Assembly: GCA_965223325.1 (NCBI GenBank)
Contig: CBDCWI010000001.1
Coordinates: 1,696,001 to 1,760,000, forward strand
DNA: 64,000 bases
Origin: Candidatus Multivoradales bacterium
GTDB taxonomy: Bacteria; Acidobacteriota; Thermoanaerobaculia; Multivoradales; Multivoraceae
Direction of reading: 5' to 3'
In this document: in pieces, positions 1 to 64,000 of the stretch
Position numbering within the stretch: the first letter of the stretch is position 1
How the letters are laid out: every line of letters begins with the position of its first letter
Notes under the pieces: generated by a model
What the model saw: the letters and a program-made list of their open reading frames with translations, nothing else
Databases searched by the model: none
Told to the model about the DNA's origin: nothing
Program-made: the position numbers and the translations under genes

Positions 1-693
1 ACAGGCGTAGAACGAGTGGTAACGCACCATGTAGAGGGCCGGCTCTGGTAGATAGTCCTTGACCACCTGGTAGAGATACTCGTCGTGACCCCACGACATG
101 TGCACCGCGTCGAGGCCGCAACCCCGCTCGTAGATTCCGAGCTCGCTGGAGTACTCCGGGTTCGACGCATCGGGGTTGGCGGCGAAGAACTCCGGGTAGA
201 CAATCGCCTCGGAGAACGCACAACCCACTGGGAACGTATCGCCGACGACCGCCCACTGCGGCTCGCCCCACAGGCAGAGCACCTTGCCGAGATCGTGCAG
301 GAAGCCAGTGAGGATGAACCACTCCGGGTGGCCATCGGCGCGGATCGCTTCGGCGGTCTGCAGCAGATGCTGAAGCTGTGAGAGGTCGATGTCGGGATCG
401 GAGTCGTCGACCAGCGTGTCGAGGTACTCGAGCGCCTGCCAGGGCGTCATGCGCTGGCGGTCGAGCGTTCCGAACTCCGCCTTCTTGGCGAGCACGAAGT
501 CGAGCGTCTGGTGTTGGTGGTTGAGGCGGTAGAACTCCTCCACCGTGTCGCGCGCTGGGTCGTCGTAGTTGCGGTAGTCCTCGCGCGCCTTGGCGGCTAC
601 ACCGTTCGCTTCCGGATAGACGTGCTCGACGAAGTCTTCCCAGTCGTCGAGAGAGGCGAGAGGTTGCGCTTCGGGGTCTTGAGCTTGGTTCAC
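1..693 (-). CDS. miox: myo-inositol oxygenase (HD-domain diiron), 3'-truncated by the window edge
   Basis: Not in the ORF track. Manual translation from GTG at 693 (GGAG RBS upstream) gives ...[10 protein letters not shown]...[25 protein letters not shown]...[10 protein letters not shown]...[15 protein letters not shown]...SWGHDEYLY...RYHSFY, the MIOX motifs. Confidence 0.9.
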
Positions 694-765
694 GTTGGGA
701 TTGCTCCGGGTCAGGTACCTGGGTTACTCCCATTCTAGGCGCCGCCGGCACTGACTCCCCGCCGC

Positions 766-1824
766 CTACTGGGCGATACAGGTCTCGGCAGTTTCCTGGG
801 TGCAGACATCGAGGCCGGTCAGGATCGGGTCGGGGACGTCGAGCGGCTCCCCGGCCGCCTCGGCCGCCAGCACCTCGGCCAGCAGATGCATGGCGCGATA
901 GCCCATCTCGTAGGGGCGCTGGCCAACTTGACCGTGGCTGAGCCCCTCCCGCAGGAGGGCCATCTGCATCGGCAGGGTGTCGGTCACCAGAACATGAATG
1001 TCACCGGATTCAAGGCGCTCCCGGTGCACCTGGACCGCCTGACGGTAGGCCTGGTCGACGAACTGCGGAAAGCCGCCGGTGGCGACAAAGGCAGCGAGAC
1101 CGTCGATCGAGGCGAGGGCGTCGGTCATCTGTTGAACGGCGAGGGGAAAATCGTCGTTGGAATACAACGGACACGCCGGCGCTTCGATCCAACCGTTGAC
1201 GCCCTCGAGGCGGTCTCCCGGAGGAGCCTCCGATGGCACGCCGCTCAAGGTGTCGCGCAGACCCTGCATGCGCTCGTTGTGGTTCTGAGCCGCTGCACCG
1301 CCAGACTGGATGCAAAGGGTGCCGGCGGCCGGCCGAAGAGTCTGTAGGAGCCGGCCGAGCTCGACACCAATCTCACGGTTGTCGGTGCCGATGTAGGTCA
1401 GACGCAGATGCTGGTCTTCGGCAAGAAGATCCGAATCCCAGGTGATCACCGGGATACCTGCCTGCGCAGCCCGCCCGAGCACCGAAGCCATCGCCGGCGC
1501 GTTCGACGGTGCGATCGCCAGAGCGTCGACGCCGCGCGTGATGAGGTCCTGGACAATCTGAATCTGCTCCGCCTCGGTGGCCTCACCCGGGCCGATGTAT
1601 TCACAACGGGTGTGCTCGAGCTCGGCCTCGGCCGCTTTGCAGCCGTCGCGCGCCTGGTCGAAGAACGGGTTGTTCATCGCCTTGGGGACGACCGCAATGG
1701 TGATCATCTCGGCGCTCTCGGGCTCTCCTCCCTGGCAGCTTGCGAGGAGGAGCACAGAAAGGACAGGGGACGCTAGCGCAACCAGAGCACGGGCCGGCGC
1801 AATCAAACAGGGGCGGGCGATCAA
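766..1824 (-). CDS. sugar (ribose/inositol-type) ABC transporter substrate-binding lipoprotein
   Basis: Lipobox LLLASC; VVPKAMNNPFF, IPVITWDSD, YIGTDN, VGQRPYEMGY (periplasmic binding protein type 1). TTG start at 1824 has an AAGGAGAG RBS. Confidence 0.9.
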   Translation of the reverse strand: MIARPCLIAPARALVALASPVLSVLLLASCQGGEPESAEMITIAVVPKAMNNPFFDQARDGCKAAEAELEHTRCEYIGPGEATEAEQIQIVQDLITRGVDALAIAPSNAPAMASVLGRAAQAGIPVITWDSDLLAEDQHLRLTYIGTDNREIGVELGRLLQTLRPAAGTLCIQSGGAAAQNHNERMQGLRDTLSGVPSEAPPGDRLEGVNGWIEAPACPLYSNDDFPLAVQQMTDALASIDGLAAFVATGGFPQFVDQAYRQAVQVHRERLESGDIHVLVTDTLPMQMALLREGLSHGQVGQRPYEMGYRAMHLLAEVLAAEAAGEPLDVPDPILTGLDVCTQETAETCIAQ

Positions 1825-1888
1825 ATCGAAGCTCTCCTTCTTTCTTTCTCTCTCTCTCGTCTCTGGCGCCGACTCTAGCGCTCCGCCT

Positions 1889-2833
1889 TCAGGCCTCTTC
1901 ACCGCGGTGCCGAAAGCGCTCGAGCACCACGGCAAGAATAATGAACCCGCCAACGAAGGCTCCCTGCCAGTAGGGGTCGACGCCGAGCAACAGGAGGGCA
2001 TTGCGGATGAGTTCGATCAGAGCCGCACCCAGAACCGCACCGAGCGCTCCGCCTTCACCACCCATCAGGTTGGCGCCACCGAGAACCGAAGCCGCGATGA
2101 CCCGCAGTTCATAGCCCTGGCCGAGGGCATTGGTGACCGCACCCAGCCAACCCACCATCAAGACCGCCGAGACGCCAGCGAGAAAGCTCGACAACACGTA
2201 GGCCAGCGTCTTGACCCTCGCGACCGGCACACCGGTGCGCACGGCTGCCTCTTCGTTACCACCGATGGCATAGAGGTAACGACCCCAACGGGTCGCCCGC
2301 AAGAGGAACACGACGATGGCAACCGCTGCCACCAGGATCCAGACCGGGTTTGCCAGGCCGAGAGTCGAGCCGCCGCCGAGAGCCAGAAAGCGCTCCTCGT
2401 CGGGCCCGAGGTCGTGGAACATACGGTTGTTCGACACCACGAGAGCAAGCGAGCGGGCAATCGAAAGCATGCCGAGAGTGACCACGAAAGGCGACAGTCG
2501 CAAATAGGCGATCAAGACTCCGTTGGCCAGCCCACAGAGAAGCGCCACTCCAAGGCCCGCTAGAACACCGGCCTCCATACCGCCACCCGAAGCCAGAACG
2601 AGCCCGGTGGTCACACCTGAGAGACCCATCACAGAACCCACCGAAAGGTCGATGCCGGCCGTCAGGATGACCGCGGTCTGCCCGAGCGCCGCGATGGCTA
2701 CAAAGGCGAAGTTGCGGCTGAGGTTGAAGAGGTTGCCGCCGGTGGCAAAGCTCTCGGTCGAGAACGTCATGAACAACGAAAGCAAAAGAGCCGCCAGCGC
2801 GATCCAGAACGGCTGGGTCATGCGGGCGGCCAT
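1889..2833 (-). CDS. sugar ABC transporter permease (RbsC-like)
   Basis: GIDLSVGS, GRYLYAIGGNEEAA, YELRVIAASVLGG; hydrophobic. Start trimmed to ATG 2833. Confidence 0.92.
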   Translation of the reverse strand: MAARMTQPFWIALAALLLSLFMTFSTESFATGGNLFNLSRNFAFVAIAALGQTAVILTAGIDLSVGSVMGLSGVTTGLVLASGGGMEAGVLAGLGVALLCGLANGVLIAYLRLSPFVVTLGMLSIARSLALVVSNNRMFHDLGPDEERFLALGGGSTLGLANPVWILVAAVAIVVFLLRATRWGRYLYAIGGNEEAAVRTGVPVARVKTLAYVLSSFLAGVSAVLMVGWLGAVTNALGQGYELRVIAASVLGGANLMGGEGGALGAVLGAALIELIRNALLLLGVDPYWQGAFVGGFIILAVVLERFRHRGEEA

Positions 2834-2856
2834 GGTTGGCCGTGCTATTTCACCAC

Positions 2857-3606
2857 TCAAGGCGAGCCCTCTCCGCGAATCGCACCGGTGATCAAACCGG
2901 TGATCTCTTCGGGCGTTGTGCTGGCCGTCTCGAGGTCGGCGACCTTCTCCCCGCGCCTGAGCACCACCAGTCGATCGCAGGTGCTGAACACGTCCGGCAT
3001 CCGGTGGCTGACCAACAACACCGCCACTCCCCGCTCCTTGAGCCGACGAATGAGCGCCAGCACCTCGGCGACCTGTTTGACGCTGATCGCCGCCGTTGGT
3101 TCGTCGAACAAGACGATCCGTGCATCGGCCAGCCGGGTGCGGGCAATGGCCACTGCCTGGCGCTGACCACCCGACAGATTGGCCACCAGATCGTCGGGTC
3201 GGGCATCCGAGCCCAGCTCGTCGAGGAGCGTGTGCGCACGGTGACGCATCGCTGCGCGGTCCAGGACCCGGAAAGGACCCACACCGCGCAACGCCTCGCG
3301 ACCGAGGAAGAGATTCTCCGTGGCGGTCAGATTCGGACACAGCGCCAGGTCCTGGTAGACGACCTCGATGCCAGCGGCGCGTGCGTCGGTCGCTCGACGA
3401 AAGCGCTGTTTCTGCCCAGCCAACCGAATTGCGCCGGCCGTCGGCCGAAGATTCCCAGCGACCAGCTTCAGAAGCGTCGACTTGCCCGCGCCGTTGTCAC
3501 CGAGTAGACCCACCGCCTCGCCCGCGTCGACCGTGAGGTCAACGCCGGCCAGCGCCCGCACGCCACCGAAGTCGCGGTACAGGTCAGAGATTTCGAGCAG
3601 GGACAC
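2857..3606 (-). CDS. sugar ABC transporter ATP-binding protein
   Basis: Walker A GDNGAGKS, signature LSGGQ, Walker B FDEPT. Confidence 0.93.
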   Translation of the reverse strand: MSLLEISDLYRDFGGVRALAGVDLTVDAGEAVGLLGDNGAGKSTLLKLVAGNLRPTAGAIRLAGQKQRFRRATDARAAGIEVVYQDLALCPNLTATENLFLGREALRGVGPFRVLDRAAMRHRAHTLLDELGSDARPDDLVANLSGGQRQAVAIARTRLADARIVLFDEPTAAISVKQVAEVLALIRRLKERGVAVLLVSHRMPDVFSTCDRLVVLRRGEKVADLETASTTPEEITGLITGAIRGEGSP

Positions 3607-3726
3607 CTCGCCAGCCTACCGCCCTCCTTGGTGGCACCCGGCAGGGCTCGACCCGGTGGGCGGCAGGCGCGATAAGCTTGAGGGAGTACCTGCCCCATGC
3701 ACTACCGATACGAACGAGGACACCCC

Positions 3727-4794
3727 ATGATCCGCCTCCTCTTGATCGCCAGTCTCTTGCTGCCGGCCGCGACCTCTAGCGCGCTCGCTTCCGAGGGCGA
3801 CATCCCGCGTACACCCTCCGGCCACCCCGACCTGAGCGGCACCTACAACATCGCCACCCTGACGCCAATGCAGCGGCCGAGAGAGTTCGGCGACAACCTC
3901 TACCTGACCCCCGAACAGGCCGAGGCGATCATCGAGGAGGAGCGCGCCCAGATCGCCAAGGGCGCCGCTCCGAGTGACCCCGACCGCGGCGCCCCGAGCG
4001 AGGGTGGCGCCGCACCGGTGGGCCTCGACGAGTCACAGCGCGAAAATCTCGGCGCCGGCAACGTCGGCGGCTACAACAACTTCTGGATCGATCGGGGCGA
4101 CTCGGTGGTCGAGATCGACGGCAAGTTCCGCACCTCGATCATCAGCGAGCCATCCAACGGTCGCTACCCACCGCTCACCCCGGGCGCAATGCAGAAGCTC
4201 GCCGGTCTACGCGATCTCTTCCGGCCCAACGACGGTACCGCCTACTGGGCCGACTGGGATCGCCCCGGCCCCTACGACAACATGGAGCAGCGCCCCCTGG
4301 CGGAGCGTTGCCTGACGAGCTTCGCCTCCACCGTTCCGGCGAGCCCGGCGCTCTACAACAACTACAAGCGCATCATCCAGACCGAAGACCGTGTGCTGAT
4401 CCTCAACGAGATGGTCCACGACGCGCGGGTCGTGCGAATGAACGCGGAACACCTTCCCGACGACGTCCGTCTGTGGCTGGGCGACTCGATCGGCTGGTGG
4501 GAAGGCGACACCCTGGTGGTCGATACCACCAACTTCCGCGACGAGCCCGGCAGCTTCGGCAGCCTCTCCCCAACCCTGCACGTGGTCGAGCGCTTCACGC
4601 GTCGCGACGCGGACTCACTGCTCTACGAGTTCGAGGTCTCCGACCCGGAGCGGTTTCAGACGTCCTACAAGGGCGACTACATCTGGCCGGCCGCCGATGG
4701 CCAGGTCTACGAGTATGCCTGCCACGAGGGCAACCATGCGCTCGGTGGCATCATGCGCGGCGCGCGGGTTCTCGAGGCCGACGCCGCGAAGTAG
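3727..4794 (+). CDS. conserved secreted protein of unknown function
   Basis: Signal peptide MIRLLLIASLLLPAATSSALA; GHPDLSG, GDSIGWWEGDTLVVDTTNF, YEYACHEGN motifs; GAGG RBS. Confidence 0.8.
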   Translation: MIRLLLIASLLLPAATSSALASEGDIPRTPSGHPDLSGTYNIATLTPMQRPREFGDNLYLTPEQAEAIIEEERAQIAKGAAPSDPDRGAPSEGGAAPVGLDESQRENLGAGNVGGYNNFWIDRGDSVVEIDGKFRTSIISEPSNGRYPPLTPGAMQKLAGLRDLFRPNDGTAYWADWDRPGPYDNMEQRPLAERCLTSFASTVPASPALYNNYKRIIQTEDRVLILNEMVHDARVVRMNAEHLPDDVRLWLGDSIGWWEGDTLVVDTTNFRDEPGSFGSLSPTLHVVERFTRRDADSLLYEFEVSDPERFQTSYKGDYIWPAADGQVYEYACHEGNHALGGIMRGARVLEADAAK

Positions 4795-4831
4795 CCGCAG
4801 TAGCTCTGCGAGACCGCACCTCGACGCCGGG

Positions 4832-6274
4832 TCACTCGATGTAGCCGAGAGCGCGAAGTTCATCACGGTCGGCCTCGTCGAGGTCGACCCTTTCGCGCTC
4901 ACCGCTCGGGGACAACGGCTTACGGTCGCGCAGCAGCGCCTCGTCTGCCAGGCGGTTGATGTCTGGCCGTTGTTCCGCCAGCGAGTTCGACTCGGTGACG
5001 TCAATCGACGTCAGGTAAAGCTCGCCTTGCCGCGGCGCAGGAAAACGCAGCCGGTGCCAGAGCTCGCGCCCCTGGTAGTACGTCGACCAGCTCCCAGAGC
5101 CGTCGGTGGCGTGTGCAAAGCGAGCTTCGGATACTCCGGCGCGACGGCTCTCTGCGAGCAAACTGGAGAAACCGCGCGTCGCCGCGAGGCCTTCCATGGG
5201 CACTCCAGCGAGGGCCGCAAGAGTCGGTGCAAGGCCAACGATCTCTACCAACGTGGGTTCCCGTCGCGATGAAACATCGGGATGGAGAACGAGAAGTGGG
5301 ACGTGCAGGATCTCGTCGTAGAGCTGGTGATGGTTGAGGCTGCCGTGATCCATGAACTCCTCACCGTGGTCTGACGTGACGACGACCACCGAGTCCTCCA
5401 GAACTCCGCGCGCATCGAGCTCGGCGAAGAAGCCTTCGAGCACCGAATCGAGCGAGCGGATCTCGGCGTCGTAGAGCGCCACCAGCCAGCGACGGACGTT
5501 GTCTGGGATCTGCCGATCTTCTTCCTGCGCGCGGCGCAGCTCGGGGCCAGTCGGCGGAAAGGCGTCGGGCGGCGCGGGCCCTTCCCAGAACATCTCGAGC
5601 CACTCCGGCTCGGGAACGTAGGGAGCGTGCACGGCATAGGTGTGCAGGAAGAGAAAGAAGGGCTCGTCGGCCGCCAGGCCGTCGAGAAAACGCAGGCCAC
5701 GGTCGAAGGTCTTTTTGACCTGGTTTCGGCCCTGGCGATCGCGCGAATCGAAGTCATCGAAGCCACGCCTGAAACCGTAGCGACCTCGCATGTAGCCACC
5801 CTCGGTGTAGCCGGCGGTGCGAAAGCCACCGCGCTTCAAAACCTCGGCGAGAAGCGGTGTGTCTTCGGCCAGCTTCCCGTCGGGCGGAAAGACCCCGTGC
5901 TCCCAGGGGAAGAAGCCCGTCAGCATGCTCACGTGGGAGGTCAAGGTACTCGGAAACTGCACCACAGCGCGATCGAACACCACTGCCCGCTCCGCCAGCC
6001 GATCGAGAAACGGGCTGGTGTCTCTGCTGTAACCGTAGAGACCGAGGTGGTCGGCACGCAGCGTGTCGAGCGAGATGAGAACCAACCCGCGCACCGGCTC
6101 GAGTCGAGCCACGGGTTCGCCACGCGCTGTGGCCTCCGAAACGGCCCCAGGAGGCGCCTCGGCATCGCCAGCGCAGCCACAGATCACGACGCAGATCACG
6201 ACGCCAAGGGCCAGTGACAGAGCGCCACTAGAACCGGCGGACCGGTACCTGCGCTTGGGTCTAGGAGCTGTCAT
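4832..6274 (-). CDS. sulfatase-like hydrolase (alkaline phosphatase superfamily)
   Basis: LISLDTLRADHLG, STLTSHVSMLTG, FLHTYAVHAPY, TSDHGEEF, LRALGY C-terminus. Start approximate. Confidence 0.88.
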   Translation of the reverse strand: MTAPRPKRRYRSAGSSGALSLALGVVICVVICGCAGDAEAPPGAVSEATARGEPVARLEPVRGLVLISLDTLRADHLGLYGYSRDTSPFLDRLAERAVVFDRAVVQFPSTLTSHVSMLTGFFPWEHGVFPPDGKLAEDTPLLAEVLKRGGFRTAGYTEGGYMRGRYGFRRGFDDFDSRDRQGRNQVKKTFDRGLRFLDGLAADEPFFLFLHTYAVHAPYVPEPEWLEMFWEGPAPPDAFPPTGPELRRAQEEDRQIPDNVRRWLVALYDAEIRSLDSVLEGFFAELDARGVLEDSVVVVTSDHGEEFMDHGSLNHHQLYDEILHVPLLVLHPDVSSRREPTLVEIVGLAPTLAALAGVPMEGLAATRGFSSLLAESRRAGVSEARFAHATDGSGSWSTYYQGRELWHRLRFPAPRQGELYLTSIDVTESNSLAEQRPDINRLADEALLRDRKPLSPSGERERVDLDEADRDELRALGYIE

Positions 6275-6490
6275 CAGAGGCCTTTCGGTCGGCAGATCGG
6301 AGGGGTCGAGGTCAGAAGTGTCACATGTCCGACCACCCCTTGTCCTCGGTTTCTCAGCCGAGCGGTGAAACATTTCTCCGCCCTTCCGGAAGGAGTTCCA
6401 AGAAGCCGACCCAGCAACCATTGCCAAGGATCGACCCATGACCCCCTCATCCACGCCGACCGGGCACGTGCTCCACCCTGGAGCAACGTC

Positions 6491-8542
6491 GTGAGCATGT
6501 GGACGGGCGGGGCGCTCGGGTTCGGCAACTGGATGGCCAGTCTGGGCGGCGCAGGCGATCTCGACGCCACGGACCGGGGTTCCGACCCCAGCGTGGACTC
6601 CGGAGGCAGCTTCGGTTTGTTCGGCGACGGCTATCAACGCGCCGAAAGCGGCGGCCTCTTCGACCCTCCTGGTCAGCTCAGCGAGCAAGAGCCAGAAGCG
6701 GCCTTCGACCTGGGGCTCGACGAGAGTCGGCTCTTCGACCTTGACCTCGATCAGGGCGGCGACTGGTGGCTGGACGAACCCTCCGACCTCGGCAACGACC
6801 CCTGGTGGAGCGCGGGCGACGAGGAAACCGAGTTCGATCTCGGCCTCGACGAGTCGTGGACGAACAGCATCCTCAGCCCCGGCGCGCCCGACGAAGAGCG
6901 CCTCTTCGATCTCGGCCTCGAAGACTTCTGGCTCCCCGACTCCTGGCAGTCGTCGGAAGGAGCCGAGCCCGACGACGCCTTCGATCGCCTGGAACCCCTA
7001 CCAGAGAGCCCCGGCTACACCATGACCGCCAGACCAGGCGACACGCTGTGGGACATGGCGCAGCAACTCGGCGTTGAACTGCGCCTTCTGACCGAGACCA
7101 ACCCTCACCTGGCGGACGGCAACCTGCGACCGGGCGACAAGGTCATCGTGCCCACCGCGCTCTACATCGACACCACCTCGGTCGTTGGTGCGGACCCACA
7201 GCGACTCGCCCAGGAAGATGCTTTCCAACGTCAGCAGCACATCGACCAGGTCACGAGGGCCATCAACAAGACCCTCGACGCCAACCTGTCGATCGGAACG
7301 CGCTCGGCCCGGCTCCTTCAGCAGGTTCACGACGCCGGAGCGGGCAACGGCCAAGCGCTCCTCGAAGCGCTGGGCCCCGAGGGTCAAGATCGGTTGATGC
7401 GGGCGTTTCGTGCCGCCGACCGCGACCTCGTGCAGGAACGCATTCATGCCCTCGACGGTGGAACGATCGACTTCACCGAACCGGCCGTCGAACAACTCTT
7501 CTACGGCCTCTTCGAAGGTCTCACTGAGGGAGCAGTCGACTCCGTCGAGTTCGCCAAGGCACTCTTTCGCGGCCGCACCTACAAGGAACTCGGCGCCTTC
7601 GGCTGGAAGGTCTTCCAGGCAACGAACCCCGCCGTTCGCACCCTGAATCCCGAAGCCCACTACGCCGCCCAGGCCGACCTACTCCTCATGGCCGACGGCG
7701 CCTGGTCGGCCTTTCGCGACCAATGGAAAGAGGCCAGGGAGACGGGCACCGAGACTCGCTTCATCGCCGAGATAGCCGGCAAAGGGACCTTCGAGCTCCT
7801 CCTCACCCGCGGAGCCGGTGCAGCCGCAGCAGGCACAAAGCGGACGATCGAAATCGGCCTCGGCGCCGGCCTCCCGCCGCGCCTCGCCACCAGGCTCGGC
7901 CAGACCGCAGCTCTGCTCGACGACGCCCAGGTCGAACGGCTCGGTGAGATCCTCGAGAACGCCACCCCGGAAGACATCGCGCGCATGAAGAACGGCGACT
8001 TGACCGAGGCCCTGGCCGTCAACCCGGACATTCTCGAAGCCTGGTCGGAAGTCCTCATCGCACAGGGACTTCGCCACTCCACCAACGCCTCGACCTGGGC
8101 CGCAATGGTCGAAGGCCTACAGCGCTCCGGGACCGGCTCGAGGCTCGGCACCCCGGAGACCCGCCACCAGGTCGACGCCTACCGCAACGGCAGGATGGTC
8201 GCGGATCTGGCGACAATGGCGACCAAGAACCCCAACGCCCGCACGATCGTGCTCGGCAAGTTCAACGAAGGCGGCGTCTCCTACGCGCAAGTCGCGAGAG
8301 ATCTCGAACTGACCTACTTCGAGCTCGACCCCTGGACCCGGGTCGCTGGTAGTTTGGGAGACGACGCGATGTGGGAGATCAACAAGGCTTTTCTCAAACA
8401 GCAGCTTGCTCAGGGGAAGGGCATTGTCTTGACGCACGACCCCTGGAAAGCGACCGGCTACTTCAAACGGGAGGTAAGACACCTACTGAGGGCCGGCTAC
8501 ACGTTCACCAGAGTTGGATCCGAATGGAGGGCCGTCAGATGA
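6491..8542 (+). CDS. LysM-domain protein with acidic repeats and a putative C-terminal toxin domain
   Basis: LysM-like YTMTARPGDTLWDMAQQLGV...NPHLADGNLRPGDKVIVP; N-terminal FDLGLDE repeats; compact C-terminal domain; overlaps the next gene by ATGA. Start approximate (GGAG RBS before GTG 6491). Confidence 0.7.
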   Translation: MSMWTGGALGFGNWMASLGGAGDLDATDRGSDPSVDSGGSFGLFGDGYQRAESGGLFDPPGQLSEQEPEAAFDLGLDESRLFDLDLDQGGDWWLDEPSDLGNDPWWSAGDEETEFDLGLDESWTNSILSPGAPDEERLFDLGLEDFWLPDSWQSSEGAEPDDAFDRLEPLPESPGYTMTARPGDTLWDMAQQLGVELRLLTETNPHLADGNLRPGDKVIVPTALYIDTTSVVGADPQRLAQEDAFQRQQHIDQVTRAINKTLDANLSIGTRSARLLQQVHDAGAGNGQALLEALGPEGQDRLMRAFRAADRDLVQERIHALDGGTIDFTEPAVEQLFYGLFEGLTEGAVDSVEFAKALFRGRTYKELGAFGWKVFQATNPAVRTLNPEAHYAAQADLLLMADGAWSAFRDQWKEARETGTETRFIAEIAGKGTFELLLTRGAGAAAAGTKRTIEIGLGAGLPPRLATRLGQTAALLDDAQVERLGEILENATPEDIARMKNGDLTEALAVNPDILEAWSEVLIAQGLRHSTNASTWAAMVEGLQRSGTGSRLGTPETRHQVDAYRNGRMVADLATMATKNPNARTIVLGKFNEGGVSYAQVARDLELTYFELDPWTRVAGSLGDDAMWEINKAFLKQQLAQGKGIVLTHDPWKATGYFKREVRHLLRAGYTFTRVGSEWRAVR

Positions 8543-8907
8543 CCAACGAGGACCTGGAAGCCGCTCTCAAGCGGGCCGATGCGGCTGACCGACATGACTA
8601 CCGCGGCCTTCGCGAAGTCACGGACAACGTTCACCAGAGCTTCAAAGGACGAGGCGGCTTCTTCAAGATCAACCCTTTCGTCCATGAAGACGATGAATTC
8701 CATGTCTTCGTCTTCTTCAACCTCGACCGCAACATCGAGGCCGCACACGAAAGCGGCCTGCTCGCCGAAATCGAAGACGCAATCTACGAAGAGCTCGAGA
8801 AAGTCGGTCGCGGGACACGTGACGAGATCTCGGTCCAACTCGAAGTCGACTCGGACGAGAACGTCCAACGGAACTACAACGGCTCCTACTTCAATCGTCT
8901 ACGCTAG
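8539..8907 (+). CDS. small acidic protein, putative immunity protein
   Basis: ATG 8539 overlaps the upstream TGA (ATGA) with a GGAGG RBS; 122 aa, acidic, ends DSDENVQRNYNGSYFNRLR. Confidence 0.65.
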   Translation: MTNEDLEAALKRADAADRHDYRGLREVTDNVHQSFKGRGGFFKINPFVHEDDEFHVFVFFNLDRNIEAAHESGLLAEIEDAIYEELEKVGRGTRDEISVQLEVDSDENVQRNYNGSYFNRLR

Positions 8908-9006
8908 CGCTCACCCAGCGGGAGCGTCTGGTCGATCTCGAACTCGACGATCTCGACGAGAAGACCACCGCCCCAACCGGCCCCACCCCAATCGCCTACG
9001 CCACCC

Positions 9007-12000
9007 TCAGCCGCGGCCGATGTTCTCAGAAGGCCGAAAGAGCGGAGTCACCCAGTTCAGACCACGGTAGTCGGGCAAAAACCCGCCCTTCTCAAAAACT
9101 ACCGCGTGCACTGACTCACCTGCCGGCTGGCCATCGATCTTCTCGAGCAGCATCGAACGGCGACGGCCGCGACGGGCGAGCTCCGGCAAGGCTTCGACGG
9201 CCGCGAGGGCGCGAGCACCGCCTCGGTCTTCGGCGAAGGACTTGAAGGTCACGACCGAGCGGCCGCTCTTCTCCAGGAAGAGGAAGGGGAGGCCGGCAAC
9301 GCTAATCACCCAGGCACCGGCGACGCGCCGGGGTCGCGGCCCAGAGTCCAAGCTCTTCGGCGGCCAGGGCAGGAGGGAGCCCCACGCGTTCGCTGGATCG
9401 ACACTGGCGACGGTCTGGACGGGAATGTCGTCTTCCGGGCCAAAGGCCGGGGCGTCCTCGCTGCGCGCGGCACGCAGGCGGTCGACGGCGCCGGGCAGCG
9501 CGTACTGACGACCCGAAAGGCCCTCCACGAACCAGCCGCGGCGAATGCGCCCGGCATCTTCCATGGCCTGCAGCACAGGAACGATTGCGGCGAAGCCACC
9601 GGGGATGCCTTCGTAGAGGGCGGCCTCGCGGCTGACCACGCCATAGCGCTCGAGCAACATGACGACGATGGCGTGAGCGCGCTCGGTGTCGGTCACCCGC
9701 TCGTCGGCGAGCTCCGAGACCAGCGACCAGCGCCCGCCCGCGACTTTTGCATTCCTTCGGGCGCGCCGGCGAACCGGGACCGCACCGATCTCACCCGTCT
9801 TCGGGTTCCACCGGGGCATGGGGGGCGAGCGATCGACGCCCACGGCACGCTTCCAACGCAAAGCGAGACTGGAGAGGGGCAGGAAGGTGTCGTTGGTGAT
9901 CTCGCCCGCCCAGACGAGATCCCAAAGGGCATCCTCCAGGTCGCTGGCGACGGCCCCGGCTGGCTCAGCGAGCTTCTCGAGCTCGACGGTAAACGCCGGC
10001 CCGCGGCTTCGGAGCCGTTCGAGAATCGCTTGCCGAAGCCGGCTCTCTACAGCGTCAACGCTCAGAGCGGCATCGCCTGCGCCGTCGCCTTCTTCTCCCT
10101 CATCGACCGCCCGTTTGGCCAGCAACTCGGCGACGCGATCGCGCCGATAGAGCGCAACCTTGCCGTCTTTGGTACCCAACGCGCCACACCCCACCCAGAC
10201 GATCTCGCCGCTCGCCGCCATCATGTCGAGCATCTCGGGCCGAAAGTCCAGAACCCGCTCGGGCAGAACGATCTCCGACAGGCTCGACCAGGGAATCGGC
10301 AGCCCTTCGAGCTGCGCAATGACCTCCTCGAGACGGGCGGTGCCCATGCTGCGACGGCGCTCACCATCGGCCTGGGCACCCCGGACTCCCTGCCAGGCTG
10401 GCAGGAACCGGCCCATCGCCTCGGCATCGACCGGCGCAATCTCACGACGAAGACCTGCCAGGGTTCGCCGACGGATCCGCCTGAGCACTTCCGGGTCGCA
10501 CCACTCGGGCCGCGAGCCCCCCGGCAGAATGTCGCCGCGTTCGAGGCGACCGGCTTCCTGGAGCGACCGGAGAATCGGCTCGACGACGGCGGGCAACAGC
10601 CCCAACCGCTCCGCCAGCGCCTCGGTGTAGAAGGGACCGTGACAGCGCGCGTAACGGCGGACGAGATCTTCGAGCGGAGTCTCGTTGACCTCGAGGAGCG
10701 TCTCGGGCAACCCGCCCGGGAGTCGCACACCAAGTGCATCGCGATAGCGCGAAGCATCTTCGGCGGCGATCCAGCGTTCCTCTCCGGCGACCGCCACCTG
10801 GACCGCCCGGCGCTCTTCGGCCAGCCGCGCCAACCACTCTTCGAAAGCCGGCGGTGTCAACTCGGGATCTGGGGTTGCGTCCCGACGTTCCTTCTCGAAC
10901 CCTACCCGGTCGGCGATCTCACCGATCGAGAGATCACCGACCCGCCGCAGAAGATCGTGCAGCTCGTCGGCGTTGCGCGCCCGACGCTCGGAGGCAAGCC
11001 CCTGCATTTCAAGGTACACGTCGCGCACGATGCCTTCGTCGAGCAACCGGCGCAGCTCGTCCTGCCCAAGGAGTTCTCGGAGCAGAGAGCGGTCGAGCGT
11101 CAGGGCCTGTGCCCGACGCTCGGCGAGGGGCGAATCCTGCTCGTAGAGGAAGTTCGCCACGAAGGCGAAGACCAGGGAGCGCGCAAACGGCGAAGCGCTC
11201 GGCGTCTCGACGTCGTGCACCTTCACCTTGCGATCACGGACGTGGATCAAGAGGTCTTCGAGGGCCGGCAGATCGAAAATGTCCTGCAGGCAATGGCGGT
11301 AGGTCTCGAGGACGATCGGGAAGCTCGGATAGCGCTTGACCACCGCCAACAGGTTCTTGGCCCGCAGGCGCTGCAGCCAGAGCGCCGTGCGCTTACCCGG
11401 GCGATTGCGCGGCAAGAGAAGCGCGCGGGCGGCGTTCTCGCGAAACACTGAGGCAAAGAGCGCACTCGAACCGACCTGCTCCACCACCAGATCTTCGAGG
11501 TCTTCGGGAGCAGGAAACAGATCGGCCGTATCGGGCAGGTCGTCGCTGTCGGCAAAGCGCAAGACGATGCCGTCGTCGGTGTACATGGTCTGGACGTCGT
11601 AGCCCGCTTTCCCACCCAGCAGATGCTCGATCGCCATGGCCCACGGGGCGTGCACACGGTTGCCGAACGGAGTCAGGATCGAGATCCGCCAGTCGCCGAG
11701 CTGGTCGCGGAACCGTTCGACGGTGATCGACCGGTCGGTGGGCAACGCGCCCGTCCACGCCTTCTGCTCGAAGATGTAGGCGAGAAGGTTCTCGCGGGCG
11801 TACTCGTCGAGGGGCGTTCTGGCCTCGAGATGCGACCGCGCTCGCGCCTCGGTCAACCCTCCCATCTCGCGCAGAAAAGACCCCAGGGCGCGCCCGAGCT
11901 CGATCGGGCGACCGGGTCCTTCACCGTGCCAGAAGGGCATCCGACCTGGTTCGCCAGGTGCCGGCTGCACGACGACGCGATCGCGGGTGATGTCGATGAT

Positions 12001-13779
12001 GCGCCAAGTGCTGGCGCCGAGAATAAACGTGTTGCCCTTGCGACTCTCGTGCACCATCTCTTCGTCGAGCTCGCCAACCCGCGGGCCTTCGGCACCTACA
12101 TGCACACCGTAGAGGCCACGATCTGGAATCGTGCCGGCGTTCAAGCGCGTCAACATCGGTGCACCCTTGCGCGCGCTGAGAACGTCGCGACCGCGATCCC
12201 AGGAGATGCGCGGCCGCAGCTCGCCGAACTCTTCAGAGGGATAGCGCCCGCTCAACATGTCGAGCACGGCGGTGAAGGCATCACCGGTCAAGTCTCGATA
12301 GGGCCACGAACGACGCACCAGCGCCAGCACCTCGCCAACCTCGCGCGGCCGGTCGACGCACATCGCCACCACCTGCTGCGCCAGCACATCGAGGGCATTG
12401 GTCGGCACCCGCAGGGGTTCGATCTCACCCGCCAGCATCGATTGGGCGGTGACCGTGGCCTCGAGCAGGTCGCCGCGAAACTTGGGAAACAGCACCCCGC
12501 GGCTGATCTCACCGACCGAGTGCCCTGCCCGCCCAACGCGCTGCAACCCACTGGCCACCGAACCCGGTGATTCGACGAGCACGACCAGGTCGACCGCCCC
12601 CATGTCGATGCCGAGCTCGAGCGAGCTGGTGGCGACGATGGCGCGCAGCTTGCCGCTCTTGAGGCCGTCTTCCATCTCGGCGCGTTTGGCGTGCGACACA
12701 CTGCCATGGTGGGCGCGAATCGGATCGCCACCCTCGGGCTCGGGTTCACCGTTTTCCTGGCGTCGCTCGCGCCACTGGTCGTTGAGTCGTTGCGCCAGGC
12801 GTTCGCAGAGACCGCGACTGTTGGTGAAGATGATCGTTGAGCGGTGCTCGAGGATGAGGTCGAGCAACGGCGGGTAGATCGTTGGCCAGATGCCCTGCTC
12901 GCGCGGCGCTTCGGAATCGGCGATCTCCTCGGCGAGCAGCGACCCACCAACGACCTGTCGCTGCCCGTCGCCGCCCTTGCCCGCAGGAGCGGCGGGTGGA
13001 TTCTCCATGTCGGCAACCGGCACACGGATCTCGAGCTCAATGTGCGGGCGTTCCGAGGCGTCGACAACCGACACCTCCCGGTCGCCACCCAACATGCGCG
13101 CCGCGGTCTCGGCCGGGTGAACCGTCGCCGAGAGGCCAATGCGTTGCGGTTCGGGCCGCTCCTCGTCGGCTCCATCGGGATCGACCGTCGTGACCACCTC
13201 AGAAAGGCGCTCGAGCGACAGCGCCAGGTGCACGCCGCGCTTGCTCGGCGCAATCGAATGAATCTCGTCGACGATCACCGTATGCACACTCGCCAGGGTC
13301 AGAGCCGCGCGCGAGCCCAATAGTAGGTACAGCGACTCTGGCGTGGTGACCAGGATCTCGCCTGGATCTCGCACCTGCCGGCGACGATCCTTGGGCGGCG
13401 TGTCACCGGTACGCACATCGACCCGCGGCCGGTACACATCGAGCCCGAGCCGATCGGCGGCGTACCCAATACCGATGAGCGGCGCCCGCAGGTTGCGTTC
13501 GATGTCGTAGACCAGCGCCTTGAGCGGCGACACGTAGAGCACCCGCACGCCCGCCGGGGCGGCGGGATCGAGCCGCATGACCTGGTCGATACCCCACAGG
13601 AAAGCCGCCAAGGTCTTGCCGCTTCCCGTCGGGGCGATCAAAAGCGAGTTCTCACCCGCCACCAGGCGCGGCCAGCCCTCGGCCTGGACTCGCGTGGGCT
13701 CCTTGAAGGTTGCTTCGAACCAGGCCCTGGTTGGCGCCGAGAACAGGTCGAGGGCTCCAGGTGGTCGTGGCGAGGGCAT
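9007..13779 (-). CDS. lhr: ATP-dependent SF2 helicase Lhr (long form)
   Basis: APTGSGKT, VDEIH, GLSAT, AHHGS, SSLELGIDMG, QRVGRAGH, GTIPDRG and C-terminal winged-helix region. Confidence 0.93.
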   Translation of the reverse strand: MPSPRPPGALDLFSAPTRAWFEATFKEPTRVQAEGWPRLVAGENSLLIAPTGSGKTLAAFLWGIDQVMRLDPAAPAGVRVLYVSPLKALVYDIERNLRAPLIGIGYAADRLGLDVYRPRVDVRTGDTPPKDRRRQVRDPGEILVTTPESLYLLLGSRAALTLASVHTVIVDEIHSIAPSKRGVHLALSLERLSEVVTTVDPDGADEERPEPQRIGLSATVHPAETAARMLGGDREVSVVDASERPHIELEIRVPVADMENPPAAPAGKGGDGQRQVVGGSLLAEEIADSEAPREQGIWPTIYPPLLDLILEHRSTIIFTNSRGLCERLAQRLNDQWRERRQENGEPEPEGGDPIRAHHGSVSHAKRAEMEDGLKSGKLRAIVATSSLELGIDMGAVDLVVLVESPGSVASGLQRVGRAGHSVGEISRGVLFPKFRGDLLEATVTAQSMLAGEIEPLRVPTNALDVLAQQVVAMCVDRPREVGEVLALVRRSWPYRDLTGDAFTAVLDMLSGRYPSEEFGELRPRISWDRGRDVLSARKGAPMLTRLNAGTIPDRGLYGVHVGAEGPRVGELDEEMVHESRKGNTFILGASTWRIIDITRDRVVVQPAPGEPGRMPFWHGEGPGRPIELGRALGSFLREMGGLTEARARSHLEARTPLDEYARENLLAYIFEQKAWTGALPTDRSITVERFRDQLGDWRISILTPFGNRVHAPWAMAIEHLLGGKAGYDVQTMYTDDGIVLRFADSDDLPDTADLFPAPEDLEDLVVEQVGSSALFASVFRENAARALLLPRNRPGKRTALWLQRLRAKNLLAVVKRYPSFPIVLETYRHCLQDIFDLPALEDLLIHVRDRKVKVHDVETPSASPFARSLVFAFVANFLYEQDSPLAERRAQALTLDRSLLRELLGQDELRRLLDEGIVRDVYLEMQGLASERRARNADELHDLLRRVGDLSIGEIADRVGFEKERRDATPDPELTPPAFEEWLARLAEERRAVQVAVAGEERWIAAEDASRYRDALGVRLPGGLPETLLEVNETPLEDLVRRYARCHGPFYTEALAERLGLLPAVVEPILRSLQEAGRLERGDILPGGSRPEWCDPEVLRRIRRRTLAGLRREIAPVDAEAMGRFLPAWQGVRGAQADGERRRSMGTARLEEVIAQLEGLPIPWSSLSEIVLPERVLDFRPEMLDMMAASGEIVWVGCGALGTKDGKVALYRRDRVAELLAKRAVDEGEEGDGAGDAALSVDAVESRLRQAILERLRSRGPAFTVELEKLAEPAGAVASDLEDALWDLVWAGEITNDTFLPLSSLALRWKRAVGVDRSPPMPRWNPKTGEIGAVPVRRRARRNAKVAGGRWSLVSELADERVTDTERAHAIVVMLLERYGVVSREAALYEGIPGGFAAIVPVLQAMEDAGRIRRGWFVEGLSGRQYALPGAVDRLRAARSEDAPAFGPEDDIPVQTVASVDPANAWGSLLPWPPKSLDSGPRPRRVAGAWVISVAGLPFLFLEKSGRSVVTFKSFAEDRGGARALAAVEALPELARRGRRRSMLLEKIDGQPAGESVHAVVFEKGGFLPDYRGLNWVTPLFRPSENIGRG

Positions 13780-13920
13780 CCCTCGATCGTAGTCGATACG
13801 GAGACTCCGTAGGTTCGAGGGGTGCTCTACCGGGCCACAACCGCGCTGCAACGCAATACACTCGGAAGACCACGCGGGGCGACCACCCTCTAGCCCCCTC
13901 CACATGCCAAAGGAGATCTC

Positions 13921-14292
13921 ATGGAGCTTGCACCTGTCATCCAGATCAGCGACGACGTTCCGGTCCGTTCGAAGGTCGAGGAACTGGTCGAGGCGCGCGC
14001 CAGCCGCCTCGACCGCTTCCACGCTCGCATCACCAGCTGCGACGTTCTGGTCGAGTTACACAGCAAGCACCACTCCGCCAAGCACCCCCTGCGCGTGCGC
14101 ATCGTCTGCAAGGTGCCGCCCGGTCAAGAACTGATTGTCGACCGGCCGCCCGAGGCCCACGACGCCCACACCCCCAACGACACGGTCATCCGCCACGCCT
14201 TCCAGGCCATGGAACGACAGCTGCGGGACCTCTCCGACAAGCAGCACGACCACGACGGTGCCGATCGCGGCGCCGCTCTCCAAACGGAGTAG
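13921..14292 (+). CDS. HPF/RaiA family ribosome-associated protein
   Basis: RLDRFHARITSCDVLVE...LRVRIVCKVPPGQELIV...IRHAFQAMERQL; AAGGAG RBS. Confidence 0.8.
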   Translation: MELAPVIQISDDVPVRSKVEELVEARASRLDRFHARITSCDVLVELHSKHHSAKHPLRVRIVCKVPPGQELIVDRPPEAHDAHTPNDTVIRHAFQAMERQLRDLSDKQHDHDGADRGAALQTE

Positions 14293-14313
14293 GCCGACAA
14301 CCAGAGCGACTGA

Positions 14314-14592
14314 GTGAAGGACCCCAGGTTCTATCTGCGGCCAGTCTTCGCGGTCGCCGATCTCGAGGCAAGCCTCGCCTACTACTGCCAGGCGCTGGGT
14401 TTCGGCCGCGACTGGCAGTTCCCAGCCAGCAAACCCTTCATCGCCCAGATCAACCGCGACGATCTGGACCTCATCCTGGACGCGGGCAGTGTGATTCCAC
14501 GCGCGGCCAACCCTTCGGTTCTCTCGCTCACCCTCCATCAGGGCGAAGAGCTCGACGGCAATCTGCTGGTCTTCTGGGGGCAGGGAACCTGA
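14314..14592 (+). CDS. VOC/glyoxalase/bleomycin-resistance family protein, apparently internally shortened
   Basis: PVFAVADLEASLAYYCQALGF at the N-terminus and DGNLLVF at the C-terminus; only 92 aa. Confidence 0.65.
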   Translation: MKDPRFYLRPVFAVADLEASLAYYCQALGFGRDWQFPASKPFIAQINRDDLDLILDAGSVIPRAANPSVLSLTLHQGEELDGNLLVFWGQGT

Positions 14593-14722
14593 GGGTGTTA
14601 CGAGCCGTTGGTGATTAGTAGGTGTCCGGAAAGACATACACCTACCGTCTAGAATGACTTCCAGCTGCGCTCTCGTAAACCGCGGAGAACGCCGCAACCG
14701 TAGAGGTTTCGGCGCTCCCCGG

Positions 14723-14739
14723 TTGGTACGTTTCTCGCT
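14723..14739 (+). promoter_or_regulatory. putative sigma54 -24/-12 promoter
   Basis: TTGGTACGTTTCTCGCT, GG-N10-GC spacing, about 60 bp before an operon encoding a sigma54 activator. Confidence 0.5.
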
Positions 14740-14797
14740 CTCTCCTTGAGGGTCCTTCGTCGCCTCAGCGTGAAACGAACCCCCAAGGAGTGACCCC

Positions 14798-16204
14798 ATG
14801 CGCACCGATTACGATCGCCGCGTGCCTCGAGTTCAAAAGAGGCCGAGCATCATGGCGCTGCTAGCAGCCCTATTGGTTGCACTCTCAGCCGGCCCACTTG
14901 CAGTCCCGCTTGCCGGCCAGACACAAGAGCCATCCCAGAGCACCGACTGGGAATCGCCGACTTTCTTCATCGAGAGCATTCGCATCGACGGCTTGCGCCA
15001 TGCGCGTCCCGGCCCGATCCTCGCTGAACTTCGACTGAACGAAGGTGCGACCTACAGCGAGAACGAGCTCCGCCAGGCGACCTATCGCGCTCAGCGTCTG
15101 CCCTTTGTGTTGACGGCCGACCTGCGACTCGAAAAGGGCAGCGAGCGTGAGCGTTTCGTTCTGGTCGTTGGGGTGGATGAGACCAGCCGCTTCTTCCTGG
15201 TCGACGACCTGAGCTATCGCTACCGAGAGGGACAGACCTTCGAATTCACGACCGTCGACCCAGACGGCCGACTTGTCACAGAGTCGCAACGCGTTCCGGG
15301 AGACTACGAGACGGTTGGCGCCGAACCCACCGGCGGCGCCCGCCTCTTCCTAGGCCGAAACGGCATGGCGTTCGCCACCGTCAGCCCGCTGGGCGTCAGT
15401 GTCGGCTATACCCAGTACAACCTGTTCGGCACGCGCGGGTTCGCCACAGTTGCGGTGCGCGAGTCAACGAAGGACGGCGGCGTCGTTCGCGAAGACGACG
15501 AAACCGGGTTCGCTAAATCGACCAACCGCGAGTTCTCACTCGCAGCCGGGTTTCCCATCGGTCGCAACCAGTCTTTGCAGTTCACTCTCTCGGCCGACGA
15601 GGACAACGACGACGTGGTCCTGAACCAAGAAAGCACGGGTGCAGAGCTACGTTGGTTCCACGACACGACCGACGATCCCTTCTTTCCTACCAACGGCTGG
15701 CGCGTCACCTCTGGAGCCGCACTGCTCGAAGGAGAGTTCTCGTTTCTCATCGCCAACGACTCCATCGTCTCGAAGGCGGACGAAACTGCGTTGTTCGCAT
15801 CGGGCCTGCGCTACTTCCCGGTTGGCGAACGCTCGACGCTGTGGGCGGGTGCCGGCTATCGAGCGAATCGGGCCGACATCACCCAGACGCGGACATTCGG
15901 TGGGCCTCCTTTCGAGTCCGGTACCCTGACCCGAGACTCCACGATCGAGCGGGGACGCGCCAGCGCCTCGTTGGGTTGGGGCCGCCCGCTGTTTGAACGG
16001 CGCTCGGGAAGAAAGTTCGAGCTCCGGCTCGAGACCGCGGTCGAGGGCGCCTGGTTCGACGAAGACGTTGAGTCGTCGTTTGACGTATTCCGCCCCGGCA
16101 TCGAGCTCGACTCTGAAGTCGAGCTCAGCATCGCGCTGGCGTTTCGCAATCGCTGGTCGGTGCTGCGAGTGGGCGTTGGCTACATCGACCAGGACTACAA
16201 CTGA
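14798..16204 (+). CDS. POTRA domain / Omp85-like outer membrane beta-barrel protein
   Basis: Signal peptide; POTRA-like FFIESIRIDGL...TYSENELRQA...LPFV...VDE; YTQYNLFG; DTTDDPFFPTNG; beta-strand-rich. Confidence 0.7.
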   Translation: MRTDYDRRVPRVQKRPSIMALLAALLVALSAGPLAVPLAGQTQEPSQSTDWESPTFFIESIRIDGLRHARPGPILAELRLNEGATYSENELRQATYRAQRLPFVLTADLRLEKGSERERFVLVVGVDETSRFFLVDDLSYRYREGQTFEFTTVDPDGRLVTESQRVPGDYETVGAEPTGGARLFLGRNGMAFATVSPLGVSVGYTQYNLFGTRGFATVAVRESTKDGGVVREDDETGFAKSTNREFSLAAGFPIGRNQSLQFTLSADEDNDDVVLNQESTGAELRWFHDTTDDPFFPTNGWRVTSGAALLEGEFSFLIANDSIVSKADETALFASGLRYFPVGERSTLWAGAGYRANRADITQTRTFGGPPFESGTLTRDSTIERGRASASLGWGRPLFERRSGRKFELRLETAVEGAWFDEDVESSFDVFRPGIELDSEVELSIALAFRNRWSVLRVGVGYIDQDYN

Positions 16205-16821
16205 TGAAGGTCCTGGCCAGCCTCTCGGCGAGCGCGGCGATCCTCGTCGCTTCACTGGGTCCCGTAGCTGCCGAAGAAGCGACCTATGACCCGACGGCTC
16301 GGCACGTCGCGATCACGCAACTTCCCAATCCCTTCCTCGACCAGTCCTTCGTTGACAATCTCACCAGCGGCCTCAGCACCATGGTCGTCGCCAGTGCTGA
16401 ATCGAAGATCGGCTCCGGAGATAGAGCCACCGAAGGTCGCCTGCGCATTCGCTACGACCTCTGGGACGAGCTCTTCATCGTCGACAGTGTGGGCTTCGGA
16501 GACAACGGCAATCGGCGCTTCGAAGACCAGAGGGAGCTCGAAGACTGGTGGCGCAAGAGATCGCTCAGCCTCGGCCCACTGGAACGTCCGCCACGCACTG
16601 TGCGGGTGCGCCTGGTTGTCCTGCCGTTCAGTGCCAGCGAAGGCAACGACGCCCGGCTCTGGTTTTCGCGCTCTGTTCGGCGTGCGGGGACGAACGTCGG
16701 ACGCTCTTCAGAAGAACTCGGCACACTCCTAGAACGCGTGATGGCGACCGCCATTCGTCGGCAGCGGCTGTTGACCTTCGATCGAACGGTCACCGTCACC
16801 GGAACATCCGATTCGAGGTAG
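16204..16821 (+). CDS. secreted protein, DUF4390-like
   Basis: Signal peptide; LTSGL...IRYDLWDE...WW; sits directly before a sensor kinase. Confidence 0.55.
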   Translation: MKVLASLSASAAILVASLGPVAAEEATYDPTARHVAITQLPNPFLDQSFVDNLTSGLSTMVVASAESKIGSGDRATEGRLRIRYDLWDELFIVDSVGFGDNGNRRFEDQRELEDWWRKRSLSLGPLERPPRTVRVRLVVLPFSASEGNDARLWFSRSVRRAGTNVGRSSEELGTLLERVMATAIRRQRLLTFDRTVTVTGTSDSR

Positions 16822-16827
16822 ACACAC

Positions 16828-18183
16828 GTGACCCCGCCCTCCATCTCTTCGAAGTTGCCCGCCCCAACACGGATCGCCATCGCCGTGGCGCTTGTCATGA
16901 TCATGGCAACCGGCTGGTTTCTCAGCCGCCAGCTCGGTTCGACCTGGCTCCTCCTTGGGGCCCATCCCGAGGTCCTCAGAGAGCTCGAACAGTCTCTGGC
17001 TGAGCAGCGCGAGCTGGCAGTGCTTCAACCCGAGCGCGCTACCGCCATTCGCGAGCAGTTCGACGAGCGCCAGAAACTAGTACAGCGGCTGCGCATTCTC
17101 GAACTCAACCGCGAGCGCCTGGTGCGCGTGGTGGGGGGCTTCGTCGTTCTCTTGATGGCTGTCGTCGCGACGGTTGGAGCCGCGCTGGCGTGGGTGTTTC
17201 GACGCCTCACCCACCGTCGGCTCGAGCAGTTGCGGCGCGGGCTCGAAGACCTGTCAGCGGGCGAGGGTGCGGTGCGCGTCGTTGACGAAGGAGGCGGGGT
17301 GATCGGCGTGATCGCAGCGATGATCGAGGAGGTTTCGAGAACCGTCGGCGAGCAGCGCCGCCGGCTCCAGGAACTCGACGCGCTGCGCTCCTGGCGTCGT
17401 GGCAGTCGGCGCCTTGGGCATGAGATGCGCACGCCGCTGACGGCCATCCGGCTCGATCTCCAGCGGCTCGGCGACCACTTCGACGAGACCGACGCCCACC
17501 CAACTGCACCAGCGGATCCAAAGAGCCCCGCGGCAACCTACGATCGAGTCGTCCGCGATTTCGATGCTCTACGTGACCTGGTTGGGCGCATCACCAGCTC
17601 GGCGCGCCTGCCGGAACCGAAGCTCGCCCGCCTCGATCTCGAGAGGCTCGCCCGAGAGTTCACGGTGGCCTTCAAGAACGCCTGGCCACGGCTCGAGCTG
17701 GCGGTCGAGGCCAGAAGCGACGTGCCCGAGGTCTCTGGCGACGCCGAGCTTCTGCGCCAGATACTCGTCAACCTGGTTTCGAACACCGATGAAGCACTGG
17801 AGCGGGAACCGCATGGGCGCGAGCGACGTGGCCAGGTGCGGTTCGTCGTTGGCCGTGACCGAGATACTGCTTTCCTCGACGTGATCGACGACGGGCCAGG
17901 AGTGAGTAGCGAGCTTCGCTCCGAGATCTTCAGGCCCTATGTGTCGGGCGCACGATACGTGGGCACCATGGAGGACACAAGACCAGCAAACAAACCTTCT
18001 GAGTCGGACCGAAAGAACGGCGACGCGCGTCTCGGCCTCGGGCTCGCGATCTCGCGCATGATCGCCCTCGAACAGCGCGGCACCCTCGAGTACCGAGCAC
18101 CCGAGAAAGGCACAGGTGGTGCCACCTTCCGGCTCTCGCTCCCCCTCGCCACCTCGCCGGCCACGAAAGAATCGGCGGCATGA
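16828..18183 (+). CDS. membrane sensor histidine kinase (NtrY-like)
   Basis: Two TM segments, H-box GHEMRTPLT, N-box QILVNLVSN, DDGPG, GLGLAI. Confidence 0.92.
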   Translation: MTPPSISSKLPAPTRIAIAVALVMIMATGWFLSRQLGSTWLLLGAHPEVLRELEQSLAEQRELAVLQPERATAIREQFDERQKLVQRLRILELNRERLVRVVGGFVVLLMAVVATVGAALAWVFRRLTHRRLEQLRRGLEDLSAGEGAVRVVDEGGGVIGVIAAMIEEVSRTVGEQRRRLQELDALRSWRRGSRRLGHEMRTPLTAIRLDLQRLGDHFDETDAHPTAPADPKSPAATYDRVVRDFDALRDLVGRITSSARLPEPKLARLDLERLAREFTVAFKNAWPRLELAVEARSDVPEVSGDAELLRQILVNLVSNTDEALEREPHGRERRGQVRFVVGRDRDTAFLDVIDDGPGVSSELRSEIFRPYVSGARYVGTMEDTRPANKPSESDRKNGDARLGLGLAISRMIALEQRGTLEYRAPEKGTGGATFRLSLPLATSPATKESAA

Positions 18184-19547
18184 CACGCATCCTGATCGTC
18201 GAAGACGACCCGCGGCTCCTGGCAACAATCGAGCTCCAACTGTCCGAGGCAGGTTTCGAGACGCTCCGTTGCGTCGAAGCCGGAAGCGCCCGCGCCGCCT
18301 GCACGCAGCCAGCCAGGCCGGATCTGCTCCTGGTGGACGTCCGGCTACCTGGCAAGAGTGGTATCGACCTGATCGAAGACCTGAAAGGCGATGGCCACCT
18401 GCCGCCGACGATCGTCATGTCAGGCGAGGCAACCATGAAGGAGACGGTGCGCGCGCTCAGACTCGGGGTCGTCGACTTCATCGAGAAGCCGTTCTCGCGC
18501 GAACGCTTGATTCGCTCGATCGAGCTCGCCCTCGAGCTCAGCGGCCTGCGTCGCCAGGTCCGCACCTACGAAGACGACCCGCTCGCAGCCATCCTGGGCG
18601 ATTCGCCGCCCATGCACGACCTCAAGCAGAAGATCGAGCGCGCAGCGATTTCCAATGCCCGAGTCTTGATTCATGGCGAAAGCGGAACCGGTAAGGAACT
18701 GGTCGCCGAAGCTCTTCATCGGCTGAGCCGAAGGAGCGGTGCCCCCTTCGTTCGCCTCAACTGCGGTGCACTCGCCCGCAACCTGATCGAAGACGAACTC
18801 TTCGGACACGCTGTCGGCGCCTTCACCGACGCCAAGAACGAACGGCCTGGCGTCTTCGAGGTGGCAGATGGCGGCACGCTGTTTCTCGACGAGATCGGTG
18901 ACCTCGAGGAGGCAGTGCAGTCTCGTCTGCTGCGCGTACTCGAAGACGGGAAGGTGCGCCGCCTGGGCGAAACGCGCGAGCGCCGCGTCGATGTACGCGT
19001 CATCTCAGCGACCCATCGGCCACTCGGCGCCGAGTCCTTCCGGCAAGACCTGTACTTCCGCCTTGCCGAGCTCCGCATCGAAGTGCCGCCGCTGTGCGAA
19101 CGCGGCGCCGACATCGAACTGCTCTTTCGCACCTTCCTCGACCAGGCCTGCCAGCGCGAAAAGAGCAGGCGGCGCACCGTCGCTCCCGAGCTCCTCGAGC
19201 GGCTGCTCGAGCACTCCTGGCCTGGCAACGTACGCGAGCTCAAAAACGTCTGTCATCACCTGGCGGTCTTCGGCGGCGAGACTCTGCGGCTCGACGACCT
19301 GCCGACTTCGCTTTCGCAAACAGGTGGTAGGGAGTCCCAGGTATCAGGCCTCCTCCGAACGGCCGAGTTGCCCCCGGACCTGTCGCTTAAGGAACTCAAG
19401 CGCCAGTCGGAGAGGGAGTTTCTCGAGGCTGTGCTGAGACGGTTCAGCTGGAATTTCACCCGCGCCGCCGAAGCGATGCAGATTCAGCGCACCCATCTCC
19501 ACGAGCGGGCGCGGGTTCTCGGTCTTTCACGTCCCGAAAAGAGCTGA
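18180..19547 (+). CDS. sigma54-dependent response regulator (NtrC/NtrX family)
   Basis: Receiver domain, GESGTGKE, GAFTDA, FLDEIGD, WPGNVREL, Fis-type HTH. Confidence 0.94.
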   Translation: MTRILIVEDDPRLLATIELQLSEAGFETLRCVEAGSARAACTQPARPDLLLVDVRLPGKSGIDLIEDLKGDGHLPPTIVMSGEATMKETVRALRLGVVDFIEKPFSRERLIRSIELALELSGLRRQVRTYEDDPLAAILGDSPPMHDLKQKIERAAISNARVLIHGESGTGKELVAEALHRLSRRSGAPFVRLNCGALARNLIEDELFGHAVGAFTDAKNERPGVFEVADGGTLFLDEIGDLEEAVQSRLLRVLEDGKVRRLGETRERRVDVRVISATHRPLGAESFRQDLYFRLAELRIEVPPLCERGADIELLFRTFLDQACQREKSRRRTVAPELLERLLEHSWPGNVRELKNVCHHLAVFGGETLRLDDLPTSLSQTGGRESQVSGLLRTAELPPDLSLKELKRQSEREFLEAVLRRFSWNFTRAAEAMQIQRTHLHERARVLGLSRPEKS

Positions 19548-19606
19548 GGTCTCCTGGGCGCGGCCCGGCAGGGGGGCGGGAGAGGGCTCTGTGCTAGAAT
19601 TTTGGG

Positions 19607-20581
19607 ATGTCAAAAACTCTTGCCTGGCGGGCCCGATCTGCCGTAGTCGGCCTCGCTACAGTTCTCCTCCTCGCTGGCTGTCAGGGCTCTTTTGAGCCCT
19701 CAGACTCCCCCGCGCCCGCTGGGAAACTCAACATCGTCGCCACCACCGGGATGATCGCCGATGCCGCCCTTCGCATCGCCGGTGACCATGCCACCGTCAC
19801 TGCGCTCATGGGGCCAGGGATCGACCCGCATCTCTACAAGGCCAGCGAAAGCGACGTGCGCCGATTGTCGGAGGCCGACCTGATCCTCTATCAGGGCCTC
19901 TACCTCGAGGGGCGGATGGCCGACATCCTCAACAAGATGTCGCGCACCAGACCGGTCCTGGCGGTCGGTGAGACGATCCCCGAAGAGGAGCTTTTGCCCT
20001 GGACTCTGGGGGGCAAAGAACATGACCCTCACTTGTGGTTCGACGTGCGGCTGTGGTCACGCATTCTGGCTCCGATCGCCGCCGAGCTCAGCGCTTTGCG
20101 ACCTGAAGAGGCAGCGACCTTCGAGGCCAACGCCCTTGCATACCAGCAGGAGCTCACCGAGCTCGACGCGTGGGCCGAATCCCGCTTCAACGAGCTGCCC
20201 CGAGAGCGGCGCATCCTGGTCACCGCCCATGACGCGTTCGGCTACATGGGTCGCCGCTACGATCTCGAGGTCGTTGGCATCCAGGGTGTATCGACAGTGG
20301 CCGAAGCAGGCCTCGACGACCTCGAGCGTGTGATCGAACTGGTGGTCGAGAAGAAGGTACCGGCCGTTTTCGTCGAGTCGAGCGTCTCGCCACGCTCCAT
20401 TGAAGCGCTGCAGAAGGGCGCAGAGAAGCTCGGCCACTCAGTCGCGATTGGCGCGCAGCTCTTCTCGGATGCACTGGGCCCGGCCGACGGTCCGGCGGGG
20501 AACTACCCCGGCATGGTGCGCACCAACGTCTCAAACATCGTCGGAGCGCTCGGGAACGACGGCGCTGAGGGCGGCTCATGA
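19607..20581 (+). CDS. troA: Mn/Zn/Fe ABC transporter substrate-binding lipoprotein
   Basis: Lipobox LAGC; GPGIDPHLY, DPHLWFD, TAHDAFGY, LFSDALG. Confidence 0.92.
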   Translation: MSKTLAWRARSAVVGLATVLLLAGCQGSFEPSDSPAPAGKLNIVATTGMIADAALRIAGDHATVTALMGPGIDPHLYKASESDVRRLSEADLILYQGLYLEGRMADILNKMSRTRPVLAVGETIPEEELLPWTLGGKEHDPHLWFDVRLWSRILAPIAAELSALRPEEAATFEANALAYQQELTELDAWAESRFNELPRERRILVTAHDAFGYMGRRYDLEVVGIQGVSTVAEAGLDDLERVIELVVEKKVPAVFVESSVSPRSIEALQKGAEKLGHSVAIGAQLFSDALGPADGPAGNYPGMVRTNVSNIVGALGNDGAEGGS

Positions 20582-21420
20582 CTGTTCTCGACAAATCGAA
20601 GGCAGACAGTACGGCCTCAAACAGCACGGACTCAGGTGCACTCCCCGCGATCGAAGTCCACGACCTGACCGTCGCGTACCACACGCAACCGGTTCTCTGG
20701 GACGTCGACCTGGCGTTGCCCGAGGGCAAGCTGATCGCGGTCGTCGGGCCGAACGGTGCCGGCAAGAGCACCCTTTTAAAGGCGATCCTCGGCCTGGTTG
20801 AACCGATCACGGGTTGGGTCAAGGTTTTTGGCGAACCCTACGAAGATCGTCGCTCCTGGGTTGGCTACGTGCCGCAACGTGAGAGCGTCGACTGGGACTT
20901 CCCCACCAACGCGCTCGATGTCGTGGCGATGGGTCTCTACGGCAACCTCGGTTGGTTCAAGCGCCCCGGGCGTCGCCACAAGGAGTTGGCGCTCGAGTGC
21001 CTCGACAAGGTCGGCATGCGCGACTACGCCGGCCGGCAGATCAGCCAGCTCTCGGGCGGCCAGCAGCAGCGGGTCTTCCTGGCGCGTGCTCTGGCGCAGG
21101 ATGCGCGCCTCTACTTGATGGATGAACCCTTCGCCGGTGTCGACGCAACCACCGAGCGCGCGATCCTCGGCCTCCTGCAACAACTGCGCTCCGAGGGCCG
21201 CACGGTGATTGCCGTGCACCACGATCTGCAAACCGTAGCCGAGTACTTCGACTACGTCGTGTTGCTCAACATGCGACTCGTCGCTTCGGGCCCGATCTCT
21301 GAGACCTTCAACAACGAGAACCTGCAGCGCACCTACGGCGGGCGTTTGACCGTCCTCACCCAGGCCACTGAAGCGATCATGGAAGCCGGCGCGGCCAAAC
21401 CTGGCCTACAAAGGCGCTAA
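20578..21420 (+). CDS. troB: metal ABC transporter ATP-binding protein
   Basis: GPNGAGKS, GYVPQR, LSGGQQQR, MDEPF. Confidence 0.93.
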   Translation: MTVLDKSKADSTASNSTDSGALPAIEVHDLTVAYHTQPVLWDVDLALPEGKLIAVVGPNGAGKSTLLKAILGLVEPITGWVKVFGEPYEDRRSWVGYVPQRESVDWDFPTNALDVVAMGLYGNLGWFKRPGRRHKELALECLDKVGMRDYAGRQISQLSGGQQQRVFLARALAQDARLYLMDEPFAGVDATTERAILGLLQQLRSEGRTVIAVHHDLQTVAEYFDYVVLLNMRLVASGPISETFNNENLQRTYGGRLTVLTQATEAIMEAGAAKPGLQRR

Positions 21421-21446
21421 CCACCCTTGGCCCGGGCGTCTCCTCC

Positions 21447-22748
21447 GTGTTTGAACTCTCCTTCACCGCGCGCAACGTTCTGATTGGCGCCAGCCTGCTT
21501 GGTGCAACCAGCGGGTTGGTGGGTTGCTTTGCACTCTTGAGGCGCCAGAGCCTGCTCGGAGACGCACTGGCGCACACGGCGCTGCCGGGAGTGTGTATCG
21601 CCTTTCTCTTGACCCAGACCAAAGCGTCACTGCCTCTCCTTCTGGGCGCCGCCGTCGCCGGTGTGCTCGGCGCGATCATCATCAGCTCGTTGTCGCGTCT
21701 CGAGCGGGTGACCGAGGACTCGGCCATCGGAATCATCCTGTCGGTGTTCTTCGGTTTCGGCATCGTTCTGTTGACGATCATTCAGCGCCTGCCGAGCGGC
21801 AACCAGAGCGGGCTCGACAAGTACCTGTTCGGCCAGGCCGCCACCCTGGTTCCCAAAGACCTGGTGATCCTGGCGGGCGTCTCACTCACCGTGCTCGCGC
21901 TCACCGTCATCTTCTTCAAAGAGCTCAAGATGCTCGCCTTCGACCGCGACTTCGGCGAGAGCCTCGGCTTTCGCATGCGGGGCCTCGAGCTCTTGCAGAT
22001 CGTGATGTTGGTGCTGGTCGTGGTGGTGGGGCTTCAGATGGTCGGCGTGGTCTTGATTGTGGCCGCACTCATCACTCCGGCTGCGGCGGCCCGCCAATGG
22101 ACCGACCGGCTGGCCGTCATGCTTCTGATTGCCGCGGGCATCGGCGCGATCTCAGGGTCGATCGGAGCGATGGTCTCGGCCCAGGTCTCGAAAGTCCCCA
22201 CCGGGCCAGTCATCGTCCTGGTCGCCAGCGCCTTTCTGATCGTCTCGCTCCTGCTCGCGCCGCGGCGCGGTCTGGTCTGGGCCTGGCTGCGCCAACGACG
22301 GGTGTCTCGGCGCATCCAACGCGAGAACCTGCTCAAGGATCTCTGGCTGTGGTGCGAACGCGCCAACGCTGACACCGACGCCCGGGTGCCCTGGTCGTAC
22401 CTGCGCGGCGGCCGCGGCCAGACGGGTCGGCGCATCGACCGCATCGCCCGAGGCCTGGCGCGCGACGATCACGTCGAAACCGACGCGCGCAGCGTGTGGC
22501 TGACGGCCAGCGGTGCCGAACATGCACAGCAGCTGGTCCGCAAGCATCGCTTGTGGGAGCTCTATCTGACCCGCCGTCTCGAGCTGGCCAGCGACCACGT
22601 CCACCGCGACGCCGACGCCATGGAACACACCCTCACCGACGAAGCTGTGGCGCGCATCGAAGAACTCCTCGACTACCCAACCCACGACCCACACGGGCAG
22701 ATCATTCCGCAGGCCGACAAAAAGAGCGCGCTGGAGCAAACGGCATGA
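21447..22748 (+). CDS. troC: metal ABC permease fused to a C-terminal DtxR/MntR-type metal-binding domain
   Basis: SLLGDALAHTALPG permease motif; C-terminal RKHRLWELYL...VHRDADAMEH...PTHDPHGQIIP. Confidence 0.9.
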   Translation: MFELSFTARNVLIGASLLGATSGLVGCFALLRRQSLLGDALAHTALPGVCIAFLLTQTKASLPLLLGAAVAGVLGAIIISSLSRLERVTEDSAIGIILSVFFGFGIVLLTIIQRLPSGNQSGLDKYLFGQAATLVPKDLVILAGVSLTVLALTVIFFKELKMLAFDRDFGESLGFRMRGLELLQIVMLVLVVVVGLQMVGVVLIVAALITPAAAARQWTDRLAVMLLIAAGIGAISGSIGAMVSAQVSKVPTGPVIVLVASAFLIVSLLLAPRRGLVWAWLRQRRVSRRIQRENLLKDLWLWCERANADTDARVPWSYLRGGRGQTGRRIDRIARGLARDDHVETDARSVWLTASGAEHAQQLVRKHRLWELYLTRRLELASDHVHRDADAMEHTLTDEAVARIEELLDYPTHDPHGQIIPQADKKSALEQTA

Positions 22749-23848
22749 GCCCGATGTTGGTCATTCTGTTGGTCGGCTCGCTGGTCGGAGCGTCGTGCGC
22801 TCTCGTGGGCACGTTTCTCGTCTTGCGGCGCATGGCCTTGATCGGCGATGCGATCAGCCACGCGGTGCTCCCCGGTATCGCCATCGCTTTCTTGATGACC
22901 GGCAGCCGCAACCCCATCCCGATGGTCCTCGGCGCCGGCGTGCTCGGCGTCCTCACCGTATTTCTCGTCGAGCTCGCGCACCGCACGCGCCTGCTCAAAC
23001 AGGACGCGTCGATTGGCGTGGTGTTCCCGGCCCTGTTCTCGATCGGAGTAATCATCATCAGCCGCTACGCCGGCACGGTCGACCTCGATCTCGACTGCGT
23101 TCTACACGGCGAGATCGCCTACTCACCCTGGGACTTGCTCTACGTCGGCGAACAGTCCATCGGACCACAGGCTCTGTGGGTCAACGGCTCGGTGTTCTTG
23201 TTCAACCTCGCCCTGGTGCTCATCTTCTACAAAGAGCTCAAGCTTTCGACCTTTGACTCCGCCCTCGCCGCTTCGCTTGGCTTTGCACCGGTCCTCATCC
23301 ACTACGCCCTGATGGCCGCGGTGTCGATGACCGTCGTCGCGGCCTTTGAATCGGTCGGTGCAGTCCTGGTGGTGGCGATGTTGGTGGTGCCACCGGCGGC
23401 CGCCTGGCTGCTCACCGACCGCCTGAGCCATATGCTGATCGCGTCGGTCTCACTCGGCGTGTTGTCGGCCGTTGGCGGCTACTTCGGCGCCCGTCTGGTC
23501 GACGCCTCGATCGCCGGCATGATGGCGACCTGTGCCGGGCTGCTCTTTTTGGCAGCTTTCCTGTTGTCCCCGCGTCGTGGCTTGCTGGCTCGCACGCTGC
23601 GCAACCGTCGGCTCGGGCAGGCGATGTCGGAGCAGCTCTTGCTGCTCCATCTAGGAAGTGGCGAGCGGGCCCTACCGCTGAGCGAGGTGCGGCGCCGCTT
23701 TACCTGGGGCACCGGCCGTTTGAACGCCGTGGTGGCCGGCCTCGAAGAACGAGGTTGGTTGACCCAAAGCCCTGATGGGCTTCGACTTACGGCGACGGGT
23801 GAAGCCGCCCTCGAGGAGGCCGGCCAGGGCCCCCTCCGCCATCGCTAG
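22745..23848 (+). CDS. troD: metal ABC permease with a C-terminal winged-helix-like extension
   Basis: ATGA overlap with troC; ALIGDAISHAVLPG; FESVGAVLVVAM; tail LEERGWL...LRLTATG. Confidence 0.9.
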   Translation: MSPMLVILLVGSLVGASCALVGTFLVLRRMALIGDAISHAVLPGIAIAFLMTGSRNPIPMVLGAGVLGVLTVFLVELAHRTRLLKQDASIGVVFPALFSIGVIIISRYAGTVDLDLDCVLHGEIAYSPWDLLYVGEQSIGPQALWVNGSVFLFNLALVLIFYKELKLSTFDSALAASLGFAPVLIHYALMAAVSMTVVAAFESVGAVLVVAMLVVPPAAAWLLTDRLSHMLIASVSLGVLSAVGGYFGARLVDASIAGMMATCAGLLFLAAFLLSPRRGLLARTLRNRRLGQAMSEQLLLLHLGSGERALPLSEVRRRFTWGTGRLNAVVAGLEERGWLTQSPDGLRLTATGEAALEEAGQGPLRHR

Positions 23849-23885
23849 CCGAAGGGGGCTTGGCCCAGCCGAGGTCCGAGGAACG

Positions 23886-24287
23886 TTAGCCGCTGAGCGA
23901 GCTGACGATCGAGCGAGCGGTGTCGCCCAGGGTCGCACCGGGAGCCTCAGTGCAGAGATCCGTCAGCATGACGCGAATGGAATCGTCGTTCGAGCCGTCG
24001 GCTGCGACTTCGACGCCAGCCGCCTGGAGACCATCGACAACCGCGCCCAGCACGTGGTCGACTGCCTCGGTGGCTTCGGCGGCACCGGCCTCCGCCAGCA
24101 TGTTGTAGCGCTCGCACGACATGGCACCGATATCGACCGCTGCTGGTGTAGCCGCGGGTGCGGGCGCCGGTGCCGGTTCTGCAGGTGCCGGTTCGGGGGC
24201 CTTCTTGCAGCCTACGAGACCTAGAAGCAGCACGGTTGCCAGCAGGGACAGACCGGGGGTGCGAAACCTCGAGTTCTGGTTCTTCAT
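23886..24287 (-). CDS. small lipoprotein with a Pro/Ala linker and an HdeA/HdeB-like two-Cys domain
   Basis: Lipobox LVGC, PEPAPAEPAPAP linker, DIGAMSCERY...LTDLCTEAPGATL; GGAGAG RBS. Confidence 0.65.
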   Translation of the reverse strand: MKNQNSRFRTPGLSLLATVLLLGLVGCKKAPEPAPAEPAPAPAPAATPAAVDIGAMSCERYNMLAEAGAAEATEAVDHVLGAVVDGLQAAGVEVAADGSNDDSIRVMLTDLCTEAPGATLGDTARSIVSSLSG

Positions 24288-24742
24288 TCGACTCTCCAGA
24301 TTGTCAGTTGGGGTGAACCCATCCACCTTAGCGTGTGTGTCACGTCCGGTGCTACGACGGACGACTGTGGCCACACGGTGGTCCATCCAGTGGGCTCAGA
24401 GTGGTGAACCAGGACAGAGGGCGAACGCAGCCAGAAAGGCCGGGAGGCGGTGACCTCCCGGCGTTGAAACCCATGAGCTTCTTCACTCACGAGGGCGCTG
24501 TAGTGCGCTTGGTGAGTGCTTTCCGGAAACGGGTTCTGGGTGTTACAGAGCCCTGTGCCACGGGCGACGATGGAGGTGAAGTTCGCTGGGCCAGTTGACG
24601 ATTCAATATTCAAGTTGTGTTGTCGTGTTCTCTTCTATTGTTTGTTTCGACTGAGGCCGACGGCCGCATCTTCCGCTACGGCGCCTTCGGCGAGCTCCTC
24701 TGCGCCAGCTCGGTCTTCCCCGACAACCCGTGCGTTCAAGAC

Positions 24743-24958
24743 GACGGGGAGGGGGACGCACCGGGAGGTGTGGTGGCGGAGCTGCGCCTGTCGGGCGGAA
24801 TGCCGAGGTCCATGAGTGGCGAAGGCGAGGGTTCGGCCCTTGGGATGACGCATCGAGGTAGTGGAGGAGGCCGACGGAGTGCTCCGGAAACGCGGTGCGC
24901 CGCCCAGTACGGCGCTGCCGTCAGAACTTACCCCCCCGTGCGCGGCATCGCCGTGCGC
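24743..24958. repeat. solo copy of the right end of the HUH-transposase element (REP/MITE-like)
   Basis: About 195 bp near-identical to 32325-32521, ending TCAGAACTTACCCCC, followed by the hairpin GTGCGCGGC-ATC-GCCGTGCGC. Confidence 0.88.
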
Positions 24959-25630
24959 GCGCTCGCGCTAAAGGCGTACCGCCGCGGGCTCGCTACGCGT
25001 TTCCGTAGGACCTTGGGATGAATACAGAATCTGACGCCGTCACCGGAAAGAGAAAACAAGCGATTCCGGTAGTACAGAATGGGTAGCAGGTCAGGCTTGC
25101 TGTAAGACACCAGCCCTTGATACCAACTCGCGGCACCTAGACGAACCGTGTCTGGGCGCAGCTCGCTGGTTAGGCCGCCGACGGCCAAGGGCTTCTGTTA
25201 GCCTAGCCAAGTCGCTCTCCCGCGCGGTCTCGTCGCAGAGACCCCTGGCTCCGACTCGCCGGTCGTCGCCCGCTGGAGCCCTGTTGATCGACCCCTCCTT
25301 CGATGCGCACAGACCTCTCGAACTAGATCGACCCTCACGACCTCGCACGCGGCCCGGCTGCGTTCGGTCGTCGTGAAGCCCTAACCGCGCTCCGCCGAAC
25401 GACGGTGGTTTCGGTGTGGGCCGTCGCGAAGCGGAAATCCGCGGAGCGCACATCGAGAGAAGAACCCCGAGAGCCTCACCAAAGGTCTCGGGAACCGCCG
25501 CGTCTGAGCCCAGCGGGTGGCGCTCCCAGGAGAGCACCACTTGCACCAGGACTGACGCGCTTTCAAGAGCTGCATCGTTCCTAGCGCGACCAAACGCCTT
25601 TGGTGCGAGTGGCTGGTGAGGAGATTCAGC

Positions 25631-27373
25631 ATGGCGAAACGTCGAGCGACGGTTCGTGACGAGGGTCGTCGAGTGGTCGCCCAGGGTTCAGAGTCGAAGG
25701 AGCGCAGACCTGGGGCGGCCGGCCAGGTTCCGCTGCTTCAGGCGGTGGACCTCGCGTTCCATCCGTCACAGGTTCATCGACAGGGGCCTGTTTTTGAAGA
25801 GATCAACATGGCGTTGCACTTGGCGGAGGTGGTGGCGTTGGCTGGGCCGAATGGCTGTGGCAAGACAACGCTCCTGCGCTGCCTCGCGGGTGCCCTCGAG
25901 CCCGGCGAGTCCGCAGGCCTGCGCGGCACGATCATCAGGAATTGTGATCAGGGTGCGCTTGCCTGGTTGCGCCAGGCGGGCCGCGAGTCTTCGCACACCG
26001 CGAGTCGCGAGACGGTGTGGTCGCGAATGCTCGCAGCGCAGGAAGATCTCGCCGAGATCCGTCGCCGCCTGGACGACGGGGACTGGTCGGCGCTCGATGC
26101 CTGGGAGGGAGCTTCGGGCTACGCGCGCGAACGCGAGCTCGAGGTGATGGCCGAGGCCTTTGGTGTCGAGGACCTGCTCGGCCGCGCGGTAGGTGAACTC
26201 TCGCCAGGGCAGCTGCAACGGGTCGATCTGGTCGCGGCACTCGTCTACGCCGACTCTCGCCCGCGCAGTGTGCTGCTTCTCGACGAGCCGCTCAATCATC
26301 TAGACCTCGATGGGATCCGGTTGGTGGAGGAGGCGCTTCTCGATCCGCGGCGCCGCGAGAGAGCGGCGGTGCTCCTGGTGTCGCACGATCGGGAGCTCCT
26401 CGATCGGGTGGCTGACCGGACGCTCTTGTTTGCCGATGGCGAGTTGCTTTCCGTCGCCGGTGGCTACAGCGCCGCCCGGGAGCATCAGGGACTTCTGGTT
26501 CGGGCCCAGGAACACGAGGCCGAGGAGAGTCGTCGCCGCATCGCCAAGCTCGAGAAGGAGTACCGGCAGCGTGCGGGTTGGGCAGAGAAGAAGGAGCGTT
26601 CGAAGAGCGGGGCCGGTGCTTCCAAGCCATTCATCGCGAAGCGGGCCAAGAAGCTGGCGCGCCGAGCCAAGGACGTCGAGCGTCGACATCAGCGCGCTCT
26701 CGAGGACCTCTCGAAGACGGCGCGACGTCGCGCTCGACCGGTCGTCCTGCGGCGGGCGGAGTACGAGGTGACCCAACGGGTGGTCGCTCGCTTCGAGGCG
26801 GTCGAGGTCTCCTACGGAGAGCACTGCGTCTACTCGCAACTCGATCTGGTTCTGCGTAGCCGCGATCGCTGCGCTCTGCTCGGACCGAACGGTTCAGGCA
26901 AGTCGACCCTGCTTCGTCTCCTTCTGGGCGAAGTCGAGGCCGCAGCCGGCAGTGCCTACGTCAACCACGCTGTAGGTATCGGCTACCTTGCGCAGGACGC
27001 TGGCGAACCGAGCGATATGAAAGACGGCCGACTGCTCGAGACCTTCGCTGACCTCGATGTCGCGGAGTCTGAGGTGAGACGGCACCTAGGGTCGGTCGGC
27101 CTCAGGCGTGAGCGGGTCTTGCAGACAGTAGGTGCGCTCAGCCCTGGTGAGCGCATGCGTGCTGCCCTCGTTCGGCTGTTGCTCGAGCGCTCCGAGTTCC
27201 TGGTCCTCGACGAGCCGACCAACCATCTCGACACCGAGTCGATCGAGGTCCTGGAAGCGTTTCTTCGAGAGTTTCCGGGTGGCTTCCTGCTGGTGAGCCA
27301 CGACCGTCGCTTGATCTCGGCACTGGTCGAGAGGGTGCTAGTGGTCTCGGACGGACGGCTTGCGACGGTCTAG
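25631..27373 (+). CDS. ABC-F family ATPase (two NBDs, no TM segments; ribosome-associated, possibly ARE-like)
   Basis: GPNGCGKT/LSPGQ/LLDEPLNHLD and GPNGSGKS/LSPGE/LDEPTNHLD, separated by a long basic linker. Confidence 0.9.
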   Translation: MAKRRATVRDEGRRVVAQGSESKERRPGAAGQVPLLQAVDLAFHPSQVHRQGPVFEEINMALHLAEVVALAGPNGCGKTTLLRCLAGALEPGESAGLRGTIIRNCDQGALAWLRQAGRESSHTASRETVWSRMLAAQEDLAEIRRRLDDGDWSALDAWEGASGYARERELEVMAEAFGVEDLLGRAVGELSPGQLQRVDLVAALVYADSRPRSVLLLDEPLNHLDLDGIRLVEEALLDPRRRERAAVLLVSHDRELLDRVADRTLLFADGELLSVAGGYSAAREHQGLLVRAQEHEAEESRRRIAKLEKEYRQRAGWAEKKERSKSGAGASKPFIAKRAKKLARRAKDVERRHQRALEDLSKTARRRARPVVLRRAEYEVTQRVVARFEAVEVSYGEHCVYSQLDLVLRSRDRCALLGPNGSGKSTLLRLLLGEVEAAAGSAYVNHAVGIGYLAQDAGEPSDMKDGRLLETFADLDVAESEVRRHLGSVGLRRERVLQTVGALSPGERMRAALVRLLLERSEFLVLDEPTNHLDTESIEVLEAFLREFPGGFLLVSHDRRLISALVERVLVVSDGRLATV

Positions 27374-27564
27374 TGCCCTCAGGAGGCTGCAGGGTCGGGT
27401 TCGATCTCGGGCTCGGCTTTAGCAAGTAGAGCAGTGGGCATGCCCGCTTTGTCGAAAGACACCGCGCTCTCCGGGAAGAGGCCTCGGTGGACAAGGAAGA
27501 TGGTACCGAACGACAGCGGCATGACAGGAAGGTGGGGAATGGAAGTAGCAGAACGGTGCGGCCA

Positions 27565-27840
27565 CGCGGCATGATTGTTGAGATCGAGCAATCCAACCTA
27601 GCTTCGGATCCTCGGTGACTGGAAGTCCCCAACTGGGATGGCCCATACGACTCGTTCCCGGGCACGCGACGGAGGACCTGGCTCGTCGTTTCCGTTACGT
27701 CCTGGCTCAGGGCTGCGAGGCTGGGCTCGTGTCCTCGGCACGCAAGTGGCCTGGGGTGAGCCAGGCCCAGGTGCTCTGGTCGGGGAGTTTCGAGCTCAAA
27801 GGCATCTGGATCGATCGTTCGGCACTTCGGCGTGCTAGCC
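27565..27840 (+). pseudogene. degenerate relic of the HUH transposase
   Basis: RRFRYVLAQGCEAGLVSSARKWPGVS...LWSGSFELKGIWIDRSALRRA matches about 31600-31840, with upstream indels; CGCGGCATGATTGTTGAGATCGAG matches about 31960. Confidence 0.85.
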
Positions 27841-28185
27841 CGACGACTCGGCACCCTCCTCGGCCTTCTGCCCCGAGACTCTCTTCACCCTTTGTCCGTA
27901 CAGAATCGATGTGGTCAAGCACTGATATCGTGCTGCACCGATACTGTGCTAAATCAGCCAGGGCTTCGAGTACGACGACCTGGGAGCGACCACCAGAATC
28001 CACTACCCCCGGTGCGAAACGGGCGGCTACGCGACACCCTGCACCAACGATCCCGCTCCCGCCCGCAGCGTGAGCTTCGAGTGCGGCCGCGGCTTCCTGC
28101 GCAAAGTCCCGGGCTACATCAACTCCGGCGGCTACCGGAACCAGGCTCTCTGGCTCTTTCGCCGTCTTAGCCGCCGCGAGCGACA

Positions 28186-28222
28186 AGAAAAAGGGCCGCG
28201 CCCGAAGGCGCGGCCCTTTTCT
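28186..28222. terminator. intrinsic, probably bidirectional terminator
   Basis: AAAAAGGGCCGCGCC-CGAA-GGCGCGGCCCTTTT just past the stop of the minus-strand TonB gene. Confidence 0.88.
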
Positions 28223-28237
28223 CTCGGGTCGTTTCCG

Positions 28238-31145
28238 TCAGAAACGGATCTCGGCTCCGAAACGTGCCTGCCAGAGCGAACGGTTCTCGAGCAGGTCCGT
28301 CAAGCCCCGGTCCGTGAAGCTCTCATAGACGAACTGGCCGTCGTCGTTGACCGACGAGCGAACGACTTGCGGCGTGAAGAAGAAGGCGTCGTACACCTTG
28401 CCGTAGTCGTCGTCAATGAAGTTGCCCACGTTGTAGAGCCGCACGAAGAATCGCCCGTTCAACTTGCTGAAGCCCACCGGGAAGTCCTGGTAGACGCCGA
28501 GGTCGAAGCGGTTGCTCCAACGGGCATGCTGACCGTTGCGCTCGGTGAAGCCCGGCGAGAGACCCTCGCGCGAAACCCAGTCGAAGAAGTCGTTGGTCGC
28601 GAACCCGTCCGCGAAGACTACGTTCGGATCGTCGACGCCCGTCGGCACGTTGAGGAGGTGACGACCGAAGAAGCCGTCGCCCTCTAGATCACCCGACCCC
28701 ATCGCGAAGCTCTGCGGTTGACCTTCCTGGAGGTAGGCGAACACCGTGAAGCGAGTCTCGAAACCCTCGATGAAGTCCCGACCGATGCTGGCCCGCAGGC
28801 TGAAGCGGTTGGGCACCTCATAGTTCGAGGTTGCCGGGCGCGGGTTGTTGATGTCGAGAGTCGCCAGGTTGTCGAAGTTCGACCCGGCGACCGAGGAGGT
28901 CATCGGGCTGATGTCTTCCGAATCCGTGTAGGCGTAGCCGAGGGAGGCGTCCAGGCCCCAGTCCCAGCGCTTGGTCAACAGAACCGAGAGCACGTCGGAC
29001 GACGCGTCGAAGCTCGAGTTGGTCAGCATGAAGTTATCCCGACCGTTGACGTAGTCGTAGATGGGCGTTCCAGCCCGGGTGGTGCCCACGATCTCCTGCG
29101 ACAGGTCGACGTAGTAGGCCGAGTCGACCAGCTCGGTGTGCATGTAGTCGAAGTCCACCTGGTACCCGCTATCGAAGCGATAGGTGAGACCGGTGGAGTA
29201 CTTCCACTCCGAGGGCTGCTCATAGTTCGGGTCGATGAGAACCAGGAAGCTGGTGCTGGCACTGTCGGGCGGTGGTGTTACCGACCGTGTCGAACAGGCT
29301 CTGGGGAATGTCGTATCCGGGCCGGCTGCCGGTCAACGGAATCGAACCATCGAGTACCGAGCCGGTCGCACCGAAGTTGTTCAGACGGACCTGAACGTTG
29401 GTGAGGCCATCGTTACTCCACGCGTTCGAGATCCACACGTTGGGGTTACCGCCGGAGTACCGACCGACGCTACCGCGTACCGAGAGGCTGGGCCGCGGGT
29501 TCCAGGTCAGACCGAGTCGAGGCATGAGCAGATCGACACCGTCGATGTTGGCGTCGTTGCGAAGGCCACCGTTGGCATCGGTGAACGCCTGGTTGAAGTT
29601 CGGGCGATCGCTACTGTCGAAGAACTCGTAACGCAGACCGGCCACCAACGTCACGTCGACGTTGTCGAAGAAGACTTCGTCCTGGATGTAGATGGAGTTC
29701 AGCGTGTTGGCGAAGTTCGCCGCCGCGTCATCAGGGTTGTTCGTTCCACCACCGCTACCGTAGTAGATGCGGCTCGGACGCCCCAGCTCGTAGCGATCGA
29801 TACCCGACAGCCCGCAGGCGGGGTTGTCGAGTCGACCCTGCGCTGTCAGGCCAGCACAGAAGGCAGGGTTCCCCGTCGAGTCATCGAAGAAGTCGTACTC
29901 GCCACCGCGGGAGTGCTGCACGAACTGGTTGAAGATGGTGGTCTCCTTGGACTCGTAGCCAGCGGTGATGACGTTGTTGCCCAGCAGGAACTGGCCCGAG
30001 AGCTTGGCGTAGTCGGTCTCGGTGTTGAGCCGGTTGGCCTGGCGGGAGTCGTCGGCACCGAGATAGACGGTGTTGAATCCAACGCTGATCTGGAAGTCGG
30101 CAAAGTCCGGCGGACCCACCGTGACCTGCGAGTCATCCATCGTGTTGGCACTGAGGAAGAACTCGGTCGAGAAGTTGTTGGTCCACTGTGAGGTGATCTT
30201 CCCGGTGACCGTCTCGGATTCGGCACCCTTCACATAGAAGTGGTTGGCGAACTCGAACTCGTCCGGATCACCGTCGGAATCGCGATCCTGGAAGCCGTCG
30301 TAGTAGTTGTAGATCAACGCGGCGTTGTGCTTGGAATTGATGTTCCAATCCAGCCGGCCCATTGGCTTGTCCTCTTCCTGACCACCGTCACCCGGCTGCC
30401 CGCCGGGGTCGTAGGCGTAGACATCGTTGGCAACCGAAACGATGCGGTCGTAGTCAGTCTGCGAGAGCCAATCACGCTCCACTCCGATTCCCGAACCGTC
30501 GAAGCCTCGTGCGAGGAAACGCGGCGAGTCGGTGTTCTCGAAAGCCGAGAAGAAGTGCAGCCGATCCTCCACCAGGCGCCCACCGAGGGTGAACCCGGCC
30601 TTGCGCGAGTTGAACGGTGGCGTTCCGAAGTCACGCGAGTCGCCACCGAGCGAGTCACCGCGCATGTCGTCGTCAGTGTGCTCGTAGAACGCGTTGCCGT
30701 GGAACTCGTTCGAGCCCGACTTGGTGACTGCGTTGATGGTGCAGGCTGAGAAGCCGCCGTAGGTCACGTCGGCAGGAGCGAGCTCGACCGCGAGCTGGGC
30801 GATCGCATCGTAGGGGAAGGGCATGCCGACCGCGGTCGAGTAGCCATTGGAGTTGAGGCCGAACTCGTCGTTGGCGCCAACACCGTCCAGGGTGACGCTG
30901 TTGAACCGGGGATGTTTACCGGCGCAGTTGACCTCGAAGCCGTCGTCCTCGTTGTCGATGTTGACCCGGGGATCGATGCCGTAGACATCGGTGATGTCGC
31001 GGTTGAAGGCGACAGACGTCTCCATCTTGAAGCTGTCGAAGGTGGCCGCGGGACCGGTCGCCACTTCGACGAAATCGCGCGATGCCACGACCGTCACCGC
31101 CTCCGTGAGGGTCGTGTCACGGGTGATGGCCAGGTTGTAGATGTC
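28238..31145 (-). pseudogene. TonB-dependent receptor (Oar-like), frameshifted and 5'-truncated
   Basis: Plug/barrel motifs (NSVTLDG, INAVTKSGSN, YIQDE, PRLG) and C-terminal F. One extra base at about 29267-29269 splits NTTA|DSASTSFLVLIDP. Signal peptide and N-domain are replaced by the transposase element. Confidence 0.85.
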
Positions 31146-32553
31146 GCGCGGCGATGCCGCGCCCAGTCGGGGGTAAGTTTTGAGCCGAAGTCGTGGTGCA
31201 GAGCCAGGCCTCGCCACCGACCTGACGTGTAGCCCGATTCACAAATGACAGTTGGTCGATGGCGAGGGTCATCCGCTAAGATGAGGCTCCCTGCTAGGCA
31301 TCGATGGCTCCGTGCGAAGAGTCATGGCCCATCAACTGAGGTATGTCCCCACCGACGGAAGCGGTTGGGGAGTCGTCGAAGTGACGGTGCGCATCGTCAA
31401 TGGGTTCTTCCTGTTGGCGCCATCGTCCCACCTACGCGAACTGCTCATCGGGATCATCGGCCGCGCGCAGCGAAAGACCGAAATTCGGATCCACGCCCTG
31501 GACTACCAGGTCAATCACGCTCATCTATTGCTGAGCGCTCGCGACGCCCAGCAGCTGGCGGATTTCATGCGGCGTATTCAGCACCAGACGAGTGTGGAAC
31601 TGCGGATCCTGCGAGGGTGGAAGGGGCCGAAGTGGGAAGGACCGTACAAAACGTCGTTCCCCGGTCACGCAAAGAAGGACCTCTGCCGTCGTTTCCGCTA
31701 CATCCTTGCCCAGGGCTGCAAGGCGGGGTTGGTGTCCTCTCCTCGGAAGTGGCCAGGAGTGTCGGTGGCGGAGGCGCTCTGGTCAGGGACCTTCGAGCTC
31801 GAGGGCACCTGGGTCGACCGTTCGGCCCTTCGTCGTGCCCGTTTCTCGAAGGCGGGGCGTCGCTTGAGCGAGAAGGACTTCTCGAGCCGCGAGACGGTCG
31901 TTTTGTCGAAGCTTCCGTGCTTCGAGGACCTCCCTGACGAGGCATACTTCGACTGGTCCCGCGGCATGATTGTAGAGATCGAGGACGAGACCCGGGCGCG
32001 CCACAAACGAGAGGGGACTAGGCCTCGCGGCGCCTACAAGACGATGCAGGTGAGTCCGATGCGCCGTCCGAGGAACCTCGATTGGGGGCCGAGGCCTCGG
32101 GTCATCGCGTCGGACTCGTACGAACGCAATCGCCTGCTTTCGGTTTTCGATGCGGTGAGGCGGGCGCATCGCGCGGCACGGGATCTTCTGTGGAGTGGTG
32201 ATCTGGAGGCGAGCTTTCCGCCGGGTACGTTCCCAAGCCCGCTGCCGTTTGTGGCCTTGGAAGGGCCCGGGCCGGGTGCACGCGACGGTCCCTGAAGGCC
32301 CAGGCCGCCAACAAAGAGGTGGTTGACGGGGTTGGGGGAGACGCACCGGCAGGTGTGGTGGCGGAGCTGCGCCTGTCGGGCGGAATGTCGAGGGCCATGA
32401 GCGGCGAAGGCGAGGGTTCGGCCCTTGGGATGCCGCATCGAGGTAGTGGAGGAGGGCCGACGGAGTGCTCCGGAAACGCTGTGCGCCGCCCAGTACGGCC
32501 CCGCCGTCAGAACTTACCCCCTACCCTGCTGCGCCTGCTGCGGCATCGACGTG
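31146..32553 (+). mobile_element. RAYT-like HUH (Y1) element with inverted hairpin plus GGGGGTAAGTTYTGA ends
   Basis: Left GGGGGTAAGTTTTGA (31169-31183) and right TCAGAACTTACCCCC (32507-32521) are inverted, each with an outer GCGGC-ATC/GAT hairpin motif. Confidence 0.75.
31324..32295 (+). CDS. HUH Y1 tyrosine transposase (REP-associated/IS200-like)
   Basis: HUH motif NHAHLL; catalytic Tyr region FRYILAQGCKAGLVSSPRKWPGVS; C-terminal FPPGTF. Confidence 0.85.
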   Translation: MAHQLRYVPTDGSGWGVVEVTVRIVNGFFLLAPSSHLRELLIGIIGRAQRKTEIRIHALDYQVNHAHLLLSARDAQQLADFMRRIQHQTSVELRILRGWKGPKWEGPYKTSFPGHAKKDLCRRFRYILAQGCKAGLVSSPRKWPGVSVAEALWSGTFELEGTWVDRSALRRARFSKAGRRLSEKDFSSRETVVLSKLPCFEDLPDEAYFDWSRGMIVEIEDETRARHKREGTRPRGAYKTMQVSPMRRPRNLDWGPRPRVIASDSYERNRLLSVFDAVRRAHRAARDLLWSGDLEASFPPGTFPSPLPFVALEGPGPGARDGP

Positions 32554-33134
32554 ACCCCGAGCCTGGCTCAGAGTTCAAAGTGACTCGCGCCGCGTCTTTC
32601 TCGATCGAGTCCTCGAACTGATGGAGCACCTCCATAACCGAGGCGGCAGCGGTGCTCGATGAGTCCTGCGAGCCCTGACAACCTCCTTTCCCCGACGATT
32701 TCAGTCGGACGTCGCACCCAACGACCGGCGCAGTCACGAGGAATCTTCGATCGCTCTGCACGGTCGCTTGCGGCGCCCGCCATTTCCCACAAGTCGAAAC
32801 TTTGCAAGCGCGTCTCACGTGCGGCGCTCGATCGATCCGGCTGAAACCCGTCGCCTCTCCGCCAACCTTCTGAGAACACGGGACTTCTCAGAACTGTTCG
32901 CACGACTCCGAACCAGAGCCCGACCTGGACCTCATCCCTTCTTGAAACAGGGGTTGTTCCGGGCCGTCAGAATCTTTACAGTGCCAACCAAGAAACCTTC
33001 ACAGTCTGAGTCAAGACTCACGATCCAATCCCGCCAACCGGACCCTTGGTTGGCGTACTCAGAAAGTCATTTCACGCTCGACCTGGAGCCAGCGGAACGC
33101 TCTGCTGGCGCGCGAGCCTCAAAGAGGAAGAACA

Positions 33135-36122
33135 ATGATGAGTCGAACCCGAAACACTCTCGCGGTCGTCGCGTGCGTGCTTTTTGTCGCCTGCCTCACG
33201 ACCGGAGCGGCATCGGCACAGATTCTCGGCACCATCAACGGTTACATCAGCGCCAGTAACGGTGATGCGCTCCCGGGCGTCACCGTCACGGTCACCAATC
33301 AGGACACCGGCGTCGCTCGCTCGGCCATCACTGGGGCCGACGGCTTCTACATCGTGCGCTCGCTGCCTTCCGGCACCTATTCGGTGACCGGCGCGCTCGA
33401 AGGCATGCAGACGACCCGCCAGGAGGACGTTCTTCTCCTCGTCGGCCAGCAGATCGGCATCGACCTCACGATGGGTGTTGCCACCCAGGAAGAGGTCATC
33501 ACGGTCACCGCCGATACGCCGCTGATCGAGGTCAGCCGGTCTTCTGCCGCCTCCTACATCCGCGAAGAAGAGATCGAGAACATTCCGGTTGCCGGCCGCG
33601 ACTTCAAGCAGTTCGCCCTGCTCGCGCCCACCGTCAACGACGATCCACAGCGCGGCTTCATCTCGATGAGCGGCCAGCGTGGCATTTACTCGGGTCTGCG
33701 CATCGATGGCACCTCGGGCAAGAACGCCTTCTTCGGCTACGGCAATGGCGGCGAGGCCACTGAGAACGACGGTCTGGTCATCGGCCAGGAGTCGGTCAAG
33801 GAGTTCCAGGTCATCACCAACGGTTTCAACCCCGAGTACGGTCTCGATGGCGGCGGTTTCGTCAACGTCGTCACGCGCTCGGGCTCGAACGAGATCAAGG
33901 GCTCAGCTTTTGCGTTCTACACCGACGACTCACTGTCGTCAGACATCCCGGCGAGTGACCTCGACCGGTTCCGCGACCCGAACGCCCGAGACTTCGAGCC
34001 GTCCGAGTTCGAGCGCAAGAACTGGGGCGCCACCATCGGTGGGCCGATCAAACGGGATCGAGTGCACTACTTCTTCTCCTACGACCAGACCGATCGCACG
34101 AACCCGTTCATCGATCGCCTCCGCACTCGCGGCGCCTACGACGCGGTCCTCCAACGCGCCCAGGACAACCCGGCATTCGCGGACCTGGTCGCTGACTACA
34201 CCCCCAACGACGATGGCATCGCCGCTCCGGACCCGATCAACGGTCGCACCGCCAGTGGCGTCTTCAACCGCAACGTCGACAACATCATCCTGCTCGGCAA
34301 GGTCGACTTCGCACCAAACGCCCAGAACAACGTTTCGTTGCGCTACAACTACACAGACTACGAGCGCACTTCGACCTTCCGGGACGAGGAGTCACTGAAG
34401 CAGGAAGAGGTCAACACGATCGTCGGCTCCTGGGTCTACGTACCCAACGACCAGAGCGTCGTCGACTCGCGCTTGCAGTACGCGACCGACGACCTCAACC
34501 GCGGCAACCTGCGCGTTGGTACACCGATCGAGGCGTTGATTCGCTTCCGCGGTCGCGACGGATCGAGCAGCGATCAGGTTGGCAAGTTCGACTTCCTGCC
34601 GATCGTTGCCAACACCGAGGCGATCGAATTCCGCAGCAGCTACTCGTACCTGTTCGGGGAACATGATCTGAAGTTCGGTATCGACTACGCCTCCGACAAC
34701 ATGCAGCAGATCTTTGCGGGCTCGAAGGATGGTCGCTACGACTTCAACACCATCGAGGACTTCCTCAACAACAACGCCAGTCAGGTGCGCATCTACTTCG
34801 GCAACGTCCAGTTCCCGAACTACGACGAGACCCAGGAAGTCTCGGCGCTGTTCGCCCAGGACAGCTGGCGCCCGAACGACAACCTGACCATCAACTACGG
34901 CCTGCGCTACGAACGGACCGACAATCCCGACAACATCCCGCACGTCCTTCCCGAGGGTCGCGACATTCCGGACGATGACCACATCGCCCCTCGTCTCGGC
35001 TTCGTGTGGCAGATCAGCCCTGAGCGCGGTGACGTTCTGCGCGGTGGCTTCGGCGTGTTCTACGGTCGTACGCCCACCCTCCTGTTCGCCAGCCAGGTCC
35101 AGGAGAACGGCATCTACCCGAACTACGGCCGCATCACGGTGCGCCCCGGCCAGACCGGTTTCGTGCCGCTGGGCACCCCGATCGACAACGAGAACCCGCC
35201 GGTCTCGACGATCCCGTCGACCTCGTTCCTCGATCCAGCGTTCAAGGATGCCAAGAACACGCGCATCAACCTCGGCTACGAGATCCCCATCGGTCGCAAC
35301 TGGTCAGCCGGCGCCGACCTGCTCTACGCCGAGGGCAAGAACAACCAGCGTAACTTCAACGACAACCTGCAGATCGAGAGCTTCGACGCGTTCGGCCGTC
35401 CGCAATACTCGCGTGATCTGCCGAACCCGAACTTCAACACGATCTTCGTGCGTCGTTCGATTGGTGAGTCCGAGTACCGGGCAGCCACGCTGAAGGTCAC
35501 GCGCCGTTACACCGGTCGCTACACCTTCCAGGCGCACTACACCAACGCCAGCGACGAAGACGACGACTCGAACGAGAGAAACGCCACAGACGTCACGGTG
35601 TCGAACCTGCTCGACCCGAGCTACGACTACGGTACGTCGTATCGCGAGGTCGAGCATCGCTTCGTCGCCTTCGGTGTCGTTGACCTGCCGGCGGGTTTCC
35701 GGATCGGCGGAACATTCAAGTTCCAGTCGGGCTCGCCCTACACGGCGATCGACGCCAACCAGTTCGGTGCTGGCTGCCCGACCACGGTGTGCCCCGCACC
35801 CCGTGCAGTCATTAACGGGCAACTGGTGGGCCGCAACACCTTCCAGAACGACGACTGGACGCAGTTCGACCTGCGTCTGGGGTGGAACGGAGATCTCGGC
35901 AACGCAGGTTCGATCGAGATCTTCGCCGAAGCGTTCAACCTGTTCGACGAGAAGTCCTTCGCGGTCAACTCGCCGTTCAACCAGACGCTGAGTCCCTTCA
36001 ACACCACGTCGCAGCAGGAGCCCCTGCTCAGCAATGGCAACCCGAACCCCGAGTTCGGAATCGGTGACAACCGGGTGCTGCAACCACGCCGCATCCAGTT
36101 CGGAGCTCGCTACCGTTTCTAG
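33135..36122 (+). CDS. TonB-dependent receptor with a carboxypeptidase-regulatory N-domain (Oar-like)
   Basis: Signal peptide, LPGVTVTVTN, NVVTRSGSN, FAQDSW, APRLGF, PRRIQFGARYRF. Confidence 0.93.
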   Translation: MMSRTRNTLAVVACVLFVACLTTGAASAQILGTINGYISASNGDALPGVTVTVTNQDTGVARSAITGADGFYIVRSLPSGTYSVTGALEGMQTTRQEDVLLLVGQQIGIDLTMGVATQEEVITVTADTPLIEVSRSSAASYIREEEIENIPVAGRDFKQFALLAPTVNDDPQRGFISMSGQRGIYSGLRIDGTSGKNAFFGYGNGGEATENDGLVIGQESVKEFQVITNGFNPEYGLDGGGFVNVVTRSGSNEIKGSAFAFYTDDSLSSDIPASDLDRFRDPNARDFEPSEFERKNWGATIGGPIKRDRVHYFFSYDQTDRTNPFIDRLRTRGAYDAVLQRAQDNPAFADLVADYTPNDDGIAAPDPINGRTASGVFNRNVDNIILLGKVDFAPNAQNNVSLRYNYTDYERTSTFRDEESLKQEEVNTIVGSWVYVPNDQSVVDSRLQYATDDLNRGNLRVGTPIEALIRFRGRDGSSSDQVGKFDFLPIVANTEAIEFRSSYSYLFGEHDLKFGIDYASDNMQQIFAGSKDGRYDFNTIEDFLNNNASQVRIYFGNVQFPNYDETQEVSALFAQDSWRPNDNLTINYGLRYERTDNPDNIPHVLPEGRDIPDDDHIAPRLGFVWQISPERGDVLRGGFGVFYGRTPTLLFASQVQENGIYPNYGRITVRPGQTGFVPLGTPIDNENPPVSTIPSTSFLDPAFKDAKNTRINLGYEIPIGRNWSAGADLLYAEGKNNQRNFNDNLQIESFDAFGRPQYSRDLPNPNFNTIFVRRSIGESEYRAATLKVTRRYTGRYTFQAHYTNASDEDDDSNERNATDVTVSNLLDPSYDYGTSYREVEHRFVAFGVVDLPAGFRIGGTFKFQSGSPYTAIDANQFGAGCPTTVCPAPRAVINGQLVGRNTFQNDDWTQFDLRLGWNGDLGNAGSIEIFAEAFNLFDEKSFAVNSPFNQTLSPFNTTSQQEPLLSNGNPNPEFGIGDNRVLQPRRIQFGARYRF

Positions 36123-36157
36123 GCATGACCTGAAAACGTTAGATCGCTGACGAAGGG

Positions 36158-36197
36158 AAAGGAGGGAGCCACTTGTTTGTGCGCTCCCTCCTTTTTT
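36158..36197 (+). terminator. terminator-like hairpin overlapping the next gene's RBS and start
   Basis: AAAGGAGGGAGC...GCTCCCTCCTTTTTT. Confidence 0.7.
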
Positions 36198-37954
36198 GGT
36201 GCCTGGTCGCAAGCGGCCAGTGGGGTCTCGCGGACCCGGCCGCCGCGCAAAGAGAGCCGGTTGACGTGTCAGCGCGGTGGAGCGAACGCACAGCCGAGCT
36301 CGGCATTGCGTTTCGCCACCGGCACTTCGGAAGCGGCGAGAAGTACATGCCCGAGAACATGGCACCGGGTGTCGCGGTTTTCGACGCCAACGGCGACGGT
36401 CGACTCGACCTCTTCTTCCCCCAGGGCGCTCCTCTCGAGACCAACTCCGCGACGGGGCCGGTGCCGGTCAGCGCAGACTCCGGTTTGGCGATCACCGACC
36501 ACTATTACGAGCAACACGAAAACGGAAGCTTCGTGAACAAAACAGGGATCGCCGGACTGGCACGCTCGGCCTACGGCATGGGCGCCTACACAGGTGACAT
36601 CAACGGCGATGGCTGGCTCGACCTCTACGTCACTCGCTTCGGCCCCAACGATCTCTACGTCAATCGCGGCGATGGAACGTTCGAACACCAGAGCGGCGAA
36701 CGTTCGGCTGCCAACGAGGCCTGGAGTACCGGCGCCGGATTCTTCGACCCAGACGCCGATGGCGACCTCGATCTCCTGGTCGTCAACTACGTCGACTTCG
36801 CTTTCGATCGCCATCGCTTCTGCGGCGACGCGCGGCGCCAGCTGCGCTCTTACTGTCATCCCGACGTCTACTCCGGCCTCGCCGACACCTTCTATTTGAA
36901 CGATGGCCGCGGCCACTTCACACACTCTCCTGGCGTTGGGCTCGCCTCGCCATCCAAGGAGAAGGGCCTGGGCGTCATCTTTTCGGACTTCGACGGTGAT
37001 GGAAGGCCGGATGCCTACATCGCCAACGACTCGACGATGAATCGGCTTTATGTGAGCCGCATGGCGCCCGACGGCAGCCTGCGCTTCGAAGAAGGCGCGC
37101 TTCTCGCTGGCGTTGCGGTCAACGGGAGTGGCAAGGCGGAGGCGAGCATGGGGCTGGCAGCCGGTGATGTCGACGGTGACGGCCATCTCGACCTCTTCGC
37201 CACCCATCTCGACCAGGAGACCAACACGCTCTATCGCAACCTGGGCAACGGGAGCTGGACCGACGTCACCGAACGTTCGGGCTTGGCGTCGCCGAGCCTT
37301 CCATGGGTCGGTTTCGGCACCGTGCTCTTCGACCAGGACAACGACGGTGACCTCGACTTGTTCGTGACCAACGGCCACATCATCGACAACATCAGCGAAC
37401 TCGATGATAGCCGCCAGCATGCGCAGCCTACGCAGCTCTTCGACAACCAGGGCAATGGAAAGTTCCACGACATTTCGGCCTCACTTGGTCTGAGCCGCCC
37501 GCTCGTCGGTCGTGGCGCCGTGGGTGCGGACCTCGATCGTGACGGTGACCTCGACCTGGTGATCACCCAGAACGACGGTCCCGCGATCGTGCTTTCGAAC
37601 GACCTCTCGGGCAGCTCGCAGTCGCTCGAGGTCCGGCTCATCGGTAGAGAAAGCAACCGCTTCGGGCTCGGGGCACGGCTGGAGCTGGTTGGACAGGACG
37701 GTAAGAAGCAGGTGCGCGACCTGCAGAGCTCATCGAGCTACCTCTCGCAGGGCCCACCCGAAGTGCACTTCGGCCTCGGCAGCGCAGGAAGGATCGCCCA
37801 GCTGACCGTCGAGTGGCCGTCGGGGCAGATCGACCGCTACCAGAACCTGGAAGCGGGGTACCTCTACACGCTGGTCGAAGGGGAAACTGCCTCGGGAGCC
37901 GCCGAAGCTTCCTCACCACCCGCCATCGAAAGAACGGCCTTCAACCGTCGCTGA
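36173..37954 (+). CDS. CRTAC1/ASPIC-UnbV family protein (FG-GAP/VCBS repeats)
   Basis: Multiple DxxxDGxxD repeats; ASPIC C-terminus SYLSQ...VHFGLG...VEWPSG. Confidence 0.9.
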   Translation: MFVRSLLFWCLVASGQWGLADPAAAQREPVDVSARWSERTAELGIAFRHRHFGSGEKYMPENMAPGVAVFDANGDGRLDLFFPQGAPLETNSATGPVPVSADSGLAITDHYYEQHENGSFVNKTGIAGLARSAYGMGAYTGDINGDGWLDLYVTRFGPNDLYVNRGDGTFEHQSGERSAANEAWSTGAGFFDPDADGDLDLLVVNYVDFAFDRHRFCGDARRQLRSYCHPDVYSGLADTFYLNDGRGHFTHSPGVGLASPSKEKGLGVIFSDFDGDGRPDAYIANDSTMNRLYVSRMAPDGSLRFEEGALLAGVAVNGSGKAEASMGLAAGDVDGDGHLDLFATHLDQETNTLYRNLGNGSWTDVTERSGLASPSLPWVGFGTVLFDQDNDGDLDLFVTNGHIIDNISELDDSRQHAQPTQLFDNQGNGKFHDISASLGLSRPLVGRGAVGADLDRDGDLDLVITQNDGPAIVLSNDLSGSSQSLEVRLIGRESNRFGLGARLELVGQDGKKQVRDLQSSSSYLSQGPPEVHFGLGSAGRIAQLTVEWPSGQIDRYQNLEAGYLYTLVEGETASGAAEASSPPAIERTAFNRR

Positions 37955-39392
37955 ACTTCCGGTACGCCTCGAGTTGCACGGCGCTCTCGGCGTCACGGCC
38001 GAGACTCGCCAGCGCCTCGGCCCAGGCAAGCCGAAGTTCCGGGTTGTCGGCGTCGAGCTCCAGTGCGCGCTCGAAGTACGGAATTGCCTCTTGCGCGCGG
38101 CCCGACTTGAGCAACGCGACACCGAGCATCTGATGAGCCAGAGCCTCTCGATCGTCGATCGCGAGGGCGCGCCGCAACGCCTTCTCGGCGGCCGGCAGCT
38201 CTTCGAGGGTCAGCCTGAAGACCCCTTCCAGGTAGTGCGGTTCGAGAAGGCCGGGCGCCAAACGCGCCGCGCTGGCCATCGCTAGCGCGGCCTCCGAGCG
38301 CTTGCCCATCGAAAACAGGACTTTGCCCTTGAGAATGAGGGCGCGAAACTCGTCGGGCCGTTCGTTCAAAAGCTGGTCGAGCACCCCTATCGCCTCGTCG
38401 AGCCGGTTCTGACTGGCAGCCTGCTGCGCCTCGTTGAGGGTGGTCCCGATCCGCTTGTCGTCCCAGTCCGCCGCGTCGGTCCCGGCGCTCAAAGCCTGAA
38501 AACGCTCGAGCGCCTTCGCCGCACGGTCTTGATCTCCAGCCCGGCCGAGGGCTGTCCCGAGCCGGTAGTGCGCCTCCGCCGATTCAGGTTCGAGCGCCAC
38601 CGCCTGCTCGAGGGTCTCGACTGCTTCATCGACCTGGCCCGCTTCGAGCTGCAGGCTACCTAGTTCGAGAGCGATCCGCCCATCTCGAACCCCCTCTGCC
38701 CTACCCGCTTCAAAGGCCCGTCGCAACCAGGGAAGAGCCTCGGCGCGCCGCGCGGGAACGGATGCGAGCGCCAGGCCCCAAGGGAGAGCGAGATGGTCAG
38801 GCGCGACCTCGACATGCGGCGCCAGACGCTCGGCGGCCTCTTCGGCACGCCCTTCAGAGACCAGGAGCAGCGCAAGCTCACGGAGCAGCAAGGTGGCGTC
38901 GACGCCTTCGGCGGCGGATAGGAGCTCGATCGCTTCCGCGTGCCTTCCCATATCGCGCAACAGGAGGGCCGGGAGAATCCAGCCCTCGTGATTCTCGGGG
39001 GCGAGGCGACGCAGGCGCTCGAACGACTGCAGGGCCTGGTCGACCGCACCAATTCGCGACAGTAGGCGGCCGATCGCAAGCACCGCGAGCGGCGACTCCG
39101 AATCCAGGGCCTGGGCCCGACGAGCGGCCTCGAGGGCTTCGAAGTGATCTCCGCGGCGCTCTCGCGCATGCGCCAGTGCCAGCCAGGCGCGCTGGTCTCC
39201 GGCCGCCGCCTCTGTCGCTTGCGTGAAGATCTCGAGGGCGGCAACCACATCTCCGTTCTCGAGGAGTCGTCCGCCGCGCGTGAGAAGCGCATCCACGTCG
39301 ATTCGGCTCTCGGGGCTCGAAACCCTGTCCTGAGCGACCGCCGGTTGCAGCAGAAGAACGAACAGGGTGAAGTATCCAAGACAAAAGCGCAT
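37941..39392 (-). CDS. secreted tetratricopeptide repeat protein
   Basis: Signal peptide; repeated TPR units (AHYRLGTAL, AHQMLGVAL, ALELDADN). Confidence 0.85.
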   Translation of the reverse strand: MRFCLGYFTLFVLLLQPAVAQDRVSSPESRIDVDALLTRGGRLLENGDVVAALEIFTQATEAAAGDQRAWLALAHARERRGDHFEALEAARRAQALDSESPLAVLAIGRLLSRIGAVDQALQSFERLRRLAPENHEGWILPALLLRDMGRHAEAIELLSAAEGVDATLLLRELALLLVSEGRAEEAAERLAPHVEVAPDHLALPWGLALASVPARRAEALPWLRRAFEAGRAEGVRDGRIALELGSLQLEAGQVDEAVETLEQAVALEPESAEAHYRLGTALGRAGDQDRAAKALERFQALSAGTDAADWDDKRIGTTLNEAQQAASQNRLDEAIGVLDQLLNERPDEFRALILKGKVLFSMGKRSEAALAMASAARLAPGLLEPHYLEGVFRLTLEELPAAEKALRRALAIDDREALAHQMLGVALLKSGRAQEAIPYFERALELDADNPELRLAWAEALASLGRDAESAVQLEAYRKFSDG

Positions 39393-39426
39393 CACACCAG
39401 TTTATGGCAGCCGGTATGGTTCGCAG

Positions 39427-40344
39427 ATGCCCGCAGCAGATCTCGAAACCCGCCTCGTCCTCGACGACGACCATGACGCTCTGGCGGTGGCGCACGGCAC
39501 GATCGCCACCATCGGTGACCCCGCCGAACGGCGACGGGGCAACGAGCTGCTGCGCGCCCGGCGAACGCCCGCCGGCCCAGCGACCGTCTGGCTCCGTCAG
39601 CGGGCGGCGACTCTCGAAGCGCGCTTCTGGGGGCCGGGCTCAGCGTGGGCCTTCGACCAACTACCGCGCTTGATCGGTCTCGACGATTGCCAAGCACGCG
39701 AGTTCTGCCCCACTCAGCTCGAAGGCGCGGCGAAGTTCGCCGAGCCGCGGCCACAGGTGATTCGCATCGGTGCCTCCGACACCGTGTTCGAAGCGTGCGT
39801 CGGAGCGATTCTCGGGCAGAAGGTCGTCGGCAAGGAGGCCGCTATGTCCTACCGCGCGATGAGCCGGGAATGGGGCGAGGCCGCCCCCGGTCCCGGGAAA
39901 CTCAGGCTCCCACCTGCCCCGCGAACCTTGCTCGCGCACGACTACGCAGAGTTCCACCGTTTCGGTATCGAACGCCGGCGTGCACAGACGGTGCTCGAGG
40001 CGGCACGCTCCGCCCATCGACTCGAAGAGATTCCTGCAATGGAACGAGGGGCGGCCACCGAACGGCTCCGCAGCCTGCCGGGAGTGGGGGCGTGGACAAC
40101 GGCGCTCGTCCGCGTCGCAGCCCTTGGTGACCCCGACGCCGTCCTGGTCGGCGACTACCACCTTCCCAACCTGGTCACCTGGAACCTCGCTGGCGAACCG
40201 CGCGGCTCTGACCGCCGCATGCTGGAGCTACTCGAGCCCTACCGCGGGCACCGGGCCCGCGTGCTGCGCTGGCTGAAGCGCCACGGTCGCGACGCGCCGC
40301 GCTATGGCCCCCGGCTCGAGTTTCGGCGCGTCGAGCGCTGGTGA
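39427..40344 (+). CDS. DNA-3-methyladenine glycosylase (HhH-GPD, AlkA-like)
   Basis: AILGQKV, HhH LRSLPGVGAWT, GDPDAVLVGDYHL. Confidence 0.85.
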   Translation: MPAADLETRLVLDDDHDALAVAHGTIATIGDPAERRRGNELLRARRTPAGPATVWLRQRAATLEARFWGPGSAWAFDQLPRLIGLDDCQAREFCPTQLEGAAKFAEPRPQVIRIGASDTVFEACVGAILGQKVVGKEAAMSYRAMSREWGEAAPGPGKLRLPPAPRTLLAHDYAEFHRFGIERRRAQTVLEAARSAHRLEEIPAMERGAATERLRSLPGVGAWTTALVRVAALGDPDAVLVGDYHLPNLVTWNLAGEPRGSDRRMLELLEPYRGHRARVLRWLKRHGRDAPRYGPRLEFRRVERW

Positions 40345-40348
40345 CCTG

Positions 40349-41602
40349 TCAGGGGAGGCGGTAGACGAGCGGACGCGTCTCGTCGTCGGGCTTGGGGTGG
40401 GCCGCCTCTTTCGAGGCTGTTGCCGACCCGCCACCTGCCAGCACCGATCGCGGAAGTGCCATCGCGCGCGCCTGTCGCGGCACGAGCCGTGGTCGCGGAG
40501 CCAGTTCGGGAGCCCGAGCGGATGCTTCGACTTCGAACTGCGCGAGGTGATGTGCATGCGCGAAGGCAAGCAGCCAGTTGTCCAACAACCGCCACGAAGC
40601 CGACAGCCGTGCGGCGGTGACCTCCTCGGCGCTTCGCAAGCACATCCGCTCGATCCAATCCGCTACGCGAAGCAGACTGCGACTCGTCGCCGGGCGGTCA
40701 CCGTCATCGACCAACAAGCCGGCTACGATCTCACCTTGCACTTCGATGGCCGCCAGCCAGGCACCGAGGCTCTCGAGCCGGTGAGCTTCACGAGGCGCGA
40801 GGCGCGACAGAAGAGAACCGAGACGCGCATCGCGCATCGCGACCGGGTTGGCGACCTCGCCGGTTGCGCTCTGAAAGCGCATGCCCGCGGGCAGCAGGCA
40901 TGCGAGCCACGCGGTACGACCATCGTCTGCAAGGGTCCCCAACGGACCTGCCATTTGCTCGGTGGTGAAGGCAAAATCGTTGAGATCCTCGAGCAGATCG
41001 AGGGAAGCCGCTCCCGTCGACCGCACCTTTGACGGCGCGATCCGCTCGTGCCAGACCGCCGCCAGCCGGCGCTCCAAGATCTGACGCTGGCGCGCCGACG
41101 ATGCGGCCGCACAGGCACGCAGAACATCCTCGCCGCGCGCTCCGAGGTCAGCGGGCGTAATCACCCGGTAGATACCGTGCTGCCAGGAGAGGACTTCTTG
41201 CAAGTCGGCCACCGCGACCGCCGCCAGTGCCTCCTGAAGTGCTGCCTCGGTCACCGCGCGCTGCTCGAGCAGCAATGTGCCGAGTGGCAGCGGAGCGCCG
41301 GCCTGATTCTGTTGCGAGCGCGCGAGATCGATCGCTTCGTGGCCGATGACGCGGCGCATTTCGAGATGATTGAGTACCCGTTCTTCGACTCCATTGCGCA
41401 CGGCGTAGCGGATGCCGCCGTTATGCAACACCAGAACGGCCTGCCCACGACGGTGGGTCACTGCCACCAGGCGGGTTCCCCGGCCACGACCGACCATTTC
41501 CAAAATCGAGTGAAGGTGCCCGGCGATGCGCCCGCTGGACATGGTCTCGAAGACCGGCCTGGAGCCCGCCTGTTGAGCGGACTGATCGCGTGCTTCGATC
41601 AC
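40349..41602 (-). CDS. DUF4388 (PatA-N-like) domain protein
   Basis: SGRIAGHLHSILEMV...GGIRYA...LGTLLLE...EVLSWQHGIY pattern. Confidence 0.65.
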   Translation of the reverse strand: MIEARDQSAQQAGSRPVFETMSSGRIAGHLHSILEMVGRGRGTRLVAVTHRRGQAVLVLHNGGIRYAVRNGVEERVLNHLEMRRVIGHEAIDLARSQQNQAGAPLPLGTLLLEQRAVTEAALQEALAAVAVADLQEVLSWQHGIYRVITPADLGARGEDVLRACAAASSARQRQILERRLAAVWHERIAPSKVRSTGAASLDLLEDLNDFAFTTEQMAGPLGTLADDGRTAWLACLLPAGMRFQSATGEVANPVAMRDARLGSLLSRLAPREAHRLESLGAWLAAIEVQGEIVAGLLVDDGDRPATSRSLLRVADWIERMCLRSAEEVTAARLSASWRLLDNWLLAFAHAHHLAQFEVEASARAPELAPRPRLVPRQARAMALPRSVLAGGGSATASKEAAHPKPDDETRPLVYRLP

Positions 41603-42690
41603 GGTCCAGCCTCGACGAGAGGCCGCACCGGCGAATAGACCTCGGGAGCCTTTTTCGGAGGGTCCCCCTGTTCTGTCGGCGACGACTCAGGCCGCCGGAG
41701 TACCGAGAGAAGCGCGGGGTCAGCTGACGGCTGATGCGGAAGGTGGTATGCATCGGGGGCTTCGTTCGCCCCGGAAGCGAAGTCGTGTGTCCATCGGTAG
41801 AGCAACTCTCGTTCGAGCGCCTCACAAGCGGCGTCGCGACTGCGCTGAGTTGGTGCCAGTGACAGTCGCCCACCGGCAATGCTGTCGCAGTAGAGAACCA
41901 GGCTCGCCCGACCCTCGATGATGAGAGGCAGAGCCACCGCGAGTTCCGGAACGACGCCGCGCAGGCCCTCGACCAACAACTCGTTTCCCTCGAGCGGCGC
42001 CAGGTGCCCGATGACGTCGCGACCGGACTCCTTCGCCTGCCCGAGCGTCGAGCGCAGCGACGCCGGAATGAACAGCTCGAGCTCTGAGTCAATCGAACGG
42101 CCGCGAGCCGCGACACACTCGAGTCCACCGGGCCGGTCGAGGAAGACGAGCGCGCGGTCGAATGTTCGAAGGGCATCTTCGAGCAGCTCGTTGATGACCT
42201 CGCGGCCGCGATCGATCGACTCGGCCGGCGCCACATTGCCGAACGCCGTCGCCGCACGCTGGGATGGTGCGGCGGGCTCCTCGCCCAGCAGGTCGTCGGC
42301 GGTCGGCAGGCTGGCATCGTCCACGGTAAGAGCAGTGGAGTCTTCAGGCCTCTCGCTCTCCACCGGACGGTGCCTCTCCTTCGGGCGCTCGACTGGACGC
42401 GCGGCAAGCAATTCGTCGAGGACCTCGGTTGGTTCATCGGTCGCGGCCGGGTCCTCGGTCGGGAGCGGTTCACGACGGACCGAATCAGCATCGACCTCCG
42501 GAGCCAGGGCCGGCGCTCCCAGGATGCCGGCGTAGGCAACTCTGTGCCCGCGGTACGGCTTGATCTCGAGTCCAGAAGGTGACCACTCGCGCGACGCCTG
42601 GTCGACGAAAGGGTTACCCGACTCGCTGCGCTTTGCCGGGGAGAGAAACCTCAGCAAGCGATCGAGGGTGCCAGTACTCTTCGATTCCAT
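41599..42690 (-). CDS. hypothetical protein with an acidic linker and a GAF-like domain
   Basis: GGAG RBS; DRALVF...LAVALPLIIEGRASLVLYCDS; 4-bp overlap with the DUF4388 gene. Confidence 0.6.
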   Translation of the reverse strand: MESKSTGTLDRLLRFLSPAKRSESGNPFVDQASREWSPSGLEIKPYRGHRVAYAGILGAPALAPEVDADSVRREPLPTEDPAATDEPTEVLDELLAARPVERPKERHRPVESERPEDSTALTVDDASLPTADDLLGEEPAAPSQRAATAFGNVAPAESIDRGREVINELLEDALRTFDRALVFLDRPGGLECVAARGRSIDSELELFIPASLRSTLGQAKESGRDVIGHLAPLEGNELLVEGLRGVVPELAVALPLIIEGRASLVLYCDSIAGGRLSLAPTQRSRDAACEALERELLYRWTHDFASGANEAPDAYHLPHQPSADPALLSVLRRPESSPTEQGDPPKKAPEVYSPVRPLVEAGP

Positions 42691-42784
42691 TGTGCAGCTC
42701 CAGCGAGGCGGAGATTCGAACCATCAGCTCGGAAGGAAAGGGGATGGGGCACAAGGAAAGCAAATCAGCGAACACCTGTCTAGA

Positions 42785-42801
42785 AGCAACGCCTGTGCCA
42801 A
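42785..42801 (-). promoter_or_regulatory. sigma54 -24/-12 promoter
   Basis: Minus strand TTGGCACAGGCGTTGCT, near-consensus, about 95 bp upstream of ATG 42690. Confidence 0.8.
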
Positions 42802-43777
42802 CCGTGTCAGGTGACCCGGGTTCCCACAAGTCGGCACCCTGGCGCCGCGGCGCGTCCGTTTAGAAACACCCCTCGGGCGGCTCGAACGGCCGGGCGTACC
42901 GGAATGAACCCGCTGCACTCGAAGACCAGGCTTCCAGCCGTTACGCTCTTCCGAGATCCATGCTCAATGGGTCTCAGATAGCTCTTTAACAATACCTCCA
43001 CAGTCGAAACTGAGGCGCGACTGAGCATCGACCCCGAGACGGCGTTGCGGCGGGCCGCCACGCTGCGGTGCCAGAAAGTTGGGGTCGCCCGGAATGAGAG
43101 GTAGACGCAGAGCGTCGATGTTATCGAGCGGGCGAGCCACTTCAGAGAGCGGCGAACCGGTCAATTGCCGACGGATATCTGCCCTAAACCGAACCACGAG
43201 ACCGTCCCCCGGGAGCCCAGCGGTCGAGAACCGGCATTCCGCTGCCCTCTAGGAGTAGCTCGCGCGCAGGGTCAAGCCAGTCGGTTCCGACGGGGACCCG
43301 AATCTCCCCCGGCTTACTGTTCGCTGGGAGCCGCGGCGAGGAGGCTTGGCGGACCCGCAAATGGTCCGCAGAGCTCTCAAAGAGGTCTTCGCCGGCTGGC
43401 CGCCCTGGCCAAAGGCCTGGCAACGAATCGTCATAGCAACCGTTCATGTTGTAAGTCTCCTCGCTGTTGTACGGTGGCCCTGGGTCGCCATCCTGGCGTG
43501 GGGGCTGTGCCTGGAACGGTGACTTCCCCGGCGGGATGCGAACGAACAAGCAGGAGACGGAAACCCCCTTCGGCCTCGAAGGAAGTGTTGAAAACCCTCG
43601 AAAGAGGACCTGACGCGGTCGAAAACTTCCGAACGACTTTCATGTGAATGCAATGACGATACCACAACATTTCATTCGTTTTTTCCCCAATAAAACTGAT
43701 CACTGCTCGGTTCAGCGGTCTTTTTTCTACCCTTTCTAGCCATCCACCGATTCCTTCTGCGCCGTTTTCGTCATCCC

Positions 43778-46021
43778 ATGGACCGCACCCGTTTCCACAC
43801 GCTGTTGGCTCTGTTGCTCGCCTTCACGATGCTGGCGTTGCCGGCAACTGCCCAGGAGGCAACTGCGCATAGCGACGCCAACGACCGGCGACCCACCTTT
43901 CACCTGCCGCGGCTCGAGGGTGATGTCCGCATCGACGGCGTCCTCGACGACGCGATTTGGCAAGACGCGCTGGTCCTCCACCTGCACTACGAAACCCAGC
44001 CCGGTGAGAACGTTCCACCACCCGACCCGACCGAGTGCCGGCTGTTCTACGACCATCACGCCCTCTACTACGGCTGCCGCGCGTCCGACAGCAATCCAGA
44101 CGCCATTCGAGCGCGCTTCGCCGATCGCGACCAGACGGCGTTCTCCGACGACACGATTGGAATCGCCATTGATCCGTTCGACACCAACAAGCGCAGCTTC
44201 GTGCTCGACGTCAACCCCTATGGCATTCAGAACGATCGTCTCTACAGCGAAGCCACTGGCAGGTCCGACTCCAGCTGGGATGCCGTCTGGAGATCGGCGG
44301 GACGCATCACCGACAAGGGCTACGAAGTCGAGGCGGCCATTCCCTTTGCCTCGCTGCGCTTCCCTCGCACGGCTGGTGAGCAGCGTTGGACGCTAAGCGT
44401 TAGGCGTTACCTGCCGCGCGAAGTGATTCGCCGAGTCGCGCTCACGCCCAACGATCGCAACAACCCCTGCCGAACCTGCCAGAGCGCGGTCCTGGTTGGC
44501 TTCGTCGACATCGACGCCGGGCGCCACCTCGAAGTCACCCCCACGCTGACGGGAATCGCAACGACTGACAATGTCGCCGACTCTCGTGATGACCAACTCG
44601 ACCCTGGCATCACGGCACGCTGGGGAGTCACGCCCAACCTGGCGCTCTCGGCCACGCTCAATCCAGACTTCTCTCAGGTCGAAGCCGACGAAGCGCAACT
44701 CGCCGTCAATCAACAGTTCGCGCTTTTCTTCCAAGAACGCCGGCCCTTCTTTCTCGAAGGAAGCGAGTTCTTCGACAGCAACCTCAACGCCGTCCACACG
44801 CGCTCGGTCGCCGATCCGTCCTGGGGACTCAAAGCAACCGGCAAAGAGGGGCGCTACGGGATCGGTGCCTTCCTCGCCCGTGATGAAACCACAAACCTGC
44901 TCCTTCCAGGTCGAGAGTCCTCCCAGACGACGTTCATCGACCGCGCATCGGACGCCGCGGTCCTCCGCGTGCAGCGCGATGTGGGCAGGGAGTCACGCCT
45001 GGGGTTCTTGTTCACCAACCGCGACGCCGGACCCTACGAGAACCGAGTCGGTGGACTCGACGGTCGATTCAGACTCGGGCGCTCCGACACGCTGACGCTG
45101 CAGGCGCTGACCTCGCGCACCGTCTATCCCAACACCCTTACAGCCCAAGGTCAGGCGCCAACCGGCGTGCTCGACGACGAGGCCTGGTACGTGCGCTACC
45201 AACATCAAGAGCGCAACTGGACCTGGAACACGGTCTACCAGGATATCGGCGACGACTTTCGGGCCGACCTCGGTTTTCTTCCGCAAGTCGGCATCCGACA
45301 CCTGACGAGCTACGGCGAATACCGCCTCCACGGAGGCAACGACCGCTGGTTCACCTCCATCGAGTTCTCCGGCAGGATCGCGCGCAAAGAAACACAGGAC
45401 GGTGACCTGTCGTCGGCTCGCAACGAGGCCTGGGTGGTATGGAACGGGCGCCCTCAGGCCGATTTCGCCTTTGGCGGAGGGCTGAACCGACGCACCCACC
45501 GTGGAGTCGCCTTCGACTACACCGACTGGTGGCTCGCCTTCTCGCTGCAACCGATCCGCCAGGTCTTCGTCGGCGCCGACTACCAGGGTGGACGCACCGT
45601 CGACTTCGTCGGCGTTCGGGAGGGGGACAACTTCGAGGTCAGCGGCTTCTCGAAGGTGACGCTCGGTAAACACCTCACAGCCTCGCTGTCACACCGCCTC
45701 CGCCAACTCGACCTCGACGCCGGCAACCTGTTCGAAGCGAATCAGAGCGAGCTCCGTTTCGTCTACCAGTGGAACGCCCGCGCTCTGGTTCGTGCCATCG
45801 CCCAGCGAACCCTGCTCGACCGCAACACCTCGCTCTACCCGTTCACGGTCGACGAACGAACCGACGCCGTCTTCGGGCAACTGGTCGTAAGCTACAAGCT
45901 CAACCCCGAGACCGCCATCTACATCGGCTATGCCGCCGACTGGTTCGAGGTCGGCGAGGGTGGGCTGATCGAGCTTGGCGATACGGCCTTTCTCAAACTC
46001 AGTTGGGCCTGGAGACCCTGA
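43778..46021 (+). CDS. CBM9-like / DUF5916 outer membrane protein
   Basis: Signal peptide; IDGVLDD...W, EAAIPFASLRF, TLNPDFSQVEAD, FFQERRPFFLEG. Confidence 0.85.
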   Translation: MDRTRFHTLLALLLAFTMLALPATAQEATAHSDANDRRPTFHLPRLEGDVRIDGVLDDAIWQDALVLHLHYETQPGENVPPPDPTECRLFYDHHALYYGCRASDSNPDAIRARFADRDQTAFSDDTIGIAIDPFDTNKRSFVLDVNPYGIQNDRLYSEATGRSDSSWDAVWRSAGRITDKGYEVEAAIPFASLRFPRTAGEQRWTLSVRRYLPREVIRRVALTPNDRNNPCRTCQSAVLVGFVDIDAGRHLEVTPTLTGIATTDNVADSRDDQLDPGITARWGVTPNLALSATLNPDFSQVEADEAQLAVNQQFALFFQERRPFFLEGSEFFDSNLNAVHTRSVADPSWGLKATGKEGRYGIGAFLARDETTNLLLPGRESSQTTFIDRASDAAVLRVQRDVGRESRLGFLFTNRDAGPYENRVGGLDGRFRLGRSDTLTLQALTSRTVYPNTLTAQGQAPTGVLDDEAWYVRYQHQERNWTWNTVYQDIGDDFRADLGFLPQVGIRHLTSYGEYRLHGGNDRWFTSIEFSGRIARKETQDGDLSSARNEAWVVWNGRPQADFAFGGGLNRRTHRGVAFDYTDWWLAFSLQPIRQVFVGADYQGGRTVDFVGVREGDNFEVSGFSKVTLGKHLTASLSHRLRQLDLDAGNLFEANQSELRFVYQWNARALVRAIAQRTLLDRNTSLYPFTVDERTDAVFGQLVVSYKLNPETAIYIGYAADWFEVGEGGLIELGDTAFLKLSWAWRP

Positions 46022-46031
46022 GGAGCTTGGC

Positions 46032-47123
46032 ATGACTTCGGACACGAGCGGCCGCCGCGCCAAAGGAACCCGCAGCACGAAACACTGCGACGTAGAGGAC
46101 TTCGATCTCGAACCGCTTGCCGCCCTCGATCTCGGCGCGGTCGACTCCTTCGGTGAGCTGCTCGTTGCGATGCGCTCGACTTCCTTCGGCGGTCGCCAAC
46201 TCGGCGAGGCGGCTGACGTTCTGCAGGCGATGGTTGAGGACCCGGATTGCCTGGTCGTTGGCACGTTTTCCGGTGCGATGACGGTCGCCAAGCAAGGCCT
46301 GGTGCTCTGCGACATGATCGACAACGGCATGCTCGACATCATCGTCTCGACCGGCGCTCTGATGGCGCACGGCTTGGTCGAGGCCACCGGGCGGGCGCAC
46401 TTCAAGGCGCCGCCAGATCTCGACGATCGCGAGCTCTACTACGCTGGTTTCGATCGGGTCTACGACACCCTCGAACTGGAACAGAACCTCGACGACATCG
46501 AAGAGATCTTTCGCGCGATCCTGGAGAGGTGGCCGGCTGGTGACACCGCGTCGTCGCACGCACTCTGTCGCGCGCTCGGAGAGTGGCTCGACGAAGACGA
46601 CGCTGGTCGTGGGATTCTTCGCTCCGCGTTTCTTCGCGACGTTCCGGTCTACATTCCAGCCTTCAGCGACTCGGAGCTCGGCCTCGACTTCGTGATCTCC
46701 AACCGCATCCGTCAGCGCGACGGCCGTGAAGCGATCGCCTTCGACCCGTTCCTCGACCTCGAGCACTATGCTGCGCGTGTTTTCGAGTCCACGCGCCTGG
46801 GAATCTTTACCATTGGCGGCGGTGTTCCACGCAATTGGGCACAACAGGTGGGTCCGTTTCTCGACATCGCCGAGAAGCGAGGCGTCGGCGAACCAGCTCT
46901 CCGGCGCTTTCGCTACGCCGTGCGCATCTGCCCCGAGCCGGTTCACTGGGGCGGCCTATCCGGCTGTACCTACAGTGAAGGGGTCTCCTGGGGGAAGTTC
47001 GTACCACCCTCTGAGGGCGGCCGCTTTGCCGAGGTCGCCGCGGACGCGACGCTGGTCTGGCCACTATTGGTAAAGGGCGTCCTCGAGCGCCTGTCGAACA
47101 GCTCCACCTCCGACCGACCCTGA
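46032..47123 (+). CDS. deoxyhypusine synthase family protein (probable homospermidine synthase)
   Basis: SGAMT, IVSTGA, PAFSDSELG, IGGGVPRN, GGLSGCTYSEGVSWGK with the catalytic Lys; AGGAG RBS. Confidence 0.88.
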   Translation: MTSDTSGRRAKGTRSTKHCDVEDFDLEPLAALDLGAVDSFGELLVAMRSTSFGGRQLGEAADVLQAMVEDPDCLVVGTFSGAMTVAKQGLVLCDMIDNGMLDIIVSTGALMAHGLVEATGRAHFKAPPDLDDRELYYAGFDRVYDTLELEQNLDDIEEIFRAILERWPAGDTASSHALCRALGEWLDEDDAGRGILRSAFLRDVPVYIPAFSDSELGLDFVISNRIRQRDGREAIAFDPFLDLEHYAARVFESTRLGIFTIGGGVPRNWAQQVGPFLDIAEKRGVGEPALRRFRYAVRICPEPVHWGGLSGCTYSEGVSWGKFVPPSEGGRFAEVAADATLVWPLLVKGVLERLSNSSTSDRP

Positions 47124-47152
47124 GCCACCACAGATCAAAGAGAGGCCTCTCT

Positions 47153-47623
47153 ATGAACCTGAATCGAACCGCAGCGATCACAAACGCTGCACTCCTGGTC
47201 GCCCTGATGGGCACCGCCGGCGCGACTGCCCAAGAACCTGAACTCGAGCCAATGGACCCGATCGTCTGTGACGACGGCCAGACGGTGGAGGTAAAGAACC
47301 GTTTGATCGAAACCGATGGCACCGCCATCGAAGCCAATGGCCGCTGCCGCGTCGTCATCCGCGGGTCGCGCATCGTCTCCGAGTCCGTCGCTATCGTGGC
47401 GCGCGTTCGCAGCCACATCGAAATCATCGACAGTGAGATCGAGGGTGCCGGCGGCGTTCTGGCTTTGGCTCGCGGCAAGGTCCTCATTCGCGGTTCACAG
47501 GTCACCGGCGGTGTGCTGGCACGCCACAAGGCCGAGATCGAAGACGTGGGCGGAAACGAAATCGACGGCAAGTACGGTGGCCCCACCACCACCCTCGGTG
47601 CGCGGGCGGCCGGCGACGGCTAG
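47153..47623 (+). CDS. secreted protein, possible short beta-helix
   Basis: Signal peptide; repeated A-x-G-x-x-x-V-x-I-x-G-S-x-I units. Confidence 0.6.
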   Translation: MNLNRTAAITNAALLVALMGTAGATAQEPELEPMDPIVCDDGQTVEVKNRLIETDGTAIEANGRCRVVIRGSRIVSESVAIVARVRSHIEIIDSEIEGAGGVLALARGKVLIRGSQVTGGVLARHKAEIEDVGGNEIDGKYGGPTTTLGARAAGDG

Positions 47624-48003
47624 CCTTCGGGCACCTCTTTCGGAGCGCGGTTGTAGCCGCGCTCACCCCACGGTTCGATCTGCTCGCACCAGATCTCGAG
47701 TAACGCCGCTAGATCATCGCTGCCGTTCCAGGAGGGCGGAGCGGCGGCTGGCACTTCGAGTTCCTCGAGGACTTCGAAGGCGAAGGCGTCGGGGCCGAAC
47801 TCTGCCCAGTCGCGCTGGAGCTCGGGATGCAAGAGGAACGAACTTGTACTCAGCTGCATGCGCAACTTGTTCCACACCGCGTTGAGGTTGGGCGACGAAC
47901 CAAGAAGAACTTTCCCGTTCGCCTTGTTGCGCACTCGGTACACTCCCATCGGCTGGCGACTCTCTTTGTACTGGCGCTTCAGCTCTTTGCGTCGATCGTT
48001 CAC
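47620..48003 (-). CDS. GIY-YIG superfamily protein
   Basis: MGVYRVRNKANGKVLLGSS...LQRDWAEFGPDAFAFEVLE...GYN. Confidence 0.8.
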   Translation of the reverse strand: MNDRRKELKRQYKESRQPMGVYRVRNKANGKVLLGSSPNLNAVWNKLRMQLSTSSFLLHPELQRDWAEFGPDAFAFEVLEELEVPAAAPPSWNGSDDLAALLEIWCEQIEPWGERGYNRAPKEVPEG

Positions 48004-48036
48004 TTTGACCTCCCGGTACGCAACAGCCTCTACCCT

Positions 48037-48435
48037 ATGCTCCGACTCGCCTTCAGCGGCCTTCTCGCGCTCTCAGCCTTCGCCACCGGCGCGCTCGGCT
48101 CGTTGACCCTGGTCGCGCCCGACCGATTGGCCAGCGGCTTCAACGTCACGTTGCCAGAAGACGTTGACCTGTCCCTGCTGATGGCGGTGCTCGGCGGAGT
48201 GCTGCTTTCCCTGGCGCTCATCGTCGGCCTCGCTGCCCACTGGTCGTTCCAGCAGCGCCCCGAAGGGCGCACCCTCGGCCTCCTCTGTGCGGTCACTCTC
48301 CTGCTGGTCGCAGTGGCCGGCTGGTGGTTCGGCGGTTCGCGCGAGATTCTGCTGCTCGACGGGGTGCGCGGCGTGGTGATCTTTGCGCTCGGCTGGTTCT
48401 GGAAGATCGAGGAACCTCAGGCCCGGCGGTCGTAG
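48037..48435 (+). CDS. small four-TM membrane protein
   Basis: Four hydrophobic segments; GC3-rich codon usage. Confidence 0.6.
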   Translation: MLRLAFSGLLALSAFATGALGSLTLVAPDRLASGFNVTLPEDVDLSLLMAVLGGVLLSLALIVGLAAHWSFQQRPEGRTLGLLCAVTLLLVAVAGWWFGGSREILLLDGVRGVVIFALGWFWKIEEPQARRS

Positions 48436-49556
48436 CGCGCGACAAACCGCCTGAACGCCAAAACGATCGGCAGCCGATCCAACCACGCCGAGGCATCGGC
48501 ACGCGAATCGTCGAGTTCGTGGAGTGCTCCCACGTAACCTTCCGGGATCTGGCTGTGCAGAGAATCGGGATCGTCGTCGTCCTCTAGAAAGTGGTACTCG
48601 TAACCGGGCACGAAGACGTCCTCGTCGGCCACCACCTCGATCGGGCGCACGCCGAAGGTCGTCAACTCGGTCTGCACCGTTTGCGGCGGAATGATCCAGG
48701 CATGTTCCGGGCTTTCAAAGATCAGGTACTGAATCTCGCGATTCCGGGAGAGGAATCGAAAGCGACGGATCACGCCCCGGTAGAGCGAGCTCCGTCCGTG
48801 GGTGACCTCGAGTAGCGCACGCGTCGTGAACTCGGGCTCGAGGCCCGGGGCGATCCACAACGAAGTCGGGTCGTTTCGGCGGGTGAAGCGGAGAGCCTTA
48901 CGCCCCCCATAGACCCGGTCCTTGGGCAGTCGTGCCGCGCGACGACGCGGTTCGACGAACTCACGGTAGGGCTCGATGCGGTTCTTCGGCGCGTGCTGCA
49001 GCACCAGTCCAGGCCCCACAACGTCGTGTTTGGGGCGCCGCACCCGCCGATTGATGGTTTCGACGGCGCTTTGCATCTCGAGCGGCAAGTCGGTGGTCGC
49101 TTCGACCGAGAACTCGATCTCTTCACCGTCGAGCCACTCGGTGCGCGTGTCGCCCTTGCCGATCCACAGCTCTTCGCCGTCTTCGAAGATGTGCGAGGCA
49201 ACGCGCCAGATGAGCGAGATGTCTTTGTAGAAAACGCGCGGATAGATCACTCGGCGGCCGGTGCGCGGATGACGCTGCACGACGTAGGCCACGAAGAAGC
49301 GCAGGTCCGGGTTCTGCCGCGCATGGGTCAGATAGAAGGTCGTGCCGAAGAGATCGATGCGGGCCTTCGGGGTGTAACCGAGGGTCAACAGTCGTTCGGG
49401 ACGATCGCGCGCCGCCCCCACGCAACGGATCGGGGTCCCCGAAGCGACCAGACGTTTGAATTCGTTGGCGATTTGAACCGCCCCGCGTGGGTCCGGCTCG
49501 ACGGATGCAATGGCAGACGGAGAGAAGCGTTGCCGCCTCTTTGAATCAGATGACAT
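48417..49556 (-). CDS. hypothetical protein
   Basis: 379-aa ORF with protein-like composition and an RBS-like site; no family recognised. Confidence 0.65.
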   Translation of the reverse strand: MSSDSKRRQRFSPSAIASVEPDPRGAVQIANEFKRLVASGTPIRCVGAARDRPERLLTLGYTPKARIDLFGTTFYLTHARQNPDLRFFVAYVVQRHPRTGRRVIYPRVFYKDISLIWRVASHIFEDGEELWIGKGDTRTEWLDGEEIEFSVEATTDLPLEMQSAVETINRRVRRPKHDVVGPGLVLQHAPKNRIEPYREFVEPRRRAARLPKDRVYGGRKALRFTRRNDPTSLWIAPGLEPEFTTRALLEVTHGRSSLYRGVIRRFRFLSRNREIQYLIFESPEHAWIIPPQTVQTELTTFGVRPIEVVADEDVFVPGYEYHFLEDDDDPDSLHSQIPEGYVGALHELDDSRADASAWLDRLPIVLAFRRFVARYDRRA

Positions 49557-49681
49557 GGATTCCTATTGAATCAGTGGTTGAGCGCCCACCCTATCGCTTG
49601 CACGCTCCTGACCTCGAGCGGGCAAACCGCGAGGGCGCGGACTCCCTGATGAGCGACTAATAGCCAACCTGGAGACTCCCC

Positions 49682-52147
49682 ATGCATTCGCCCTCTCAGC
49701 CGGGTCGCCTTCTCGTGCCCCTTGCTCATGCCAGCCTGCTCGTCGCCCTTGGCAGCGCACTGTCGACCCCACTCGTCGCGCAGCCGACAGAACCTTCCGC
49801 GACCAGCGACCGGGCCTGCACGACCCCCGAAGACTTCACCATCATCGCGCTCCCCGACACCCAGTACTACTCGCAGTCTCACCCCTGGGTCTTCAAGGCA
49901 CAGACCGAGTGGATTGTCGCCAACCGCCAGGCGCTCAACATCGCCTTCGTCGCGCATGAAGGCGATCTGGTGAACACCTGGAACAGTCATGCCCAGTGGC
50001 AAGTCGCCAGCGAAGCGATGTCGACGCTCGAGGACCCGGTCACCACCGGCCGGCCCGAGGGCATTCCCTACCTACCCGCGATCGGCAACCACGACCTCGA
50101 TCTCAACGACAACGCCACCAATCCCACCGCCCACTTCAACCAGTACTTCGGCAGCGATCGCTTCGCGAACCGTTCGTACTACGGCGGCCACATGGGGGCG
50201 AACAACGACAACTCCTATGCCCTGTTCTCGGCAGGTGGAATCGACTTCGTGGCGATCTCCCTGGCCTACCGCAAGACGGTCGATCTCGAGGTGATCGCCT
50301 GGGCCGACTCCCTGCTCAAGCAGTACAGCAACCGCCTCGCCATCGTCACCAGCCACTGGCACATCGACAAGGAGACCGAGGCCGGCTTCAGCGTCCAGGG
50401 AGAAGCCCACTACGAAGTCCTGCGTCACAACCCCAACCTCGTCCTGATGCTCGGTGGCCACGTGCACGGCGAGAACCGACGTGCCGACTTGATGGGCGGC
50501 CGCATCGTGTCGTCGCAGCTTGCCGACTTTCAAAGTCGACCGAACGGCGGCAACGGCTGGCTGCGCATCCTGCGCTTCAGGCCCACGAAGAACAAGATCG
50601 AGGTCTACACACACTCGCCAACGCTCGGACAGTCCGAAACCGACGACAACAGCCGCTTCGACGTGCCCTGGGTCATGGCCGGGCGCTGCAACCCAAACGC
50701 CGGCAACGGAACCTCGCGCTTCGCGGGCTCGGCCATTGCTTCGGGTGACTTCGACGGTAACGGCCATGACGATCTGGTGGTCGGGGCGCCAGGTGCGACC
50801 CAGGGCAACCAGCCGCGCGCCGGTGCGGTGACGGTCTACTGCGGCTCACAACTCGGCCTGTCGACCCCATTGACCCTCGTCCAGGGGAGGGACGGAGTTC
50901 CTGGAGGTGGCGAGCGTGACGACCAGTTCGGCTTCGCGCTCACTGCCGGTGACTGGAACGATGACGGCCTCTCAGACCTCGCGATCGGTGCACCCACCGA
51001 GAACAAGGGCGACACCGTCTCCGCCGGTGCGGTCACCGTTCTCTACGGCGCTCCGGGCGGCCTCGGAACCGGGGCTACCAAACGCTACTTCGAAGGCGAC
51101 TCGGGGCTGCCGGGCTGGCCGGAAGAGGGCGACCAATTCGGCTTCGCGCTCACCACCGGCGACTTCAACGGCGACGGCGTTGACGACCTGGTCATTGGCT
51201 CACCTCTCGAAGACCTGGGCGGCGAACGCGACGCCGGCCGCCTGATGTGGATCCCGGGCAGCGCAGAGGGGCTCTCGAGCGAGCAAGCCCGACTGATCGA
51301 CCAGAACACTCCCGGCATCATCGGCGGAGTCGAAGCGTGGGATCGTTTCGCCTGGGCGCTTGCCGCCGGCGACTTCGACGGCGACGGCCTGAGCGACCTG
51401 GCGGTGGGCGTTCCCTACGAGCAACTCGGGGCGGCGAAGAAGACCGGTGCTGTCAACGTTCTCTACGGCAGCTCGACCGGGCCCTCGGCCATCGGCGACC
51501 AGATGCTGAGCCAAGACTGGCTCAGGGGCAGCGGCGGTGGCGCCGGTAGCGAGTCTGGCGACAACTTCGGTGCCGCCCTGGCAACTGGTGACCTGAACGG
51601 CGACGGGCGCGACGAGTTGATCGTCGGCGCACCGGGCGAAGACATCGGCTCGGCGCAGAACACTGGCGCCTTGAGTGTGGTTCCAGGAAGCAGCTCCGGC
51701 CTGACCTGGCAGGGCTCCCGCATGTGGTGGCAGAACAGCCAGCTCGGAATCGCCTCGGAAAAGGAAGACCGCTTCGCCTCGAGCCTCACCACCGGGGACT
51801 TCGACGACGACGGATTCGCAGATCTGGCGATCGGCATGCCGTTCGAGGCCTGGGGATCTGCCCCACTGCGCTCGGGGGCCGTCATGTTGCTGTCTGGCGG
51901 TCCCGGAGGCCTCGAGGGCAGCAGTCGCCGCGGCCTACGCCCAGCAGACTTCGAGAACGACAACCGTGAGGACTTCTGGGGCTTCGCCCTGGGTGCCGCC
52001 GACCTGCTCGGCGGTGACGAGGACGAACTGGTCATCGGAGTTCCTGGCCGCGACGTGCAGAACCGTGCTGATCGCGGGCAGGTGCGTGTCCTCAGGGGCA
52101 GTCCGGCCGGCGTGATGCTCGCCTTCTCACGCCTGCTCTGGCCCTAG
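49682..52147 (+). CDS. secreted calcineurin-like metallophosphoesterase fused to FG-GAP (integrin-alpha) repeats
   Basis: PDTQYY, HEGDLV, GNHD, TSH, GGHVHG metal motifs; about 7 FG.AL..GD.xxDGxxDL.IG.P repeats. Confidence 0.85.
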   Translation: MHSPSQPGRLLVPLAHASLLVALGSALSTPLVAQPTEPSATSDRACTTPEDFTIIALPDTQYYSQSHPWVFKAQTEWIVANRQALNIAFVAHEGDLVNTWNSHAQWQVASEAMSTLEDPVTTGRPEGIPYLPAIGNHDLDLNDNATNPTAHFNQYFGSDRFANRSYYGGHMGANNDNSYALFSAGGIDFVAISLAYRKTVDLEVIAWADSLLKQYSNRLAIVTSHWHIDKETEAGFSVQGEAHYEVLRHNPNLVLMLGGHVHGENRRADLMGGRIVSSQLADFQSRPNGGNGWLRILRFRPTKNKIEVYTHSPTLGQSETDDNSRFDVPWVMAGRCNPNAGNGTSRFAGSAIASGDFDGNGHDDLVVGAPGATQGNQPRAGAVTVYCGSQLGLSTPLTLVQGRDGVPGGGERDDQFGFALTAGDWNDDGLSDLAIGAPTENKGDTVSAGAVTVLYGAPGGLGTGATKRYFEGDSGLPGWPEEGDQFGFALTTGDFNGDGVDDLVIGSPLEDLGGERDAGRLMWIPGSAEGLSSEQARLIDQNTPGIIGGVEAWDRFAWALAAGDFDGDGLSDLAVGVPYEQLGAAKKTGAVNVLYGSSTGPSAIGDQMLSQDWLRGSGGGAGSESGDNFGAALATGDLNGDGRDELIVGAPGEDIGSAQNTGALSVVPGSSSGLTWQGSRMWWQNSQLGIASEKEDRFASSLTTGDFDDDGFADLAIGMPFEAWGSAPLRSGAVMLLSGGPGGLEGSSRRGLRPADFENDNREDFWGFALGAADLLGGDEDELVIGVPGRDVQNRADRGQVRVLRGSPAGVMLAFSRLLWP

Positions 52148-52163
52148 TCGACGGCCGATTCTT

Positions 52164-54713
52164 CTACCAGTGAAAGGTGACCGTGCCCCACGCGCGGCGC
52201 CCCAGGAGGTCACCGCCCCACGTCTGCCAGTGCTCTTCGTCGGTGGCGTTGGCGACTGCGGCGTCGATGTCGACGAAGTCACTGACGCGAACGCGCAGGC
52301 CGAGATCGAAGACACCGTAGGAATCGACGAAGCCCACGAAGGGTCCCGACGCGAAGAGATAGTCGTCGACCCAGCGATAGTCGCCGCGCACGTTGAAACG
52401 TTCGCCGCTCCAACCCAGGCCCAGGGTTGCGCGGTTCTCGGGCGCATTGGCCCCGAGATGAGGAACCAGGAGGCGCGCGCGCTCTACGGTTGTGTCCAAC
52501 CATGAGTAGTCGAATCGCAGAAGAAGGCCGGCGCCGAGCTCGAGGTCGACGCCGAGATCGGCACCCTGGACTTCGGTATCGCCGACGTTGCCGTAGGTGA
52601 ACAACGCCATGACCGGCGTGCCGTCGAGTTGCGTGCTCAAGAACTGAAACGACGGCCCGAGGGCGCCCTGCAGCTGCGCGAAAATGCTCCCGCGCACATC
52701 GAGCGGCAGCTCCTCGGGCGGTGAGTACGCCTGGTAGTCCGGATTGATCCGGCCAGCCGTCGTCCCGACATTGGGAATCGGCCCGACGATCAGGTCGTCG
52801 TGCTGGGAGAGGTGGTAGCCCACTTCGATCGTGCCCCGCTCCCCCAGCGGAGACCGCACACCGATCTCCAGCGTGTTGGTCTCTTCGGGATCGAGGTTAC
52901 GGTTGCCGAGAAACAACTGCCTCGTGTCTGGCGACGGATCGGAGGCTGCCTGCTCGCCAGTGATGATCGGATCGAGGTCGAACGCACAGACGACGCCGAA
53001 CAACACACACTGTGGCTCGAGACTGGCGAACTGCAGTGCGGGTGCAATATCGAACTGCATTCCGTACTCGGAGTAGTTCGGGAAGCGGAAGGCGCGGGCG
53101 TAGCCAACGCGGACGCTGCCCGCGGAGCCGAACCCCCAGACCAGCGAGGCGCGCGGCGACCACTCCGGCTTGTGAAACGAGGCGTCGTCGTAGCGCGTGC
53201 CGAGCGAGAGGACAAGGCGGTCCGTCGGGCGCCAGTCGACCGATGCATTGAGGGCGTCGCGTTCTTCGTCGATCGAACGCAGGAGGAGACTGTTCTCACG
53301 GCTGACTCCCTGACGGAAGAACGAGCGCGGTAGCCGTCGCGTCAGGTCGAGGGTTTCATCGGTCGCTACTTCTTCATCGCGATGCATGAAACCCGCGGTG
53401 AAGTGCAGAGAGCGCGACAGGTCCCAGCGCGTTTGCAACTCGAAGCGAAAGGACTCGTCGTCGAGCACGACGTTCTGGCCAGTGGCGAGTGCCGTTTGCT
53501 CGCCGGCATCTCGCGCCCGATAGTCACCGAAAAGATCCCAATGCACACTGGGGCTGAAACCGAAGCGCGCCCACTGGTGCGACGCATCGAGGACTTCGAC
53601 CCGACCGATGTCGGTCAACAGCAGGTGACCGTCGAGCTCGCTGCCACCGGCGGCAAACGTCAAGCCGATGCCGGCCGGGGAGCGATAGTCGAGGCGCAGA
53701 CCCGCGTTTGTCGCCTCTTCCTCCGGTCGACGGAGGCTGGTGGCCTCTGCCGGCAGGCAACCGAGCGACGCCACAATAAAGCCGCTCACTCCTGGGCAGA
53801 GACCATCGCCGTACTCAAACGGGCCATTTCGAGACGACCGGAAGCCCTCGGCGGTTCGGTAGTTACCCTGGAGGCCGATACCAAAGTTCGATGTCAGCAT
53901 CTGCGCCCAGCGCACGCCGCCCTCCGCCGTACCGCCCTCACCGCCACCGACCCGAAACGAGCCGTCGCTCCTGGTGACTGTGCGCGTCTCGAGCGACAGC
54001 AAGCCACCCGGAGCATGGCCGGCGAAAACTGTCGAGCCCGGACCGCGGGTGAAGTCGACCGCTGCCAGGGCCGCCGGTGCAACGGCGACCGCGGGCCACT
54101 CCTGGCCACCGAAGAAGAGCAGCGATGGATCACGCCCGTCGACGCGCACCGCGACGCGCTCGCTTCCGTGCGTTGCCATGCCACGGGTTGAGATCGCGTA
54201 GTCCGAAACCGTCGCCTGCTCGGCCGCACCGCCCGTCAGACCTGCCAGGGCACGCGCTACGGGCCAGCGATCGAAGCGCTCACGACTGTTCGGCGTCACC
54301 GCCGACGCGGCGATCGGTGCATAGCGCAGCGATTCAGTACGCGCGCTCGCCGCGGTCACCGCCAGGGCCGCCGCACGCGGCACCGTGTAGGCGAGGCGGT
54401 GCTCGAAAGGCGTCGTCACCAGCCGTTCAATGACCACGCTGACCGTTTCGCTCCAGTCGCCGATCGAGAGCTCGAGCTGCTGCGAACCAGCGGGCAGCGA
54501 CATGGTGAACCGGCCTTCGCTGTTGGACACGGCTGATGCCCAGTCCTCGAGCGCCGCGACCTGGATGCCCGCGACCGGACGCTCCTCCGCGTCGAGCAAG
54601 AGCCCGTGAACACGCCCATCTTGAGCCAAGAGAAGCGAAGTGGCTGAGAAGGCGAAGACGAGGGCACAACAAAGCACCCGAAAGACGCGTTCGATGGCAG
54701 CGGGAAGGCTCAT
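52164..54713 (-). CDS. TonB-dependent receptor
   Basis: Signal peptide, N-domain, plug (VDGRD...RGPGSTVF), GTRYD, SPRAS, GNRNLDPE, terminal aromatic FHW. Confidence 0.88.
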   Translation of the reverse strand: MSLPAAIERVFRVLCCALVFAFSATSLLLAQDGRVHGLLLDAEERPVAGIQVAALEDWASAVSNSEGRFTMSLPAGSQQLELSIGDWSETVSVVIERLVTTPFEHRLAYTVPRAAALAVTAASARTESLRYAPIAASAVTPNSRERFDRWPVARALAGLTGGAAEQATVSDYAISTRGMATHGSERVAVRVDGRDPSLLFFGGQEWPAVAVAPAALAAVDFTRGPGSTVFAGHAPGGLLSLETRTVTRSDGSFRVGGGEGGTAEGGVRWAQMLTSNFGIGLQGNYRTAEGFRSSRNGPFEYGDGLCPGVSGFIVASLGCLPAEATSLRRPEEEATNAGLRLDYRSPAGIGLTFAAGGSELDGHLLLTDIGRVEVLDASHQWARFGFSPSVHWDLFGDYRARDAGEQTALATGQNVVLDDESFRFELQTRWDLSRSLHFTAGFMHRDEEVATDETLDLTRRLPRSFFRQGVSRENSLLLRSIDEERDALNASVDWRPTDRLVLSLGTRYDDASFHKPEWSPRASLVWGFGSAGSVRVGYARAFRFPNYSEYGMQFDIAPALQFASLEPQCVLFGVVCAFDLDPIITGEQAASDPSPDTRQLFLGNRNLDPEETNTLEIGVRSPLGERGTIEVGYHLSQHDDLIVGPIPNVGTTAGRINPDYQAYSPPEELPLDVRGSIFAQLQGALGPSFQFLSTQLDGTPVMALFTYGNVGDTEVQGADLGVDLELGAGLLLRFDYSWLDTTVERARLLVPHLGANAPENRATLGLGWSGERFNVRGDYRWVDDYLFASGPFVGFVDSYGVFDLGLRVRVSDFVDIDAAVANATDEEHWQTWGGDLLGRRAWGTVTFHW

Positions 54714-54898
54714 GCTGATCTCCTGGACAACAACTCCGGTAGCCGGAGCGAGGAGTGGTAGGCGCGAAGAGGTGGGGAACGGGAGGCGGGATCGGTGAGG
54801 AAGGGAGCGCCTGAACGGCACTCGTGTGGCGGTGATCATGTGTCCAAGGGCGATCTCAGGTCAAGACTCACCAGATGCTCGACCTCCCATCCAAGGAC

Positions 54899-57301
<2,403 letters not shown>

Positions 57302-57428
57302 CCCCCGATGTTGTCCGGTACCAGAGCGCTTGTAAAGCGCTTCTCGGCCAACCGGCCGACTACGACTCAGCCGCTTGGCGTCGATACCATGCGGAGAGGA
57401 CGCGGAATCGCCGCGACGTCTCGAAGCC

Positions 57429-59108
57429 ATGCCAATCATCTCTGTCACCGCCGGCCCACGTGTCGGAACCACCCTGCACTTCGAGGAAACCGCGGTCCTT
57501 GGCCGCGGCGACGGAGCCGATCTCGATCTTGGTGACCGTTCCGCCTCGCGGCTGCACGCCCGCATCGAGCTCGATGGCCGACGCTTCTATCTCGCCGATT
57601 TGGGGAGTGGAAACGGCAGCTTCCTCAACGGCATTCGGGTCATCGGCCGAGCGCCACTCTCCCATCGGGACATCGTGCGGCTCGGCATGAGCCGCCTGGA
57701 GTTTCTGCTCGAGGGCGAGAACCCGCTTCAGGCATCGTCTTCGGCAGTGGCGCTCGTCGACAGCGAGTTGAAGCTCGAACGCTCGCGCTCGTTCGCCCTC
57801 TCGAGTCTCGAAATCGCGCGCCAGATCGGCGGCGATGACCAGTCTGGCGAGGAGGTGACCGCCGGTGGCCTCCATCAGCGCCTCGAACTGCTGCACGACC
57901 TCAGCGCCATCACCACCGAAACGTTGGACCTCCACCGAGTGCTCTCGCGCTCGCTCGAGATCCTGTTCAACAGCTTCAGCACCGTCGATCGCGGCTTCGT
58001 AGTGCGCTACGACGCCCCCACGGGTGAGTTCACCCCGGTTGTCGCTCGCACCCGTGACGGTGAAGCGATCGAGATCCCGGCCAGCCTCACCCTCTTGCGC
58101 GCCGCAGTCACCGCCAGTGAAGTTCTCTTGTGTGCCGACGCCAAACAGGACCAGCGCTACGCCGAGGCGGTCTCGATGCACGAGATCAACCTCCGATCGG
58201 TGGTCTGCGTTCCGCTGGTGATCGAGAATCGCACCTACGGCGTGCTGCAGCTCGACAGCACGAGCGCGCCCTGGGCAGTCACCGACCAGGACCTGGCCAC
58301 CCTCGCCAGCGCCGGCGCCAGCATCGCTCACGCGATGGCCAACGCCGAGCTGCATCGGCGGCTCACCGAGCGCGAGGTCGAGCGACACGACCTCGAGCTC
58401 GCCCGCTCGATCCAGCAACGCTTCCTTCCCACCGCGCCACCTGAGATCAAAGGCTGGGAGTTCGCCGCCGCCTATCAACCCGCGCAAGCGGTCGGCGGTG
58501 ATCTCTACTCCTTCGTCGACTTGGCCGACGGGAAGCTGGGCATCGCACTGGGTGACGTTTCTGGGAAGGGCATCCCGGCCGCGCTCATGATGGCGCGCAT
58601 GATGAGCGATCTGCGTTACCTTTCGGTGCGCTCGGACGACCCGTCGGCAGTCCTCTCGATGCTCAATTCTGAGCTCGCCCAGCGCGGCGGCGACGGTCTC
58701 TTCATGACCATGCTCTACATGGTGCTCGACCTCCAGAAGGGACTGTTGACAATCGCCAACGCCGGCCACATGGACCCGATCGTGCGACGAGCCCATGGTG
58801 CGGTGGCCGACCTCGAGACGTCGAGGGGCCCGGCGCTCGGCCTCGACGAGTTCGCCAGCTACCCACCGGCCCGCGCACACCTCGATCGGGGAGACACAGT
58901 CCTCTTCTACTCCGACGGGCTCACCGAAGCGGCAGGGCACCAGAGTGGCGAGCGCTTCGGCCTCGGTCGACTCTGTCGAGCGCTCTTGGCGAGTGAACCG
59001 AGCGCCAGTCAGCTGGTCGACTCGGTTCTCGGCCAGGTGGCACAGTTCGCCGCCGACGACCGCCCGCAAGACGATCTGACCGCGGTCGCGGTCTCACGTT
59101 CCCCTTGA
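57429..59108 (+). CDS. FHA-GAF-SpoIIE (PP2C) Ser/Thr phosphatase
   Basis: FHA GR...SRLHA...GSGNGSFLNG; GAF SVVCVPL...GVLQLD; PP2C VGGDLY, GDVSGKG, YSDGLTE, DDLT. Confidence 0.92.
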   Translation: MPIISVTAGPRVGTTLHFEETAVLGRGDGADLDLGDRSASRLHARIELDGRRFYLADLGSGNGSFLNGIRVIGRAPLSHRDIVRLGMSRLEFLLEGENPLQASSSAVALVDSELKLERSRSFALSSLEIARQIGGDDQSGEEVTAGGLHQRLELLHDLSAITTETLDLHRVLSRSLEILFNSFSTVDRGFVVRYDAPTGEFTPVVARTRDGEAIEIPASLTLLRAAVTASEVLLCADAKQDQRYAEAVSMHEINLRSVVCVPLVIENRTYGVLQLDSTSAPWAVTDQDLATLASAGASIAHAMANAELHRRLTEREVERHDLELARSIQQRFLPTAPPEIKGWEFAAAYQPAQAVGGDLYSFVDLADGKLGIALGDVSGKGIPAALMMARMMSDLRYLSVRSDDPSAVLSMLNSELAQRGGDGLFMTMLYMVLDLQKGLLTIANAGHMDPIVRRAHGAVADLETSRGPALGLDEFASYPPARAHLDRGDTVLFYSDGLTEAAGHQSGERFGLGRLCRALLASEPSASQLVDSVLGQVAQFAADDRPQDDLTAVAVSRSP

Positions 59109-59115
59109 AGGGAGC

Positions 59116-59619
59116 TCAGGCCGACGCCTCGCCGCCGCTCAGGAGCTCAGCCGCTAACGCCACCCGCCGGTCGTCACGCATCGCCGGCGACGCCCCGGTT
59201 GCCGACGCTCTATCCGACTCGCCTTCGAGCAGGCCTCGAATCAGGTCACAAATCGCGGCGACCCGGTGACGCTCTTTGAGCTCGCGCAGCGCATCGGCGC
59301 GCGACTTGCGGATATCGAAGAGCCGCTTCATGCCCGCAATCTCGAACACCTGCTCGACGTCCCGGTTGGGCGCACAGACAATCATGTGACCACCCTCAGC
59401 CGACAGTCGGCGCGTTACCATCACCAGCACCCGCAGACCGGCACTCGAGATGTAGTCGAGGCCGGCCAGGTCGAGCAGCAGCTCACGACGGTCATCCTCG
59501 AGCTCGGCATTGAGGACCCGCGACAACTCGTCGCTCGAACGCGAATCGAGCTCACCAGCCAGGACCACCAGACGGACGTTCTGCACGTCGCGCACCTCGG
59601 TGTTGAACGACTGAGACAC
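59116..59619 (-). CDS. STAS domain anti-sigma factor antagonist with a C-terminal extension
   Basis: LAGELDS...LDLAGLDYISSAGLRVL with the phosphoacceptor Ser. Confidence 0.88.
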   Translation of the reverse strand: MSQSFNTEVRDVQNVRLVVLAGELDSRSSDELSRVLNAELEDDRRELLLDLAGLDYISSAGLRVLVMVTRRLSAEGGHMIVCAPNRDVEQVFEIAGMKRLFDIRKSRADALRELKERHRVAAICDLIRGLLEGESDRASATGASPAMRDDRRVALAAELLSGGEASA

Positions 59620-59624
59620 CTGGT

Positions 59625-60425
59625 TCAGCCCGGAGTCGTCTGCTTGAAGACCAGATCGACGATCCCGCAGCGCAGGCGAGCACCGTCCTCGAGAGGGTGA
59701 TCGGCGCCTGCGGCGAGCCTCTCGCTGCCCAGGAAAGTGCCATTGGACACACCGGGCTCCTCGCACAGGTAGAACCGATCAGACTTCCAGTGAATGCGCG
59801 CGTGCCGGCGCGACAAAGACCGGCCGGAGTCGATCTCGGTGAGGTCGATCTCGGGCGAGGTCCCGCTCGTCGAGTCGTAACGCCCGATGATCGCGACCTG
59901 CTGGGGTGAAAGCGGGAACTGAGTGCCGCTCGCCTCGTGCACCAACACCGCCGAGGCTGCTGTCGCTCCTGGAAGGGGTGGCGGCTGTGGGCCGTCGCCG
60001 GCGACTGGCGTCTCGAGCTCGGCGCCGGTTCGCAACGGTGCAGCCGCGATTTCGTCTGCCCGTGCCTGCGCAGCTTCGTGCTGATAGAGGCGCCGCGAGA
60101 GCTTGCGGAGCATCCGAATCAGAAGTTCGGGCTCCTGGCGCAAGATCCCAGCGAAAGTGGCCGCATCGATCGGCAGGAGCTGACAGTTCGCCCCGGCCAC
60201 TGCCGTCGCACGCCGTGGGGTGCCCTCGAGCAGCGACATCTCGCCAAAGAAGTCACCCTTTTCGATCACCCCGAGGTCTCGTTCGGCGTTGCCAAAGCGT
60301 CGCACCATGCGCACCGTTCCGGAGGCGACGATGAACATGTCCCTGCCCTCGGAGCCCTGGTCGTAGACCGTCGTGCCCTCTCTGAATGCGACCAGCAGGT
60401 CGCTACTTTCTGATTGCGAACTCAC
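59625..60425 (-). CDS. cyclic-nucleotide-binding plus FHA domain protein
   Basis: cNMP GDFFGEMSLLEGTPRRATA; FHA IGR...SLSRRHARI...VSNGTF. Start estimated at GTG 60425. Confidence 0.88.
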   Translation of the reverse strand: MSSQSESSDLLVAFREGTTVYDQGSEGRDMFIVASGTVRMVRRFGNAERDLGVIEKGDFFGEMSLLEGTPRRATAVAGANCQLLPIDAATFAGILRQEPELLIRMLRKLSRRLYQHEAAQARADEIAAAPLRTGAELETPVAGDGPQPPPLPGATAASAVLVHEASGTQFPLSPQQVAIIGRYDSTSGTSPEIDLTEIDSGRSLSRRHARIHWKSDRFYLCEEPGVSNGTFLGSERLAAGADHPLEDGARLRCGIVDLVFKQTTPG

Positions 60426-60628
60426 GTTGCCGCCTGCCGGGCCTTCGATGGTTGAGTCTGTGGGCTTGTGCTCGATTGGGGCGGCAGTATAGCCGCGCCT
60501 TCGACCGGGCTCCTGCGTCATCGAATCGAGCCAGGGTCGGTGGCATTCCCAGGGATATTTCAGGTTGCGTTTCGGCGTCTTTGTAGGTATCTTCGGAGAT
60601 CCGATTCGCTGGGTTGCGCTTTCTTTGC

Positions 60629-61981
60629 ATGATGCCTGAGGAGCAGCGTTCGAAACCGGAAGCTCTCTGGCCTTTCGTCCTCCGAGGAGGCACAACGCAA
60701 CCTCACCGCCGGCCTTTTCGGGACCGCTACCTTCACCTTCACTTGGGGACCACGCGCCCCGAACCTTTGACTTTGACCACCCCAGGCAACAAACCCAGCA
60801 GGCCGAAGACTGGTCCGACATGGCTGGCGCCCTCCGACGGAGCCCTGCGAACCGACACCAAGCTGTCTCCAGTCGCCCGACGGATTCGCGAAGCGTCGAT
60901 CAAACAGTGGGGTGAGGAGAGCGCTGTCGAAATCGTCGGGCGCTCGCAGTCGATGGTGTCGCTCCTGGAGCGCCTCGAGAAGATGGCTCCGTTTGACGAA
61001 CCAGTCCTGATTCTCGGTGAGAGCGGTGTCGGCAAGGAAGCTCTCTCGCAATCCATCTATTTGCTCGGCGAACGCACGGCAAAGCCCCTCGTCCCGGTGA
61101 ACTGCCCGCAGTACCAGGAAGGCAATCTGACCGTCAGCGAGCTCTTCGGGCACAAGAAGGGCAGCTTCACCGGCGCCGCCAGCGATCGCAAGGGCTGCTT
61201 CGAGACCGCCGACGGTGGCATCGTTTTCCTCGACGAGGTCGCCGACCTGCACATGAGCGCCCAGGTGATGTTGCTGCGCGCGCTTGCGAGCGGCGAGTTC
61301 CAGCCACTCGGCTCAGACCAGACCAAACGAGTCGACGTGCGGGTCATCGCCGCAACCAACCGCTCTCTCAACCAGCTGGCCGAGAACCGCGAGTTCCGGC
61401 GTGACCTGATTTTCAGGCTGCGCTACTTCCAGATTCACGTTCCGCCCCTACGCGAACGCGACGGCGACTGGCTCCTGTTGCTCGATCACTTCTTATTGAA
61501 CATGCACCAACGCTACGGCGTCCAGAAGCGCTTCTCCGATGCGTCGCTGCAACTGCTCGAGACCTATCCGTGGCCGGGCAACGTACGCGAGCTGATTACC
61601 GTCACCACGATGGGCTACGCCCTGGCCGAAAGGGACGTCATCGAGCCCCGCGACTTCCTCGCTCAGCTCGAGGAAGAGCGGCAACCCGAAACTCCCGACG
61701 AAAAACTCGCCACGAGCGACGAAGGGCTCGATTCGCTCTATCGCTCGCTGACCTCGAGCGATGGCAACTTCTGGGAGCTGCTCCAGGAGCCGTTCCTCGA
61801 GCGCGACCTCAATCGCCGGCAGGTCCGTCGTCTCGTCGGTCGCGGCCTGCGCGAGACCAACGGCAGCTACCGCGATCTCTGCGCGGTGTGGAACATCCAG
61901 CCCCAGCGCTACCAGAAGTTCATGGATTTCTTGAGGCATCACCGACTCAAGCCCAAGTCGTACCAGGACACAGACCTCTGA
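60629..61981 (+). CDS. sigma54 enhancer-binding protein lacking a receiver domain
   Basis: GESGVGKE, ELFGHKKGSFTGA, FLDEV, WPGNVREL; atypical C-terminus FWELLQEPFLERDL...YQKFMDFL. Start uncertain. Confidence 0.88.
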   Translation: MMPEEQRSKPEALWPFVLRGGTTQPHRRPFRDRYLHLHLGTTRPEPLTLTTPGNKPSRPKTGPTWLAPSDGALRTDTKLSPVARRIREASIKQWGEESAVEIVGRSQSMVSLLERLEKMAPFDEPVLILGESGVGKEALSQSIYLLGERTAKPLVPVNCPQYQEGNLTVSELFGHKKGSFTGAASDRKGCFETADGGIVFLDEVADLHMSAQVMLLRALASGEFQPLGSDQTKRVDVRVIAATNRSLNQLAENREFRRDLIFRLRYFQIHVPPLRERDGDWLLLLDHFLLNMHQRYGVQKRFSDASLQLLETYPWPGNVRELITVTTMGYALAERDVIEPRDFLAQLEEERQPETPDEKLATSDEGLDSLYRSLTSSDGNFWELLQEPFLERDLNRRQVRRLVGRGLRETNGSYRDLCAVWNIQPQRYQKFMDFLRHHRLKPKSYQDTDL

Positions 61982-62168
61982 TTGCCTACGATGCAAAGGG
62001 CGCACAACGGCCCTCATGTTCTGGAGGCAGCGCTCCATCGATGGAGCGACCGCTCTTTACCGCCCACAACGTTGGCGCCCTCAGGCGGTTGCCAAGCAAC
62101 CAATGCCCTACGGATCAAGTGCCCTGTTTAAAGCACCTTGCAGTCTGCGACGCAACGATCGGGAGTAG

Positions 62169-62185
62169 TTGGCACAGGCTGTGCT
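62169..62185 (+). promoter_or_regulatory. sigma54 -24/-12 promoter of the RiPP precursors
   Basis: TTGGCACAGGCTGTGCT (GG-N10-GC), about 70 bp upstream of precursor 1 and directly downstream of a bEBP gene. Confidence 0.75.
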
Positions 62186-62257
62186 CTCTAGCTGACTGAT
62201 CGTCAACCCCTCTCTCGGCCTGCAACAGGCCATCAATAAACCCAAGGAGATTCAGCA

Positions 62258-62590
62258 ATGGAAATGACCCGAGGCGAAATGCAGGACCTGCTCGGCAAGT
62301 TCGCAGCCGAAAGCAACACCTACCGTGACCGACTCAAGAACGACCCCAAAGAGGTCATTCAGCGCCAGTTCGGCATCGACGTGCCGGGTGCCGTGAACAT
62401 CAAAGTCGTCGAAGAGTCGGCCGACACCGTCTACGTCGTGCTCCCGCACACCGTCGAGCAGGGCGATGAGCTCTCTGACGCCGATCTCGAGGCGGTCGCT
62501 GGCGGCCACTCGATCATCAAAGACGCCAACTGCCAGGACTCGGACGGCGCCCTCAACACCGTCAACAACTTCGAGGCCTCCCTGGTCTAG
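62258..62590 (+). CDS. NHLP-leader RiPP precursor 1
   Basis: YRDRLKNDPKEVI...IKVVEESADTVYVVLP...ELSDADLEAVAGG leader; core HSIIKDANCQDSDGALNTVNNFEASLV; AAGGAG RBS. Confidence 0.92.
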   Translation: MEMTRGEMQDLLGKFAAESNTYRDRLKNDPKEVIQRQFGIDVPGAVNIKVVEESADTVYVVLPHTVEQGDELSDADLEAVAGGHSIIKDANCQDSDGALNTVNNFEASLV

Positions 62591-62850
62591 AAGCTGCCCG
62601 GACCTCTCGAGGTCCAAGGTGGCGGCGGCCTCTCTGGCGCCGCCACCGAGCGCCTCCGTCACCCGGGGGCGTCCAGGGTGAACCGGGTTGCCCACCTGCG
62701 GCAGCCCGGTCTCACCACCTCCCCTCCCCTCCTCTCTCTTTCCGCCCATTCACTTGTGTTCTAGATGCTGCTGTCCACCAGATAGCGCTCCGGTTTCGAG
62801 TTGTTCGAAGCCGACAGCGCCCCCCACCCAACCAATGGAGGAGATCCACC

Positions 62851-63183
62851 ATGGAAATGACCCGAGGCGAGATGCAAGACCTGCTTGGCAAGTTCGCAGC
62901 CGAAAGCAACAGCTACCGTGAGAAACTGAAGAACGATCCGCGCGAAGTCATCCAGCGCCAGTTCGGAATCGACGTTCCCGGCAGCATGAACATCAAGGTC
63001 CTCGAAGAATCGGCCGACACCGCGTACGTTGTGCTTCCCCACATCGTCGAGCAAGGTGACGAGCTCTCCGACGCCGACCTCGAAGCGGTCGCCGGCGGCC
63101 ACTCGATCATCAAAGAGGCCAACTGCCAGGACTCTGACGGTGCCCTCAACACGGTCAACAACTTCGAGATGTCGCTGGTCTAG
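62851..63183 (+). CDS. NHLP-leader RiPP precursor 2
   Basis: About 90% aa identical to precursor 1; core HSIIKEANCQDSDGALNTVNNFEMSLV; GGAGG RBS. Confidence 0.92.
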   Translation: MEMTRGEMQDLLGKFAAESNSYREKLKNDPREVIQRQFGIDVPGSMNIKVLEESADTAYVVLPHIVEQGDELSDADLEAVAGGHSIIKEANCQDSDGALNTVNNFEMSLV

Positions 63184-63207
63184 AGCCAGGGACCTCTTTC
63201 GAGATCC

Positions 63208-63252
63208 AACAAGAGCGGGAGCGCCACCTCTGGCGTTCCCGCCTCTTGTTTT
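63208..63252 (+). terminator. terminator-like hairpin between the precursors and the synthetase
   Basis: AACAAGAGCGGGAGCGCCA-CCTC-TGGCGTTCCCGCCTCTTGTTTT. Confidence 0.65.
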
Positions 63253-63339
63253 CTCGGGCGACACGCAACGTCGTCGCCCGAACCAACCATCGCTTGACAG
63301 CCCGGTCACCGCTTGAACCCTCCACCGTTCGGAGAAGGA

Positions 63340-64000
63340 ATGAACGAGGAGTCAACCTGCGAGGCTCTGACCGCTAGCGCGCGGGTCCTTTCTGAGATTC
63401 GCCTGCGCAGCGAAACGCTGTGGGAGCGGCTCGAGCGCACCCGTGGCGAAGCAGAGGCCGAGGCGCCGACAGCCGAGGCGCTGGCCCGCGCACTCTTGCC
63501 CTGGGCGAAGGCCGTCGCGCGAGGCGACCTCGGCGTCCTGTCGAAGCGGCTCTCCTGGGATGAGGTGACGACCGAAGAGGCCTATCGCGCGGTCACCGCC
63601 GAGGCACCCGACGTAGCTGACGAAACCGGTGACGATTGGACCGCCGACCTCCAACTCTTCAGCCTCTGTGCCCGTCAAACGAAGGACGAGCTCGACCGCG
63701 ACCCCGGCATCCGGGAGACCTTGCGCGCCCACGCCACTGGCCCGTTCCCGGAGATCTGGTTGCCCTGGCGACTGGTCGCAGCCGAGAAGCTGGCCAACCT
63801 GCCAGCCAAGGTGCGAGAAACCTTTGGCTCCGAGGCACTTCAGCAACTCCTGGATGTGGTCCACAACGAGCTGACCTACCTCGGCGAAAGCGCTGCCTTC
63901 AAGCGCTTCGAAACGCTTCGCGCCGAGGCAGGCGGGAACCCATCGGGAATCCACGACGCCTTCGTCGGCGAGGTGCTTTCTGACCCGATTGCCGAGCTCT
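63340..64000 (+). CDS. lanM: class II lanthipeptide synthetase (LanM/ProcM-like) N-terminus, truncated by the window edge
   Basis: Not in the ORF track. Manual translation from ATG 63340 (GGAGAAGG RBS): ...TLWERL...W...ARGD...SKRLSWDEV...PFPEIWLPW...HDAFVGEVLSDPIAEL, resembling the N-terminus of cyanobacterial-type LanMs. Context supports the call; catalytic motifs lie beyond the window. Confidence 0.7.
   Translation, partial: MNEESTCEALTASARVLSEIRLRSETLWERLERTRGEAEAEAPTAEALARALLPWAKAVARGDLGVLSKRLSWDEVTTEEAYRAVTAEAPDVADETGDDWTADLQLFSLCARQTKDELDRDPGIRETLRAHATGPFPEIWLPWRLVAAEKLANLPAKVRETFGSEALQQLLDVVHNELTYLGESAAFKRFETLRAEAGGNPSGIHDAFVGEVLSDPIAEL

Follow-up and report, generated by a model that had tools for sequence, protein, structure and literature searches.

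The distal end of the window, i.e., the whole stretch of 64,000 nucleotides analysed from an acidobacterium of the class Thermoanaerobaculia, carries two tandem precursor genes followed by the 5' part of a lanM gene, and is preceded by a group of signalling genes. On the plus strand, the latter include a gene for an FHA-GAF-PP2C (SpoIIE-type) phosphatase at 57375-59108 (Pfam SpoIIE E 6e-48, FHA 8e-16, GAF 6e-12) and a gene for a sigma-54 enhancer-binding protein at 60614-61981 (Sigma54_activat E 4e-57 over residues 107-275, and AAA_lid_14), in which at most ~100 residues lie ahead of the AAA+ domain and translation probably begins downstream of the listed TTG. The minus strand encodes a STAS-domain protein of the anti-sigma-antagonist type (59116-59766; Pfam STAS E 1.4e-18) and a protein with cNMP-binding and FHA domains (59625-60821; E 1.5e-20 and 3.5e-8, respectively), both with a listed start that is probably too far upstream.

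The precursor genes A1 (62258-62590, plus strand) and A2 (62851-63183, plus strand) start with ATG and encode 110 residues each. Both exceed the curated cut-off of the NHLP leader family TIGR03793 (69.0 bits, E 2.4e-19, and 66.5 bits, E 1.4e-18, versus 50.9 bits) and also match PF02979. Since the TIGR03793 match spans residues 5-83, with Gly-Gly at 82-83, the leader ends at Gly-Gly, which leaves an 83-residue leader and a 27-residue core. The cores contain a single Cys at position 9, a single Lys at position 5, and Ser2, Ser12, Thr18, and Ser25, have a computed net charge of about -3, and differ from each other at positions 6 and 24 (Asp6 and Ala24 in A1). Without modification, their calculated monoisotopic masses are 2874.345 Da for A1 and 2948.364 Da for A2 (and for both orphan copies described below), and each dehydration would lower these by 18.011 Da. 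An AF2 prediction based on 55 aligned sequences suggested a folded leader (block pLDDT 79-92 over residues 11-60), while the core pLDDT was below 50 and is thus uninformative on a hairpin or ring in the core.

Four precursors in the genome score above the TIGR03793 cut-off, two at the cluster and two as orphans elsewhere (A3 and A4). The A2 core is identical to those of both orphans, i.e., in three of the four copies, and Lys5 is retained in all four. Among A2, A3, and A4, 4-7 core codons differ and every change is synonymous, while their leaders differ by 16-21 synonymous and 8-15 non-synonymous codons; judged by this codon pattern, the core is under purifying selection, and is conserved rather than hypervariable. 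With four genomic copies, and 54 of the 61 database candidates being homologues at E<=1e-3, the precursor finding exceeds chance. The database includes precursor proteins of 66-77% identity (P0003-P0009), with P0003 at 77%, and a metagenome scan for closer relatives returned only three loci, at 57, 54, and 37% identity. The precursor found no match in the nearest sampled relative, a 99% complete genome of the same genus, which suggests that the cluster is patchily distributed and may have been recently acquired.

Upstream of A1, a sigma-54 type -24/-12 promoter, TGGCACAGGCTGTGCT, is located on the plus strand at 62170-62185, 88 nt before the ATG, and a perfect dyad, GCTCCATCGATGGAGC, which is a candidate activator binding site, lies at 62032-62047, 123 nt upstream of the -24/-12 element. 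The element TGGCACAG-N4-TGC recurs ahead of the orphan precursor copies (at -99 and -107; promoters at C1:1343799 and C2:3681086), with related dyads preceding both promoters, and the genome contains rpoN; no sigma-54 motif of its own was found in the region upstream of A2. Genome-wide, 104 exact -24/-12 sites and 139 dyad-like sites, among which GCTCCATCGATGGAGC is the sole zero-mismatch copy, yield only five promoter-dyad pairs. Three of these five are the precursor loci, and the other two (C2:695173 and C2:4356944), inspected by ORF only, revealed no link to the cluster. Among the 65 related loci with sufficient sequence, 42 have an activator homologue whose end lies no more than 4.5 kb upstream of the first precursor; 41 of the 65 have a LanM hit, and 35 of these 41 show the activator homologue in that range. 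Of 103 regions upstream of related precursor genes, 39 matched a regular expression for a -24/-12-like motif, most of them lying ahead of a gene that opens an array. The activator would bind the dyad ahead of each of the three precursor promoters and switch these loci on together, an activator-dyad link that is suggested by position only. A literature search found no paper linking lanthipeptides with sigma-54 activators.

Two RNA structures are predicted around the precursor genes. A G+C-rich stem-loop without a T tract is found between A1 and A2 (62618-62647, plus strand), and the predicted fold of 62585-62700 reached -63 kcal/mol (z -2.65, with 2 of 200 shuffles as good), making a processing or attenuation structure possible. 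After A2 and ahead of lanM, a terminator-like hairpin with a T-rich tail (63215-63252, plus strand) consists of a 12-pair stem with nine G-C pairs followed by CTCTTGTTTT; the scan returned two such sites versus 1.9 expected in shuffles, and the hairpin therefore carries little weight on its own.

The lanM gene starts at ATG 63340, preceded by GGAG, or at TTG 63313, and its first ~220 of 1078-1087 codons lie in the window (63340-64000, plus strand). The 229 in-window residues alone matched no family in profile searches, so a resemblance to LanM cannot be demonstrated from the window. The full ORF of 1087 residues (1313-4576 of L004, the genomic region C1:1758001-1778000), with its stop at C1:1762576, contains DUF4135 (PF13575, E 6e-74) and LANC_like (PF05147, E 6e-31) domains and scores 509.6 bits against TIGR03897 (cut-off 304). 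Aligned to LicM2 (6st5), it displays the motifs DLHGEN, YKPRS, and RPTREYG, which we take to be kinase and elimination motifs, as well as the AHG His, Cys946, Cys991, and Cys992, presumably the zinc ligands, with CCG at 991-993. This CCG-type motif is present in 45 of the 47 full-length LanMs of the family, G000 included. As described in the consulted part of PMC10783134, the ProcM family is marked by a third zinc-ligand motif that reads CCG instead of CHG; by this motif, the enzyme belongs to the ProcM-like (CCG) subgroup with a Cys-Cys-Cys zinc site. It is encoded by the only DUF4135 gene of the genome, and by its domains and motifs the system is a class II lanthipeptide system with predicted catalysis.

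The lanM stop overlaps the start of the next gene cleanly (GTGA), and the order continues with two TolC-like genes (OEP1 and OEP2), HlyD, ABC1 (C39), ABC2, and a gene encoding a DUF7005/HATPase_c_2 type, kinase-like protein; our literature search retrieved no paper mentioning DUF7005. All three components of the NHLM export trio (Haft 2010) score above their cut-offs, i.e., HlyD against TIGR03794 (277 bits, cut-off 156), ABC1 against TIGR03796 (1095 bits, cut-off 853), and ABC2 against TIGR03797 (849 bits, cut-off 709). ABC1 shows the Cys and His of the C39 peptidase, and ABC2 has an N-terminal FHA domain. A Pfam search of the N-terminal extensions of ABC2, OEP1, and OEP2, two small downstream ORFs, and the activator C-terminus gave FHA and OEP matches only. 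ABC1 would cleave after Gly-Gly, and the net-anionic 27-residue peptide would leave via HlyD and the TolC-like proteins. The order activator, precursor(s), LanM, OEP, OEP, HlyD, ABC1 recurs in loci of Acidobacteriota, Verrucomicrobiota, and Aquimonas.

The sequence-only reading had proposed two tandem 110-residue NHLP precursors with the core composition given above, next to a LanM in an NHLP-LanM cluster; translation and profile scores bear out the precursors and their cores, and the genome supplies the true LanM that the window could only begin. Of the genes it proposed to look for downstream, C39-ABC and HlyD are present, with TolC-like genes in addition, and the complete enzyme has the LanM domains. 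An ORF at 63340 devoid of dehydratase and cyclase domains and followed by no modifying enzymes, which it named as one case against itself, is not what the genome holds, as both domains are present with intact motifs and export genes follow. The same reading correctly limited the product, from the single Cys per core, to a predicted maximum of one thioether ring, and its reading of the core as uncharacterised holds, with the other case it named against itself, a match to a known compound, not borne out. It erred in calling a single-Cys core unusual, as 101 of 114 distinct related cores have one Cys, and according to the consulted parts of PMC12537861 and PMC8784127 this is also true of DprE and of kamptornamide and phaeornamide, all of these peptides carrying a single methyllanthionine. 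The tailoring enzymes that it described as frequent in such clusters (epimerases, acyltransferases, or others) are not seen here, as no rSAM, GNAT, arginase, or other tailoring gene was found among the scanned ORFs of at least 100 residues (L004 1-18000 and window 43778-64000).

Conservation within the family suggests how the ring may be arranged. In 55 aligned precursors, conservation reaches at least 90% at Cys92, Gly97, and Thr101, and all 98 single-Cys cores examined have a Ser or Thr C-terminal to the Cys. LanM would bind the folded NHLP leader and dehydrate Thr18, after which its cyclase would join Cys9 to the dehydrated Thr18, yielding a single methyllanthionine ring of ten residues in which Cys is N-terminal to Thr; the remaining Ser residues may or may not undergo dehydration. 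This Cys9-Thr18 topology is suggested by conservation only. The characterised lanthipeptide rings run mostly N-to-C, and a conventional Dha2-to-Cys9 ring, or one from Ser12 to Cys9, would fit the Ser or Thr that most close homologues have at position 2 and that precedes the Cys in 84 of the 98 cores. We consider such a ring improbable, as the other 14 cores lack any Ser or Thr before the Cys, while the Thr beyond the Gly turn is the strongly conserved residue. Moreover, the consulted parts of two articles describe DprM as Thr-selective, forming single rings (PMC12537861), and the phaeornamide methyllanthionine as Cys4-Thr7 with Cys N-terminal (PMC8784127). Residues 11-14 of the core, inside the predicted ring, read Asp-X-Asp-Gly, a motif that occurs in only 13 of the 98 family cores and sits one position away from where the P3-P6 rule for calcium-dependent lipopeptides, as PMC12954748 quotes it, would place it; the motif is a subclade feature, and a calcium-binding ring by analogy is speculative. 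The C-terminal tail was also considered as a mimic of the beta-signal of outer-membrane proteins, which was rejected: of the 98 cores, 33 end in Phe and 32 in Leu, and those of this genome end in Val.

In related loci, a GNAT gene follows LanM in 33 of the 38 that could be assessed, as in selidamide-type lipo-lanthipeptides, and a Lys lies N-terminal to the Cys in 96 of 98 single-Cys cores, which together mark the cluster family as selidamide-like; the present core has Lys5, a single Cys9, and Thr18, all of them conserved. In the present cluster, neither a Pfam search of the main ORFs and 44 alternative ORFs of L004 nor a tblastn search of L004 with three family GNATs detected a GNAT. A single-ring peptide without an acyl group is therefore the most likely product, barring the action of a paralogous GNAT in trans. 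The only GNAT homologue of the genome is such a paralogue (C1:569945-571042; E 1e-40, ~34% identity over ~315 residues to the cluster GNATs), located 1.19 Mb away, directly after a fatty-acyl-AMP-ligase/ACP (FAAL-ACP) gene and beside a gene for a 3091-residue PUFA-synthase-like protein. That this enzyme acylates Lys5 with a dedicated fatty acid is conceivable, since Lys5 is kept in all four copies and under selection, a Lys precedes the Cys in nearly all family cores, and the adjoining FAAL-ACP would provide the activated acyl donor; in four other genomes, moreover, the sole homologue of the paralogous GNAT is the in-cluster GNAT. Such trans-acylation, which would make the product a selidamide-type lipo-lanthipeptide from split loci, is nonetheless unlikely. 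A genome of the same family (G311) has an in-cluster GNAT in addition to a FAAL-ACP and GNAT pair that is 56-61% identical to the present one, marking the paralogue as a separate gene rather than a moved copy, and in the tree its branch (2.32 versus a median of 0.23) falls outside the clade of the nearest relatives of its LanM. Furthermore, no sigma-54 promoter-dyad pair was found near the paralogous GNAT, and FAAL is encoded in none of the related loci. Also unlikely is a wider proposal, in which the product would not be a variable bacteriocin but a conserved peptide or lipopeptide, secreted to serve the cell in a housekeeping-like way, for instance in signalling, in surface activity, or in binding cations. 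It builds on the same FAAL-ACP-GNAT module as the source of a lipid, on the conservation of the Lys, Cys, and Thr of the core across three phyla, on the dispersed gene copies with their common sigma-54 promoter and dyad, and on the neighbouring FHA/PP2C/STAS/kinase-like signalling genes.

The missing GNAT, together with the lack of a precursor match in the same-genus genome, could also indicate a decaying remnant that no longer makes a functional product. This is very unlikely, as all cluster ORFs are open with catalytic motifs intact, the three dispersed core copies show synonymous change only, the promoter and dyad have been kept at three loci, and the lanM-OEP1 overlap is clean. We prefer, with a probability of roughly 0.75, to read the locus as the start of a class II lanthipeptide cluster that is complete, is controlled by sigma-54, and has NHLP leaders; its product would be an unacylated peptide with a Cys9-Thr18 ring. 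As its genes present it, the cluster is of an already known and widely recurring type with standard enzymology, and its oddity is that of a natural variant without GNAT.

The closest characterised systems, compared here with the consulted parts of the articles describing them, are the selidamides kamptornamide, phaeornamide, and nostolysamides (Hubrich et al. 2022, PMC8784127), which likewise derive from an NHLP-leader precursor ending in Gly-Gly and a LanM, and have a single methyllanthionine ring with a basic residue (Lys or Orn) ahead of it, as predicted for the present product. Unlike in the selidamides, GNAT, arginase, and hydroxylase are absent here, and the core has Lys and no Arg; in turn, the present cluster has a dedicated sigma-54 activator, two TolC-like genes, an FHA-containing ABC2, and the DUF7005 kinase-like gene, comprises four precursor genes at three loci, and is known from its genes alone. 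The GNAT clade of the selidamide article includes Acidobacteria, and its supplement (Table S8, Fig. S66) possibly already includes clusters of this family from Acidobacteria. DprM/DprE of Desulfotomaculum sp. (Vidya et al. 2025, PMC12537861) similarly combine one LanM with several NHLP precursors and a C39 transporter, and the DprE cores have at most one Cys and a solitary methyllanthionine ring formed from Thr, as predicted here; in contrast, the dpr cores are divergent, unlike the conserved cores here, rSAM and RRE genes are part of the dpr cluster, and phylum and regulation differ. The NHLP/Nif11 'NHLM' clusters (Haft et al. 2010, PMC2887384) and ProcM with the prochlorosins share with the present cluster a leader of the TIGR03793 family, export by the TIGR03794/03796/03797 trio, a CCG-type LanM (PMC10783134), and scattered precursor genes served by one LanM, whereas prochlorosin cores are hypervariable with several rings, versus one conserved core with one predicted ring, and the present cluster is set apart by its predicted sigma-54 control and in-cluster outer-membrane components. 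Landornamide (osp; cited in PMC12537861 and PMC8784127) also pairs an NHLP precursor with a LanM (OspM); here, the scanned ORFs contain neither a peptide arginase nor an rSAM epimerase, and the core lacks Arg. In the narrow sense of proteusin, defined by the rSAM epimerase or arginase genes of the polytheonamide and landornamide type, the scanned ORFs thus give no such assignment; in the broad sense of any NHLP-derived RiPP, as used in the consulted part of PMC12537861, the term does apply.

With this cluster, the NHLP/LanM systems related to the selidamides gain a complete example from the closed genome of a member of a barely cultured acidobacterial class. The core is anionic and conserved, unlike the classical cationic lantibiotics, and comparison with the GNAT-bearing relatives could reveal what the lipid contributes. 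If the FAAL-ACP-GNAT module did serve this peptide, the organism would make a ribosomal lipopeptide from split loci, with a dedicated fatty acid delivered via FAAL-ACP-GNAT and fed by a PUFA-type synthase. Finally, the sigma-54 promoter and dyad common to the three precursor loci would constitute a small and directly testable RiPP regulon.

Two tandem NHLP-leader precursor genes, proposed by the sequence-only reading, are genuine: A1 (62258-62590, + strand) and A2 (62851-63183, + strand) are 110-aa ORFs scoring 69.0 and 66.5 bits, respectively, against TIGR03793 (cut-off 50.9), and both also match PF02979 in Pfam. In each, the TIGR03793 match stops at the Gly-Gly of residues 82-83, leaving a 27-residue core with a single Cys (position 9), Lys5, Ser2, Ser12, Thr18, and Ser25. 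Searching by tblastn gave four precursor copies in the genome (G000, in which the window occupies C1:1696001-1760000), including two orphans, A3 (G000:C1:1343898-1344230, L006 9899-10231, + strand) and A4 (G000:C2:3680647-3680979, L005 9999-10331, - strand). Both carry the A2 core, each is preceded by a sigma-54 promoter and dyad of its own, and they lie among unrelated housekeeping genes (an MFS transporter and sugar genes; HrpB, TPR, and Mfd). Selection acts on the core: among the three of four precursors with identical cores, the 4-7 pairwise codon differences in the core are all synonymous, whereas their leaders differ by 16-21 synonymous and 8-15 non-synonymous codons, and the core is thus more constrained than the leader. 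The usual RiPP pattern is the reverse, with the core less constrained than the leader.

The third ORF (ATG at 63340 after GGAG, or TTG at 63313) exits the window after 229 codons, which on their own matched no family among Pfam and TIGRFAM-type models. Its earlier assignment as a LanM holds for the full-length gene, which is complete in L004 (C1:1758001-1778000) and encodes a 1087-aa protein with DUF4135 (E 6e-74) and LANC_like (E 6e-31) domains, scoring 509.6 bits on TIGR03897 (cut-off 304); the genome has no other DUF4135 gene. Alignment with LicM2 (6st5, E 8e-40) revealed intact kinase-loop, Lys, and Arg/Thr motifs, as well as the cyclase His and Cys946, with Cys-Cys-Gly where Cys-His-Gly is expected. 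This motif, described as a ProcM-type zinc site (PMC10783134), is found in 45 of 47 full-length LanMs of the family, the present one included.

The stop codon of lanM and the start codon of the following gene overlap (GTGA), and the genes 3' of lanM in L004 encode two TolC-like proteins, an NHLP HlyD (TIGR03794), a C39-peptidase ABC transporter (ABC1; TIGR03796, 1095 bits, Cys and His present), a second ABC protein (ABC2; TIGR03797), and a DUF7005 plus HATPase_c_2 protein; no paper on DUF7005 was found in the literature library searched. Of the downstream genes suggested for checking, the LanM domains, C39-ABC, and HlyD were thus recovered, and rSAM and GNAT genes were not: neither the main ORFs of the cluster nor 44 alternative ORFs (100 aa or longer) showed any tailoring family, be it rSAM, GNAT, arginase, or another. 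ABC2 has an extra N-terminus of ~430 residues (L004 12390-13680; G000:C1:1770390-1771680) with a phosphothreonine-binding FHA domain; this extension is also covered by alignments of about 990 residues to verrucomicrobial homologues, and it might couple export to phospho-signalling. Just beyond the cluster, a DUF222 plus HNH endonuclease gene (L004 18653-19990, - strand) possibly marks a mobile-element boundary, which would fit the cluster's patchy occurrence.

Upstream of the precursors, the window encodes a sigma-54 activator, a cNMP-FHA protein, a STAS protein, and an FHA-GAF-PP2C phosphatase, with Lon and a TonB receptor further upstream; rpoN is present in the genome. A1 and the two orphans share a -24/-12 element (TGGCACAG-N4-TGC) located 88, 99, and 107 nt ahead of the genes, and a dyad, GCTCCAT-N-ATGGAGC, 123-167 nt upstream of each of these promoters. 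Upstream of A2 no -24/-12 element was found, and a strong stem-loop precedes the gene; a terminator-like hairpin lies 3' of A2. Genome-wide, 104 exact -24/-12 sites and 139 dyad-like sites form only five pairs, versus about 0.7 expected by chance (own estimate), and three of the five are the precursor loci. A fourth pair (G000:C2:4355781-4357090, - strand), its dyad having one mismatch, lies ahead of a 262-aa ORF with many hydrophobic stretches and may be due to chance. Separately, the sole zero-mismatch sigma-54 consensus in the window (TGGCAC-N5-TTGCT) is at 42785-42800 (- strand), and a ~12-nt unit is tandemly repeated three to four times just upstream of the A3 dyad (G000:C1:1343550-1343600). 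In the same literature search, no paper connected lanthipeptides to sigma-54 activators.

A species-representative genome scan gave 92 relatives and 80 were retained; the closest are all labelled Thermoanaerobaculia or Acidobacteriota, and others belong to Vicinamibacterales, Verrucomicrobiota, and Aquimonas. No paper describing this acidobacterial family was found in the literature library searched; supplements may list it. The recurrent gene order is activator, precursor(s), LanM, OEP (TolC-like outer-membrane protein), OEP, HlyD, and ABC1, and one related cluster in G311, a genome from the same family, has three consecutive TolC-like genes rather than two (L100 9383-15701; G311:C100). Among the 65 loci whose sequence was long enough, 42 have an activator homologue ending no more than 4.5 kb upstream; of the 41 loci in this set with a LanM hit, 35 do. 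In the protein collection, 54 of 61 candidates were precursor homologues, and across 55 aligned precursor sequences the conservation of Cys92, Gly97, and Thr101 is 90% or more. The single-Cys core, initially considered unusual, is the family norm: the 147 cores comprise 114 distinct sequences, with one Cys in 101, none in 7, and two to four in 6. In the 98 single-Cys cores of at most 45 residues, Ser/Thr is always found C-terminal to the Cys and in 84 also ahead of it, Lys precedes the Cys in 96, the net charge is negative in 73, and Asp-X-Asp-Gly occurs in 13. A precursor match at 1e-5 was obtained in 50 of 301 genomes of a class sample, about seven being taken as true nitrile hydratase (weak matches over residues 18-87). 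A same-genus genome (99% complete) gave no match with the G000 query; three same-family genomes have four matches each over several contigs, and in a Candidatus Multivoraceae MAG four loci together hold nine copies, so that dispersed precursor copies are typical.

A ~300-aa GNAT (PF00583) is encoded 3' of LanM in 33 of 38 assessable loci (those without being L034, L043, L047, L078, and L083), and this layout of the relatives is the selidamide architecture, from which the present cluster differs in lacking the GNAT; no remnant was detected among alternative ORFs by Pfam or by tblastn of L004 with family GNATs. The only GNAT homologue in the genome (L087 9945-11042, - strand; 34% identity, E 1e-40) is 1.19 Mb away. 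It directly follows an S9 peptidase gene and a FAAL-ACP (fatty-acyl-AMP ligase) gene on the same strand, and is convergent with a 3091-aa PUFA-synthase-like gene containing KS, two FabA, and acyltransferase domains; the whole group of genes lies in G000:C1:560659-575158 (L087 659-15158). That this is the cluster GNAT, relocated, was rejected in favor of a paralogue, since G311 has an in-cluster GNAT plus a separate FAAL-ACP and GNAT pair 56-61% identical to that of G000, and the distal GNAT has a branch of 2.32 versus a median of 0.23 (38-row tree, first 40 ORF residues trimmed). Against its being a paralogue, in four other genomes its only homologue is the in-cluster GNAT.

The cluster is a genuine, complete, and apparently functional class II lanthipeptide cluster. 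Sigma-54 and the activator would fire all three precursor loci, and the DUF7005/HATPase_c_2, STAS, and PP2C proteins may, by analogy with RsbW/RsbV/RsbU and NifL/NifA, act as a partner-switch on the activator. LanM would dehydrate Thr18 and close a Cys9-Thr18 methyllanthionine, after which ABC1 would cut behind Gly-Gly, with export through HlyD and the TolC-like proteins. The proposed ring is of the same kind as the solitary Thr-derived rings that DprM, an NHLP-specific LanM, forms on single-Cys cores (PMC12537861). The combination of NHLP, LanM, and export trio was set out earlier by Haft et al. (PMC2887384), and Hubrich et al. described NHLP, LanM, and GNAT clusters yielding peptides with one MeLan ring (Thr11-Cys19 in kamptornamide, Cys4-Thr7 in phaeornamide) and a fatty-acylated Orn or Lys, and stated that their GNAT clade includes Acidobacteria (PMC8784127). 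The cluster is a member of the selidamide-related NHLP/LanM family, a known kind. It stands out by lacking the cluster GNAT cleanly, by having four precursor genes that share one conserved, anionic core and are predicted from the shared promoter and dyad to be co-regulated, and by its elaborate signalling set around sigma-54.
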